From an uncultured Candidatus Saccharibacteria bacterium (GTDB lineage: Bacteria > Patescibacteriota > Saccharimonadia > Saccharimonadales > CAYOYH01), in NCBI GenBank assembly GCA_964579475.1, contig CAZOFP010000006.1:1-53764 (forward strand): DNA of 53,764 nucleotides. The letters are read 5' to 3'. Positions 1 to 53,764 of this stretch are shown in pieces; position 1 is the stretch's first letter; each line of letters begins with the position of its first letter. The translations under genes were made by a program, and so were the position numbers. The notes beneath the pieces are model-generated. The model ran no database searches and had not been told where the DNA came from. It saw nothing but the letters and a program-made list of their open reading frames with translations.

Positions 1-96
1 CAATAACAGTTTAGGACGCCTACCTTTTATGTTGCGATGGTGGTGAGTTACTACGCTATACTTGATGTGTTGCCAACTTTATGATTAAATAATTGC

Positions 97-360
97 ATGA
101 CACATCCTGAATCAGGAAATTCTGGCAACTACCGTCAATACAATATACGTCTTGGGCCAGAAGTAGGTACCGCGCTCAGGCGTCTAGCTGCTTTGGAGGG
201 GGTATCTGTATCTCAATACATTCAAGAAGCTGTAGAAAGTCACTTAATAAATCACCTGGAGTTGCCTGATGAAAGTTCTCCCGTAGACATCGAGCGGGCT
301 GCACTGTTGTGTGATAAGGAAGTTATCGAAAGAAGGCTAGGCGAAATCGCTTTACAGTAA
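97..360 (+). CDS. Small ribbon-helix-helix (CopG/Arc/HicB-C-like) DNA-binding protein
   Basis: Segment YNIRLGPEVGTALRRLAALEGVSVSQYIQEAVESHL fits the beta-alpha-alpha RHH pattern (alternating hydrophobic strand, then LxxLAxxEGxSxxxxIxxAV). Confidence 0.6.
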   Translation: MTHPESGNSGNYRQYNIRLGPEVGTALRRLAALEGVSVSQYIQEAVESHLINHLELPDESSPVDIERAALLCDKEVIERRLGEIALQ

Positions 361-408
361 TCCTTTTCTAATTTGCTTTATTGCTAATATAGCCTTAATG
401 TATTGCAC

Positions 409-2667
409 GTGAAGAACTTAGTGATTGTTGAGTCACCAGCTAAAGCTAAAACCATCGAGAAGTATCTGGGTAAGGATTTCTCCGTTAAATCTAGCTTTGG
501 ACATGTTCGGGATCTACCGAAGAAGGGTATGTCTATAGATATAGAGAATAATTTCACCCCGACCTACGAAGTAACTCCTGAGAAGAAAAAGACCGTCGCC
601 GAGCTACGAAAAGCTGCCAAAAGCGCCGATATGATCTGGCTAGCAACTGATGAAGACCGTGAAGGGGAGGCCATCGCCTGGCACTTAGCGGAGCTACTTA
701 AACTGACCGACAAAAACACCAAGCGAATTGTTTTCCACGAAATAACCAAAGATGCCATTTTAAAAGCTGTCGACAATCCTCGCGCGGTAGATACTAATAT
801 AGTCGACGCCCAGCAGGCTAGGCGTATCCTTGACCGTTTGGTCGGCTACGAGCTTAGCCCAGTGCTTTGGAAAAAAGTTCGTCGTGGTTTGAGCGCTGGA
901 CGTGTTCAATCCGTTGCGGTACGACTGATTGTTGAACGAGAACGAGAAATTGAAAAATTCGAGACCGCAAGTTCCTACAAAGTAAAAGCTACTTTTGTTG
1001 CCAGCAACGAAGAGTTTGATGCGGAACTCGACAAGACTTTTGACAACCAAGAAGATGCCAAAAAATTCCTCGAAAATCTGGTTTCTGCATCCTATAAAGT
1101 AAGCTCTATCGAACAAAAAGACGGTCAACGCTCGCCGAGAGCACCATTTACTACCTCTACCTTGCAACAAGCCGCTTCTCAAAAACTAGGCTTTAGCGTC
1201 AAACAAACCATGCAACTGGCTCAGCGCCTGTATGAGGCCGGAAAAATCACATACATGAGGACAGACTCTGTCACGCTCTCAAAACAAGCTATAGGTAGCG
1301 CAGCAGGCCACATCGAAAACAAATTTGGTAAAGACTATCTACAAATACGAACTTATAAGACGAAATCGGCTGGCGCCCAAGAAGCCCACGAAGCTATTCG
1401 ACCCACCGATTTTACTACTGAAGAAGCTGGTCAAGACGAAAGACAAAAGAAACTGTACAAGCTGATTCACGCCCGCGCATTAGCCTCGCAAATGGCGGCG
1501 GCAAAGACAAAGAAGACTACTGTGAAAATCGATATTTCAACTAACGATTCGACGTTCGTGGCTAAAGGCGAGATCGTAGCATTCGACGGATTCTTGGCCG
1601 CTTACGGACGCGACAAAGACGACGAGCTGCTACCAGACATCAAAGAAGGCGACTCGCTCGAAGCAAAACAGATTGTTGCTACTCAGACGTACACCAGACC
1701 AGCTGCCAGATACACCGAAGCAGCTCTGGTCAAGAAATTAGAGGAAATGGGCATCGGACGACCAAGCACCTACGCACCGACAATATCGACCATCCAAGAC
1801 AGAGGTTATGTCGAAAAAGGCCAGGGCGAGAGTGAAAAACGAACCCTAAACATTTTGACCCTCAAGAATGGCAAAATCGATGCCACGACAGAGGTGAAAA
1901 ACGTTGGCAGCGACAAAGGGAAGTTAATTCCGACAGATATTGCCGGAATCGTTACGGATTTCCTAGTAAAACACTTTGCAGATGTAGTAGATTATGATTT
2001 CACCGCCAACGCTGAGTCGAGTTTTGACCGAATCGCTAAGGGCGAGGAACAGTGGCAGAAGATGATTGCCGATTTTTACAAAGATTTTCATAAGAAAATC
2101 GAAAGCTCAGAAGAGATTAGCCGCCAAGAAGCATCCCAAGCCAGGGAATTGGGCAAAGACCCCGAGTCTGGTAAGCCCGTATTGGCTCGTTTTGGCCGTT
2201 TTGGCCCTATGATTCAAATTGGTACTAAAGACGATGAGGAGAAGCCACGGTTCGCTCCCATGCCCGCTGGCAAGAAAATCGACACCGTTACGCTAGACGA
2301 GGCCATGGAAATGTTTAAACTACCTCGAGTAGTCGGCGAAACAGATGACGGAGAGGAAATTACCGCCAATGTCGGTCGTTTTGGCCCTTATGTAAAATTC
2401 GGCAAAACTTTCGTCTCTATAAAACCTGAGGACCCGTTTACTATTACACTGGATAAAGCCAAGGAACTAATCGCCGAGAAAAAGAAGAAAGAAGCCGATA
2501 AATACATCGCTCAATTTGAAAAAGAAGGTATCGACATTATAAATGGCCGTTATGGTCCATACATAACCAATGGCAAGGTGAATGTCAAAGTACCTAAAGG
2601 TCAGGATCCGAAGAAGATTGACCTCGAGAAAGCTAAGGAACTAATCGCCTCAAAAAAGAAAACATAA
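409..2667 (+). CDS. topA: DNA topoisomerase I (type IA) with non-zinc C-terminal repeats
   Basis: LVIVESPAKAKTI TOPRIM start, ATDEDREGEAI, SAGRVQS, catalytic ITYMRTDS, GIGRPSTYA; C-terminal GRFGPM/GRFGPY/GRYGPY repeats instead of Cys4 ribbons. GTG start at 409 chosen. Confidence 0.97.
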   Translation: MKNLVIVESPAKAKTIEKYLGKDFSVKSSFGHVRDLPKKGMSIDIENNFTPTYEVTPEKKKTVAELRKAAKSADMIWLATDEDREGEAIAWHLAELLKLTDKNTKRIVFHEITKDAILKAVDNPRAVDTNIVDAQQARRILDRLVGYELSPVLWKKVRRGLSAGRVQSVAVRLIVEREREIEKFETASSYKVKATFVASNEEFDAELDKTFDNQEDAKKFLENLVSASYKVSSIEQKDGQRSPRAPFTTSTLQQAASQKLGFSVKQTMQLAQRLYEAGKITYMRTDSVTLSKQAIGSAAGHIENKFGKDYLQIRTYKTKSAGAQEAHEAIRPTDFTTEEAGQDERQKKLYKLIHARALASQMAAAKTKKTTVKIDISTNDSTFVAKGEIVAFDGFLAAYGRDKDDELLPDIKEGDSLEAKQIVATQTYTRPAARYTEAALVKKLEEMGIGRPSTYAPTISTIQDRGYVEKGQGESEKRTLNILTLKNGKIDATTEVKNVGSDKGKLIPTDIAGIVTDFLVKHFADVVDYDFTANAESSFDRIAKGEEQWQKMIADFYKDFHKKIESSEEISRQEASQARELGKDPESGKPVLARFGRFGPMIQIGTKDDEEKPRFAPMPAGKKIDTVTLDEAMEMFKLPRVVGETDDGEEITANVGRFGPYVKFGKTFVSIKPEDPFTITLDKAKELIAEKKKKEADKYIAQFEKEGIDIINGRYGPYITNGKVNVKVPKGQDPKKIDLEKAKELIASKKKT

Positions 2668-2767
2668 GCACATTGTTCTGGACAATTTGTCGAAATTACA
2701 TTTAGTGTTCACATCGATTTCAATGGGCGTCTATTACATGATATAATCAGTATGTATTAGAATTTGT

Positions 2768-2796
2768 TTGACATTATAGAAATACTATTTTATAAT
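2768..2796 (+). promoter_or_regulatory. Perfect consensus sigma70 promoter TTGACA-N17-TATAAT
   Basis: TTGACA 2768-2773, 17-nt spacer, TATAAT 2791-2796; GAGGAG RBS at 2833-2838 before ATG 2843. A second TGaTATAAT lies near 2739-2747. Confidence 0.85.
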
Positions 2797-2842
2797 TCTC
2801 TCAAGCTTATTAATAAAACTAAACTTATATGTGAGGAGCGTA

Positions 2843-3889
2843 ATGGGCGAAACAACACAGCCAGATGAACTTGACGTGTGGACCGCTGTTAAAAATATTC
2901 TCAATACGATCGATAGAGATCGTGAAAGAGAGATTATAAGCAGACGATTCGGGCTATACGACCGTAGAGAAACCTTAGAACAGATAGGTGAACTTCTTGG
3001 AATTACCCGAGAAAGAGTTCGTCAACTCGAAAAAGCCATCCTGGCACGCCTTAAAGCCCAGGCAGAGGCCGATTTGCCCAGCATCGGGGAAGTAGAGAAA
3101 AGCTTCATAAAAGACCTCAGTGAACTCGGACGAGTCGCAAGAGTGTCTAACCTTAGCGCAAAGGTGACTAAAGAGAACACCGACCGCGACCAAGCTCATG
3201 TGGCATTTCTAGCGGTGCTAGCTCCTGGTCTATCCGTTGTCGATGAAAATGACCAGTACTTCCACTCTATCGGAATCCTTGAGTACAACGACACTAAATC
3301 AATCAAGAAAAATATCGACGACATTGTCGCCGCCATTAAAGACGTTGGTGAACCGGTCACTATTAACGAACTTCACGCACGACTTAGTTACGAACACCCT
3401 GATCACATCAAGGCATTTGCTAGTGTTTCGAAGAAACTGGCTAACCTCAAAGATAAATGGGGTTTAATCAAGTGGCCAACAGTGAACCCGAAAAATATTC
3501 GCGACAAAATCTACGTTATTTTGCAAGACGAAGGTAAGCCAATGCATTTTAACGAGATTGCTCGTTCTATCAGGCAATCAAATTTCAAACGCAAAGACGT
3601 CACTACCCAGGCTATTCACAATGAGCTCATTAAGGACAAACGATTCGTTCTAATAGGCCGTGGTATTTACGCACTCAACGAATGGGGCTACAAAAAGGGT
3701 ACAGTTGCGACCGTAATAACAGATGTACTTAAGAAAGCTGGCGAACCGCTTCACCGAGACGAAATCGTAAAGCGAGTCTTAAAGACTAGGCAGGTTAAGG
3801 AAACTACGATTCTTCTGAACCTACAAAGCAAGCCGCAGTTCAAACGGGTGGCCAAAGCTACCTACACCATCGCCGACGACAAAAAATAA
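2843..3889 (+). CDS. Sigma70 region-4-like HTH fused to C-terminal winged helix (HARE-HTH/RNAP delta-like) domains
   Basis: N-terminal REREIISRRFGL..ETLEQIGELLGITRERVRQLE resembles sigma region 4; C-terminal KPMHFNEIA..HNELIKDKRFVLIGRGIYAL and EPLHRDEIVKRV..F.RVAKATY resemble HARE-type wHTH; no sigma region 2 seen. Confidence 0.75.
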   Translation: MGETTQPDELDVWTAVKNILNTIDRDREREIISRRFGLYDRRETLEQIGELLGITRERVRQLEKAILARLKAQAEADLPSIGEVEKSFIKDLSELGRVARVSNLSAKVTKENTDRDQAHVAFLAVLAPGLSVVDENDQYFHSIGILEYNDTKSIKKNIDDIVAAIKDVGEPVTINELHARLSYEHPDHIKAFASVSKKLANLKDKWGLIKWPTVNPKNIRDKIYVILQDEGKPMHFNEIARSIRQSNFKRKDVTTQAIHNELIKDKRFVLIGRGIYALNEWGYKKGTVATVITDVLKKAGEPLHRDEIVKRVLKTRQVKETTILLNLQSKPQFKRVAKATYTIADDKK

Positions 3890-3939
3890 GGCGTTAGCGG
3901 TTTGCAATTAACCTCTGATTAGCCGAGAATATATTTAAT

Positions 3940-6537
3940 ATGATCAACACGTTTAGTTTCCTGGGGTTAATCTTTGGCTTAGTCAGTCAGTGGTGGTTCT
4001 GGTTGCCTGTTGCCGTAGTACTTGGTTATTTCACCTGGCAAAATTACCGTAAGACCAAAGCTATCAGCTCTGATTCGGAAGTACTCTTACTGCTGGAAAT
4101 CCCGAGAGCTAACGACAAAAAAGAACTTGCTGCAGAACAAATGTTTGCCAGTCTTCACGGAATTCTTCGTTCCAAAAAAGAACTCCGCATAGAAGGTCGT
4201 CTCCAGGAACATGTCAGTTTTGAAATCGCCGCTATCGGTAAACATTTAAAATTCTACGTTTGGGTGCCGAAGCACTTGCAAAACTTTGTTGAAGGTCAAA
4301 TTTACGCACAGTATCCGACAGTGCAAATTTACGAGGTCAAAGACGACTATACTACCCGTGAGATAACACAGAACGTCGTCTACACCACCGAATTAAAGCT
4401 CAAAGAGAACGACGTTCTACCGATAAATTCTTTTCAAAACTTCGAAGTCGACCCACTAGCGGCAATCACTGCAACACTATCCAAACTGGAACAAGACGAA
4501 GAAGAACTGTGGATTCAAATTCTAGCTAGACCTATTGACGATGCTTGGCACAAAAAATCAAGTTCATACGTGGCTCGAGTCAAAGACGGTAAGGGTGTGT
4601 TCATGGCGAACAACGGCATTCTGTCTTATCTTGGACAGATCTTCGCAGCTTTGTGGCGACCACCAGAAGATGCTGCTACTACTAAAGTAAAAGAGATTAG
4701 TGAACGCGACAAGTCGCGGATAACCGCAGTTGAAGAGAAAAGTCGAAAACTTGGCTACAAGGTAAAAATACGTATCGCCTACCTGGGCCCCGATAAAGCT
4801 ACAGCCAGACTACGAATGCAGGCCATGGTCGGTACTTTCAAGCAATTCAATACAACTAATCTAAACGGCTTCGTTCAAAGTTCAAATAGTTACAGCCGCG
4901 AAAAACTTGCAGAGTACCGTTCCAGATTCTTCCTAAGCGGCGGCAATATACTCAACATCGAAGAACTAGCTAGTGTCTACCATTTGCCACACACTAATGT
5001 TGAAACACCAAATATTGTCTGGGCGACAGCCAAAACAGCCGAGCCGCCGCCAAACCTCCCGGCAGTCGGCACACTACCCGACGAAGAAATTAGTCCGTTT
5101 GGAACTACGAATTTCCGTGGCTCAAACATTCAATTTGGAGCTCGCCGCTCTGATAGAGGTCGCCATATCTATATTGTTGGCCAAACTGGAGTAGGGAAGT
5201 CAGGACTTCTCGAGCTTTTGACCCTGTCTGATGTCTATCACAATGAAGGTTTTGTAGTTATCGATCCTCATGGCGACTATGCAGCAAATGTAATCAAATT
5301 CATACCCCCACACAGAGTACAAGATGTTGTCTATTTCAACCCTGCCGACAGAGAGTTCCCCGTGGGTTTCAACCCGCTGGAGATACCCGACCCCACACTT
5401 AAAAACCACGTCTCCTCGGAGCTTGTTGGCGTACTAAAACGAATGTTTGATTCCTGGGGCCCACGGCTAGAATACATCCTCCGCTATACCATCCTGGCAC
5501 TTCTGGACTACCCAGACTCTACAATGCTTGATATCACCCGTATGCTTACCGAGAAAGATTTCAGGAAAAAAGTAGTCGACAACCTTGACGATCCAGTGGT
5601 AAGAAACTTCTGGGTCAACGAATTCGGTAGCTGGAATGAAAAATTCATGACTGAAGCAGTAGCTCCAGTACTTAACAAAGTCGGCGCGTTCACTGCAAAC
5701 CCTCTAGTCAGAAACATAATCGGGCAACCAAAGTCTAGCTTCAACATCCGCAAAATCATGGACGAAGGGAAAATCCTGATAGTTAACCTCTCGCGTGGGC
5801 TTGTGGGCGAAGATAACGCTGCGATTCTCGGTGCCATGATGGTTACCAAAATTCAGCTAGCAGCTATGAGCCGAGCTGACATTGCCGATATAGGCGACAG
5901 GCGACCTTTTTACCTATACGTTGACGAATTCCAGAACTTCGCCACCGACTCCTTCTCTGTCATTCTTAGTGAAGCTCGTAAGTACGGTCTGAATTTAACC
6001 ATTGCCAACCAGTTCATTTCACAGATGGAGCCTGAAGTGAAAGATGCTGTTTTTGGTAACGTAGGCTCTATAATATCTTTCCGCGTAGGCGCTGAGGACG
6101 CCACAAGTTTACAGAAGTATTTCGAGCCACAGTTCGATTCGCAAGATCTAATACAACTGCATAATCGAAATTTCGTAGCAGCTATGACTATCGGGGGAGA
6201 GAAGACACCGGCATTCTCAGCTACCACACTCAACATTCCCTCACCCCAACAAGATTTAACGGCACAGATAATCGAAAACTCACGAAACTTGTACGCCTCA
6301 CCCAAAGAAGAAGTCGAGAAAACCATTATAGTTGCTTCGAGCAGCGTCTCGCAGCACAAATCGTCACCAAAACCTCATACCAAACAAAACACGAACAATA
6401 AGAAATCGACAAAATTTAAAAATATACATAATTCTAAACCTACAAAAACAAGAACTCAAAAACCAAAGGAAACCTCGAAGGCAAAATCTACAACTCATGG
6501 AATAATTGAAGAAGATCAAGTTATAAAGCTGCGCTAA
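3940..6537 (+). CDS. Membrane-anchored VirD4/TraG/HerA-like (type IV coupling-protein-like) ATPase
   Basis: N-terminal TM segment, Walker A GQTGVGKS, IDPHGD, Walker B YLYVDEFQNF, SEARKYGL, FGNVGSIISFRVG; basic low-complexity tail. Confidence 0.8.
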   Translation: MINTFSFLGLIFGLVSQWWFWLPVAVVLGYFTWQNYRKTKAISSDSEVLLLLEIPRANDKKELAAEQMFASLHGILRSKKELRIEGRLQEHVSFEIAAIGKHLKFYVWVPKHLQNFVEGQIYAQYPTVQIYEVKDDYTTREITQNVVYTTELKLKENDVLPINSFQNFEVDPLAAITATLSKLEQDEEELWIQILARPIDDAWHKKSSSYVARVKDGKGVFMANNGILSYLGQIFAALWRPPEDAATTKVKEISERDKSRITAVEEKSRKLGYKVKIRIAYLGPDKATARLRMQAMVGTFKQFNTTNLNGFVQSSNSYSREKLAEYRSRFFLSGGNILNIEELASVYHLPHTNVETPNIVWATAKTAEPPPNLPAVGTLPDEEISPFGTTNFRGSNIQFGARRSDRGRHIYIVGQTGVGKSGLLELLTLSDVYHNEGFVVIDPHGDYAANVIKFIPPHRVQDVVYFNPADREFPVGFNPLEIPDPTLKNHVSSELVGVLKRMFDSWGPRLEYILRYTILALLDYPDSTMLDITRMLTEKDFRKKVVDNLDDPVVRNFWVNEFGSWNEKFMTEAVAPVLNKVGAFTANPLVRNIIGQPKSSFNIRKIMDEGKILIVNLSRGLVGEDNAAILGAMMVTKIQLAAMSRADIADIGDRRPFYLYVDEFQNFATDSFSVILSEARKYGLNLTIANQFISQMEPEVKDAVFGNVGSIISFRVGAEDATSLQKYFEPQFDSQDLIQLHNRNFVAAMTIGGEKTPAFSATTLNIPSPQQDLTAQIIENSRNLYASPKEEVEKTIIVASSSVSQHKSSPKPHTKQNTNNKKSTKFKNIHNSKPTKTRTQKPKETSKAKSTTHGIIEEDQVIKLR

Positions 6538-6958
6538 GAAAATATGAAGCAAATCCTGGCAGCAGGGGGCACGGACAGAAATCAACGTCTACGCGCGAAT
6601 TTCGAAATATTAAAAGATGACTTACTATTCATCTTTTCATTCAAAACGTCGTGTCGCACAATGTATATTTTACGCCGCGCCTTATCTGTTAGTTTTTTGC
6701 ATCATCTACCTACCAAGCGGGGTACTCTACATACATAAAACACGTCCATGCTACGCTCTCGTCACGCACTGTGCTTGTTTCGTTCCCGTCGCTACAACCA
6801 CCACCTTTAGCCAGAGTGCTCCATAATGATAGCGTTTGACTTTTCCACAACAAACATTGCTTCTATGCCAATCATCCGCGCCTCACTCAGCAGCACCCCG
6901 CTACACTATTTGCAATATTTGACTTTATAATGTTTAGTATACTTAATATGTTTTTATA

Positions 6959-6986
6959 GGTTTTTGTTGCGCGAAGAACAAAAACC
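6959..6986. terminator. 10-bp stem hairpin between convergent genes (terminator or structured RNA)
   Basis: GGTTTTTGTT(6959-6968)-GCGCGAAG-AACAAAAACC(6977-6986). Confidence 0.4.
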
Positions 6987-7106
6987 GAACTAGAGAACAG
7001 AGTGGGTGTCTCTTCTGCGCTTGTAGATAAATAACTTTGTTCTTAGTACGATCATCGACGTATCTAGTCACTCTGGACGAAATACCTAATACTACTTCTC
7101 TCTTCT

Positions 7107-7973
7107 CTACTTATAGTAGACCGTCCCATTTACTCTGACATCTACATAAGTCGTTGGATTAATACCCTTTGCCTTGTAGAACCCTAGCGCACTACTCAGG
7201 GAGCTAATCTGCCCTGCTACAGGTCGATCTAGTTGCATTTTGACCTCATACCGAACGCCGCTTGGCTTTACATAGATTACCCGCGCCTCATCTGTTAATC
7301 GGTAATCAAATGACTGATTCTTATACTGAACAAGCCCCTTTAAGAGCCCATCAGTCTCCTCAACAAAACTAACGATTGTTGCTGGAACGAATCTGTTCTC
7401 ATCTAAATCATAGGCTACATCGGTGTCGTCCTTTAGTATCACGATATTCTCGTTACCCTTGGCTGGGTCGTAACTGTCATATGCGTAACCATTTCTGTCG
7501 ACTATGAAATACTCGTCTTCACTCGTTTGAAGTACGATTTGCGCTTGTCTTTCAGTCACATCGAGTTCCAGCACGCCCCCAAAAAATGGCATTTTATACA
7601 CCACATTTTCTATTTCAGGATAACGACTCAATAGCTCGGTAGTTATCGCTTCGGTCGATACAAATGGTTTAAAACTTGCCAATGGATTTCTAGACAAATA
7701 CTGCTCCACAGTCGATTGATAATTTTGTTGTTCAGTCGTTAGTAGCACCTCTGTTACACGACTATTATTCCAAAAGAAATAGACTACGAATACAACTGCA
7801 ATACTACCTACCAGCAACTTCCCTACAAGGCGTTTTCTTTTGGCTGATTGGCGTTTGTTTTTCACCTCGCTACGCCTGGTTTTTCTGGGCGAGATGTATT
7901 TATTTACCTTAACATTTGAAGCTCGGTTAACGTGTCTCTTCGGAGATTTCTTTTTGCTCAGTGGGTTTTTCAT
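7107..7973 (-). CDS. ftsQ: FtsQ/DivIB-like cell division protein
   Basis: Basic cytoplasmic N-terminus, single TM, POTRA-like segment (LLSRYPEIENVVY..LELDVTER), C-terminal YVDVR; follows murG. Confidence 0.7.
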   Translation of the reverse strand: MKNPLSKKKSPKRHVNRASNVKVNKYISPRKTRRSEVKNKRQSAKRKRLVGKLLVGSIAVVFVVYFFWNNSRVTEVLLTTEQQNYQSTVEQYLSRNPLASFKPFVSTEAITTELLSRYPEIENVVYKMPFFGGVLELDVTERQAQIVLQTSEDEYFIVDRNGYAYDSYDPAKGNENIVILKDDTDVAYDLDENRFVPATIVSFVEETDGLLKGLVQYKNQSFDYRLTDEARVIYVKPSGVRYEVKMQLDRPVAGQISSLSSALGFYKAKGINPTTYVDVRVNGTVYYK

Positions 7974-9133
7974 GCTTGTTTCAAAATTAGTTTGGCGATG
8001 TCTTTCGCTGCATTTGGTTTGGCAAGCTTATGGAGATTCGTAGACAGCTTCTCACGCTGCGCTGACGAAGCTAGCAAACTAGTCACCGCTGCAAGAAGAA
8101 TATTGGAGTCCTTAAGAGCCTGGCTTTCGTCGACCACAACTGCTGCCCCTGCCCCTTTATAAACTTCAGCATTTTTAAGCTGATGCCCATAAACAAGCTT
8201 TGGGTTTGGAATCAAGACTAATGGTTTTGCTGCTATTGCCAGCTCGGCCATAGTTGTCGTCCCTACTCTGGTAACTACGACATCTGCAGCTCCCAAATAA
8301 ACGTGCATATCTTTCTCGATGAACGGCAGTAGCGTGTACTTGTCTTGCTCATCAACGCTAAGAGCGTCCTCCACTGCTTCTTTAGTGCTTTCGTAGGTCT
8401 CCTGGCCTGTCTGATGAAAGACTCGCGCCTGCTTTACTAAATCGCCGCTGACTTGACCTACGATGTTGTTAATCCGCTCTGCACCATGACTACCGCCAGT
8501 TATTACAACTACTTTTGTCTCAGGTTCTACGCCGAGCTGACTTTTGTACTTGTTCATCAGTTTGCTGTCGACGAAACGATAAGCGCTGCTAACTGGTACT
8601 CCAACGAAGCTGACCTCTGTATTGCCCAGTTGATAATTTTCCTCAGGCATACCGACGCCTATAGCAACAGCACGAGTGCTAAGTGTCTTGTTTGTCAGAC
8701 CCATGTGAGCGTCTGACTCATGAATAACCAGTGGAATGCCTAGCCATGAAGCGCTAAGACCAACAGGCAGCCCAACATAGCCGCCTTTTACGAAGACAAC
8801 GTCCGGCCTTCTCAGCAGCAACATGAAAAAACTTTGAACTAAACCAATTAGGAAAAACAGTCCATCGCGAAGATTAAGAAGCTGCATTGGAATATCGAGA
8901 GCCTGTTTTTGCCACGGTACTCCGTGGTACCTTCGAAATTTGCCTGCAGCAATCGCCACACTGCGATCAATATTGCTACTCTCGTTGCTTATTAACTCTA
9001 AAGTGTCGCTGTCGCCCACTTGGCGAATAAAAGTCACTTCTACATCTGATTGCAGGGCCTTTATCTCAGATACGACTGCTAGAATAGGTTTGACGTGTCC
9101 GGCCGAACCGCCGCCTGTTACGACTACGCGCAT
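7970..9133 (-). CDS. murG: UDP-GlcNAc:lipid I N-acetylglucosamine transferase
   Basis: TGGGSAGHV, KGGYVGLP, IHESD, TGGSHGA, HQLKNA motifs. Confidence 0.93.
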   Translation of the reverse strand: MRVVVTGGGSAGHVKPILAVVSEIKALQSDVEVTFIRQVGDSDTLELISNESSNIDRSVAIAAGKFRRYHGVPWQKQALDIPMQLLNLRDGLFFLIGLVQSFFMLLLRRPDVVFVKGGYVGLPVGLSASWLGIPLVIHESDAHMGLTNKTLSTRAVAIGVGMPEENYQLGNTEVSFVGVPVSSAYRFVDSKLMNKYKSQLGVEPETKVVVITGGSHGAERINNIVGQVSGDLVKQARVFHQTGQETYESTKEAVEDALSVDEQDKYTLLPFIEKDMHVYLGAADVVVTRVGTTTMAELAIAAKPLVLIPNPKLVYGHQLKNAEVYKGAGAAVVVDESQALKDSNILLAAVTSLLASSAQREKLSTNLHKLAKPNAAKDIAKLILKQA

Positions 9134-10319
9134 TGGAAGACTCCTTAATTTCGCTACTTAGACTAGTGTACCTTGAGATGTTAAACACGAGACCAAGTGC
9201 AGCCATTATCATAACAAGACTTGTACCTCCAAGGCTAAGGAAAGGTAAAGTAATTCCCGTTAGAGGCAGGATACCCAGCATAGCTCCGATGTTAATAATC
9301 GTATGAGACAGCACCCAGCCAAAAACCCCCGCAACTAGCAACTTCATATACGTGCTGGTGCTCCTGGCCATAATCCTTAGCATCCTAACAAATAATATTC
9401 CAAATAAGATCAGTACTATCATGGTGCCAACAAAACCCAAAACTTCAGCAATTATCGCAAAAATCGAATCATTCGCTGCCTCTGGTAAATAGCCAAAAAC
9501 TTGGACACTGCGCCCCAGTCCCCTACCAAACAATCCGCCGCTACCAATGGCGATCAATGCCTGGTTAATCTGGTAGCCTGAACCATCAACATCCACGGAA
9601 GTATTGAGAAATGTAAGAACACGCTGCAAACGTGCTGGGAATAAAATCACTGCAGCGAATGCTGACGCCGATATCGCCCCGACATAAATGCCAATACTTT
9701 TCATGGCCGCACCACTCATGAAATACATAAATAAAGTTATGGCCACTACCGAGATCATAGTGCCTAAATCTTTTTGCAAGACCGCAATTATTAACGCCAA
9801 GACAAAAGTAATTACGAGTATCGGTTTCAAGGTGTCGTTGACGCTATTTAAGGTTTTTTTGCGTATGCGTTCACTTAAGAATGAGGCCAGATAAAATACG
9901 AGGGCGAATTTAATAAATTCCGATGGCTGTACCGAAACAGGCCCGGCGTTAATCCACCGTTTTGCGCCATTTATCTCTTGTCCAATACCTGGAAGCAGCA
10001 GAACCACCGACAGAGCTAATGCACCTACGACTAATATGGGTTGGATTTTTTGCCAAAAGGCTATCGGAATTATCGACATCAGCCAAAATGCGATAATACC
10101 TAGCGCAACAGCTGTTGTCTGGCGGTATACATAGTGATAATCACCACCTATCAAGTTCTCTGCACCTTCCCGCTGGACAAGTGCTGGACTTACAGCGTAG
10201 ATAATTATCAGTCCCAGAAGTAGCAACAAACCAATGACCACGACCAAACCGTAGTCTGGGCGGTGTTTCCTTCTATCTGTACCCGCCTCACGCCTGGAAA
10301 GGCGCCTTCTGCCTCTCAT
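9066..10319 (-). CDS. ftsW: SEDS peptidoglycan glycosyltransferase
   Basis: GAKRWI, QPSEFIK, QKDLGT, GYQINQALIAIGSGG, YLPEAANDSIFAII, PLTGITLPFLSLGGTS; ATG 10319 overlaps the mraY stop (TAATG). Confidence 0.92.
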   Translation of the reverse strand: MRGRRRLSRREAGTDRRKHRPDYGLVVVIGLLLLLGLIIIYAVSPALVQREGAENLIGGDYHYVYRQTTAVALGIIAFWLMSIIPIAFWQKIQPILVVGALALSVVLLLPGIGQEINGAKRWINAGPVSVQPSEFIKFALVFYLASFLSERIRKKTLNSVNDTLKPILVITFVLALIIAVLQKDLGTMISVVAITLFMYFMSGAAMKSIGIYVGAISASAFAAVILFPARLQRVLTFLNTSVDVDGSGYQINQALIAIGSGGLFGRGLGRSVQVFGYLPEAANDSIFAIIAEVLGFVGTMIVLILFGILFVRMLRIMARSTSTYMKLLVAGVFGWVLSHTIINIGAMLGILPLTGITLPFLSLGGTSLVMIMAALGLVFNISRYTSLSSEIKESSNARSRNRRRFGRTRQTYSSSRI

Positions 10320-11356
10320 TAGATGTGGCCACCAACTAATGCCAAAATAATTCCAAAGACCGCTGCAACCTGCCCTATGACCCAAAAACGCATGGTCACC
10401 TTAGCCTCAGGCCAGCCAGTTGCCTCGAAATGATGATGCAATGGCGCAATCTTAAACAATTTTTTGCCCCTTAGCCTCTTCGAGAGTATCTGTAGCATAC
10501 TCGAGCCGGTCTCCATGACAAATACTAGTCCGATTACAGGTAGCAGGACTAAGGTGTCGGTCAACATAGCAATAACTCCGAGGGACGCCCCGAGAGCAAA
10601 TGACCCGATGTCGCCCATTATGAATCTAGCGGGATATATATTGAACCAAACATAGGCCAGGAGTCCACCGACGATAGTCATAGCAAAACCAGCAATACCG
10701 ATATTCCCCTGTAGTAGCGCAATCAAGCCGTAGGCTGAGAACGCGCTGGTAAGTAATCCACCAGCGAGACCGTCTAACCCGTCAGTTATGTTTACGGCGT
10801 TCGTCGCTGCTACCACCACAAAAGCAAAGATAGGCACAATCAACACGCCTACATTTATGTCGCCGAAAAAGGTCAGATAAAAACTATCGTAGCCAAGTTT
10901 CGAATAGAAATAGAATCCACCAAGAAGCGCAACCAGACTGACCAAGAAAAATTTCATTCTAGCTCGAAGTCCTGCTGTGCCATTACCGTTGCCGCGCAAG
11001 TTTATAACGTCGTCCAAAAACCCTACCGCACCAGCGCCAAGCATAGCTGCCACCGGCAACCAGGTCTGGGCACGACTCCAGTTAAACAAGACTGTTACGG
11101 CGGTCACGCTAACAACAATTATTACCCCTGCCATTGTTGGTAAGTGTCTCGCATGCTTTTTTGCATGAAGCTTAGTAAACAACTGGCTTTTCTCCCCTGT
11201 TGTTGACTCTTTCCTAATCTTCTTCCAAAGCTTGTGTCTGTAGGCAAAATGAGTGTAGATAGGTGTCAGAAGCATAGCTAAAGTAAACCCAAGAAAGCTA
11301 AGCAACAGTATGCCTACCAGTTCGTCGTTTACAAGTTGCGAAGTTACGTAATCCAT
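10319..11356 (-). CDS. mraY: Phospho-N-acetylmuramoyl-pentapeptide transferase
   Basis: PTMAG, GFLDD, NAVNITDGLDGL, MGDIGS, APLHHHFE motifs; multi-TM. Confidence 0.95.
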   Translation of the reverse strand: MDYVTSQLVNDELVGILLLSFLGFTLAMLLTPIYTHFAYRHKLWKKIRKESTTGEKSQLFTKLHAKKHARHLPTMAGVIIVVSVTAVTVLFNWSRAQTWLPVAAMLGAGAVGFLDDVINLRGNGNGTAGLRARMKFFLVSLVALLGGFYFYSKLGYDSFYLTFFGDINVGVLIVPIFAFVVVAATNAVNITDGLDGLAGGLLTSAFSAYGLIALLQGNIGIAGFAMTIVGGLLAYVWFNIYPARFIMGDIGSFALGASLGVIAMLTDTLVLLPVIGLVFVMETGSSMLQILSKRLRGKKLFKIAPLHHHFEATGWPEAKVTMRFWVIGQVAAVFGIILALVGGHI

Positions 11357-11378
11357 ATTGCTTTATTTTACCCTAACC

Positions 11379-13133
11379 TTAGCTTGAAGGCGTTATTTGA
11401 TAATAATTAATCAGGAAATCGATTATATCGCCAAACACAGGCGCTGCGGCTTCCGCACCGGCTCCAACACCTACCTGAGGCTCTACGATTCGTGTCATAA
11501 CTACAAAATCAGGCGTTTTATCGACTGTCTTGCCTGAAATAAATCCAACGAAAGAACCAGTATATCGACTAGTACTGTAAGAGCCGTCAGCTTCTGTCAG
11601 TTGTGAAGTTCCGGTTTTACCACCAATAGTAAACCCTGGACGCTCGGCATAGTAACCGCCACCGTCTGTGACCACACCGACTAGCATCTTCCTAATCTCC
11701 GCCGAGACCTTGTCAGATATCGCATTGTTACTAATGATTGCTGGCTGGTTCACTGTTTCCACGCCTTCACTGTCTACCCTGGAATATATTAGGTGTGGTT
11801 GATAGAAATCGCCACCATTCACTAGTGCTGCAAACGACGAAGAAACCTGCAGTATTGTGGCAGTAAAACCTTGGCCAAACGTCATATTGGCATACTTAAC
11901 ATTATTGCCTTCCGCTTCATCGGGTGCATAAAGTATTCCGGGATTCTCGTTGGGCTGTGCGATACCCAACTTTGCACCAAACCGATAATTATTCGTAAAG
12001 AAATTATATAGACTGGTGCGAGCTTTTGTATTGATTTCACCATCACCCATCTGATTAAGAACGTACATGATACCAGTGTTGATTGACTTTACAATTACAC
12101 TGGTCATATTCTGTCGACCCCATGTTCTTTCCTGAGCATTGTTTATCGTCCAGCCGTCTATCTCAAGCGACCCAGTATCATAAAAAGTGCTATCTAAATT
12201 GACGGCACCGCTCTGTAACCCAGCCGACATCGTGAATGGCTTTATAACCGATCCTGGCTCGTAGGCATCACTGACCACGTTATTACTAAACACTTCGGGA
12301 TTCTCAACTTTATAAAACTCACTTGGATCGTATGATGGATAATTAGCCATTGCTAGTATCGCACCAGTATTTGGGTCGACTACTATCGCACTTCCAGACA
12401 CGCCATTGGTGCGCTCAACGCCGCTTTTCACCGCTTCCTCGACAGCACGTTGGACACTCCTGTCAATCGTCAGCACTACGTCCGTTCCGTCCTTCGCCGG
12501 TACTTCAACACTATTATCATCGGAGGTAGACAGCGGTATACCCCTGGCGTCGGTTACCGCACGAAGCAGCCCGTCTTCTCCAGAAAGTTCATCGTTAAGA
12601 TACCCCTCAATTCCATATTGCCCTTCTCCGTCGTTATTTACGAAACCAACAATCTGACTAGCAAGCGACCCCTCTGGATATATTCGTTTTGGCGAACTTT
12701 GCATCCCTACGCCAGAAAGCTCTAAAGCCTCAAGCTTGTCTGCTACCTTCGGGTTGACGCTTTTTTTGAGCACCACATATACGCTGTCTTCAAGTGAGAG
12801 CAGCTGCTCGTAATCTGCCGCCTTACCGCCGAGCACTTTAGACAGCTCAATCGCTGTTTTATCGGGATCCTCTACGTAGCGTGGGTCAGCATAAATAATT
12901 TTATAATCTTCGTTTAAAACAAGCGGGACGTTCTCAGACCCGTCTCTTAAAAAAATCGACCCGCGACTGGCGGGTATTTCAAACTTGCGTAGCTGCTCAG
13001 CTTGAGCCAGCGTTCTGTAATATTCACCGTTAACAACCTGAATATAAAATAATCGGCTAGTAAAAACTATGCCGAATAATATTAATATCAGATAGATAAA
13101 TTTCCGCCTAATGTTAACAGTGCTGTTGGTCAT
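11379..13133 (-). CDS. ftsI: Class B penicillin-binding protein (division transpeptidase)
   Basis: N-terminal TM, RGSI and RIYP dimerisation motifs; SxxK (GSVIKP), SxN (KSINT), KTG (GKTGT). Confidence 0.9.
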   Translation of the reverse strand: MTNSTVNIRRKFIYLILILFGIVFTSRLFYIQVVNGEYYRTLAQAEQLRKFEIPASRGSIFLRDGSENVPLVLNEDYKIIYADPRYVEDPDKTAIELSKVLGGKAADYEQLLSLEDSVYVVLKKSVNPKVADKLEALELSGVGMQSSPKRIYPEGSLASQIVGFVNNDGEGQYGIEGYLNDELSGEDGLLRAVTDARGIPLSTSDDNSVEVPAKDGTDVVLTIDRSVQRAVEEAVKSGVERTNGVSGSAIVVDPNTGAILAMANYPSYDPSEFYKVENPEVFSNNVVSDAYEPGSVIKPFTMSAGLQSGAVNLDSTFYDTGSLEIDGWTINNAQERTWGRQNMTSVIVKSINTGIMYVLNQMGDGEINTKARTSLYNFFTNNYRFGAKLGIAQPNENPGILYAPDEAEGNNVKYANMTFGQGFTATILQVSSSFAALVNGGDFYQPHLIYSRVDSEGVETVNQPAIISNNAISDKVSAEIRKMLVGVVTDGGGYYAERPGFTIGGKTGTSQLTEADGSYSTSRYTGSFVGFISGKTVDKTPDFVVMTRIVEPQVGVGAGAEAAAPVFGDIIDFLINYYQITPSS

Positions 13134-13148
13134 GCAATTTTTCGTTAA

Positions 13149-13493
13149 CTATTGTGTTGCGTAATCTGCGCTGCCTACATCCTCGAGACCTTTGGCAACA
13201 TTACTTGTTTTGATTGTCTTTAGAGCTTGAAGTCTCGCACTCTCCACTTGCAGCGACTGGTTCTCTTTTATGAGTTCCTGGCGCGCTGTTTTAAGCCCAT
13301 TCACCTCGTAACCGTAACTACTTGTCTTTGTGACCTGTGTCAGATATATCAACCCCAGTATACTCACCAATACTGCAATGAAGAGTATGTTGGTAATTGG
13401 GCCGAGTACTGACGCTTGGCTGCCGTTCTTTACGTAGTTGCGATTTCTGCGCAGAGCCTGCCTCTGCGAAATCGTGGCTATGTGATATGACAT
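13149..13493 (-). CDS. ftsL: FtsL-like cell division protein
   Basis: Basic N-terminus, one TM, leucine-zipper coiled coil (GYEVNGLKTARQELIKENQSLQVESARLQ); sits between rsmH and ftsI. Start placed at ATG 13493 behind AAGGAAA. Confidence 0.75.
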   Translation of the reverse strand: MSYHIATISQRQALRRNRNYVKNGSQASVLGPITNILFIAVLVSILGLIYLTQVTKTSSYGYEVNGLKTARQELIKENQSLQVESARLQALKTIKTSNVAKGLEDVGSADYATQ

Positions 13494-13532
13494 GTATGTT
13501 AATTTCCTTTTTTGTTTTTGGTTGAGGTGTTT

Positions 13533-13555
13533 GGCGCCCATCTTTCGTGGGCGCC
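13533..13555 (-). promoter_or_regulatory. GC-rich hairpin in the ftsL leader
   Basis: mRNA GGCGCCCA-CGAAAGA-UGGGCGCC (8-bp stem); a second palindrome CTCTAGCGCTAGAG lies at about 13559-13572. Confidence 0.5.
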
Positions 13556-13585
13556 TACCTCTAGCGCTAGAGTTCTTAAAGTTCT

Positions 13586-13657
13586 TTACCTTCTGTGAAC
13601 CGGCACTCTAAACGCTCGGGAGCTTTTAAGCTCTACTTTGATCTGACTTGAATTCAT
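13586..13657 (-). CDS. 23-aa micro-ORF MNSSQIKVELKSSRAFRVPVHRR
   Basis: ATG overlaps the rsmH stop (ATGA), preceded by GAAAGGAGC; ends TAA at 13586-13588. Too short for the ORF track. Confidence 0.55.
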   Translation of the reverse strand: MNSSQIKVELKSSRAFRVPVHRR

Positions 13658-14571
13658 ATGCTCCTTTCTGTTTTTGTTTTTATCTTTACTGCGGCTCGTA
13701 GTTTTGCACTACGTGCTCGCGGATTGTGAACATCGTTATTAGAACCACTTATCGGCTTCTTAGTGAGGATTTCTAGCCTGGCTTCATAGCCATTTTCTTT
13801 CTCTTCTTTTAGAAAGTTTTTAACCAATCGGTCTTCGAGAGAATGAAAACTTATTATTACTAGTCTGCCGTCATCCCTGAGCAAATCTGGTAGCATCGGT
13901 AAAACCGACTCTAGCTGACCAAGCTCTTGGTTGACTGCGATTCTTATTGCTTGAAAGGTACGCGTCGCCGGATGAATTTTTCCCTTCGACGGAGTTGTTC
14001 GCATAATAACTTGAGCCAGCTCTTTTGTGGTCTCCAGTGGTCGAGCATCAACGATGGCTCGAGCCACAAGACCTGGGCGCTTAACTTCTCCGAAGCTACG
14101 GAGAATGTGCCTTAAGTCCTCATATGAGTAATCGTTGACGACATCCCGAGCGGTTAGGCTCTGGCTTTCGTCCATTCTCATGTCGAGTGGGGCTTCCGTC
14201 TGGAAGCTAAATCCCCTGGCCTTATTGTCAAGTTGCGGTGACGATACACCTAGATCGAGAAGTATCATGTCGAAAGTTTCTTTTTCGTCTGTAAGCTTAG
14301 CCGCTGCTCCAACAAAATCACTGTGGATTAGCTGAGCTCCTGCTTTACCTAGATACGCCAAAGAATCGATGGCATTTTGGTCTCGATCAACTAGCATCAT
14401 CCCCGATACATTTTTAGTCATCTCCAGCACCTTCGACGCATGCCCACCGTAACCGGCGGTTAAATCTAGATAGCTCTCCCCTTCTTTTGGGGTAAGCAGC
14501 TTTAGAACATCGTCCACAAGGACTGGAACATGATTGTTGTGGTGTTGTTGTTTTTGTTTTTGCGAGGTCAC
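13654..14571 (-). CDS. rsmH: 16S rRNA m4C1402 methyltransferase
   Basis: HVPVL, DLTAGYGGHA, DLGVSSPQLD, RGFSF, PLDMRMD, HPATRTFQAIRI, ISFHSLEDR, NPRARSAKLR. Exact start uncertain. Confidence 0.96.
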   Translation of the reverse strand: MTSQKQKQQHHNNHVPVLVDDVLKLLTPKEGESYLDLTAGYGGHASKVLEMTKNVSGMMLVDRDQNAIDSLAYLGKAGAQLIHSDFVGAAAKLTDEKETFDMILLDLGVSSPQLDNKARGFSFQTEAPLDMRMDESQSLTARDVVNDYSYEDLRHILRSFGEVKRPGLVARAIVDARPLETTKELAQVIMRTTPSKGKIHPATRTFQAIRIAVNQELGQLESVLPMLPDLLRDDGRLVIISFHSLEDRLVKNFLKEEKENGYEARLEILTKKPISGSNNDVHNPRARSAKLRAAVKIKTKTERSI

Positions 14572-14828
14572 CTAACTGACAGTCAACTCTTTGTTTTGTA
14601 AAAATTTTTGTTTTTGTTGCTAATGGAGTTGTTGTGGTGAGAGAATTTCAGAAATTCTCCTAAAATCCATAGCTTTGAGAGACTTATGTGTGAGGTGGAG
14701 TTTTGGGAGGTGTTTGTTACCAAATAATGTGCGAGGGTTTTTAAGGTGGTGCCCTAGAGCCACCGTTGGCTGTCAGATAGTTGACCTCGGGTCTGTACTA
14801 AATTGTAAAAGTGCTTGTTCTTCCTATG

Positions 14829-15194
14829 CTAAGTCTTGGCAGTTATGCGCCAATACTTTCCGACTCGCGTAGCTTCTACGTCGCGGTCGATACCAGCATA
14901 GTCGAGAAGATTCTGCTCCAGGGTAATTCTCCCCTGTTTTGTATCCATCGGGCTTTCACTTTTGCCCTGCCGGAAACGCACATTGAGGTCAGCTACGCGT
15001 TCGTCTAGAACGTCGCCGCTTAGTTTCGGCTCTACTTCGCGTTCCCATACTTCTTTTGTGTATAGGTGCAAATACTTTCCGAAACCGCGAGTTACTACTA
15101 CGACACCCGACGAGAACTCAGCTCGAAGCTCGACTGGAATAGTCAGTCGACGCTTGTCATCGAGTTTTCTGTCGAAATAATCGACCGTAGCCAT
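14829..15194 (-). CDS. mraZ: Division/cell wall cluster transcriptional repressor
   Basis: Two AbrB-like repeats with DxKxR motifs (LDDKRRLTIP; MDTKQGRITL); first gene of the dcw cluster. Confidence 0.9.
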   Translation of the reverse strand: MATVDYFDRKLDDKRRLTIPVELRAEFSSGVVVVTRGFGKYLHLYTKEVWEREVEPKLSGDVLDERVADLNVRFRQGKSESPMDTKQGRITLEQNLLDYAGIDRDVEATRVGKYWRITAKT

Positions 15195-15271
15195 CTTTCG
15201 CGTACCCTTTCGTGAGTTGTTTTAATTTTCGTGGTGTTTTTTGTTTTTAGATTGGGTGGCTTCTTTTGCTA

Positions 15272-15323
15272 CCCGCTCGTACCCACTAGCAACAGTCTAC
15301 TACCCACTATGCCCCACATACAA
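15272..15323 (-). promoter_or_regulatory. mraZ promoter with four helically phased GTGGG-type MraZ boxes
   Basis: Plus-strand CCC(A/G)C at 15272, 15282, 15303, 15313 (spacings 10, 21, 10) flank a minus-strand -10 TAGACT (15294-15299); candidate -35 TTGTAT at 15318-15323. MraZ is known to bind GTGG-type direct repeats at 10-bp period. Confidence 0.7.
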
Positions 15324-15359
15324 GTGTTTTATTGATAATATCTATAAATATGCCCTAAG

Positions 15360-15401
15360 TTTTCCACAGAAACACCTATTTAGCGTAGGGGTTGTGGATT
15401 A
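15360..15401. promoter_or_regulatory. Two candidate DnaA boxes upstream of mraZ
   Basis: TTTTCCACA 15360-15368 (matches TTWTNCACA) and inverted TGTGGATTA 15393-15401 (one mismatch). Confidence 0.4.
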
Positions 15402-15418
15402 CTACACTACGACTATGG

Positions 15419-16414
15419 TTACGAATAATAAATTTTCATTAGCTGCTTGGCTATGGCCTCGGCATCATGTCGTATGAATGTGTTGCCGCTTCGTAGTTTG
15501 TCGTTTTCATTAGTCGAGTGCACGTTTTCTGACAGAAAATCGCCACCCATAGCAAGATAGGAGTTACCTTGAAGCGCTTTATCGTTCCATCCAACAAGAA
15601 ACTCTTTTTCCTCAGAGTACTTGTCTAGAAGTTCTTTCGGCGGTTGTTTGTCGTTATATAGGACATAATCAAGTTGTCCTTTGCCGATAAATCTCTCAAT
15701 TTCTACTGCATAATCGCTAACTTTAAAACCGTCTGTCTGACCAGGCTTTGTCATAAGATTGCAGACGTAGACTAATTTAGCCTGACTTTCCTCAAGCGCC
15801 TCTGCAACTCCATCAATAATCAACGCTGGTCCTATCGACCCGTATAGGTTGCCCGGCGCAATTACTACTAAATCGGCATTCTTGATTGCCTCGCTGGCTT
15901 CTGAATTAATCTTTCCACCTGGATCAAGGCTCAGTACAGGTTTTAGCCTGCCCTTAAAATTCATATGCCCAATCTTCAACTCGCCTTTAACTTTAGTTCC
16001 ATCAGAAAATTCAACTACCAAGCGTACGTCATCTAGGGTCATAGGGAGTACCCGGCCTTGAATGTTCAGTACTTCACTGGCAAACTCCACTGCCTCAGAA
16101 AAGTTGTCCGACATTTTCTCTACCGCCGTTAAAAAGAGGTTACCAAATGAATGCCCTTCAAACGTTCCTTGTTCGAAGCGATAGTTAAAAAGCTCGCGCA
16201 TTTGGTCGCTTGAACGCGAAAGTGCTACAAGACATTGACGAATATCTCCGGGTGGCAAAGCACCCAATTCGTCACGGAGCACCCCAGTTGATCCGCCGTC
16301 GTCTGCCATATTCACAAGCGCTGTTATATCTTGTACGTAGTCTTTCAGAATGCTGAGCAACGTAAAACTGCCCGTCCCACCACCAATCATCACAACTTTC
16401 GGTCCTCGCATCAT
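15419..16414 (-). CDS. yvcK: YvcK/GlmR (CofD-like) UDP-sugar-binding protein
   Basis: IGGGTG, MADDGGSTGVLR, PPGDIR, GHSFGNL, APGNLYGSI, NLMTKPGQT, IRHD. Confidence 0.9.
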   Translation of the reverse strand: MMRGPKVVMIGGGTGSFTLLSILKDYVQDITALVNMADDGGSTGVLRDELGALPPGDIRQCLVALSRSSDQMRELFNYRFEQGTFEGHSFGNLFLTAVEKMSDNFSEAVEFASEVLNIQGRVLPMTLDDVRLVVEFSDGTKVKGELKIGHMNFKGRLKPVLSLDPGGKINSEASEAIKNADLVVIAPGNLYGSIGPALIIDGVAEALEESQAKLVYVCNLMTKPGQTDGFKVSDYAVEIERFIGKGQLDYVLYNDKQPPKELLDKYSEEKEFLVGWNDKALQGNSYLAMGGDFLSENVHSTNENDKLRSGNTFIRHDAEAIAKQLMKIYYS

Positions 16415-16421
16415 TTATCCT

Positions 16422-17681
16422 TTACTGTGTTTTACGAATTTCTTTCAACTGCTCGCTAAACCATTTCGCACTCGGACGGACTGTTCGCTCCATGGTTTTA
16501 TAATCTACTTCCACAAGCCCAAACCTCGGCCAAAAACCGTCCGCCCATTCAAAATTGTCTAAAAGACTCCAATGCAAATAACCTCGAATATCGGCACCCT
16601 CACCTACGGCAGCATCTAGCGCCCCTAGAGTTTCCTCGAGCCACCATTTACGATGTTCATCCTTGCTATCAGCCAGACCATTTTCGGTAATCACAATTGG
16701 CTTGCCAAATTTAGCGTGCAAACGAAGCACCACCTGCTTAATCTCGTCCGGCTGCATATCCCATCCGTAGTCATTCACTTTTGTCTTTGGATTGTCAGGC
16801 CTGAAACCACCAAGCCATCTGTCGGCAAAATAGTAATTAAGCCCAATAAAATCGGTCTGAAGCTTCACTCTATTAAAAAACCAATAGTTCCAGAAAGTTT
16901 CTTCATTCCATGAGCCAAGCTTACTAACTAGACTATCGTCTCCACGATAAACATAATTAACCTGGTACGCTGCCCCAACGTTTATCGAATCGTCTATTTC
17001 TTTTATTATCTTGTAGCTTTTTTTATGGGCTTTTATCAAGTTTTTCTGAACTTTCGCCGCTACGAAATAATTTTTTTTCTGTGGTGGCCATTCTCCATCT
17101 AGGTAGCTCATGCCAGTATAGACATTCGGTTCATTCAGAACGCAGACATAACTAAGTTGTGCTCCAAATTCGGAAATAACTTTCTCAACAAACGTCAAGA
17201 AGTACTTTATGTTTGAGTGTTTTTCGAAGCCACCTTTCTGAGTAAACCACACCGGCATTGTCCAGTGCCAAAGCGTCACAAAAGGTTCAATACCACGCTC
17301 CTTTAGCGATTGTAAATACTGCCTATAGTGTTCGATCTCGGCCTCGTCCCACTTACCTTCCTCGGGCTCAATTCTCGACCATTCGATAGAAAATTTAAAG
17401 GCGTTCATATTCAATCTCTCCAGAATATCGAAGTCCTTTTCGTACAGATTGTAGTGATCGTTTGCCTTGCCAGAAACATAATTCGTCGGGTCTTGTGCCT
17501 GCTTTTTTATATCATTCCATCGTGGCAACCAATGAGCATATTTAGCCTCAGAATTTGCAGCAAGTTCAGAGGCATTCTCTAGCTCCCAAACACTCCACTG
17601 GTTGTGATTGCCGCCTTCCACCTGGTGCGCCGAAGTGCTCGCCCCCCAATATTTTATCTTCTGTAGATTGTCTAGTTTCAT
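16422..17681 (-). CDS. Glycoside hydrolase family 1 (beta-glucosidase-like)
   Basis: WGASTSAHQVEG, FSIEWSRIEP, TLWHW, acid/base NEP, nucleophile ITENG, WSLLDNFEW, RFGL. Confidence 0.93.
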   Translation of the reverse strand: MKLDNLQKIKYWGASTSAHQVEGGNHNQWSVWELENASELAANSEAKYAHWLPRWNDIKKQAQDPTNYVSGKANDHYNLYEKDFDILERLNMNAFKFSIEWSRIEPEEGKWDEAEIEHYRQYLQSLKERGIEPFVTLWHWTMPVWFTQKGGFEKHSNIKYFLTFVEKVISEFGAQLSYVCVLNEPNVYTGMSYLDGEWPPQKKNYFVAAKVQKNLIKAHKKSYKIIKEIDDSINVGAAYQVNYVYRGDDSLVSKLGSWNEETFWNYWFFNRVKLQTDFIGLNYYFADRWLGGFRPDNPKTKVNDYGWDMQPDEIKQVVLRLHAKFGKPIVITENGLADSKDEHRKWWLEETLGALDAAVGEGADIRGYLHWSLLDNFEWADGFWPRFGLVEVDYKTMERTVRPSAKWFSEQLKEIRKTQ

Positions 17682-17743
17682 TCGTTTAATTATACCCTAC
17701 CAGCCAGCTCATCACCCAGTGTTCAATAAGTAGGCACCAAAAA

Positions 17744-17840
17744 CACAACTTCAGAATTAATTCTGAAGTTGTGGGAGTAGTATGATTTAACGTACTACTA
17801 CTGTTAGTTTTGGGTAGTTATATAATTAATTATATAACTA
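17744..17840. repeat. Bipartite palindromic element, copy A
   Basis: Perfect 30-bp palindrome CACAACTTCAGAATTAATTCTGAAGTTGTG (17744-17773) and perfect 26-bp palindrome TAGTTATATAATTAATTATATAACTA (17815-17840); centres 69 bp apart. Confidence 0.85.
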
Positions 17841-18317
17841 AGTTAGCTGCATAATTGTATAGCTGTGCTCGGTGTGTTTGACGAAAGGCTCTAACGCAGA
17901 GCCTGCAATGAAGACGGTCGACGTGTTGTCGTTCGGGTGGAAGCCAAGTTCTTTTTCGTGAGTTAGTTCTTCGTCGACGACAACCATGACTTCCCCACTG
18001 TCTGCGTGCAACAAACTAAAAAGTGAAACCGCTCCAGGCGTTACACCCAAGACCCTTTTCAAAACTTCGGGTTTCGCAAACTCCAGTTTCTTCAGGTTCA
18101 GCGCTTCGCTTACTTGCTTCGCCTGGAGACGTTTGTCGCCAGACATAATCACCAGCACCAAACCCTCGCCTTTTCTTTCGCGAAGTAAAAGGCTCTTTAC
18201 CGGTACTTTGTCGTTCATAACCTTTTTCGACTCGGCAACAGTAAACACAGCCTCGTGCTGCTGCTCACGAAACTCGATACCTAGATCACTAAGCACCCCA
18301 AAGATACGACTTTTCAT
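17838..18317 (-). CDS. YbaK/ProXp-ala family aminoacyl-tRNA trans-editing deacylase
   Basis: HEAVFTVAES, VKSLLL, LGVTPGAVSLFSL, FHPNDNTST motifs. Confidence 0.85.
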   Translation of the reverse strand: MKSRIFGVLSDLGIEFREQQHEAVFTVAESKKVMNDKVPVKSLLLRERKGEGLVLVIMSGDKRLQAKQVSEALNLKKLEFAKPEVLKRVLGVTPGAVSLFSLLHADSGEVMVVVDEELTHEKELGFHPNDNTSTVFIAGSALEPFVKHTEHSYTIMQLT

Positions 18318-18323
18318 CTGAGG

Positions 18324-18797
18324 TTACTTGAAGTACTGCTTAACCTGGAAAAGAAAGTAAAAGCCGATTGCTGCACCTAGAAGTGACCCTAAAAGATTAC
18401 TCACTGCCGATGGATACGCTAGCCACTGCAGAAGCCCAAAAGCCAGGTAGAAAAATTCTAGGTAAAATACCAGCTTCCAGCCTTCTTGCTTCATGGCTTT
18501 TAGCGGCGAAACAGCTTTGAATGAAAAGACTAAATACACGATTAGTGCTACTAGTGCTATCCAGCCAAAGAACCCATAGCTCACTCCGTAAGCACCGTAC
18601 GCAACTGACACGGTCGTTAAGATACCCAGTGCAGCTAGAAGCGCAAATGCCGCGAAGGTCATAAGCACTGCCCCAACCAAAACAAAAACCCAGGCGTATT
18701 TAGCTATCCATGCGCTTACATTCTTCGGCAAGTTCGGTGCGCTTTTATACCACTCCCCTATTTGTTTCTCCAATCCGTCTAACGTTGTAAGATTCAT
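18324..18797 (-). CDS. Hypothetical 4-TM membrane protein
   Basis: Four hydrophobic segments; own extended -10 TGaTATAAT (18824-18832) and AGGAGG RBS. Confidence 0.75.
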   Translation of the reverse strand: MNLTTLDGLEKQIGEWYKSAPNLPKNVSAWIAKYAWVFVLVGAVLMTFAAFALLAALGILTTVSVAYGAYGVSYGFFGWIALVALIVYLVFSFKAVSPLKAMKQEGWKLVFYLEFFYLAFGLLQWLAYPSAVSNLLGSLLGAAIGFYFLFQVKQYFK

Positions 18798-18859
18798 TTC
18801 CCCTCCTAATGATTAATTGAGCCAATTATATCACGCACGTAAACAGAGATGACTACTAT

Positions 18860-20341
18860 CTACCTAAGTTGCTCGACGATTTCATCAATCGACACCCTTT
18901 TTTGCTCCATTGTGTCGCGGTCGCGGATGGTTACAGCTTTGTCTTCTAGAGTTTCGAAGTCTACGGTTATGCATTTCGGCGTACCGATTTCGTCCTGACG
19001 GCGGTAGCGTTTACCAATACTCTGCGTCTCGTCGTATTCGACTGTCAGATTGGTGTCGCCAACTAGTTTGGCGTAAAGCTCATGTGCCACTTTTTGCAGC
19101 TTAGGTTTTTTGCTCAGTGGTAGAATCGCCACGTCGACTGGCGAGATGCCTTTTGCTAGTTTGAGCACTACCCTCTTTTCACCTTCTACTTCTTCCTCAG
19201 TGTAGGCTGAATGCAATGCCGCGAGCATCAACCGACTGACACCAATCGATGGCTCAATAACATAAGGAGTGATGTGCTCATTCTTCGCTGTGTCGAAATA
19301 CGTCAGGTCTTTACCGCTACCCTCGGAGTGCGCTTTCAGGTCATAATCTGTTCTGTTAGCAATTCCCCACAGCTCTTTGGAGCCAAATGGATAAGCGTAG
19401 TTGATATCCCAGCTGTCGGCTGCGTAGTGAGCCTTTTCGGCGTCGTCATGTTGGTGCCACTCTAAATTGTCTTCATTCAGCCCGATTACTTTGAGCCAAT
19501 CCCAGGCAATCTGTTTCCAGCTTTCCAGTTCGGCGTCGGCATTTTCGGGGTTTACGAAGTACTCAATTTCCATTTGCTCGAACTCTCGTACACGGAAAAG
19601 AAATTCGCGTGGACTTATCTCGTTTCTAAAAGCTTTGCCGATTTGCGCGATACCAAACGGTAGCTTGGCGCGAGTCGTTTCAAGCACTTGGTCAAAGTTG
19701 GCAAAAATCCCACCGGCGGTTTCTGGACGTAGAAACCCAACTGACTTTTGATCATAGAACATAAATCCATTCAGTTCGTTAAAGTCGTCATGTAGTGTGA
19801 ACTTATCGATGCTTCCATTAGCCTTGTTAAACCTCACCTCGGCCTCTAATGAGACAGCTTTCTTATGGTCTACGCTCGTGTATTTTGGACCTACAACAGT
19901 CTTAAACATCATATTGAAGACTTCTACTTTGCCGAACTTACCTATTGCTTTACATTTTGGACATTCAATTTCAGCAAGAAATGGCTCATATTCTAATGGA
20001 TTGTCGAACTCTTTACCTACTAAATGATCAGCACGATGTGCTGTATGACATTTAAGACATTCCACCATCGGATCGTAAAATCCATCAACATGTCCACTAG
20101 CTTCCCAAAGTTTACGGTTTTGGATGATTGCAGAATCTAGACCGTGTATGTTCGGCACACTACGAACAAATGCATCCCACCAAGCGTCTTTAAGATTGCG
20201 CACCATCTGCGCACCGTACGGGCCGTAGTCATAAAAACCAGAGATACCCCCGTAAATTTCAGAGCTAGGAAACACAAAACCCCGCCGCTTGGCAAGACTA
20301 ACTAGTGTTTCTAAGCTAACATCATCTTTTTCATTTTTCAT
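18860..20341 (-). CDS. glyQS: Glycyl-tRNA synthetase, alpha2 (eukaryote/archaea-like) type
   Basis: KRRGF..SSEIYGG..YDYGPYG, WEASGH, LRPETA, QIGKAFRNEI, REFEQME, GIANRTDYDL, IEPSIG, SIGKRYRRQDEIGTP. Start at ATG 20341. Confidence 0.95.
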   Translation of the reverse strand: MKNEKDDVSLETLVSLAKRRGFVFPSSEIYGGISGFYDYGPYGAQMVRNLKDAWWDAFVRSVPNIHGLDSAIIQNRKLWEASGHVDGFYDPMVECLKCHTAHRADHLVGKEFDNPLEYEPFLAEIECPKCKAIGKFGKVEVFNMMFKTVVGPKYTSVDHKKAVSLEAEVRFNKANGSIDKFTLHDDFNELNGFMFYDQKSVGFLRPETAGGIFANFDQVLETTRAKLPFGIAQIGKAFRNEISPREFLFRVREFEQMEIEYFVNPENADAELESWKQIAWDWLKVIGLNEDNLEWHQHDDAEKAHYAADSWDINYAYPFGSKELWGIANRTDYDLKAHSEGSGKDLTYFDTAKNEHITPYVIEPSIGVSRLMLAALHSAYTEEEVEGEKRVVLKLAKGISPVDVAILPLSKKPKLQKVAHELYAKLVGDTNLTVEYDETQSIGKRYRRQDEIGTPKCITVDFETLEDKAVTIRDRDTMEQKRVSIDEIVEQLR

Positions 20342-20395
20342 CACCCTTAGTATCTGTGAAACTAATGGTTCTATCAAGTTTGTCTATTCTTTGAG

Positions 20396-20896
20396 CTATG
20401 TATTCATCAAGCTTTCTCTGTTGTCGAATAGTTCTAAAACTACCTCTTCTTCGCTACGCCCATCGTATATCATCGCTTTTGCACCAGTATCGTCTATTCT
20501 CGCACGTAGTATTTCTTTCACGCCCTCACCAACCCCATTTCTAGCAGTTAGGTCAGATAACACAAAATCGAGAGGCTCAAAATCTTCGCGACCGTTATAT
20601 ATGAAGTTAGCCTCCAGTGAGTATCTCCTTGTTTTGTCCACGATAATATCAAGTTCAGAGGACTTGGCAGGGTCATCATTCTGCCGTCTTTCGAGTACTG
20701 GCGAGAATCTAATCGTTATATTACGAAAAATTGCCGGAGTAATACCTCTTTCTCTTAGACCTCGCAGATACCCATCTATTTTTACTGAACGCAAGAATAT
20801 GCCAGACAAACAACTAAATGCAACATTGGCAAGCTCAGGAGACATCTCATGTCCTTGGTGCTTGGCTTCAAGCCGATTTTGTATGTCTTCACTCAT
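20396..20896 (-). CDS. Hypothetical protein
   Basis: 166-aa ORF co-oriented with neighbours; no recognisable motif. Confidence 0.6.
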   Translation of the reverse strand: MSEDIQNRLEAKHQGHEMSPELANVAFSCLSGIFLRSVKIDGYLRGLRERGITPAIFRNITIRFSPVLERRQNDDPAKSSELDIIVDKTRRYSLEANFIYNGREDFEPLDFVLSDLTARNGVGEGVKEILRARIDDTGAKAMIYDGRSEEEVVLELFDNRESLMNT

Positions 20897-20939
20897 AACT
20901 ACTTATTATTCATCTTTTTACAAAATTCACAATCCATGA

Positions 20940-21272
20940 TTATGCCTGTTCTCCCTCGATCATACCGGCAAATTCTTGAATCATGTTAACGTTATCAGGA
21001 GTCAGGCTACTCATGTCAAAACTTCCTTCAAAGACTACTGCCGTAACTTCGTTGGGTGAGCGCCGATTTATTTTTGTAATACTATTACCGTACTCAACTA
21101 ACGAGGTCAGCATACCTTTAACGCCAATCGGTACACTGCGTATCGAATACAACCTTCCGTCTGGAGTATCTATATCTCGATTCAGTTGAACGCGTTCTGC
21201 ATAGCCTTGAAACCACTCTATCGCATTGTACTTCGCCTCTTCTGTTGCTTTGCACTCACCTTTTTCACTCAT
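20940..21272 (-). CDS. Hypothetical protein
   Basis: 110 aa; ATGA overlap with the upstream ORF. Confidence 0.65.
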   Translation of the reverse strand: MSEKGECKATEEAKYNAIEWFQGYAERVQLNRDIDTPDGRLYSIRSVPIGVKGMLTSLVEYGNSITKINRRSPNEVTAVVFEGSFDMSSLTPDNVNMIQEFAGMIEGEQA

Positions 21273-21655
21273 TTGTCATTCGATCCCCAACGCCCGACGG
21301 TACTTTCGATTATCGATGCTGCCCAGAGAACGCCCCTACCTTTTCCTGAATTATAACTATATTCGATTGCTCCGTTCGAATCTCTATGGAGTTTGGCTAC
21401 GAATATGCTGTCGCCTGCACCGTTAATTTCATGAACTGTCACCGCCCCGTTATCTGCAACGTCTATCACAGTTGGCAGCTCACCGCTTACTAAATCGAAG
21501 TGCTCTTGGTTATCTGTCGTACCTGGCCCGACATCTTCTTTCTTGAATTTCGCAATCAGTATTTCGAGGGCTTCTACAAGTTGTTCCTCGTCTTTTTCCT
21601 CATTAGGAGTAGTGAAGGAGGTTTCGGTTATTCTAGTCGTTGCTGCAACACTCAT
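21269..21655 (-). CDS. Hypothetical protein
   Basis: 128 aa, acidic; coupled by overlaps on both sides. Confidence 0.65.
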   Translation of the reverse strand: MSVAATTRITETSFTTPNEEKDEEQLVEALEILIAKFKKEDVGPGTTDNQEHFDLVSGELPTVIDVADNGAVTVHEINGAGDSIFVAKLHRDSNGAIEYSYNSGKGRGVLWAASIIESTVGRWGSNDK

Positions 21656-21768
21656 TACAAATCCTCGATGCTATCACCCGTAATCAACTCACCGAGTTTA
21701 GGTGCTAAGAAGCTTTCAATACGAGTATCTATCTCTTCTTCTGGTATAGGCAAACCTTCAGCGCTCAA
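21655..21768 (-). CDS. 37-aa acidic micro-ORF MSAEGLPIPEEEIDTRIESFLAPKLGELITGDSIEDL
   Basis: TTG start overlaps the upstream TGA (TTGA) with GAGGAG just upstream; its TAA overlaps the next ATG (TAATG). Fills the gap exactly. Confidence 0.6.
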   Translation of the reverse strand: MSAEGLPIPEEEIDTRIESFLAPKLGELITGDSIEDL

Positions 21769-22469
21769 TTGAAATCTCCTCTTTCGAAACTCACAGCTTC
21801 GCCAATGTTGACGAAGGAGATGTCTTGGTCTTGGTACTTTTCGCCCGCTTCTCTAATCGATTTGAAAAGATCTTGAGGTTCATCATAAATCTCAACATGC
21901 CCAATTTGATAATCAGGATTGCTCGCCCCTTTAGCAACGAGGGACAGCTTGAACAACTGTCCTTCACTGTCAACAAGCTTGGACGTTACCCCCATGTCCT
22001 CAGAGAATGGCATTATTTCAGTATTTACGGCACCTTTCCCTTCATTTCTTGTGAACATGACATTTGAAATCCCGTCTATTGTATAAACAATTGGGTCGCG
22101 TATTACTTCCATCTTTCCATCTTCAGTACTTCCAATATGTATCGCAAATCCAGGCAACTTAACCATGCCTTCATAGTCGCCTTTTTCAAAAGCTGTTTCG
22201 AACGACTTGATTATTTCTGCTTCGTATTTCTTCTCATTAAGCTCCAACTTTGTATCGATTTCACCTTCCACCCATTCGGTTGTTGTTTGATTGCCATCTG
22301 GTAATTGATGCTCACCGCCACTGGTTATCTGTTTTACGCCGAACAATCCTCCGCCTGCAAGAGCAAGACCTGCAAGCACTGATGCTAGCGCCTTTTTACG
22401 TCTAGGTACTTTTCTTTCCTTCGCAGCAATTTTTTCCTTTTGTGGTGCTGGTGATTGTTCAGAACTCAT
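21765..22469 (-). CDS. Hypothetical membrane-anchored protein
   Basis: Basic stretch (KVPRRKK), then TM ALASVLAGLALAGGGLFGV, then a soluble domain. Confidence 0.7.
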   Translation of the reverse strand: MSSEQSPAPQKEKIAAKERKVPRRKKALASVLAGLALAGGGLFGVKQITSGGEHQLPDGNQTTTEWVEGEIDTKLELNEKKYEAEIIKSFETAFEKGDYEGMVKLPGFAIHIGSTEDGKMEVIRDPIVYTIDGISNVMFTRNEGKGAVNTEIMPFSEDMGVTSKLVDSEGQLFKLSLVAKGASNPDYQIGHVEIYDEPQDLFKSIREAGEKYQDQDISFVNIGEAVSFERGDFN

Positions 22470-22862
22470 TTATTCACCATTCGCAAACTTATTGAACGCT
22501 TCTTCATCTGCAACACCATCCATGTACTGAGTTGGCTCGAACGAAGTCTCTGGTGAATGACTAGAATTTGAGGTGCCTCCCGGTAGCGAGTAACTAATGC
22601 CGCCAGGCTCGAGCAGGTGATCTTCATCAGCAAACTTTATCTCGTCATGAGGCACTTCATCCGTCACTCCATCTCTTTCTCTACGTGCAGCTGCTAAAGT
22701 GACCTCCAGCTCCCCCCTCTTTGCCTCAGGAATATGTTCAGAGTTATCTAATCGCGCTTTGAGATGAGCTATTGCAATTTGTAGTTCCGAATTATCGCCT
22801 TTGGCGTCAAAAAGATTTTCTGGTTTGTCACCTGGTCTATCTAATACTGTTTCTTGGGTCAT
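22470..22862 (-). CDS. Hypothetical acidic protein
   Basis: 130 aa; first gene after the promoter at 22893-22921; stop abuts the next ATG. Confidence 0.7.
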   Translation of the reverse strand: MTQETVLDRPGDKPENLFDAKGDNSELQIAIAHLKARLDNSEHIPEAKRGELEVTLAAARRERDGVTDEVPHDEIKFADEDHLLEPGGISYSLPGGTSNSSHSPETSFEPTQYMDGVADEEAFNKFANGE

Positions 22863-22892
22863 TTTTTGTTTTCTTGCTTAATTTATGATTAA

Positions 22893-22922
22893 ACATTAGC
22901 ATAATGTTGACCAGATGTCAAC
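22893..22922 (-). promoter_or_regulatory. Promoter TTGACA-N17-TAATGT with overlapping inverted repeat
   Basis: Minus-strand -35 at 22916-22921, extended TGc, -10 at 22893-22898; palindrome GTTGAC-N5-GTCAAC 22906-22922 covers the -35. Confidence 0.6.
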
Positions 22923-22927
22923 TGTAT

Positions 22928-23617
22928 TTAGGCGCCTGGTGTATTTTTGTAAATTCTATCGATAAGCTCGGCTGATTCCTCTACCGCCTTCGTCGCACCA
23001 TGAACTTTTGCAACAATCTCCGGACGCTGAGTCATCAGCAACCGCCAAGTCTTTATGTGGTTGGCCAACAAATTACCCTTTAAATCTTTGGTCAGCGAAC
23101 CCTCGCGCAGATCATAGGTGTAGGTGCTGTTGGCGTCCAGTTTTTGCCCCGCTGTGTCGCGTAACAAATCTGGCTCCAAACCCATTAGTTTTAAAATATT
23201 CATCTTGTACCATGCTTCACTCAAGATAACTGGTATTTCTAGGTTGTTAAGTGTTGCCAGCGATGTATTCAGCACTTCGTAGAATTCGCTACCAGCCCCA
23301 TCTTCCGTCAAATCATTTATGAATTTAATAACTTGATAGGCAGATGCTACCCGTTCGTAATCTGTAACAATGTACTTGTAGTATTCAACTAATCTAGCGG
23401 AGGCCAAAATGCCTAAATCACCTCTGCCTTCGACAATCGTCACTTCGGTTTCTGAAAACAGTTCTATGCCACCAGCTAGTTTGCTCTTCTCACGCCGAAC
23501 ACCCTTGGCTATAACCGCAATCTTGCCGTGACTTGGTGTTAAGAAAGTTATCACTCGATCTGCCTCGCCGTAGTCTACGCGGCGAAGGATTATTGCCTTA
23601 GTGTTATATCGATTCAC
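22928..23617 (-). CDS. recO: DNA repair protein RecO
   Basis: AIILRRVDYGEADRVITFLTPSHGKIAVIAKGVRREKSKLAGGIELF OB-fold; zinc-finger cysteines absent. Confidence 0.93.
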   Translation of the reverse strand: MNRYNTKAIILRRVDYGEADRVITFLTPSHGKIAVIAKGVRREKSKLAGGIELFSETEVTIVEGRGDLGILASARLVEYYKYIVTDYERVASAYQVIKFINDLTEDGAGSEFYEVLNTSLATLNNLEIPVILSEAWYKMNILKLMGLEPDLLRDTAGQKLDANSTYTYDLREGSLTKDLKGNLLANHIKTWRLLMTQRPEIVAKVHGATKAVEESAELIDRIYKNTPGA

Positions 23618-23984
23618 TGGCTATCCCTTCAGCCAGCTTCACCACTTCGGTTGGGGTGGTTTTTTGTTTAAAAATGATTTTTCGCACCGAATATTTGGCT
23701 AAATCTTTGTCGGCAATCTTGAACGTTGAGGGGTGATTGTCGGTCATTAGTATTATCGGGATGTTTTGCCAGTCTTTATAAGAACTAAGTTCATGAATCA
23801 CTTCCACTCCACTTCGCCCTGGCAAAATTAAATCTAGAAGAATCAAATCCACCTCTGTTTTATCAAGTTTGTTCAGTGCATCTTGAGCGCCGTGGGCGTT
23901 AATAGCTTCATGCCCAGCAGCCTCAAACCCATCGCGGTACATTTCTGCCAGCATTTTGTCGTCTTCGATTATCAGAACTTTCAT
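23604..23984 (-). CDS. Single-domain response regulator (receiver)
   Basis: KVLIIEDD, LILLDLILPGRSG (phospho-Asp), IPIILMT, FK. Confidence 0.88.
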   Translation of the reverse strand: MKVLIIEDDKMLAEMYRDGFEAAGHEAINAHGAQDALNKLDKTEVDLILLDLILPGRSGVEVIHELSSYKDWQNIPIILMTDNHPSTFKIADKDLAKYSVRKIIFKQKTTPTEVVKLAEGIASESI

Positions 23985-24721
23985 CAGTCTACCAGCTGCA
24001 AATTAAGTTGTTGAGCTATCGGTAGTTCAATAAAGAAACTGCTTCCACCGTGAACCGGCTTTACGCCGACTATTCCATTTAAGCTTTGGACTAAGCGTAC
24101 GGTTGCAAATAGTCCAAGCCCGCTATCGCCAGCATGAGCTGGGTTTGGCGAATCGATTTTGCCGAGAGTATCCATAACTCTGTTCCAATCACTCTTGCGA
24201 ACACCCATTGTTTTGTCGCGAATAGTTAAGCGAGCGTAGCCTTTTTTCGATGCTTTCGACGGTCGAATTAAGATCTCGCTACTTGGTAATGAATACTTAA
24301 TAGCGTTGTCTACCAGGCTATAAATCGCATTTTCTAGAATGTGACGATTCGAAAGCACAACGTAGGATTTATGCCCAGCCTTAAGGACTAACTTCTGGTC
24401 GTATTCTTTAGCCTTTGGCTCCAACTGACTGGCGACACTACTGATAATTTCGTTAATGCTTATCGGCACCAGAGCCATTTGCTGCTGATCAACGATTACG
24501 TCGTTCACCTTCTCTATCGTTTCTAGTGTGCGTTCCATCTGCACTAAGCTCATAGAGATACGTGCGATATATTGGTCGTGTTTCTTTTTACTCAGTTTGC
24601 CGGCGGACATAAGGTCGTTCAGCCCTTTAATCAGAGCTATCGGAGCTTTTAAATCGTGCGTAGCCGCACTAATCAAATCTAGCGCCTCTTTCTGAATATG
24701 TTTGTCTTCGGACTGCGTCAC
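23984..24721 (-). CDS. Cytoplasmic histidine kinase core without a sensor domain
   Basis: H-box AATHDLKAPI, N-box SLVDNAIKYS, degenerate G1 (IRDKTMGV), G2 SGLGL; no TM or PAS segment. Confidence 0.82.
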   Translation of the reverse strand: MTQSEDKHIQKEALDLISAATHDLKAPIALIKGLNDLMSAGKLSKKKHDQYIARISMSLVQMERTLETIEKVNDVIVDQQQMALVPISINEIISSVASQLEPKAKEYDQKLVLKAGHKSYVVLSNRHILENAIYSLVDNAIKYSLPSSEILIRPSKASKKGYARLTIRDKTMGVRKSDWNRVMDTLGKIDSPNPAHAGDSGLGLFATVRLVQSLNGIVGVKPVHGGSSFFIELPIAQQLNLQLVD

Positions 24722-24813
24722 GTACCTACCCTCGTCTGGGCTATATTCTAACAGCTAGAGCAAGCTTCATGCGAGCATGAGCGAGTTGATAGTTTTTTGA
24801 TAAATGCTCGCCT

Positions 24814-25623
24814 CTAGGTAATGAAAATATTCGCAAGTTCTGGGTAGTGTGCATTGATTAGAGCTAGAAACAATATAAGGTCTAAGGTTAAGTGGATTGT
24901 GATTACATAAAAGAGAGAGTCTGTTTTGCTGAAAACATAACCCTGCAACAAAGCAAACGGAAAAATAACTAATGGGCCCCAGCCAGTGAAGCCAAGTTCA
25001 TACAAAAAAGCTGTGAACAGTATTGACTGCAGAATGTTTGCCCAGGAGAATTTTAGGTAGTGTCGCAACACACCTAAAACCGTGCTGACGAAGAACAGTT
25101 CATCCCATATCCCTAGTGCATTAGTACCGATGAAAAGACGACCAATACTTTCTATGTTGTTTTCAACAGTCCAATTAAGATATGCGCCTGTGCTCTTTAG
25201 GTAAAAAGGGAGGAATAAATAAGCCGCAAAGGCAGTTAAGAATATGTATAGGATTTCTTTTTTGAACCATTTGCGACCGTGGTGAAACCTGAAAGTGACA
25301 AAGTTGTCTTTGAACACGTAGCGAGAGAATAAATACGGAATGGTAACAGCCATAAACAGAACAATCCCCATTCGGATAAAGTTTTCGTTGCTCACATCAG
25401 TCGTGATAGGTATAAGTCCGAGTAGCCCCAACGAAATATAAAGTACCCCTATATGTTTACGGAAATCCACCCTAGTCGGCAACAACGAAAGCAACCCTGC
25501 CCCATACGCAGCCCAGCCCAGTGTCTTCATTTGAAGACCAATCAGTACTATTCCAGTTATCGCCAGTAGCACAAGAGGGATAACCTCTTGGTAGCTAACA
25601 GGACGTTTGTTTGAATTCGTCAT
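24814..25623 (-). CDS. CPBP (CAAX/Abi) family intramembrane protein
   Basis: Multi-TM, GIWDELFF and IHLTLD motifs (variant of EExxxR/HxxxN). Start placed at ATG 25623. Confidence 0.65.
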   Translation of the reverse strand: MTNSNKRPVSYQEVIPLVLLAITGIVLIGLQMKTLGWAAYGAGLLSLLPTRVDFRKHIGVLYISLGLLGLIPITTDVSNENFIRMGIVLFMAVTIPYLFSRYVFKDNFVTFRFHHGRKWFKKEILYIFLTAFAAYLFLPFYLKSTGAYLNWTVENNIESIGRLFIGTNALGIWDELFFVSTVLGVLRHYLKFSWANILQSILFTAFLYELGFTGWGPLVIFPFALLQGYVFSKTDSLFYVITIHLTLDLILFLALINAHYPELANIFIT

Positions 25624-25679
25624 TTCGTATAGATTATCATATTGACTAATTTTGTTGTCACAAAACAGAGCCAAATTAT

Positions 25680-25707
25680 TCTAGCCTCTAGAGTCTATCG
25701 TCTAACC
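25680..25707. repeat. Heptamer tandem array (TCTAnnn x4)
   Basis: TCTAGCC TCTAGAG TCTATCG TCTAACC, immediately after the stop codon at 25708-25710. Confidence 0.8.
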
Positions 25708-26358
25708 TCAGGGTGAATATGTCAGATTTGAAATAATCTTATTAAAATCAGCCATGTAGTCTGTCGATTCGGTAGAAATCATCAAGGTCTTATCGCGCAG
25801 AGGAAGCAGTACGATTGCGCCGTTTACTTCTCTCTCAATCAAACCATCTAGTCTTGTACCTTTTGTTCCAGAAATTGTTATCGATTTGGCTCGAAGCTCC
25901 CCCTTTTCAACTTTCTTTTGGTAGCTAGCCAACTCTTTGGTGTAGTCAGAGCTAGACAAACTAACCCGCGTCGCATACAAGATATCGCTGTCGGTAGACG
26001 GAACAAAGTCTGGATGGAAGTATCCCTCAAGCTTTACCGCTCCGGTCTCCTTGGCCTGAACATATGCACTCCAAGATTTCGGATAGACAATCTTCACGCT
26101 ACCCAAAGTGCTTGGACTGACGTAAGTCTTGTATGGACTCTTCTGCTCCTCGGCGAACTCAGCACGAAGCGCTTCTTCTTGATCTTTTTTGGCAGCTACG
26201 ACTTCTGTGGCAACTATGGCATCAACATTGCTCTTTTGATCGTTATAGCTTGAATACGCCCAAACGCTAAAAACACCAAAACCAAGCGCCAGTAACAGCA
26301 CCACCACAAACGGCAGTATCAGTGGGTCGATGCGACCTCGTTCATCAAGTTTAAGCAT
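25708..26358 (-). CDS. Membrane-anchored extracytoplasmic protein (PsbP-like C-terminal fold suspected)
   Basis: KLDERG followed by a hydrophobic helix, coiled segment, then KIVYPKSW...FNKIISNLTY pattern; start at ATG 26358 six nt after TAAACT. Confidence 0.6.
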   Translation of the reverse strand: MLKLDERGRIDPLILPFVVVLLLALGFGVFSVWAYSSYNDQKSNVDAIVATEVVAAKKDQEEALRAEFAEEQKSPYKTYVSPSTLGSVKIVYPKSWSAYVQAKETGAVKLEGYFHPDFVPSTDSDILYATRVSLSSSDYTKELASYQKKVEKGELRAKSITISGTKGTRLDGLIEREVNGAIVLLPLRDKTLMISTESTDYMADFNKIISNLTYSP

Positions 26359-26377
26359 AACCATAGTTTACACGAAT

Positions 26378-26634
26378 TAGACAATAGACGATAGATTCTG
26401 GAATCTAGAAAAGTTGAAACGTGCCGACGAAACAGCGAAAACGACAAACTAGGTTATATAACTTATTATATAATTACTTCATTTCTACTCTGTTTTTAGA
26501 TAAAGCATAGCAACCAACATGGTTATATAATTAGATGTTCGACGATGAAATCTAGATTTCAGTTTAGCTCTTGTGTTCTTTTAATCGCTACTGGCTTCTT
26601 ATTCTAACGTCTAGAACCTGTTGTCGAACGTCTA
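26378..26634. repeat. Intergenic cassette bracketed by inverted heptamer arrays
   Basis: Left arm TAGACAA TAGACGA TAGATTC TGGAATC TAGAAAA (26378-26412); right arm TTCTTAT TCTAACG TCTAGAA CCTGTTG TCGAACG TCTA (26596-26634); internal palindrome TGAAATCTAGATTTCA 26546-26561. Confidence 0.75.
26452..26533. repeat. Bipartite palindromic element, copy B (degenerate)
   Basis: GGTTATATAACTTATTATATAAT, 47-nt spacer TACTTCATTTCT..AAAGCATA.., then GTTATATAATTA 69 bp after the first; aligns with 48659-48737. Confidence 0.8.
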
Positions 26635-27126
26635 CACATCACCGTATTCGTAAAGGTGCATGCCTTGGTCAGTTTTTAACACCTTTTTGCCTGGTATTTT
26701 GTACGAATACGAAACAACTTTTACCTTCGCACCCGAATCAATAATTTTTTTGTTCAACTTCTTCAGGAAGCGCATATCTAAGAAAATGAAAATGTTTTTA
26801 GTCTGATTATTAATCTCTACCTTCCACATATCACCCCATCTAACACTCACTAGTTCCCTGTATTTTCGTGTTCGCCAAAGCGCAACCAGCCAAAGTATCG
26901 GATTTAGCTCGTAACCTGTCGCCCTCACGCCTCTTTTTACCGCGGCGAGAAGCACCGCCCCATCGCCAGAGCCAAGGTCTAGAAGATGGTCGCCTTCTTT
27001 CAGATCAAGAAGGTCGAGGGCAGTTTCAATGGGCTGTTTATGGGAACGAACGTAGGGCGACCCGAAAAACACAGTAATGAAAAAAATAACCACAACGCCT
27101 ACGATTAGTATAAGTACGGTAGACAC
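26632..27126 (-). CDS. Membrane-anchored class I SAM-dependent methyltransferase (FAM173/aKMT-like)
   Basis: N-terminal TM, SPYVRS, LLDLGSGDG, GYELNP. Confidence 0.8.
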   Translation of the reverse strand: MSTVLILIVGVVVIFFITVFFGSPYVRSHKQPIETALDLLDLKEGDHLLDLGSGDGAVLLAAVKRGVRATGYELNPILWLVALWRTRKYRELVSVRWGDMWKVEINNQTKNIFIFLDMRFLKKLNKKIIDSGAKVKVVSYSYKIPGKKVLKTDQGMHLYEYGDV

Positions 27127-27336
27127 CTAGCCTACTTTATCGAACGATTTCTTAATCTTGGTGAACTTATTTTTAGTCGTTTTAATGTCTGCCTGCAGCT
27201 GCTCGGCAAGTTTTAAGCCTGCTTCGTATTTGGCCAGAGCTTCGTCAATATCGACATCTTCGGATTCGAACCACTCGACAATCTCTTCAAGCCGTTTCAT
27301 TTTGTTCTGAATAGAATCGCTATTTTTTGCTGACAT
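27127..27336 (-). CDS. xseB: Exodeoxyribonuclease VII small subunit
   Basis: RLEEIVEWFESEDVDIDEALAKYEAGLKL; directly after xseA. Confidence 0.9.
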   Translation of the reverse strand: MSAKNSDSIQNKMKRLEEIVEWFESEDVDIDEALAKYEAGLKLAEQLQADIKTTKNKFTKIKKSFDKVG

Positions 27337-28477
27337 TTTTTACCTCTGTATCAAGTATTGCATCGCTTAATTCTAGCATGACAACTGACCCAATTTTCAA
27401 ACCTTTGCCACTTCGAAGAACTTTACCATCAACCCTAGCTACAGCATAGCCACGCTTTAGAGCCTGCCTTGGATCGTACCCCCGAAGCGTCCTAGACAAA
27501 GAATCTAGTTTCAACTGAGTGTTGTCTAGCAGCTGATTCATACTCTCCTCGATCAGCTGGAGAAGCTCCTTGCGTTTGCCGTCGATTAGTCGGTTCATCG
27601 AAGAAGAAAGCTGGGATTTCCATCTTTCTAAAATGTTGGCATATTCTACCCTATCTGGTAGTAGCAATTGAGCGGCGTTGCTAGGTGTTGAAGCCCTCAC
27701 GTCTGCTGCTAGACCAGCCAGTGTAATATCTACTTCATGACCCACTCCTACGAGCGTCGGCACTCGACTAGTGGCCACTGCACGAGCTACTTGTTCATCG
27801 TTGAAAGCCGCCAAGTCCTCCAGACTACCACCGCCTCGAAGCACAACTATCACTTCCGGCAAATCGGTCATCTCATTCATGTACTCTATTGCAGCGATAA
27901 TCTGATTCGATGCAGCTTCACCCTGTACCTGAACATGAGCCAGCTGGAACTCTACTCCACCCCACAGCTCATTAGCAATCTTCTGAAAATCCATGTAGCC
28001 AGCAGATGTTTCAGAGGCGATTATGCCAACTTTCTTAGGAAACTGGGGCAAAGGGCGTTTTCTTGCGGGGTCGAAAAGACCTTCTTTTTCTAACTTAGCT
28101 TTTAAGATTTCGTAGGCACGTTTGAGCGTTCCCTCGCCTGAGAGTTCGATTTTCTTAACTGTTAGGCTGAAACGACCTTTGTTCGTAAGTTTAGGCGTAG
28201 CTTTTACCTTTATTTTCATCCCGTCTTCAAGCGGAACGCGCAGATTAAATGCCATCAGAAAACAACTTACGCTTGCACTCTCATCCTTGAGGTCAAAGAA
28301 CACAAACTTGCCTTGGTTGATACTAAATCCAGACACTTCGCCCTCTACTTCAACGTCAGGATACGCCATATCCAGTGTTTGATTGATGGCTGCAACAAAT
28401 TCCGAGACCGTAAAAGTTGGCGCTAAACCAGGCAACTCGCCATCTTCTGGGTTGAAAAAATCTAGATTATTTTCCAT
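27320..28477 (-). CDS. xseA: Exodeoxyribonuclease VII large subunit
   Basis: VEGEVSG..FFDLKDE OB-fold, LEKEGLFD, RGGGSLEDL..FNDE, GVGHEVD, RASTPSNAA, LKRGYA. Confidence 0.95.
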   Translation of the reverse strand: MENNLDFFNPEDGELPGLAPTFTVSEFVAAINQTLDMAYPDVEVEGEVSGFSINQGKFVFFDLKDESASVSCFLMAFNLRVPLEDGMKIKVKATPKLTNKGRFSLTVKKIELSGEGTLKRAYEILKAKLEKEGLFDPARKRPLPQFPKKVGIIASETSAGYMDFQKIANELWGGVEFQLAHVQVQGEAASNQIIAAIEYMNEMTDLPEVIVVLRGGGSLEDLAAFNDEQVARAVATSRVPTLVGVGHEVDITLAGLAADVRASTPSNAAQLLLPDRVEYANILERWKSQLSSSMNRLIDGKRKELLQLIEESMNQLLDNTQLKLDSLSRTLRGYDPRQALKRGYAVARVDGKVLRSGKGLKIGSVVMLELSDAILDTEVKNVSKK

Positions 28478-29510
28478 CTGCTTTGCTTGGCGGCTTTAAG
28501 TACTGAGTGTAGACAAAGAAACCTATCGGTAAGACGATTAATTTATTGAACACCCTGTAGAGCAAAGTACCAGAAATCGCCACCGCCGTATCGACTCCCG
28601 CACTGCTCAAGACAAAAACCATCGCCGCCTCGTGCACTCCAACGTCTCCAGGAATAATCGATATCGCTCCGACAATATTGGCAAATGCGAACGCAACAAT
28701 CACTATGCCTGGGTTTAAGGTCTCGCCTACTGCAAGATACGACAAATAAACGATGGATAGTTGCACCGAAGCCGCCCCAATCATATACAGATAGGGTTTC
28801 AGTATTTGTGAGCGATTTCTCAGCAATTCACCTGCACCGGAATGAAAATCACCGAGATTCTTTTTCAGCGCATCTTCTTTGATTAGATTATCCTTCTTGA
28901 AAAATTTACTGGCGAGATTGTTAATAAATCCGGTTATCAACTTTACGAACTTGTCGATATGATTCTGAGCATCCAAAAGATAGCGAATAAATACTGCCCC
29001 GATTAGTAATCCAATGAAAAGCGCAACTCCAAGCCAAAGCGCTGTGTCGTTGACGCTGTCGTCTCGAAACAAAAATACCAGACCCACAGGCACGATAATT
29101 AGGTATGCCATGTAGTTAAGTAAGTAGCGAGAAATTTGGACAATTGTCGTCAATCCTACAGAGGCTACCGTGCGCAGAGCGTAGGCAATGTATGACATAC
29201 CCGACACCCCGCCCGAAGGCAGTACTTGCTCGACAAAATAAAGCGAAACCACCGTGCCGTAAGCCCGAAGATAAGGCACTTTATGGTCGAATATCGAGAG
29301 TGCATTTTTGTAGTAACCCGCAATGAACAAGTACGCTACAAATTGCATCAGCGGTAGAATAACCAGAATTCGGATATCTACGCCTTTAAGTATTTCGAAA
29401 GTATCTGCGATTACTTCGCGTCCGGTATATAGGATTATTGCGAACCCCGCTAGCGCTAGTCCAATGAAGAACCATTGCCACTTCGAACGCCTGCTCCGAT
29501 TTTTACTCAT
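28467..29510 (-). CDS. Lysylphosphatidylglycerol synthase TM / UPF0104 flippase-like membrane protein
   Basis: Multi-TM; VLPSGGVSG, IPGDVGVHE, LLYRVF motifs. Confidence 0.8.
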   Translation of the reverse strand: MSKNRSRRSKWQWFFIGLALAGFAIILYTGREVIADTFEILKGVDIRILVILPLMQFVAYLFIAGYYKNALSIFDHKVPYLRAYGTVVSLYFVEQVLPSGGVSGMSYIAYALRTVASVGLTTIVQISRYLLNYMAYLIIVPVGLVFLFRDDSVNDTALWLGVALFIGLLIGAVFIRYLLDAQNHIDKFVKLITGFINNLASKFFKKDNLIKEDALKKNLGDFHSGAGELLRNRSQILKPYLYMIGAASVQLSIVYLSYLAVGETLNPGIVIVAFAFANIVGAISIIPGDVGVHEAAMVFVLSSAGVDTAVAISGTLLYRVFNKLIVLPIGFFVYTQYLKPPSKADGK

Positions 29511-29533
29511 GGCGCATATTATACGGCAAAATT

Positions 29534-29714
29534 TAGATGACCGACGACAGATTCTAGACGCTAGAATTGAGAATTATTAATTGTAAACTTGGAATTCTAT
29601 GTTGCCCGCTACCTAGCAATTAGAATATTGGCTTTCTTTATTCTTTACCCTGCTTTGTTTTTGCTGAGTGATATTTCACTCTAGCATCTAGAATCTAACG
29701 TCTATATTCTAACT
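29534..29714. repeat. Divergent intergenic region bracketed by inverted heptamer arrays
   Basis: Left TAGATGA CCGACGA CAGATTC TAGACGC TAGAATT GAGAATT (29534-29575); right TCTAGCA TCTAGAA TCTAACG TCTATAT TCTAACT (29680-29714), ending 2 nt before ATG 29717. Confidence 0.8.
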
Positions 29715-29716
29715 AC

Positions 29717-30976
29717 ATGTTTATATCTATACTCGGACGACAACCCGGACTTTCTCTTGCTGAGTTAGAAGTATTATTTGGCGCTGAAAGAATCACCAAA
29801 CTATCAGACCAGGCAGCACTAATCGACGACGAAGCTCCAGATGTAAATAAACTGGGCGGGTCAATAAAGATAATCGAAAATGTTTATCGTTTCGAAGCTT
29901 CAAACTGGCAACAAACAACCAGTATGATTACAAAATTCATAAAAGACCACACGCTAAACTATGGTAAAGGCAAAATGAACATCGGGCTCAGCGTGTATGA
30001 TGACGCTACTGCCAAACCGAAAGATATTCAGAAGTACCTGATTAATACAAAAAAAGAGATGCGTTCCGCTGGGCTTTCTGTCCGGGTCATTCCAAACAAG
30101 AAAGTTGAACTAAACAGCGCTCAGGTACTTCACAACAAACTCACCGCTGAAAAAAACGCCGAATTTGTTTTAATCAAGACAAACAAAAATAACATGTACT
30201 GGATTGGTCGCACCCACAGCGTGCAGGATATCGAAGCCCTCGCCCGCCGTGACCAAGGTCGCCCAAAAAGAGACAGCCGCGTCGGCATGTTACCACCGAA
30301 ACTAGCTCTGATGATGGTCAATTTAGGATCTACGAGACGGGAGACGGGAGTTGGGAGTCAAACCTTGGCTATCGCTGGACTCAATGAACACAAACAAGAA
30401 ATTAGCGACAATACGTCTAAAACAATTCTAGACCCTTTTTGCGGGACTGGGGTTGTGCTTCAGGAATCACTACTCCTCGGCTACAACGTTTATGGTACCG
30501 ACCTTGAGCAACGAATGATCGAATATACTAACGATAACCTACAGTGGCTGGTGAACAATCACCTTGGAGGAGACCCTGCTTTTCAACCACCCGCAATCCA
30601 ACTTGAGCAAGGTGACGCTCGATACCATAAATGGACAAAACCATTAGACACGGTAATCTGCGAAACTTACCTCGGTCCTCCGATGAGCTCCGCACCTGCT
30701 CCTGATAAACTCGCAGTTGTTCGTTCCGAGGTGAATTCACTGCTGAAAACTTTCCTGCGCAACATCCACAAACAGCTCGATCTAGGCGCATCGCTTTGCG
30801 TAGCAGTTCCCGCCTGGAGAGTTGGTGGCAAAATCCTCCACCTAAATCTTCTTGACGACCTCGAGAAATTGGGCTATACTCGGCGGGTTCTTAAACACGC
30901 GAGCAACGAGGAGTTGATTTATCGACGACCAAACCAAACTGTAGCTCGCGAAATACTAATTCTCGAGAGGAATTAA
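29717..30976 (+). CDS. Trm11/UPF0020-like SAM-dependent RNA methyltransferase
   Basis: GMLPPKLALMMVNL, ILDPFCGTG, GTDL, GDA, ICETYLGP; precedes rpmA. Confidence 0.75.
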   Translation: MFISILGRQPGLSLAELEVLFGAERITKLSDQAALIDDEAPDVNKLGGSIKIIENVYRFEASNWQQTTSMITKFIKDHTLNYGKGKMNIGLSVYDDATAKPKDIQKYLINTKKEMRSAGLSVRVIPNKKVELNSAQVLHNKLTAEKNAEFVLIKTNKNNMYWIGRTHSVQDIEALARRDQGRPKRDSRVGMLPPKLALMMVNLGSTRRETGVGSQTLAIAGLNEHKQEISDNTSKTILDPFCGTGVVLQESLLLGYNVYGTDLEQRMIEYTNDNLQWLVNNHLGGDPAFQPPAIQLEQGDARYHKWTKPLDTVICETYLGPPMSSAPAPDKLAVVRSEVNSLLKTFLRNIHKQLDLGASLCVAVPAWRVGGKILHLNLLDDLEKLGYTRRVLKHASNEELIYRRPNQTVAREILILERN

Positions 30977-31249
30977 ATGTCAAAGACTAAAGCCGGCGGC
31001 ACAGCCAAAAACGTACATGACTCACCCGGTCAACGACTAGGTGTGAAAGCTTTTGGTGGTGAAACTGTTTCTACTGGCGCAATTCTCGTCCGACAAATCG
31101 GACGAACTAAAATTTCTGGTCCTGGCACCAAGATGGGTCGCGATTACACTATCTTCGCTACAAAAGACGGCAAAGTTGAATTCCGCTCAACCAAAGTAAA
31201 AAAATTCACCGGCAAAACCGTCCCCCGAACTGAAGTTCGAGTTATTTAA
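30977..31249 (+). CDS. rpmA: 50S ribosomal protein L27
   Basis: KAGG..N..DSPGQRLGVK.FGGE.V..GAILVRQ..TK..GRDYTIFATKDGKVEF. Confidence 0.96.
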   Translation: MSKTKAGGTAKNVHDSPGQRLGVKAFGGETVSTGAILVRQIGRTKISGPGTKMGRDYTIFATKDGKVEFRSTKVKKFTGKTVPRTEVRVI

Positions 31250-31259
31250 TAGATAAAAA

Positions 31260-32693
31260 CTACATTCTCAGAGACGATAGACCAGCAATTAAATTGTGAG
31301 TGCTCTTGATGGCTCTGCTAAGCTCCTCTTGTTGCGCAGCTGGATGCTGCTGACCATGAAGTGCTTCTCTTATCCTAATCAATCCAAGTCTAATGTCATT
31401 TCCTAGGTTTGCCCTGTTGTAGCTAGCAGTTTGAAGGTAGTTCGTAAAATTAAATTGTTTTTCAAACTGAGTTCTTACAAGTTGCTCTACGTTTTGTCCA
31501 CCCAAAGATTTAAGGTTTTCTGAAAACTCTCTAATTACGAAGCGCTCGTGTTCGTTAAGCTTATAGTCTTTTCCATTTTGTGCTTCTTCAGTGTCTACGC
31601 CTTCTTCACCAGCAAATTTGCGACGTCTTTGTTCTGACAACTTAATATCGTCGGCTGTTTGAACCTGTAAAATTTCTGTTTGTCCCATTTGGGCTCGTGC
31701 GGCAGTTACTCCCTGCTCAATCGAATCAACAAACCGATTCGATCGTACTAGTTGTGCTTCCGCTTGTTCCAACCTCAACCTATCCATAACTCCGCTATTT
31801 GCAAGACTGCTTATGGACGCCTTTAAATCTTGCTCCATGAGTCTAAAATTTCTAATGTTGTTATCTAGTTTTCCGTTGAATTCTTCTGTACTAGAAGATT
31901 CCACGCCACGAAAATAACTTCTCATCAGCTCTGATTCATTCTGGGTTTCTTGCCATGTTTGTAACAGTTCCAAAATGACAAGCTGTAATGCCTTAGCTGT
32001 TCTCGATTCTTCTGTCATTTCTGTATTATCAGAAGGTATCTCTTTCATCAACACGGCTTCAATAGCCTCTGGATCAATCAGTGTAGTATCGATAAGTTTA
32101 TCAAAGTCCCCCTCCTGGGTTTCGCTGGCTTCTTGAGATCCAATTTCAGCAGCTTCAGATTCCGTAGATTCGTTACTACTGGGTGACAAATCATTAAACG
32201 GATTAACTACACTGGTCACGTAGTCCTCAAGCGATTTCATTGGCTCATCCATAATAATTTTAGTTATTTTTGAGGAAATCTTCTCAGCTTGGTCGTCAGT
32301 TAACTCGTCTTTCTCACACTTCTTTGTGAGAATATCACTTATAAATTGGAGTAAACTTTCTCTAATCTTCACGTCTGTCGGAGAATCTTCTCCCTCTTCC
32401 TCGGTGCTTATGAAGTCTTCTATTCGAGTAATAAATCCATCGCCTAGGGCCCCGCGAATGTACGCTTTACCTTCTCTAGAATGTGCCCACTGCTCGTTAC
32501 CCTTTTTAACATCCTCGTACTGAGGTTTAACTACCTTGCTTAAAATTGAATCCGAATCGATACCTGCATCCTCTAACCCCTGTTTAAACACTTCAAGCTC
32601 AGCAGGAAAATAATCTGGGTCTGCAACACGCTTCAACGCCTTTTGAAGTTCATCGGGAGTTATTGTTTCACTCAGGTTATCGTGTTCAGTCAT
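31260..32693 (-). CDS. Hypothetical acidic, helical/coiled-coil protein
   Basis: 477-aa ORF, Glu/Asp/Gln-rich, no TM or recognised motif; GAAGG RBS. Confidence 0.75.
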   Translation of the reverse strand: MTEHDNLSETITPDELQKALKRVADPDYFPAELEVFKQGLEDAGIDSDSILSKVVKPQYEDVKKGNEQWAHSREGKAYIRGALGDGFITRIEDFISTEEEGEDSPTDVKIRESLLQFISDILTKKCEKDELTDDQAEKISSKITKIIMDEPMKSLEDYVTSVVNPFNDLSPSSNESTESEAAEIGSQEASETQEGDFDKLIDTTLIDPEAIEAVLMKEIPSDNTEMTEESRTAKALQLVILELLQTWQETQNESELMRSYFRGVESSSTEEFNGKLDNNIRNFRLMEQDLKASISSLANSGVMDRLRLEQAEAQLVRSNRFVDSIEQGVTAARAQMGQTEILQVQTADDIKLSEQRRRKFAGEEGVDTEEAQNGKDYKLNEHERFVIREFSENLKSLGGQNVEQLVRTQFEKQFNFTNYLQTASYNRANLGNDIRLGLIRIREALHGQQHPAAQQEELSRAIKSTHNLIAGLSSLRM

Positions 32694-32711
32694 GCTGCCT
32701 TCAATTCTTAA

Positions 32712-33050
32712 TTACTCTCTGGAGGGCAAGCTACTTGTATCGACAACTTCAAAGCCATGATCAGTTTCTACTAATGTCTTCCCTAACGGAAGCCCTTCTT
32801 GCGCCTGCCTAATCGCCATAGGCCCAACATCTTCGGGATCTATAGGTATAGCCTCTCTACCTGTAACATGAGGAACCACTTCCCATGCCAATAACGGTAC
32901 GACCTTCCTGTCTTTATTCTCTTCAGTTCCATTAAGTGGAGACGTGTCGATTAATTCCGGACTTAAATCGTTTACTGCAGAATCTGAGGGTTGTTCTATA
33001 CCAGGAACACTTGTAATTAATTTTGGATTTGCTGTTTCGGGACTAGACAT
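32712..33050 (-). CDS. Hypothetical Pro/Ser/acidic protein
   Basis: Start placed at ATG 33050 after AAGGA and downstream of the promoter at 33091-33119. Confidence 0.6.
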   Translation of the reverse strand: MSSPETANPKLITSVPGIEQPSDSAVNDLSPELIDTSPLNGTEENKDRKVVPLLAWEVVPHVTGREAIPIDPEDVGPMAIRQAQEGLPLGKTLVETDHGFEVVDTSSLPSRE

Positions 33051-33090
33051 CTTTATCCTTTTGTTTAATATAATCGACTTACTACTGTTG

Positions 33091-33119
33091 ATTGTAGCAT
33101 AAGCTTTAAGAAAAGTCAA
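33091..33119 (-). promoter_or_regulatory. Promoter TTGACT-N17-TACAAT with extended TG
   Basis: Minus strand TTGACT TTTCTTAAAGCTTATGC TACAAT. Confidence 0.65.
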
Positions 33120-33706
33120 GTCTGTGGTGTTTGTGGTTCAAGTGGTGCAGGAGACTTCTCTTCGGTAGCTAGGAGTTCCTGAAAGTCTGCGCCTGTTACG
33201 TCTGCCGGGAAAGTGTCCTGGATTATTCCTTCCTTGTCGATGAAAACTTTGGTGCTCGTATACGTAATACCATACTGCTGTGCTACGCTGCCGTTGGTAT
33301 CAAAAACTACTGGAAACTTCAGACTAAGATTATCGACAAAATTACTAACAAGAGATTTTGATTCTCGTGAGTTCACAGCAATTACTTCTACTTGGTCGCC
33401 ATACTTTTCGTACAGTGCGCTTAGTTTAGGCATGTCACGTCGACAATTTGGGCACCATGTAGCCCAGAAGTCTAGAATAACCGGTTTCTCCCCCTTGTAG
33501 TCCGCAAATGTTATTGCGCCCCCCTCCAGGCTTTGCAAAGTGAAGTCGGGAGTTTCAGTCTTCGGAGCAGCGTCCCGTTGTGATGCAGCCTGTTCTGTAA
33601 GTGATTGCAGGTCTGAGGAACCGCCAAGCGACAAAAGTCCTCCAATAATCCCAACTGTTACAACAACTCCAATTACAATTGCTACCGTTTTATTCACACC
33701 ACACAC
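33116..33706 (-). CDS. TlpA/ResA-like membrane-anchored thiol-disulfide oxidoreductase
   Basis: N-terminal TM, PDFTL, ILDFWATWCPNCRRDMP (CxxC). Confidence 0.88.
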   Translation of the reverse strand: MCGVNKTVAIVIGVVVTVGIIGGLLSLGGSSDLQSLTEQAASQRDAAPKTETPDFTLQSLEGGAITFADYKGEKPVILDFWATWCPNCRRDMPKLSALYEKYGDQVEVIAVNSRESKSLVSNFVDNLSLKFPVVFDTNGSVAQQYGITYTSTKVFIDKEGIIQDTFPADVTGADFQELLATEEKSPAPLEPQTPQT

Positions 33707-33769
33707 CTCTTAATGTTTAAGTAAATACTAAAACAAATGCATATGCATTCAAGTGTATTTAAGCAGTTA

Positions 33770-34162
33770 CTAAAAGTTATCCGCTGTTGACTCTTGTTGG
33801 ATTTCGATTTCCAATTGACGTCTTTCGTCTACTGGTTTGTCTAATTCTGCAATCAATAGTGTCTCGAGGCTAGGCCTTAGGTATATTGGGATGATCAGCT
33901 TCCCAGGCTCCCCTTTTTGAATTTTTTCCTGTTTATCAAGCCAAGCGGGAATAAACGTCCTGTAAGGTCTTTTGTGATCTTGAACAGAACGGTTAGGATT
34001 CTCCACAAATTTATTCCAGTACGTAACAATCTTGTCAGTTGACACTTCATGCCCTTCGATAACTAAATTACCAGTTGTCGACATTGCCTGTAGATGCTCC
34101 TCAAGTTCTTCTACTGTGCTCAGAACAAGAGGCTCGCTCTCTGTGGGTTCGCCTTCAATCAT
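33770..34162 (-). CDS. Hypothetical protein
   Basis: 130-aa acidic ORF 3 nt after the response regulator stop. Confidence 0.6.
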   Translation of the reverse strand: MIEGEPTESEPLVLSTVEELEEHLQAMSTTGNLVIEGHEVSTDKIVTYWNKFVENPNRSVQDHKRPYRTFIPAWLDKQEKIQKGEPGKLIIPIYLRPSLETLLIAELDKPVDERRQLEIEIQQESTADNF

Positions 34163-34165
34163 CTG

Positions 34166-34558
34166 CTACTGTTGGATACCTAGATGGTAGCGGACGCGGT
34201 CAACAACATCGGCTATAACGACTTGGGATTTGACCAGATAATCATCTACACCCATCTCTTTGGCACGTTCCTTGTCTTTCTCCTGGGAAAGGGCTGTTAG
34301 CATGACAATTCGTACATTTGCCGTTTCTGGAGTGTTCCTTAAGATGTCTAGCACGTCGAAACCGCTGATTTTGGGCATCATCACGTCCAGAAGAATCAGC
34401 TCAGGTTTGAATTCGATGGCGTTGGTCAGTGCTTCCTCGCCGTTGGCGACGTGTCGAACATCGAAACCTTCAGCTTCGAACCTCTCGATATATACGCTTG
34501 CTAGTGACTCATCATCTTCGACGAGTAATATTTTATGCTTTTTTTGCTCTTCGGCCAC
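34166..34558 (-). CDS. Single-domain response regulator (receiver)
   Basis: KILLVEDD, LILLDVMMPKISGFDVL, MLTA, DDYLVK; GTG start at 34558 after AAGGA. Confidence 0.9.
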   Translation of the reverse strand: MAEEQKKHKILLVEDDESLASVYIERFEAEGFDVRHVANGEEALTNAIEFKPELILLDVMMPKISGFDVLDILRNTPETANVRIVMLTALSQEKDKERAKEMGVDDYLVKSQVVIADVVDRVRYHLGIQQ

Positions 34559-34610
34559 TTTGATTGTTCCTTGATTAGTTCTCTTAAGCACTTATGCTAA
34601 CGCATGAGCA

Positions 34611-36206
34611 CTACTTTTTCAACGAGGCAATGAATCCGTCAAACATTGGATGTGGGCGATTCGGGCGCGATTTGAACTCTGGATGATACTGACTGGCTAT
34701 CATGTAGGGGTGGTTTTCATACTCTACTAGCTCTACAAGTTTGCCGTCTGGCGACAGCCCAGATAACTTCAAATGGTTTTTTTCAAGCAGTTCACGGTAA
34801 TCGTTGTTTACTTCGTATCTGTGTCTGTGGCGCTCGGTAATTACCTTGGTTTTGTACAGCTTCCTTGCGAGAGAACCGTTTTCTAGCTCACACTCATAGT
34901 TACCGAGTCGCATCGTGCCACCTGTACCCCAGAGCTTCTCTTGACCTTCCATGACATGAATGACCGGGTCTGGTGTCTTTAAATCAACCTCCACGCTACT
35001 AGCGTCTTTCAAGCCAGATTTGCGAGCTACTGCCACCACCAAGGCCTGCATACCAAGACAAAGGCCTAAATATGGCACTTTTTCATCTATTGCGTAGGTT
35101 GCAGCTGCTATCTTGCCTTCGATACCTCTTTCGCCAAACCCACCCGGAACAACAATCCCGTCTACTTTACTCAGCTGAGCTGGGGTAACTTTTTCGGCAT
35201 TTATCCATTTAATATCTATATCCACGCTATGTTTATGAGCCGCACTTTCTAGTGCCTCGAAAACGCACATATAGGTGTCCTCGTTGCCAAGGTATTTTGC
35301 TACCACACCGACCTTCACCTTGTCGGAGTAGCTGGCTTTTACCGAAGAGACCATCTTCTCCCATTCTCGGTTGTTAGGCTTTTTTGCGCTTAGTTGCAGC
35401 CTTTTTACGATATACTCGCCTATCCCTTTTTTCTCGAGAATAATCGGTACTTCATAGACGGTCTCTGCATTTGGCAATACCGCTATGGCCGCCTCGTCCA
35501 CGCCACTAAATAGCGAGAGTTTTGGAATGACTGCCTGTTTGGGTTCTTCTTCGCACCGAGCGATTAGCACATCCGGAATGATTCCAATGCTCCGAAGTTC
35601 TTTGACTGCATTTTGCGCGGGCTTGGTCTTGATTTCCTTACTGGCATTGAGGTAGGGCATGTAAACAACTTGAACGTGAATACAGTTGTCTCGACCAACT
35701 TTCTTGGTTAGCTCACGTATGGCTTCAAAAAAGGCTGGGCTTTCATAGTCCCCGACCGTACCGCCAACTTCTACAATATGCACGTCGAAGCCTTTACCGG
35801 CCTCCACGACCTTTTGTTGAATTGCATCTGTTAAATGTGGTACCACTTGGACTGTTTTACCAAGGAATTTTCCCGCTCGTTCGTCTTCAATCAAACCCCG
35901 AAGTAGCCGCCCGCTCATAACCGAACTCGACCTAGTCAGCTCGATATCTAGAAATCGTTCGTAATGCCCCAGGTCTAGGTCTGTTTCAGCACCGTCTTTC
36001 GTGACGAAGCACTCGCCGTGCTCTGCTGGGTTTAGAGTGCCGGCATCGACGTTGAGATAAGGGTCGAGTTTTTGGATGTTTACACTAAGACCGCGGCTTT
36101 TTAGGATGTTGCCAATTGAAGCGGCTGTTATACCTTTGCCGAGTCCCGAAAGAACGCCACCCGTAACAAAGATATACTTGGTCGCTTTTTTAGCGGCCAC
36201 CTGCAA
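34611..36206 (-). CDS. pyrG: CTP synthase
   Basis: KYIFVTGGVLSGLGKGI, DPYLNVDAGT, ETDLDLGHYERF, KTKPAQ, glutaminase GLCLGMQ, ERHRHRYE, QYHPEF. Confidence 0.97.
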   Translation of the reverse strand: MQVAAKKATKYIFVTGGVLSGLGKGITAASIGNILKSRGLSVNIQKLDPYLNVDAGTLNPAEHGECFVTKDGAETDLDLGHYERFLDIELTRSSSVMSGRLLRGLIEDERAGKFLGKTVQVVPHLTDAIQQKVVEAGKGFDVHIVEVGGTVGDYESPAFFEAIRELTKKVGRDNCIHVQVVYMPYLNASKEIKTKPAQNAVKELRSIGIIPDVLIARCEEEPKQAVIPKLSLFSGVDEAAIAVLPNAETVYEVPIILEKKGIGEYIVKRLQLSAKKPNNREWEKMVSSVKASYSDKVKVGVVAKYLGNEDTYMCVFEALESAAHKHSVDIDIKWINAEKVTPAQLSKVDGIVVPGGFGERGIEGKIAAATYAIDEKVPYLGLCLGMQALVVAVARKSGLKDASSVEVDLKTPDPVIHVMEGQEKLWGTGGTMRLGNYECELENGSLARKLYKTKVITERHRHRYEVNNDYRELLEKNHLKLSGLSPDGKLVELVEYENHPYMIASQYHPEFKSRPNRPHPMFDGFIASLKK

Positions 36207-36263
36207 ACGCCTCCATTTATGAGATTAATAGTAGTGTCAAAACGTTCAAAAAGCTACCACAAT

Positions 36264-37487
36264 TTACTGATTTAGAAGTTTAACCGCTTCATCGAGCTGC
36301 GGATCGGTCTTGTTTTCGTAGTCTGCATCAGTGAATTCAACAACTACAGCTGGCTCGATACCTTCATGGTCAATATTTACACCTTCCGGCGTATACCACC
36401 TAGCAATAGTAACTTTCAGCACGCCACCAGCTCTGAGTTCTTCGAGAGCCTGTACGCTGCCTTTACCAAAACTCGTTTCGCCAACAAGTGTTGCGGCCTC
36501 ATAATCTTTGAGTGCTCCAGCTACGATTTCGCTAGCACTAGCACTACCTTTATTGATTAGTAGGACAGTCTCAACACCTATTAGTGGGCCGTCGCCCTGT
36601 GATTTCAGGCTTTGGGTTACAACATCGCCCGACCGCTGTTCAACGACCAGAGTACCATTTGGTAGCCATAACCCGGCCACATCTACTGCTGCATCCAGGA
36701 AACCACCACCGTCATTTCTAAGGTCTAGAATGACTTTTTTCACACCTTGCTGGGCGAATTCATCGGCTGCCTTTTTGCTAAGAGAAGCTGTGTCCTCCGC
36801 AAATCTGGCAATTTTAATATAGCCGATTCCGTCCTCGCGAACTTCACTGGTAACACTCGGTACTGTTATTTTTTCCCTCGTAATTGTGATGTCGAGTGCC
36901 TTGCCGTCTCTAGCGATAGACAAAGTTACATCTGTTCCTTCTTCGCCGCGAATTTTAGAAACTGCTTCTTCAATGGAAATACCATACGCGTCCTCGCCAT
37001 CTATTTGTACAATCACATCACCGGCTCTTACGCCAGCTGCTTGCGCTGGGAAGCCGTCCAGAGGTGCAATTATAACTATGCGATCATTTTCAACACCGAG
37101 TTCAGCACCGATACCGGTGAATGTTCCGTTAAGCTCGTTCTTGAAATCTTTAGCCTCGTCTTCGCTAAGGTAGATGGTGTACGGGTCGCCAGCAGACTGA
37201 GCTAAGCCTTTTTTTATACCATTCATGACATCGTCAATGTTCAGTACGCCGTCATACTTTCTGCGCAGAGTGTTGTAGAGCTCATCCACCGATGAATAAT
37301 CTAGCTCGTCAGGTAGTTTGGAGTTTGAGCTGTTAACAAAAGTGTTGGTAATACCTGAGTAGATGTCGCCCCATCTGTTCCCTAGAATGAAAGCAAATAA
37401 CGCAATAATTATAATAATTCCAATAATGTTCGATTTGGAATTCCAAATCGACTTCTTCTCAACCACCACGTCTTGGTTCTTTTCCAC
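36264..37487 (-). CDS. ctpA: S41A carboxy-terminal processing protease (PDZ)
   Basis: TM, GDPYT, GIGA PDZ, DLRNDGGG, SASASEI, SFGKGSVQ; GTG start at 37487 chosen. Confidence 0.9.
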   Translation of the reverse strand: MEKNQDVVVEKKSIWNSKSNIIGIIIIIALFAFILGNRWGDIYSGITNTFVNSSNSKLPDELDYSSVDELYNTLRRKYDGVLNIDDVMNGIKKGLAQSAGDPYTIYLSEDEAKDFKNELNGTFTGIGAELGVENDRIVIIAPLDGFPAQAAGVRAGDVIVQIDGEDAYGISIEEAVSKIRGEEGTDVTLSIARDGKALDITITREKITVPSVTSEVREDGIGYIKIARFAEDTASLSKKAADEFAQQGVKKVILDLRNDGGGFLDAAVDVAGLWLPNGTLVVEQRSGDVVTQSLKSQGDGPLIGVETVLLINKGSASASEIVAGALKDYEAATLVGETSFGKGSVQALEELRAGGVLKVTIARWYTPEGVNIDHEGIEPAVVVEFTDADYENKTDPQLDEAVKLLNQ

Positions 37488-37509
37488 CTCAACCCCCTCT
37501 TTAGTAGCT

Positions 37510-38712
37510 TTACTGCGGATAATATGTGTTTGCGCTGCAGGCGCTATACGCCGGATCATTTGGCGCCTTCATATGAGCATACAAACTATAATACCCGTTT
37601 TTGTGGTCAATAATAACCATGTAATTGCTAAATATCGTTCCCGTGTAGAAACAACCCTTTCCGATAATCTCGCCACTGGCAATTGCGTAAAGCGGTGTAC
37701 CTTCAGGTGCGGCTATATCATACGCATCATGAAAACCACAACCATAGGCTGGATTCCACTGGTAAACACCAAGCCCAGAACATCCCCAAGGTTGTGTGAC
37801 TATTCCACCGCCGCTCACTGGCCAAGTCCAGCCATTATCCTCGACTGCCTGACCGGGATCTATTCCAAAATTAACTGTCTCTGGGGTGTAAACCTTAAAG
37901 TGAACGTGCGGACCAGTTGAGTATCCGGTGTTACCCACCACACCGATAACTTCACCCTGCGAAACAGGCCCCAGACTAACGGCATTGTTGATAAGACTTG
38001 CAAGATAAGCGTTCAATGCAGCTTCGGCGGCGGCTTTTTGTGTTTGCAAATCTTCCACTATCGCCTGATACCTGGCTTCTTCGCCCTGTGTCTGTTCAAG
38101 TAATCTTTGCTGCTCAGCTTTTTTACTGCGCAGATTATCCCGCTGGGCTTCAAGTTTTAATAGCAAATCATCCTGATTCTTCTTCTCGGCTTCTAAGTCA
38201 TCTCTGAGCTTCTCTACTCGCTTCGCCGATTCATGAATACGATCTTTAATTCTTGAAAGATATTCCTGCTGATTTATAAAATCGGTATAACTATCGCTAG
38301 AAGCCAAAAGCTCAATTGTCGTAATATTGCCTTCTTTATAGAGTGTGACTATGGCATTTTTAAGTATTCCTTTTTGCCGATCTAGCTCGGCAATGGTTTC
38401 TTCGATTTTAATCTTCAGCGTATCGATAGTTGTTTGTGTTAGCTCAATCTTTTTGGTCTCGTTTGCAACTTCCGTTTCAAGCTGACTAACTTTAGCCTGC
38501 AAGGTGTTTTCTTGCTGTTGCAACTCGACTAAATAAGCTTCGTTGGCGGCGATATCTTGTTCAAGCTGTGTTGTCTGCGCTCTTAACACCTCTTCTTTGG
38601 AGGCGGAAGTGTCAACAACTCTAATTACAAAAAGAAACGTTAAAAATAGTAGCGCAGCCGCTACTATTGTAAATATCGTAAAACCGGTACGCTTTTTAAC
38701 AATGGTGGACAT
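37510..38712 (-). CDS. Coiled-coil (PcsB/CwlO/EnvC-like) peptidoglycan hydrolase with M23 domain, FtsEX partner
   Basis: Signal/TM, long coiled coil with LLASSDSYTDFI..EYL motif, C-terminal M23 motifs GNTGYSTGPHVHF and HDAYD..YAHM; downstream of ftsEX. Confidence 0.85.
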   Translation of the reverse strand: MSTIVKKRTGFTIFTIVAAALLFLTFLFVIRVVDTSASKEEVLRAQTTQLEQDIAANEAYLVELQQQENTLQAKVSQLETEVANETKKIELTQTTIDTLKIKIEETIAELDRQKGILKNAIVTLYKEGNITTIELLASSDSYTDFINQQEYLSRIKDRIHESAKRVEKLRDDLEAEKKNQDDLLLKLEAQRDNLRSKKAEQQRLLEQTQGEEARYQAIVEDLQTQKAAAEAALNAYLASLINNAVSLGPVSQGEVIGVVGNTGYSTGPHVHFKVYTPETVNFGIDPGQAVEDNGWTWPVSGGGIVTQPWGCSGLGVYQWNPAYGCGFHDAYDIAAPEGTPLYAIASGEIIGKGCFYTGTIFSNYMVIIDHKNGYYSLYAHMKAPNDPAYSACSANTYYPQ

Positions 38713-38763
38713 GCATAAGCAGTATACCACAGCCCTAGTGAAAAGTAAGTGAAAATTTATATC

Positions 38764-38880
38764 TAGAAACCAGACGGTAGACGACAAATTGATGACGCTG
38801 GAGACTAAAATCAGCCTCCCTGTAATCCTCAGTTTACCAATTACTTCTAGAGTCTACCGTCTATAATCTAGTGTCTAATT
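38764..38880. repeat. Intergenic region bracketed by inverted heptamer arrays
   Basis: Left TAGAAAC CAGACGG TAGACGA (38764-38784, degenerate to 38812); right TCTAGAG TCTACCG TCTATAA TCTAGTG TCTAATT (38846-38880) next to the ftsX stop. Confidence 0.8.
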
Positions 38881-38882
38881 TA

Positions 38883-39812
38883 TTACCAGTTCTTTAAACG
38901 GAGGTAGCGCGACAAAGAAAAGGCACTCGAAAGCAGCCCGATGATAATACCCATCACTATCGAGGCGAGCATTACTAATACGAACTTCTCGGAATAAAGA
39001 TCAATTGTCGGTTCAATAAGTAGCTGGCTCTTTGCTCTCGGACCCAGTCCAAGCAAAATGCTATAAACAACTATTGTTGAAATTATCCCCGCAAACACAC
39101 CATAAAGCGCTGCCTCAAACATGAATGGGCCTCTGATATATCTCGGTGTAGCACCGATTAACTTCATAATTTCAATCTCGTCGCTCCTAGTGAAAACCGC
39201 CATTCTAATGGTGTTAAATATAATGAGTATCGATATCGCCGCAAAGACTACTGCAGCTCCGATGCTGGCCAACGTGATGAAATCTTGTGCTTTGGCAATG
39301 TTGTCTATCGATTCCCGACGAGCTTCGTTGACGCTCGTTTCGTCGACGACAGCTGCGAATCTCTCATCGGATGTAACCCCAATTATTGCATCTATATTGC
39401 TAAGATCCTCGACGGTAACTTCGAACGAAGCAGGCAGAGTATCGGCGCCAGTGATTGCGAAGACTTCAAGTAGCGTGCTGTCGTCACTGTTTTGCTCTTG
39501 GAAAATCGCCAATGCGTCTTGTTTTGAAATATACTTCACTTCTTTGACGTTATCGTTATTTTCTAGCACGTCCCGAAGCTCCCCAACCGAAGACTCTTCG
39601 ACGTTATCCTTGAGATACACAGAAACCGTTATCTGCTCCGCAATGTCAGCAACTGTATCTGTTAGAGCGCTGTTCACCACAGTTGAACTTAAAATTATTG
39701 TTAGTGTCACCACCATAATCGCCACTGCTGATGTTGAAAGCCAGGCATTACGAATGAAGTTGTGAAAGCCGGTATTTGCAATACGACCAAATGAGATTAG
39801 TGCACTCTTCAT
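38883..39812 (-). CDS. ftsX: Cell division permease FtsX
   Basis: RNAWLS, TM1, ISKQDAL..F, LPASF, IFNTIRMA..R..EIEIMKLIGAT..IRGPF..E. Confidence 0.93.
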   Translation of the reverse strand: MKSALISFGRIANTGFHNFIRNAWLSTSAVAIMVVTLTIILSSTVVNSALTDTVADIAEQITVSVYLKDNVEESSVGELRDVLENNDNVKEVKYISKQDALAIFQEQNSDDSTLLEVFAITGADTLPASFEVTVEDLSNIDAIIGVTSDERFAAVVDETSVNEARRESIDNIAKAQDFITLASIGAAVVFAAISILIIFNTIRMAVFTRSDEIEIMKLIGATPRYIRGPFMFEAALYGVFAGIISTIVVYSILLGLGPRAKSQLLIEPTIDLYSEKFVLVMLASIVMGIIIGLLSSAFSLSRYLRLKNW

Positions 39813-40495
39813 TCTTTATAGGCTCCTCTGGCTTGGTCTTTAGCAATTTTTCCATCACGGATTGTGATGACTCGACGCTTCAGTTTGTCAACAATTTCCT
39901 TGTTGTGCGTCGTCAGAAGAACAGTTGTGCCATATTTATTAATCTTCTGAAGAACTTTTATCACATCCCAGGCATGTTTTGGGTCGAGATTACCTGTTGG
40001 TTCATCGGCAATTAGTATCTTTGGCTGGCGAACAATAGCTCTGGCAATTGCCACTCGTTGTTTTTCTCCGCCAGAAAGTTCATTCGGGAAATGATCTGTC
40101 TTGTCGGTTAGACCAACGATATCTAGCACCTTCGGTACCGTTCGCTTTATCTCTCGATTGCTCATACCGACAATTTCTAGCGCGAACGAAACATTTTCGA
40201 AAACAGTCTTGTCCCGCAGAAGTTTAAAGTCCTGGTAAACGACGCCAATTTTGCGCCTTAGAGACGGAATCTCGTTGTCTTTGAGTCTGTCATAGTCAAT
40301 ACCACCGACAATAATTTTGCCGCTGGTTGGTTTTTCCTCTCTGGTGAGAAGTTTCATGAGCGTCGATTTGCCTGCGCCTGAACTACCAACTACAATCACA
40401 AATTCTTTAGCTTCAATATGCAAGCTTATCTGGTCTAACGCCGGCGCCGTACTGTCACGTCCGTAGCTTTTACTGACTCTGTCTAAAAGTATCAT
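39809..40495 (-). CDS. ftsE: Cell division ATP-binding protein FtsE
   Basis: [42 protein letters not shown], adjacent to ftsX. Confidence 0.95.
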
Positions 40496-40538
40496 AAGCG
40501 ATATAAAGTATATGCTATAAGTGGCTCCACTAAAAGAC

Positions 40539-41615
40539 CTAGCTTATCGAGAGGCCAGCCTCTATCAGCTCGTCAATTTCGCCACTTAGAATTCCGTCGA
40601 CGTCGGTAGTCTCGAAACCAGACCGGGAATCTTTCACCAGGGTGTATGGGTGCAGCACGTAATTTCTTATTTGATTACCCCAAGCTGCTTCTTTGTTTGG
40701 TCCGCGAATTTCAGAAATTTTATCTTTTTGCTGCTGAAGCTTTAGCTGTGTCAGCCGCGAAAGAAGAATTTTCATAGCCGTTTCGCGGTTTTGTATTTGG
40801 GATTTTTCGTTCTGAATAGACACCACTACGCCAGTCGGGATATGCGTTATCCTTACCGCTGAATCAGTAGTATTAACAGATTGACCGCCATGCCCACCCG
40901 CTCTAAAGACATCGACTCTAATGTCTCCTGAATCGACTTCCACTTCATCTGAATTTTCAATTTGCGGTAGCACTTCTACCATGGCAAACGATGTCTCTCG
41001 AGAACCCGCAGAATTAAATGGACTTTTTCTAACTAACCTATGTACTCCATGCTCGTTTCTTAGTTTCCCGTAGGCATTTTCACCTGAAAATAAAATCGTC
41101 GCGCTCTTTATCCCGGCTTCCTCGCCCTTCGATTCGTCAACGAGTTTCGTTTTAATACCTGATTTTTCGGCCCAACGCAGGTACATTCGCCGAAGCATGT
41201 CTGCCCAGTCCTGCGCATCGGTACCTCCCGCACCAGCTTGCAAAGTCACCACCGCATCATGGTCGTCGTACGGGCCATTAAAGCGAAGTTCAGCCTCTAG
41301 CTTTGAGAACTCTTCACTTAGCTCGTTAACCTGCTTCTCTATCTCACCATCCAGACTTTTGTCGTTCATCACTGCAAGTTCAAGTAGTTCGTCTGTCTTT
41401 TTTTGCAACGAAAGCCACGGCTTTATTTGCTTCTCTAGTTTGGCGTGTTTTTGACTTTGCTTTTGGGCGTGAGCTGAGTTTGACCAAAAATCCTCACGCT
41501 TCATTTCCTTTTGGATTGATGCAAGCTGCTTACTTTTGGCATCTAAATCCAACGTTTCACGAGCAGACTTGAGTTTGGCATTTAGTTGACTAATTTTTTT
41601 GTTCAATACATCCAT
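40539..41615 (-). CDS. prfB: Peptide chain release factor 2 (continuous ORF)
   Basis: GAGGTDAQDW, SPF anticodon motif, GGQSVN, WGNQIRNYV. Confidence 0.96.
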   Translation of the reverse strand: MDVLNKKISQLNAKLKSARETLDLDAKSKQLASIQKEMKREDFWSNSAHAQKQSQKHAKLEKQIKPWLSLQKKTDELLELAVMNDKSLDGEIEKQVNELSEEFSKLEAELRFNGPYDDHDAVVTLQAGAGGTDAQDWADMLRRMYLRWAEKSGIKTKLVDESKGEEAGIKSATILFSGENAYGKLRNEHGVHRLVRKSPFNSAGSRETSFAMVEVLPQIENSDEVEVDSGDIRVDVFRAGGHGGQSVNTTDSAVRITHIPTGVVVSIQNEKSQIQNRETAMKILLSRLTQLKLQQQKDKISEIRGPNKEAAWGNQIRNYVLHPYTLVKDSRSGFETTDVDGILSGEIDELIEAGLSIS

Positions 41616-42911
41616 TTACAGATCCAGAACTGCCTTTTTATACTGCGAACCACGTTGTTTGTAGTTGTCGAACATGTCGAAACTCGCACTAGCTGGCGAG
41701 AGCAAAACCACGTCGCCGCTCTCGGTAATTTCAGCTGCTTTTTTGACAATTTCATCGATGTCGCCATCTACTGACTCGGCGTCTTTATAGCCAAACGAGG
41801 CCAGCTCCCCACCTATCTCGCGGCCGGTGTCCCCAATCAAAAGAACTCTGCGAATATTCGTACTTACCGATATTGCCTCGGCCAAATCCTTGTAGTCAGA
41901 CTGCTTCGAACTACCACCTAAGATAACTACCTCCGGCTGGTCGAACGACTTGATAGCGGCAATGGCGGCACCAGGTGTAGTCGCAAAGCTATCGTTGTAG
42001 TATTTCACCCCGCTGACTTCTCTGACCAGCTCAAGTCTGTGCTCGAGACCACTGAACGCTTTAACTGCCCGCCTGATTGCCGAGAGATCCTGTGTGTATT
42101 CCCATGCCGCAGTCACGGCAGCACAAATATTCTCTCGGTTGTGCGGCCCGACCAGACCGAACTCTTCGGTTGGCATAATCTTCTGGTTGCCATACATCAA
42201 ATCACCAGCATGTATATGTGCCGTGTCGGCTGCCATGAATTTTTTCTTTAGGCCAACACCGTTCATGCCCACCTGCTCACTAAGCTCGTTGAATGGATGA
42301 ATAATCGTTATATCGTCAGATGTTTGGTATTTAGATATATTCGATTTTGCAGCTAAATAATCATCCTCGTCCTCATGAACGTCCAGATGCTCTGGTTCTA
42401 CCATTAAGACGACAGCAACATGAGGACTAACAGTCAAATCCCACAGTTGAAAACTTGATATTTCGTAAACCACTATGTCACTTGGTTCAACCTTGCGTAG
42501 GGTGTCCAGTGCTGGCGAACCAATGTTACCCAGTAAATGCACTTTTTGCTTGGAAGCTTTTAGGATATTTGCAAGCAACGTGGCTGTTGTTCCTTTACCT
42601 TTCGTTCCGGTCACACCAATTATTTGTGCAGGGCATAGTTCGAAAAACAACTGAGTAGCAGATGAAACATCGGTCGTTGTGCTAATTCTGTGTGGCGACA
42701 GACCAGGTGAACGTACTACTAAATCGTAGTCATCAAGCTCCCAGCTTTCGGCGCTCGAGACAGTCACGTTTGATGGGTGTTTCTCGGATGTAAACTCATC
42801 GAAAATATCTACTACAGCGCCAGCTTCGTTGAGAAACTTAGTCGCAGATTCGCCCTCCTCACCATATCCAAGAACAGCAATCTTTTTGCCTGAAAACTCC
42901 GCTATTTCCAT
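41616..42911 (-). CDS. murD: UDP-MurNAc-L-Ala:D-Glu ligase
   Basis: VRSPG, GVTGTKGKGTT, EISSFQL, EHLD, LEHRLE, NDSFATT, LLSPASASFDMF..YKQRG. Confidence 0.94.
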   Translation of the reverse strand: MEIAEFSGKKIAVLGYGEEGESATKFLNEAGAVVDIFDEFTSEKHPSNVTVSSAESWELDDYDLVVRSPGLSPHRISTTTDVSSATQLFFELCPAQIIGVTGTKGKGTTATLLANILKASKQKVHLLGNIGSPALDTLRKVEPSDIVVYEISSFQLWDLTVSPHVAVVLMVEPEHLDVHEDEDDYLAAKSNISKYQTSDDITIIHPFNELSEQVGMNGVGLKKKFMAADTAHIHAGDLMYGNQKIMPTEEFGLVGPHNRENICAAVTAAWEYTQDLSAIRRAVKAFSGLEHRLELVREVSGVKYYNDSFATTPGAAIAAIKSFDQPEVVILGGSSKQSDYKDLAEAISVSTNIRRVLLIGDTGREIGGELASFGYKDAESVDGDIDEIVKKAAEITESGDVVLLSPASASFDMFDNYKQRGSQYKKAVLDL

Positions 42912-44191
42912 ATTTTACTCACCACATCATAATGTTTCGCTGCTTTTGCGACATGTGTTTTGCGGCCAAGTATTCCGAAGTTCCAGTTTTCACTGCTGTG
43001 CATTAATTTGTGAACGACTCTTTGAATGTCATTTCTAGTAATCGATTTTATTAGATCAATCCTCTCGCTAAAATCGTAGAACGCATCATATGTGAAATAG
43101 CGTGAATACCAGTTAACCAGGTGTTGTAGCGTCTGATAGCGTATCTGAAAACTGCCGAGTGCGTTTTGCTTGGCATTCCTGAGCTCGTCTTCGGTCATGC
43201 CGTCTCGGATGAACTTTGCCAGCTCGTAAGAGATGAACTTCACTAACCCGTCAGCCTTCGTTGGTATCACACTGCCAAACATGGTCATTGAACTAATGCC
43301 GCTGTAGCTGCCGCCTATAGAATGTATTCCGTAGAGCAGCCCCTTCTCTCTGCCTTTACCAAAAATTCGCGAATCCCAGGCGCCGGTTAAAGTGTAGGTG
43401 ATGAATTCTAGCGCCAACAAGTCTCTTTCGCTTAGTTCGCCCTCGTCAGCCATCCTCAGTGCAAAAAACAGCTTGTCGACATCTTTAACTATCGCGACCG
43501 AACTGTCGGTTACAGCTAAAGTCATATCCGTTCGTTGTTGACGTTCACCATCTGGCAGCTGCTTAGTGTAGCGTTCGAGGAGTCGCAACATATCGTCACG
43601 TTTGTCCGACATATCGCCGGTAATAATAAACCTCATGTTCGCTGCGCGGTGGGTTTGTTCGTGATGCCTATGCAAATCTCTTGGTTTTATTGCTAGTATT
43701 TGGTCTAGCCGCGTCTGATAGTCCAGCGTCCTGTCGTCACCCATAGATTGTTCTAGCGCGATGTTTAAAGTCAGCGGGTAGTGCATTAAGCGCGATGAGA
43801 GCTCTTCGACAATCGTCCCTTGCTCTGTTTCAAATTCTGACGGCAGGAACCGCGGCGTAGTCAGGCCTTGCCAGAAAAGCTTCATAATTCGCTCCCACTC
43901 AAAATCAGCCGTCTCCGCGTAGTAGCCGTTTAGCACGTTGTCCGTGTAGGCATTATGGAGAGCACCGTTAAGTCCAAACTCCCTCGAGAACTCTCGTGAG
44001 TTTTTATAATATTTGTTGGCACCGAAAATCATGTGTTCCATCGAATGCGGCACCTCATATTTCGTCTTGTCTACAAAATCATAGCCCGACATAAAGGTGA
44101 ACTCCATGTTCACGATTGCTGTTCCAGGTACGTTGACTAGTAGTCCCTTGGAGCCAGTGCTAAGTTTCACCTCTTTGACGCTATGTTTCAT
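42902..44191 (-). CDS. M16 family (inverzincin) zinc peptidase
   Basis: HxxEH (HSMEH), NAYT, E..TIVEE, SRIF..GREKGLLY. Confidence 0.85.
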   Translation of the reverse strand: MKHSVKEVKLSTGSKGLLVNVPGTAIVNMEFTFMSGYDFVDKTKYEVPHSMEHMIFGANKYYKNSREFSREFGLNGALHNAYTDNVLNGYYAETADFEWERIMKLFWQGLTTPRFLPSEFETEQGTIVEELSSRLMHYPLTLNIALEQSMGDDRTLDYQTRLDQILAIKPRDLHRHHEQTHRAANMRFIITGDMSDKRDDMLRLLERYTKQLPDGERQQRTDMTLAVTDSSVAIVKDVDKLFFALRMADEGELSERDLLALEFITYTLTGAWDSRIFGKGREKGLLYGIHSIGGSYSGISSMTMFGSVIPTKADGLVKFISYELAKFIRDGMTEDELRNAKQNALGSFQIRYQTLQHLVNWYSRYFTYDAFYDFSERIDLIKSITRNDIQRVVHKLMHSSENWNFGILGRKTHVAKAAKHYDVVSKIWK

Positions 44192-44203
44192 TTTGCCTAC
44201 TAC

Positions 44204-46822
44204 CTATCGGCGACCTTTCTTCTTGTTCTTGCGCTGTTTCTTTTTCTTCTTTCTGGCGTCGTTTCTGGCATTGTTGTGACCTTTAGTTTCCGTAACGTGG
44301 ACTGTCTTTGCCTCTTTTTTGTCATTCTTTGTGGTAGATTTTTTTGATTCTTTGGTTGCCGATTTACCACCTTCAACCGAGCGCTGAGCAGCCTTTGTAA
44401 GCTCCGTTTCCGCCTGAAGAATTTCTTCCTGTGGTCGCGGTTCAATCCTAAATAGCGTCCGAACCACTTCATTTTGGACGTTGTCTTGCATTGCTTCAAA
44501 AAAAGTCTGACCTTCTCGGCGATATTCGACTAGCGGGTCGCGTTGCCCAATACTTCTAAGACCTATGCCCTGCCTGAGGTGATCCATGTTTTCTAGATGC
44601 TGCATCCAGTTCGTGTCGAGTATCTGTAAGTAGACATCTCTCTCCAGCATCCTCATAACTTTTGGGGTGAACGCTTTTTCACGTTCTTTGTAGAGCTTCA
44701 AACTGGCTTCCGTTGCGACTTTCTTTACTTCTTCGCTGAATTTTAAATTCAACAACTTTTTCATGTCTGCACTTGGAAGAGGTATGGTTATTTCCAGATC
44801 TTTTAGACCAGACTTCAACGTTTCCTCGGGACCAGAAGTATATTTTGATACTTCAGTTATAATCAGCTCTTCAATGTTGTCTGACAAGTCGTCATTCATG
44901 AGAATTTTCTTACGAGTCGTGTAAACAGCACCTCTGTGTTTGTTCATTACATCGTCGTATTGAACAACATTTTTACGACTATCAAAGTGCATGCTTTCAA
45001 CTTTCTTCTGAGCATTCTCTATAGCCTTACTAAGTGATTTATTTTCAATCGGTGTTGTTTCGCTGACGCCCAATCTGTCCATGAGTCCTGCAATCCGCGG
45101 ACCATTAAAGATTCGCATAAGATCATCCTCTGCAGAGACATAGAACTGAGTCATTCCGGGGTCACCCTGACGACCGCAACGACCACGAAGCTGATTGTCA
45201 ATTCGCCTGGACTCATGCCTTTCAGAACCGAGCACAAACAAACCTCCCAGCTCAACCACACCTTCTCCGAGTACGATATCGGTACCACGACCAGCGATGT
45301 TAGTAGCCAACGTTACGGCGCCTTTTTGCCCCGCCTTGGCGACAATTGCAGCCTCACCTTCGTTGTTTTTGGCATTTAGCACGTTATGTTCGACTCCGGC
45401 TTGCGCCAGCATCTTAGACAGCACTTCATTCATATCGATAGATGCCGTACCGATAAGCACCGGTTGGCCTTTCTCTTGCAGGTGCTTAACTTCTTTAACT
45501 ACCGCCTTAAATTTGCCCTGCCTAGATTTATAAATCCTATCTGGTAAATCTTCTCTTCTTATATCTTGGTTGGTTGGAATCTCGATTACGTCTAGGTCGT
45601 AAATCTGCTGAAACTCTTCAGCTTCGGTAGCGGCAGTACCTGTCATACCTGATAGTTTGTCGTACAGTCTGAACAAATTCTGAAAGGAAATTGTCGCTAG
45701 AGTCATCGACTCTTGCTGAACTTCAACACCTTCTTTAGCCTCAATTGCTTGGTGTAGACCCTCGTTGTAACGTCGCCCATGCATCATACGACCAGTAAAT
45801 TCGTCGATGATTATGACTTCCCCGTCTTCTGTTACGACGTAATCTTTGTCGCGTTTAAACAGAGTTTCGGCTCTAAGTGCCTGATCCATGTGGTAAATCA
45901 TCTGGACGTTCTCAGAAGCATACATGTTTTCAACACCCAACAGCTCCTGGACTTGAGCAATTCCGTCATCATTTAGCCCAACAGCTTTTCGTTTCTCATC
46001 AAGCTCATAGTCATCTTCACTGAGCTTCTTGGCCACCTGAGCAAAAGTCGTATAGGCACTCGCACTGCTCGACGCAGGGGCGGAAATAATAAGCGGCGTT
46101 CTGGCTTCGTCAACCAAGATTGAGTCAACCTCGTCGACAATTGCATAGTTAAGTTCTCGTTGCCTGAGCTGATCAGCCTCGCGCACCATATTGTCACGGA
46201 GGTAGTCGAAGCCAAATTCGTTGTTAGTTCCATAAGTAATATCGGCTGCATAGGCTTCTTGTCTTGTGCATGGTTTAAGGTGTTTAAACCGCTCGTCATC
46301 GTGTTCATCGTTTGTGTATTCCATATCATAAATGTATGAATTATCGGCAATGATAACCGCTGTCGACAAACCCAAAGCGTTATATAAAACTGCCATCCAG
46401 CCAGCATCACGCTGAGCCAGGTAGTCGTTCACCGTAACTACATGAACACCTTTACCGGTCAGCGCGTTTAAAACCACCGGCAATGTCGCGACAAGTGTTT
46501 TACCTTCACCAGTGCGCATCTCTGCGACGTTTCCGTCATGAAGCGCCATACCGCCTATGAGCTGAACATCGAAAGGCCTCATTCCAAGCGCTTGCTCCGA
46601 AGCTTCACGGACAATCGCAAACACGTCGGGCAGAATTTTATTGAGATTAGTTTTCTTGTCGATTACTTCTTTTTTATACTCATCAATCCGTTTTTTAAGT
46701 TCTTCTGTCTTCAGTCCAGAATACTTTTTTGCAACAGCGTTAATACCCTCGACGCGCTTGGTCAAGCTTTTTAACTCCTTGGCTTGTGGGTCGCCAAAAA
46801 TCTTCTTCAGTACTTTTTTCAT
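44204..46822 (-). CDS. secA: Preprotein translocase ATPase SecA
   Basis: EMRTGEGKT, VNDYLAQRD, IVDEVDSILVDEARTPLIIS, ATNIAGRGTDI, RRIDNQLRGR, QRDPLVEY. Confidence 0.98.
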   Translation of the reverse strand: MKKVLKKIFGDPQAKELKSLTKRVEGINAVAKKYSGLKTEELKKRIDEYKKEVIDKKTNLNKILPDVFAIVREASEQALGMRPFDVQLIGGMALHDGNVAEMRTGEGKTLVATLPVVLNALTGKGVHVVTVNDYLAQRDAGWMAVLYNALGLSTAVIIADNSYIYDMEYTNDEHDDERFKHLKPCTRQEAYAADITYGTNNEFGFDYLRDNMVREADQLRQRELNYAIVDEVDSILVDEARTPLIISAPASSSASAYTTFAQVAKKLSEDDYELDEKRKAVGLNDDGIAQVQELLGVENMYASENVQMIYHMDQALRAETLFKRDKDYVVTEDGEVIIIDEFTGRMMHGRRYNEGLHQAIEAKEGVEVQQESMTLATISFQNLFRLYDKLSGMTGTAATEAEEFQQIYDLDVIEIPTNQDIRREDLPDRIYKSRQGKFKAVVKEVKHLQEKGQPVLIGTASIDMNEVLSKMLAQAGVEHNVLNAKNNEGEAAIVAKAGQKGAVTLATNIAGRGTDIVLGEGVVELGGLFVLGSERHESRRIDNQLRGRCGRQGDPGMTQFYVSAEDDLMRIFNGPRIAGLMDRLGVSETTPIENKSLSKAIENAQKKVESMHFDSRKNVVQYDDVMNKHRGAVYTTRKKILMNDDLSDNIEELIITEVSKYTSGPEETLKSGLKDLEITIPLPSADMKKLLNLKFSEEVKKVATEASLKLYKEREKAFTPKVMRMLERDVYLQILDTNWMQHLENMDHLRQGIGLRSIGQRDPLVEYRREGQTFFEAMQDNVQNEVVRTLFRIEPRPQEEILQAETELTKAAQRSVEGGKSATKESKKSTTKNDKKEAKTVHVTETKGHNNARNDARKKKKKQRKNKKKGRR

Positions 46823-46876
46823 TTGTCTTCACCTTGAATTACAGTATATTATCCCACGAAACCATCTGAAAATGAA

Positions 46877-47272
46877 CTAATTCTGAGAACCCCAGAAATC
46901 ACGTGCTGCACGTTTCCTGATTCTGCTAAACGCGTTCTTCCTACTACCCTTTTTTGCTTTTAGCTTTTTATCTTTTTGTTTCTTTAGCTGGTTTTTAAGC
47001 TTTGCCTCGACAATATCTACCGCCGCAAACATATTGATAGTCGATTCGCTTGCAGCAATCCTGTCGCCTGGCACATCAAGAATAACTTCGCATTTGTTAC
47101 GACTTTTGGTCTTACTGCCTAGCTCCCCAAGCTTTACCTCAGCGTGAACGGACTTCCTAGCCTTCCTCGTCATATATTTATCGAGCTTGCCAATCTTAGT
47201 ACGTACGTATTTTGCAAGATCGTCAGAGACTTCGTAGCCGTTTCTTCCAGTAATTTCGATATTGCCAATCAT
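46877..47272 (-). CDS. hpf: Ribosome hibernation promoting factor (RaiA/HPF)
   Basis: IEITGRN..VSDDLAKYV..KIGKLDKY, MFAAVDIVEAKLKNQL; upstream of secA. Confidence 0.88.
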   Translation of the reverse strand: MIGNIEITGRNGYEVSDDLAKYVRTKIGKLDKYMTRKARKSVHAEVKLGELGSKTKSRNKCEVILDVPGDRIAASESTINMFAAVDIVEAKLKNQLKKQKDKKLKAKKGSRKNAFSRIRKRAARDFWGSQN

Positions 47273-48567
47273 AACTGCTCTACACCTCCCATATATTTTT
47301 GTAATACTTTTGGAACATTCACTTTGCCGTCTTTGGTTTGGTTATTTTCGATAATCGCAACCATTCCACGACCTAGCGCCAGAGCTGTTGCATCAACGGT
47401 GTGAATCAAAACGGTACTGTTGTCGGTCTTTACCTTGGTATTTAGTCTCCTCGACTGATAATCGGTCATAAAATCTGCTGTGTGCGTTTCACGGTACTTA
47501 CCCTGGCCAGGCAACCAAACATCCATATCTACACCTCTGAAATTTGGCTTGCCAATATCGGCGGTACACTTTAAAAGCTTCCGGTACGGTAGTTTTAGTT
47601 CGTTTAGTAAATGTTCCTGAATAGCAATCGTCAGCATATGCTCGTCCATGCCGCTGTCCGGGTGGGCAATAATCTCCATCTCGAGTTTATCGAACTGATG
47701 CATCCTGATGATGCCTTCCATATCCTTGCCGTAAGTTCCAGCTTCTTTTCGAAAACTCGTCGCGTAGCCAAGGTAGCGTAGGGGTAAATCGTCCGAGGAA
47801 ATAGTTTCATCGGCATGCATAGAACCAAGTACATGCTCGGCACTACCTTGCAGCCAAAGCTCCTCGCCTTCTATCTTGTAGCGGTCTTCCCTGGGTTCTA
47901 GCCGATCCATACCGTCGAACATTTCTGTTCGTATCATATACGGCGGGATTACCGGAACGAATGGTTTGCTGGTGACGCTAAGCCCTGCCTCTTTAATGAT
48001 TTTACCTAGAGTTTCTTCGTCCGTGACAACGTCTAGAACGTATTGCATCAGCGCGAACTGTAACCTGACTAAGTCACCCTTAATATAAGCAAAACGAGCA
48101 CCGGACACTTTAGCGGCTCTTTCCTTGTCTATCCAGTCGCGTTCTTGAGCTATAACCCAGTGGTCTTTTGCCTCGAAGTCAAAAGACGGTTTTTCGCCTT
48201 TCTCATAAACAACCTCGTTCTGTTCTTCACTTGCACCAACGGGCGTATCCTCGCTAGACATATTTGGTACAGCTCTATGCAGTGCGTCAAACTCTACCTC
48301 TATCGGGTCGAGTTTACTCTCAAGCTCTTGGAGCTGCTGCTTCAGCTCTTTGCTTCTTGAAATATCTTCGGCTGAGGGTTTGTTGCCGGCACCTATACTA
48401 CCCGATAGCTCGTTGCGTTTGGCTCGAATTTTATCAATTTCAACAGTTAACGACCTGCGTTGTTCGTCGAGTGCTAGGAGCTGTTTTACGTCTACTTCTA
48501 TGTTCTTATTTGCGGCATTTTGCTGTACTTCGTCTAAGTTGCCACGGATATATTTAATGTCTAACAT
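47269..48567 (-). CDS. serS: Seryl-tRNA synthetase
   Basis: MLDIKYIR, N-terminal coiled arm, AAKVSGARF, SFRKEAG..GIIRMHQFDKLE, DYQSRRL. Start at ATG 48567. Confidence 0.96.
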   Translation of the reverse strand: MLDIKYIRGNLDEVQQNAANKNIEVDVKQLLALDEQRRSLTVEIDKIRAKRNELSGSIGAGNKPSAEDISRSKELKQQLQELESKLDPIEVEFDALHRAVPNMSSEDTPVGASEEQNEVVYEKGEKPSFDFEAKDHWVIAQERDWIDKERAAKVSGARFAYIKGDLVRLQFALMQYVLDVVTDEETLGKIIKEAGLSVTSKPFVPVIPPYMIRTEMFDGMDRLEPREDRYKIEGEELWLQGSAEHVLGSMHADETISSDDLPLRYLGYATSFRKEAGTYGKDMEGIIRMHQFDKLEMEIIAHPDSGMDEHMLTIAIQEHLLNELKLPYRKLLKCTADIGKPNFRGVDMDVWLPGQGKYRETHTADFMTDYQSRRLNTKVKTDNSTVLIHTVDATALALGRGMVAIIENNQTKDGKVNVPKVLQKYMGGVEQL

Positions 48568-48658
48568 GCTACCTAGGATTATACTCCATTGCTCCAACAG
48601 CTTCTAGTAAATAGTTACGCTTCTGGGTAATGTTTTTCGATAACAATGGTTCCATCTT

Positions 48659-48737
48659 GGTTATATAATTAATTATATAACTACTCATTTCTCATCTGTA
48701 TTTACTACAAGCATATACCCTATTATGGTTATATAAC
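48659..48737. repeat. Bipartite palindromic element, copy C
   Basis: Perfect 22-bp palindrome GTTATATAATTAATTATATAAC (48660-48681), 46-nt spacer TACTCATTTCT..AAGCATA.., then GTTATATAAC (48728-48737). Confidence 0.85.
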
Positions 48738-48738
48738 T

Positions 48739-49194
48739 TTATTTTGACGCTGAAACAATTTCGTTTACCAGTGTCTCAACAGCCGAATTAATATGCTGGT
48801 ACATCCTGTCGAAACCGTCACTCCCGTAATATGGATCCTCAACCTCGCGCGTATCTAGCAATTGTACTTTTTCATAATTTTTTGCATCAATAATCTGTTT
48901 TACACCAGCTACATTTGCGCGATCCATACAAATAATCATGTCGAAATCTTCCCCGTCATCCTTAGTTAGCGGACGTGACGTTTGCTGCGAGATATCAATA
49001 CCATTTTTCGTCATAACCGTTTGCGATCTTAGATCTGGCGCACTCCCCTGGTGCGCACGAGTAGTTCCTGCACTATCAATAATGAAATCTTTACCTTCAA
49101 CCTTTCCCGTGTTCTCAAGTTTATTTCGCAAAATTCCTTCAGCCGCAGGTGAACGGCAAATATTTCCCATACAGACGAATAGGATTTTGGTCAT
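48739..49194 (-). CDS. Low-molecular-weight protein tyrosine/arginine phosphatase
   Basis: P-loop VCMGNICRS, DSAGT, DPYY. Confidence 0.92.
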   Translation of the reverse strand: MTKILFVCMGNICRSPAAEGILRNKLENTGKVEGKDFIIDSAGTTRAHQGSAPDLRSQTVMTKNGIDISQQTSRPLTKDDGEDFDMIICMDRANVAGVKQIIDAKNYEKVQLLDTREVEDPYYGSDGFDRMYQHINSAVETLVNEIVSASK

Positions 49195-50756
49195 TTTTCC
49201 AGTCTAAATCGACTAATAAGGAAATCTTGATCTAAAATAGACAAAAACCAACCGGCTTTGGGCCCTGAATCCTTTGCGAGAAGTACTCTATAGACTGTTT
49301 TGAATGCCTCACTCGCCCCCAGGCCACTCTTCTCTCTTTGGCTATGAATTTGTTCATGAAACCATTGCCCGTCTTTTCCCGTACCATCCTTTTCTATGAT
49401 CTGAGCTAGGTCTAAAAGTAGCTGCTTCTCATTATCATTAAAGTCTGCTGGAACATCATCTGTCAGATTGAACTTCACTTCTTCTGGTGCCCATTTGTCT
49501 AGCCAGTTTTTCACGTAGACAAGCTCCTGTTTGATTGCAGCTTCTTGTTCGGCGGCTTCTTTTTCGTAGCCACTGCGTCTAAGCGTATCAAAAACTTTTT
49601 TCTCGTCGCCAAGTGATGCTTGATATATCGAAACCAGATGGTTGAATGGGATACTGGCCATACCTGGTGATTCTATGCCAACATTCGCCAAACGATACGC
49701 CGAGGCAAACTGGTGATTCTCGCCGGCTCTGACTGCTCTATCCACCTGGCTGTACTCGTCCATCATTCTGAACAGTCCCAGTCCTGGATCGAAGTCAATT
49801 TTCTTTTTGCCTGGGTAGCGCAGGTAGAAATACTTAATCATCTCTGGTGGCATAATCTCGTAGGCTTGTTCCGGAGTAACAATATTACCCTTCGACGAAC
49901 TCATCTTAATGTTGTCTCCTGCCAGGTGCACATGGCCGTATTGGAACCCAGGTATTGGTGGCTCAAAGCCAAACACTTCACGCGCAAAAGCGGCACCCGT
50001 CTGATATGAGCCACCTGAAGCCCCGTGCTCCTGAAAACCATGAGGTTCTACCATTACACCTAGTACTTGCCAGCGAGCTGGCCAATCTAGCCGCCAGTTC
50101 AACTTTACTCTCCCGTCATTGTAAGCAATCGAGCCCTCTACTCCGTCCTTATCCGCGTACTGTATCTGCTGTTTCTTCGTGTCGATATTTTTGAACTTCC
50201 ACTCGTCAAAACTGTTGTTGTCGCTAAGGATTTGAATCGGCACCCAGTCATCAGGTAAATCACGGTTAGATAGGCGCTTGAAAATTTCCTTAATTGTATC
50301 GGTTCCTTCAATAGCTTTTTCTATCTGAGGCGCCATCTCACCAGTCTTATACAGCTTTTCGTAGCTATAGATTATCTCAAGCTCTAAATGTAGTGGCTCA
50401 AACCTAGTTTTAAATTCGTTGAAGAAGTGATCGGCGTAATTCTCGTGGCAACCTTCAGGATCTGGAACCAAGCATACTGGCCAGCCAACGTATTTTTCGT
50501 ATTCCTCGGGTAGAAAGTCATAGCGCCTACGAAGCGGGTCGAAATTGTCGACAATATGTAAATGTCTGGCCTGTCTGCCACGCTCGACTAAGCCAGTTTT
50601 AATCATATCGGCGGACAAAAGCTCGCGGAAATGCCCTATGTGATAACTGGCCGATGGCGAAATGCCACTCGAAACAATTACTTCCCCGTCAGGATACTTG
50701 GCCTCGACACGGTTCAGGACACCCTTCAACCAATACTTTGATTGCGTTTCATTCAT
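49191..50756 (-). CDS. lysS: Lysyl-tRNA synthetase, class I
   Basis: SGISPSASYHIGHFRE (HIGH), KLNWRLDWPARW, KMSSSKGN (KMSKS-like), SGPKAG anticodon-domain end. Confidence 0.92.
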   Translation of the reverse strand: MNETQSKYWLKGVLNRVEAKYPDGEVIVSSGISPSASYHIGHFRELLSADMIKTGLVERGRQARHLHIVDNFDPLRRRYDFLPEEYEKYVGWPVCLVPDPEGCHENYADHFFNEFKTRFEPLHLELEIIYSYEKLYKTGEMAPQIEKAIEGTDTIKEIFKRLSNRDLPDDWVPIQILSDNNSFDEWKFKNIDTKKQQIQYADKDGVEGSIAYNDGRVKLNWRLDWPARWQVLGVMVEPHGFQEHGASGGSYQTGAAFAREVFGFEPPIPGFQYGHVHLAGDNIKMSSSKGNIVTPEQAYEIMPPEMIKYFYLRYPGKKKIDFDPGLGLFRMMDEYSQVDRAVRAGENHQFASAYRLANVGIESPGMASIPFNHLVSIYQASLGDEKKVFDTLRRSGYEKEAAEQEAAIKQELVYVKNWLDKWAPEEVKFNLTDDVPADFNDNEKQLLLDLAQIIEKDGTGKDGQWFHEQIHSQREKSGLGASEAFKTVYRVLLAKDSGPKAGWFLSILDQDFLISRFRLEK

Positions 50757-50864
50757 ATCTATTACAGTTTAACAGGCTTACTTACGAGTGCTAAGTGTTA
50801 AAAGAGGAGAAATTTAATTCTAGGTGTCGCAAATGGTATTCAGTCTGTGGTCGACCTTGGGGAT

Positions 50865-50899
50865 TTCTTATTCTAGCTTCTAACGTCTGTTGTCTAGCT
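50865..50899. repeat. Heptamer tandem array
   Basis: TTCTTAT TCTAGCT TCTAACG TCTGTTG TCTAGCT beside the greA stop; closely resembles 26596-26634. Confidence 0.8.
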
Positions 50900-50901
50900 T
50901 T

Positions 50902-51360
50902 TTAGGAGATTGCTTGAATTTTGTACACTGTCACGCCAGCAGGAAGCTCTATTTCGACGTCCTCACCAACTTTTTTTCCCAGTAACGCTACGCCAATTGG
51001 TGATTCGTTAGAAATCTTACCCTCGCCAGGGTTGGCTTCAACTGAGCCAACTATTTTAAAGACTGTTTTAACTTTGGGTGACTTCAGCTCGACTGTAGAA
51101 CCAAGCTTTACTGCCCCGTTACTTTTAGGAGCTTCGATTATTTCGACATTCTGTAAGATATGTTCGATTTCTTTAATACGTAATTCCGTTCGCTCAAGTT
51201 CGCCTCTGGAGACGTCATAATCTGCATTCTCGCTTAGATCACCTTGTGAACGAGCCTGCTTCAAACGATCGACAATCTTTGGTTTTAACGTATTTAATGA
51301 CGCCAGCTCTGTCTCAAGCTTCGAAATTCCGTCTTTAGTTAACTTAAATTCTTTCTTCAT
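50902..51360 (-). CDS. greA: Transcription elongation factor GreA
   Basis: LTKDG..KLE.EL, GDLSENADY, IVGSVEA, ISNESPIG.ALLG. Confidence 0.95.
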   Translation of the reverse strand: MKKEFKLTKDGISKLETELASLNTLKPKIVDRLKQARSQGDLSENADYDVSRGELERTELRIKEIEHILQNVEIIEAPKSNGAVKLGSTVELKSPKVKTVFKIVGSVEANPGEGKISNESPIGVALLGKKVGEDVEIELPAGVTVYKIQAIS

Positions 51361-51451
51361 AGTATTTGCACCTCTTAGCCTAATGTAGTGTGTACCTTTT
51401 CACATTTGGTCAACCAAAGATACCTCGACGGCATCCAAATTGCAAGAGTGT

Positions 51452-52702
51452 TTAGTTGCTGTGTGTTGCTACTAGCTCTGAACAGCTGATGATCGTTGAG
51501 TTGGACTCGTCTCTACGTTTAATCTCAATCCCGCCTGCAGCTAACGACTTTGTACTGACTACAACCCTAGTGGGGACACCTATGAGATCTGCATCAGCCA
51601 ACATCTTACCCGGGCGTAAATCTCGGTCATCGTAGATAACTTCCACGCCTTTTTTGATCAGCTCGCTGTATAGCTTATCGGCCTCCATCTTGACTACTTC
51701 GTCATTACCAATGCTAACAATATGCAGCGCCGCCGGTGCGATAGCTTCTGGCCAAATCATACCGTTCTCGTCAGCATATTGTTCGACCACCACGCCCATG
51801 GTTCTAGCCGGTCCAATACCGTAGCTACCCATAACAACTGATTTTTGTTCGCCATCTTCATCTGTAAATTTAAGGTTTAGGGCATCTGAAAACTTTGTAC
51901 CCAGCGGAAAGATATTGCCTACTTCTGCTGCTTTGACCTCTTCTAAATCAGCTCTGTTCAAGCCAAGGTTACTAATCACCTCGTCGGTGTAGACTTCTTT
52001 GTTTATGGCAATTTTCTTTTCTCTACTCAAATAGATTGTATCTTCGCCAGCTTCAGATATTGTCTGAAACTCATGTGAAAATTCAGAGAAACTTCCGCCA
52101 TCAGCATAGGTCAGGAACGTCGTATCGCCGAGACCAACTCTTTCGAACACTTTTTTGTAAGCCTGCTTGCTCTTCTCGTAAAATGCTTCATGCTCTTTTT
52201 CGTCTCTGGAAAACGAATACAAATCTTTCATAATGAACTCTCGTCCACGCATAATTCCGCTCTTTGATCTCAGTTCATTTCTAAACTTTGTCTGGAACTG
52301 ATACGGGTAAACTGGCAGGTCTTTGTACGAAGAAACGTACTGTTTCATAAGATTTGTTAGTGCTTCCTCATGGGTATTAGCTAGGCCAACTTCTTGACCG
52401 TTTACCAGCTTGGATTTGAACCAAATATTCACCACTTCGTCGTCCCATCGCCCGCTAGCCTGCCAGACGTCCGGTTTTTGCAAAGCGGTCAGGACTATTT
52501 CTTGTCCGCCTAGTGCGTCCATTTCTTCGCGGATTATTTGAATAATTTTATTTATCACCCGAAGACCAAGGGGTAAATAAGAGTAAACACCCGCCATCTC
52601 CTTGTTAATAAAACCAGCTTTTATAAGAAGTTGGGCGTTCTTCGACACTTCGTCGGCTGGTGCATCGTTTTTGGTTTTGGTAAATAATTTGCTCAGTCTC
52701 AT
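51452..52702 (-). CDS. proS: Prolyl-tRNA synthetase, short bacterial type lacking the INS editing domain
   Basis: LLIKAGFI..AGVYSYLPLG, THEE, SYKDLP..YQFQTKFRNE.R..GIMRGREFIMKDLYSF, EVGNIF.LG, MGSYGIG; 416 aa. Confidence 0.95.
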   Translation of the reverse strand: MRLSKLFTKTKNDAPADEVSKNAQLLIKAGFINKEMAGVYSYLPLGLRVINKIIQIIREEMDALGGQEIVLTALQKPDVWQASGRWDDEVVNIWFKSKLVNGQEVGLANTHEEALTNLMKQYVSSYKDLPVYPYQFQTKFRNELRSKSGIMRGREFIMKDLYSFSRDEKEHEAFYEKSKQAYKKVFERVGLGDTTFLTYADGGSFSEFSHEFQTISEAGEDTIYLSREKKIAINKEVYTDEVISNLGLNRADLEEVKAAEVGNIFPLGTKFSDALNLKFTDEDGEQKSVVMGSYGIGPARTMGVVVEQYADENGMIWPEAIAPAALHIVSIGNDEVVKMEADKLYSELIKKGVEVIYDDRDLRPGKMLADADLIGVPTRVVVSTKSLAAGGIEIKRRDESNSTIISCSELVATHSN

Positions 52703-53261
52703 GTATAAATCCTATCAGAAAACAAACAGATACAGAAAAGCGATGCCGTTCTTGAGCATATGTAGACCGATCGCCGGCCACAAACTATCTGTTTTATTAA
52801 CCAGCCAAGCCAGCGCTAGACCAAGCACAAAAGTGTCGATAAATAGATTTACTTGTCCGTGCAATATGCCGAAAATTGCCGCCGAAATCAGCGCTGCAAT
52901 CACAAACCCGAAGACCAAGGGGTAAATAAGAGTAAACACCCGCCATCTCCTTGTTAATAAAACCAGCTTTTATAAGAAGTTGGGCGTTCTTCGACACTTC
53001 GTCGGCTGGTGCATCGTTTTTGGTTTTGGTAAATAATTTGCTCAGTCTCATGTATAAATCCTATCAGAAAACAAACAGATACAGAAAAGCGATGCCGTTC
53101 TTGAGCATATGTAGACCGATCGCCGGCCACAAACTATCTGTTTTATTAACCAGCCAAGCCAGCGCTAGACCAAGCACAAAAGTGTCGATAAATAGATTTA
53201 CTTGTCCGTGCAATATGCCGAAAATTGCCGCCGAAATCAGCGCTGCAATCACAAACCCGAA
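52557..53261. repeat. 349-bp tandem direct duplication (proS 5' end plus CPBP 3' end)
   Basis: 52557-52905 repeats at 52906-53254; ACCCGAA at 52557, 52906 and 53255 marks the junctions. Confidence 0.92.
52797..53051 (-). pseudogene. Duplicated proS N-terminal fragment fused out of frame to CPBP 3' sequence
   Basis: First ~49 codons identical to proS, then unrelated tail; product of the duplication. Confidence 0.75.
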
Positions 53262-53764
53262 AGCTCTGTTTAGATTCCTAAACATAAAACCACGCATTAA
53301 TATCTCCTCTGCTATAGGGGTGGCGATTACTAATGCCAGAAACGCCAGAAGCACTTCAGTCGACGAAGAGGCCGACCCAAAACCCACATCTTGGGCTTGG
53401 TCCAAATCGACACCTGTCTGCAGGAGGTCGACTACAACAAACGACACCACTGAAACAACTATGTATACCCCAGCTGCGGGCAGAACTAACCACATATTTT
53501 TTAATTTCGGCCGATTACCTAGACCCAGCCAAGCCAGGTCGTGCTTGCGCCATTTCATAAATATCCAAACCAAACTTATAGCTAGGAGTTCAAACAATAC
53601 GATGTATGCGAAATTTCCGACAACACTGCTGTCGGCTGTTTCATCAAACAAACTTGGTAGGAACGGGCTGATAGTTAGCGCCACAACCAGCTGAGCAACA
53701 ATAAATATCCCCAGCGGCGTAAACACGCTTATGATTAGCACTTTAAGTTTCTGTAGAACAGAGA
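53064..53764 (-). CDS. CPBP (CAAX/Abi) family intramembrane glutamic endopeptidase, probably 5'-truncated by the window
   Basis: PIAEEILMRG, FGILH, HMLKN motifs; frame stays open to the window edge. Confidence 0.88.
   Translation of the reverse strand, partial: SVLQKLKVLIISVFTPLGIFIVAQLVVALTISPFLPSLFDETADSSVVGNFAYIVLFELLAISLVWIFMKWRKHDLAWLGLGNRPKLKNMWLVLPAAGVYIVVSVVSFVVVDLLQTGVDLDQAQDVGFGSASSSTEVLLAFLALVIATPIAEEILMRGFMFRNLNRAFGFVIAALISAAIFGILHGQVNLFIDTFVLGLALAWLVNKTDSLWPAIGLHMLKNGIAFLYLFVF

Follow-up and report, generated by a model that had tools for sequence, protein, structure and literature searches.

Predicted AbrB/MazE-fold operator arrays as candidate portable cassettes in the intergenic DNA of a Saccharibacteria genome

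We analysed a dispersed palindromic repeat that occurs three times in the window, i.e., the whole stretch of 53,764 nucleotides, which is contig C6 of the host genome G000. The account that we favour, with some reserve, is that of portable operator cassettes: binding arrays of a predicted AbrB/MazE-fold protein would have been copied to 34 intergenic loci and kept there as boundaries. The repeats match the sequence in front of a stand-alone AbrB-like gene on contig C17; therefore, they are likely docking sites for its 61-aa product, P0001. The family works like a multiplied mazEF/vapBC operator and looks like a REP family, and it lacks the traits that define REPINs, TIR elements and toxin-antitoxin operators.

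Materials and methods

G000 (872 kb, 98% complete) consists of 25 unordered contigs, which carry C-numbers; it was assigned to the order Saccharimonadales through a homologue, bearing a name, of one of its proteins. The 22-mer is called P1, and P2 and P3 are two other palindrome families. G-numbers denote the genomes compared, among them the congener G001, and L-numbers denote single loci compared. Sites were placed at junctions and relative to ORFs with a crude ORF caller (ORFs of at least 100 aa). For the spacer set, a search at lengths of 44–50 nt in G000, G041 and the metagenome loci gave 59 distinct sequences; the A/T-rich metagenome contigs L031, L037, L048, L049, L116, L131, L132 and L140 were excluded from the spacer analysis. 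A near-palindrome upstream of a homologue was defined as at least 9 of 11 pairs within 130 bp of the gene.

Results

Three copies in the window

The window contained 3 matches to the 22-mer at up to 3 mismatches, compared with 0.00 in 100 shuffles. Copy A opens with a perfect 22-bp palindrome (48660..48681), in which TTATATAA cores begin at 48661 and 48673, 12 bp apart. A 46-bp spacer on the plus strand (48682..48727), with TCTGT at 48695–48699 and GCATA at 48711–48715, leads to a second site (48728..48737) with a single core at 48729–48736, which places the second GTTATATAA at +68, exactly as in the preliminary description of this DNA. Copy B had been described as a repetition of the same layout. 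Its 47-bp spacer (26475..26521, plus strand, TCTGT at 26489–26493) and its second site at +69 (26522..26531, single core at 26523–26530) agreed with this. Its first site (26453..26474) is an imperfect palindrome, with 3 mismatches to the 22-mer and a non-palindromic centre, and both TTATATAA cores, at 26454 and 26466, are intact. Copy C had been described as inverted, and it is more than a simple inversion of the others. It has a perfect 22-bp palindrome (17817..17838) and a 47-bp spacer (17770..17816, minus strand), but its partner (17748..17769) is a different palindrome, the P3 sequence ACTTCAGAATTAATTCTGAAGT, with 7-bp cores 11 bp apart and arms that reach 17744–17773, and its internal motif is flipped, ACTGT being found at 17800–17804 on the plus strand.

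Copies A and C do abut stop codons. The gene for a low-molecular-weight phosphotyrosine phosphatase (LMW-PTP; 48739..49194, minus strand) ends at copy A with its TAA 1 nt away from site 2, and a YbaK/tRNA-editing family gene (17838..18317, minus strand) ends in copy C, the last base of which lies within the TAG stop codon. The serS gene (47269..48567, minus strand) starts approximately 90 bp beyond copy A. Two other palindromes were seen in the window, namely a perfect 16-bp palindrome at 26546–26561, 15 bp past site 2 of copy B, and a perfect 22-bp palindrome at 37430–37451 inside an S41 peptidase gene, which is single-copy in the genome.

The repeat family across the genome

The genome-wide search that had been proposed as a check returned 43 matches at up to 3 mismatches in 34 loci; 15 of them were exact, 27 had at most one mismatch and 36 at most two. 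Pair spacing was measured as well, and doublet spacers were 45–49 bp long. P1 resolves best into a pair of TTATATAA cores at a distance of 12 bp; in G000, the distance between cores had its peak at 12 bp (38 times) for P1 and at 11 bp for P2 and P3. The unit is composed of two cores, the 45–49-bp spacer and then one or two further cores or a paralogue's palindrome. P2 was found at 13 loci and P3 at 5 (strict pattern), either alone or partnering P1 at equal spacing.

A spacer scan over 30–69 nt peaked at 45–48 nt, with a shadow at +12, and 52 of the 59 distinct spacers were 46–47 nt long. TCTGT was present in 54 spacers, 44 times in direct orientation approximately 15 nt from the full site and 10 times inverted, and the inverted spacers look as if their first ~30 bases had been flipped; neither orientation was present in the remaining 5, and shuffled spacers pass at 5%. 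TCTGT was also considered as an extended -10 box and rejected: this fits one copy (C10:17636), but in most copies the hexamer that comes next was seen on inspection to be without its last T. Sites of the integron attC, dif and res types, judged by their consensus, were discarded because the repeat has no complementary inner boxes, its centre is symmetric and its neighbours are housekeeping genes. A literature search for the LexA motif found no paper, and no replication or transcription strand bias of the motif was evident in G000.

None of the 43 P1 sites in G000 lies deep in an ORF of at least 100 aa. The 32 occupied junctions were tandem in 19 cases, convergent in 8 and divergent in 5, none significantly off expectation; the convergent excess had p = 0.053 with the crude ORF caller and was not significant. 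A stop codon lies within 15 nt of 13 sites, and many sites are located 50–150 bp upstream of a start. Site orientation is free relative to the flanking genes, which have no evident common function. Other repeats occur as well. A further repeat of ~110 bp, with ~11 copies, often stands beside P2 or P3 and gives mosaic intergenic regions (L146:740-870, C2 and ~10 other places); G000 also has very many copies of a 7-bp tandem unit of the TACCGTC type, and related short tandem units occur 3' of the gene upstream of gatB in G000, G001 and L098.

A candidate AbrB-like protein and its promoter

We searched for genes between palindromes and found 59-aa ORFs with P2 on both sides (C5:888) and with P3, the partner palindrome of copy C, on both sides (C2:1537, an AbrB-like paralogue). 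A third homologue, which encodes P0001 on C17, has a P1-type array approximately 30 bp upstream. This array overlaps the TATAAT of its own gene's promoter and, with 3 mismatches, is less perfect than the 15 exact dispersed copies. That is, self-symmetric cores lie over the gene's own promoter, which is the arrangement of an operator. Similarly, in G016 the only P1 match at up to 2 mismatches directly precedes a homologue, and on a metagenome contig another homologue is preceded by four cores in 12-bp register. The preliminary description had offered a two-site protein-binding module as one of its readings; this reading is supported, and P0001 is the candidate protein for it.

P0001 matched the Pfam MazE_antitoxin model at E 2.5e-4, below the cut-off, and the protein of L043 scored above it. 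The AbrB-family model TIGR01439 was matched by 8 of the 41 members of the P0001 alignment. Close homologues were found at 79–93% identity. In the Atlas, the first hits of P0001 (0.93) belonged to PF04014 clusters. The structural model of P0001 (pLDDT 88) covers all 61 aa, and Foldseek with this model returned MazE and AbrB as top hits at E > 0.1, none at E ≤ 0.001. In the PDB, a sequence search with P0001 alone gave 0 hits and a profile search gave E values of at least 0.46. Pfam, Atlas, model and Foldseek agree, at modest scores, and the cognate gene is thus predicted to encode a swapped-hairpin protein.

The C17 gene is convergent with a nucleoside deoxyribosyltransferase gene. On inspection, the downstream neighbours of 37 homologue genes were unrelated, with no common toxin gene, and PemK/MazF was not found in G000. 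In this inspection, the PemK/MazF search and the model, the co-transcribed toxin and toxin-binding tail that mark a toxin-antitoxin operator of the mazEF/vapBC kind were not found. As for the MraZ box, no TTATATAA core was present upstream of the window's mraZ. In L184, L186, L188 and L191, from four genomes, TTACGTAA-type abrB genes stand directly upstream of a glmS-like gene (inspection), and the P2-type abrB gene of G000 also precedes glmS (inspection). At L146:1789-2393, genes of 71 and 129 aa resemble a Phd/Doc pair on inspection and are divergent from the P3-flanked abrB paralogue.

Core type and the beta1-beta2 loop

Homologues of abrB were found in 21 of 91 genomes and, in addition, in all five hand-picked genomes. 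A near-palindrome was present upstream of 24 of 37 intact homologues, whereas the counts downstream and far upstream were 2 of 37 each and shuffles gave 6%; the 37 remained of 43 loci after 6 had been left out as broken or without ATG, yet two of these 6, L155 and L162, look intact. Core type tracks the beta1-beta2 loop across the order. TTATATAA was present upstream of 8 of 9 long-loop proteins vs 0 of 28 short-loop proteins, a test that is partly circular in that L043 and the G016 gene were reached via the motif and G041, G133 and G264 were chosen for their sites; the unbiased long-loop cases are only G017 (two cores), G060 (one) and G068 (none), and cases from related genomes do not count as independent. 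TACTAGAA arrays stand upstream of the three proteins whose loop is NSNGTY, loops of the xxGxxS/T type go with TTACGTAA, and 7-bp cores go with other loop types. In VapB2 of R. felis, the end of beta1 and the beta1-beta2 loop are described as reading the bases, with one dimer per internally palindromic half (PMC3326315), and the mazEF operator is described with three dimer sites (PMC4333400).

Dispersed sites and genes also occur together. The exact core doublet was found in 6 of the 91 genomes; these 6 belong to the 21 that have a homologue, and the count among the 70 without one was 0. The TTACGTAA doublet was found in 2 of the 91, both of which have it in their own operator, and G090 has three further dispersed copies, in two of which the spacer motif of the G000 cassettes comes next. 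At least two matches to the P2-type core pattern were seen in four genomes only, which have homologues; three genomes without a homologue hit had a single match, the same as in the control. There are exceptions: the long-loop protein of G068 has no upstream core, G060 and G068 have the gene and no dispersed doublets, G380 (92% complete) has 2 exact doublets and no long-loop gene that we could find, G055 has one doublet and a short-loop protein only, and the long-loop-like copy of G090 is broken. In the congener G001, the highest-identity match to P0001 has an internal stop. Finally, L199 (G090:C6:1-1781) combines a TTATATAA array, a TTACGTA array, a CATCTGTT motif and another TTATATAA-type array within ~100 bp.

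Retention and turnover in relatives

Of 401 genomes of the order, 6 had P1 at up to 2 mismatches (36 sites in G000, 15 in G133, 6 in G041, 3 in G264, 2 in G380 and 1 in G016), and the congener G001 had none; a phylum sample of 401 genomes added one genome with one match. The exact 22-mer had 4 isolated hits over 185,579 species genomes, none by a Y1-like ORF on inspection, and 0 in viral contigs. The P2/P3 pattern was confined to G000 among 261 genomes. A metagenome scan yielded 111 P1 loci; some are identical to G000, and many have ~65–85% nucleotide identity, as in related species. P1 was at the orthologous place in 27 of the 44 usable non-self metagenome loci anchored in G000, which are not mutually independent and do not include L058, left out for a coordinate error. 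A lone P1 was observed between two apparent tRNA genes in G041 (L010:659-680, inspection), and metagenome contigs of 18–29% GC contain a repeat that includes the CTAG-centred 22-mer and is otherwise unrelated in its surroundings.

Both sites of copy A, TCTGT and the spacing are conserved at the serS/LMW-PTP junction of L044 and L139, and the 22-mer is conserved in L137 as far as the available sequence reaches. Compared with L044 and L139, the palindrome is identical at 22 of 22 positions, the spacer at 31–33 of 47 and the left flank at 13–15 of 40. The lone core of site 2, which is too short for a stable hairpin, is likewise kept in both. The P3-P1 hybrid of copy C is kept in L061, with 2 changes in P3. 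The preliminary description had held that a sequence fixed at its loci in distant relatives would speak for an ordinary operator; sister species do keep copy A, and the junction is empty in the congener.

Orthologous loci also differ, although shared repeats had linked some of the groups compared. A flip of the internal motif separates C3:51207 from L079 and L051 from L057, the whole unit is inverted between C5:61437 and L078, and the partner is swapped between C1:84585 and L067. Before gatB, the sequence of L098 is longer by 126 bp that include a full doublet, and G000, G041 and G002 have no doublet there. Because orthologous sites are kept yet flipped, inverted, swapped and gained, the cassette is both retained and turned over, and the claim of a lineage-specific, dispersed element with gains and losses is supported. 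In an alignment of contigs from four runs, no indel or joint was seen at copies A–C among those listed, a result that has no bearing on mobility. An apparent joint between copies C and B was rejected as a misplaced C19 copy because its middle letters are those of the C19 spacer.

Copying of operator sequence

In G133, 15 of 15 sites equal the genome's own operator, centre included, and one of them, 16 kb away, carries ~65 bp of the gene's 5' end (RBS region and first codons). In G000, 31 of 37 core doublets have the centre TTAA. Identical centres, the copied gene start and the block indels point to copying, and the dispersed sites would thus be copies and not independent gains by point mutation. 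The resident TIR-type Y1 nuclease is a tentative candidate for the copying enzyme, and we would not rely on it.

REP/REPIN features and Y1 nucleases

The repeat resembles REP, BIME and REPIN elements in that it forms dispersed intergenic doublets ~70 bp apart that are patchy, often located at stops, and gained and lost (PMC3116915, PMC8266576); it is multi-copy and intergenic, with a fixed-distance doublet. Membership in this class, as had been proposed, was not supported. The conserved REP foot is given as GTAG (PMC8266576), and GTAG was found at 5 of 43 P1 sites, the commonest flank being AACATA/G. REPINs are defined by a long hairpin across the doublet (PMC3116915); here, each palindrome folds on itself, the spacer ends remain unpaired and no single long hairpin forms. 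A further difference is that the cassette flanks are direct, whereas REP flanks are head-to-head, and that the cassette sequence matches the promoter array of a DNA-binding protein; no cognate RAYT was found.

A Y1 or RAYT gene flanked by the P1 palindrome was sought in G000, at the Y1 loci of relatives and, with a Y1 profile, over the 111 metagenome P1 loci (31 with 300-bp flanks), and none was found; nor was any Y1 gene present in the available sequence, up to 1.5 kb on each side, of 43 abrB loci. One Y1 C-terminal fragment was detected ~220 bp from a palindrome (L119, among the metagenome loci). The window is free of Y1 transposase genes, as had been noted, and the sole one in G000 lies on C22, with an odd-centred palindrome containing GGGGTGAC on both flanks. 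This palindrome fits the TIRYT consensus GGGGWSAS (PMC3733652, PMC6006769), and P1–P3 do not. Six Y1 loci in G001, G133 and G264 have TIRs similar to the C22 type and not to P1.

The likeness to TIRtrons (TIRYT, TnpA-Y1 subclass 2.1; PMC3733652, PMC6006769) is that such a system is present in G000 with its own TIRs dispersed, that both show 11–12-bp expansions and that TIRs occasionally neighbour operator sites. For example, G133 has 5 TIR copies at a distance from its Y1 gene, 3 of which have an operator site within 150 bp, and a TIR lies ~58 bp from P3 on C2. In 5 of 7 Y1 loci, CTGT/ACAG is at or beside the TIR foot. However, the TIR, of the GGGGTGAC type with an odd centre, flanks the Y1 gene and is unrelated to P1–P3. 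The distributions of sites and nucleases also differ: G041 has 6 sites and no Y1 gene that we found, and G001 has 2 Y1 genes and no sites. The C22 gene (L001:1252-1990) is intact, encodes 208 aa, has long palindromic TIRs and stands beside parA; a homologue beside parA also occurs in G001 (L008), suggesting vertical retention. TIR-like copies are dispersed on C1, C2, C14 and C24.

Discussion

We propose that a P0001-type protein binds the cores, which we consider probable from the match between repeat and promoter array. By analogy with MazE/VapB structures, one AbrB-fold dimer would bind each TTATATAA core and two would bind the 22-mer, and P0001 would repress its own promoter. The array, often with the fixed-length spacer module, was likely copied into intergenic DNA, where selection likely keeps cores and spacing. 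The weakest step is the use of the sites: the bound protein might bend or loop the 69-bp unit and form a roadblock or insulator between transcription units, which we regard as somewhat less than an even chance. Bending or boundary use is nevertheless the likeliest use because the sites abut stops, stand in either orientation and have no promoter preference. A further reason is that a search of the 98%-complete G000, the single genome tested, returned no HU/IHF and no Rho hit over the cut-off, a lack that need not be special to carriers.

Three other explanations were weighed against copied operator cassettes. An ordinary regulon, in which an AbrB-like global repressor gained promoter operators gene by gene, is unlikely in our view. 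It would account for the array over TATAAT at the protein's own gene, the G264 operator directly upstream of an Eco47II-type restriction gene and the many G000 sites upstream of starts, and AbrB of B. subtilis is described as binding hundreds of sites (PMC3025583). However, the 8 convergent junctions among the 32 hold no promoter, no common role of the neighbouring genes is evident, the sites face either way relative to these genes, and the identical centres, copied gene start and block indels point to copying. We hold an orphan REP- or TIR-like selfish repeat spread by a Y1 enzyme (RAYT/TIRYT) acting on ssDNA hairpins, with the abrB promoter as the birthplace of the family, to be a little less probable still. 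Its dispersed, intergenic, patchy, stop-abutting sites and its hybrid dimers with length-conserved spacers resemble REP dimers (PMC3733652), and the G133 TIRs near sites, the CTGT/ACAG feet and the Y1 fragment in L119 are in its favour. However, no Y1 gene is flanked by P1, P2 or P3 or found around the abrB loci, the GTAG foot is infrequent and the long hairpin is missing, sites and Y1 genes occur apart in G041 and G001, and the loop-to-core code and the retention of a lone core are left unexplained.

RNA hairpins serving as terminators or mRNA stabilisers are the least credible explanation, and we give it very little weight. Sites at stops, the lack of a Rho hit and the strong folding of copy C (z -9.1) fit it, whereas the 22-mer is almost all A/T (DNA hairpin -3.6 kcal/mol), the folding of copies A and B is weak (z -2.0 and -1.5), a search around A returned no terminator-like site, Rfam gave no match in the window, and some operators have non-pairing centres or single cores.

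The operator cassettes may be compared with several known systems. Like P0001, AbrB/Abh of B. subtilis, Sso7c4 of Sulfolobus and cyAbrB2 of cyanobacteria are stand-alone AbrB-fold proteins and are described as genome-wide binders or chromatin proteins. Their consensus is loose or absent, whereas cassette sites are exact, long, countable and apparently copied. The matS/MatP, SBS/SlmA and NBS/Noc systems have tens of palindromic sites per chromosome and one protein each; they are like the cassette in site number and palindromy, but the folds are unrelated and their sites are single and short. The cassettes are also like the 'cab' operator of E. coli mazEF and the vapBC2 operator of R. felis, with which they share the predicted protein fold, A/T-rich arrays of self-symmetric cores over the gene's own promoter, a core of the TATA type and a palindrome each half of which is itself palindromic (PMC4333400, PMC3326315). 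Unlike in these, P0001 has neither a toxin-binding tail nor a shared toxin neighbour, its paralogues differ in loops and cores, and the operator is present at up to 34 loci, where it pairs with paralogues' operators. A literature search, which covered few subscription journals, listed no Saccharibacteria paper on the repeat.

An orphan repeat family thus gains a candidate protein, and the repeat becomes accessible to tests that need no more than 61 residues of protein and 22 bp of synthetic DNA. The paralogues as a set would amount to a natural code of specificity in the AbrB fold, a fold whose DNA-recognition data are described as under-represented (PMC4333400). The family also shows how an autoregulatory operator might turn into a repeat found throughout a genome, and it gives access to the question of how transcription may be punctuated or DNA organised in the reduced genomes of Patescibacteria when HU and Rho are missing. 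A broader and decidedly speculative extension, which we doubt more than we believe, is that Saccharimonadales possess a tiny stand-alone AbrB toolkit with a loop-to-sequence code and exchangeable two-site cassettes with an invertible core, which would together serve as a lineage-specific chromosome-boundary system, addressed by sequence, in cells without HU or Rho; part of that extension is a repeat family defined by its DNA-binding protein and not by a transposase.

At G264:C1:154500-157400 (L228), an operator, an Eco47II-type restriction gene, a C5 methylase with a MerR-type HTH and an abrB gene with its own operator stand in this order, and the AbrB protein of G264 may act like the controller protein of this Eco47II-type system.
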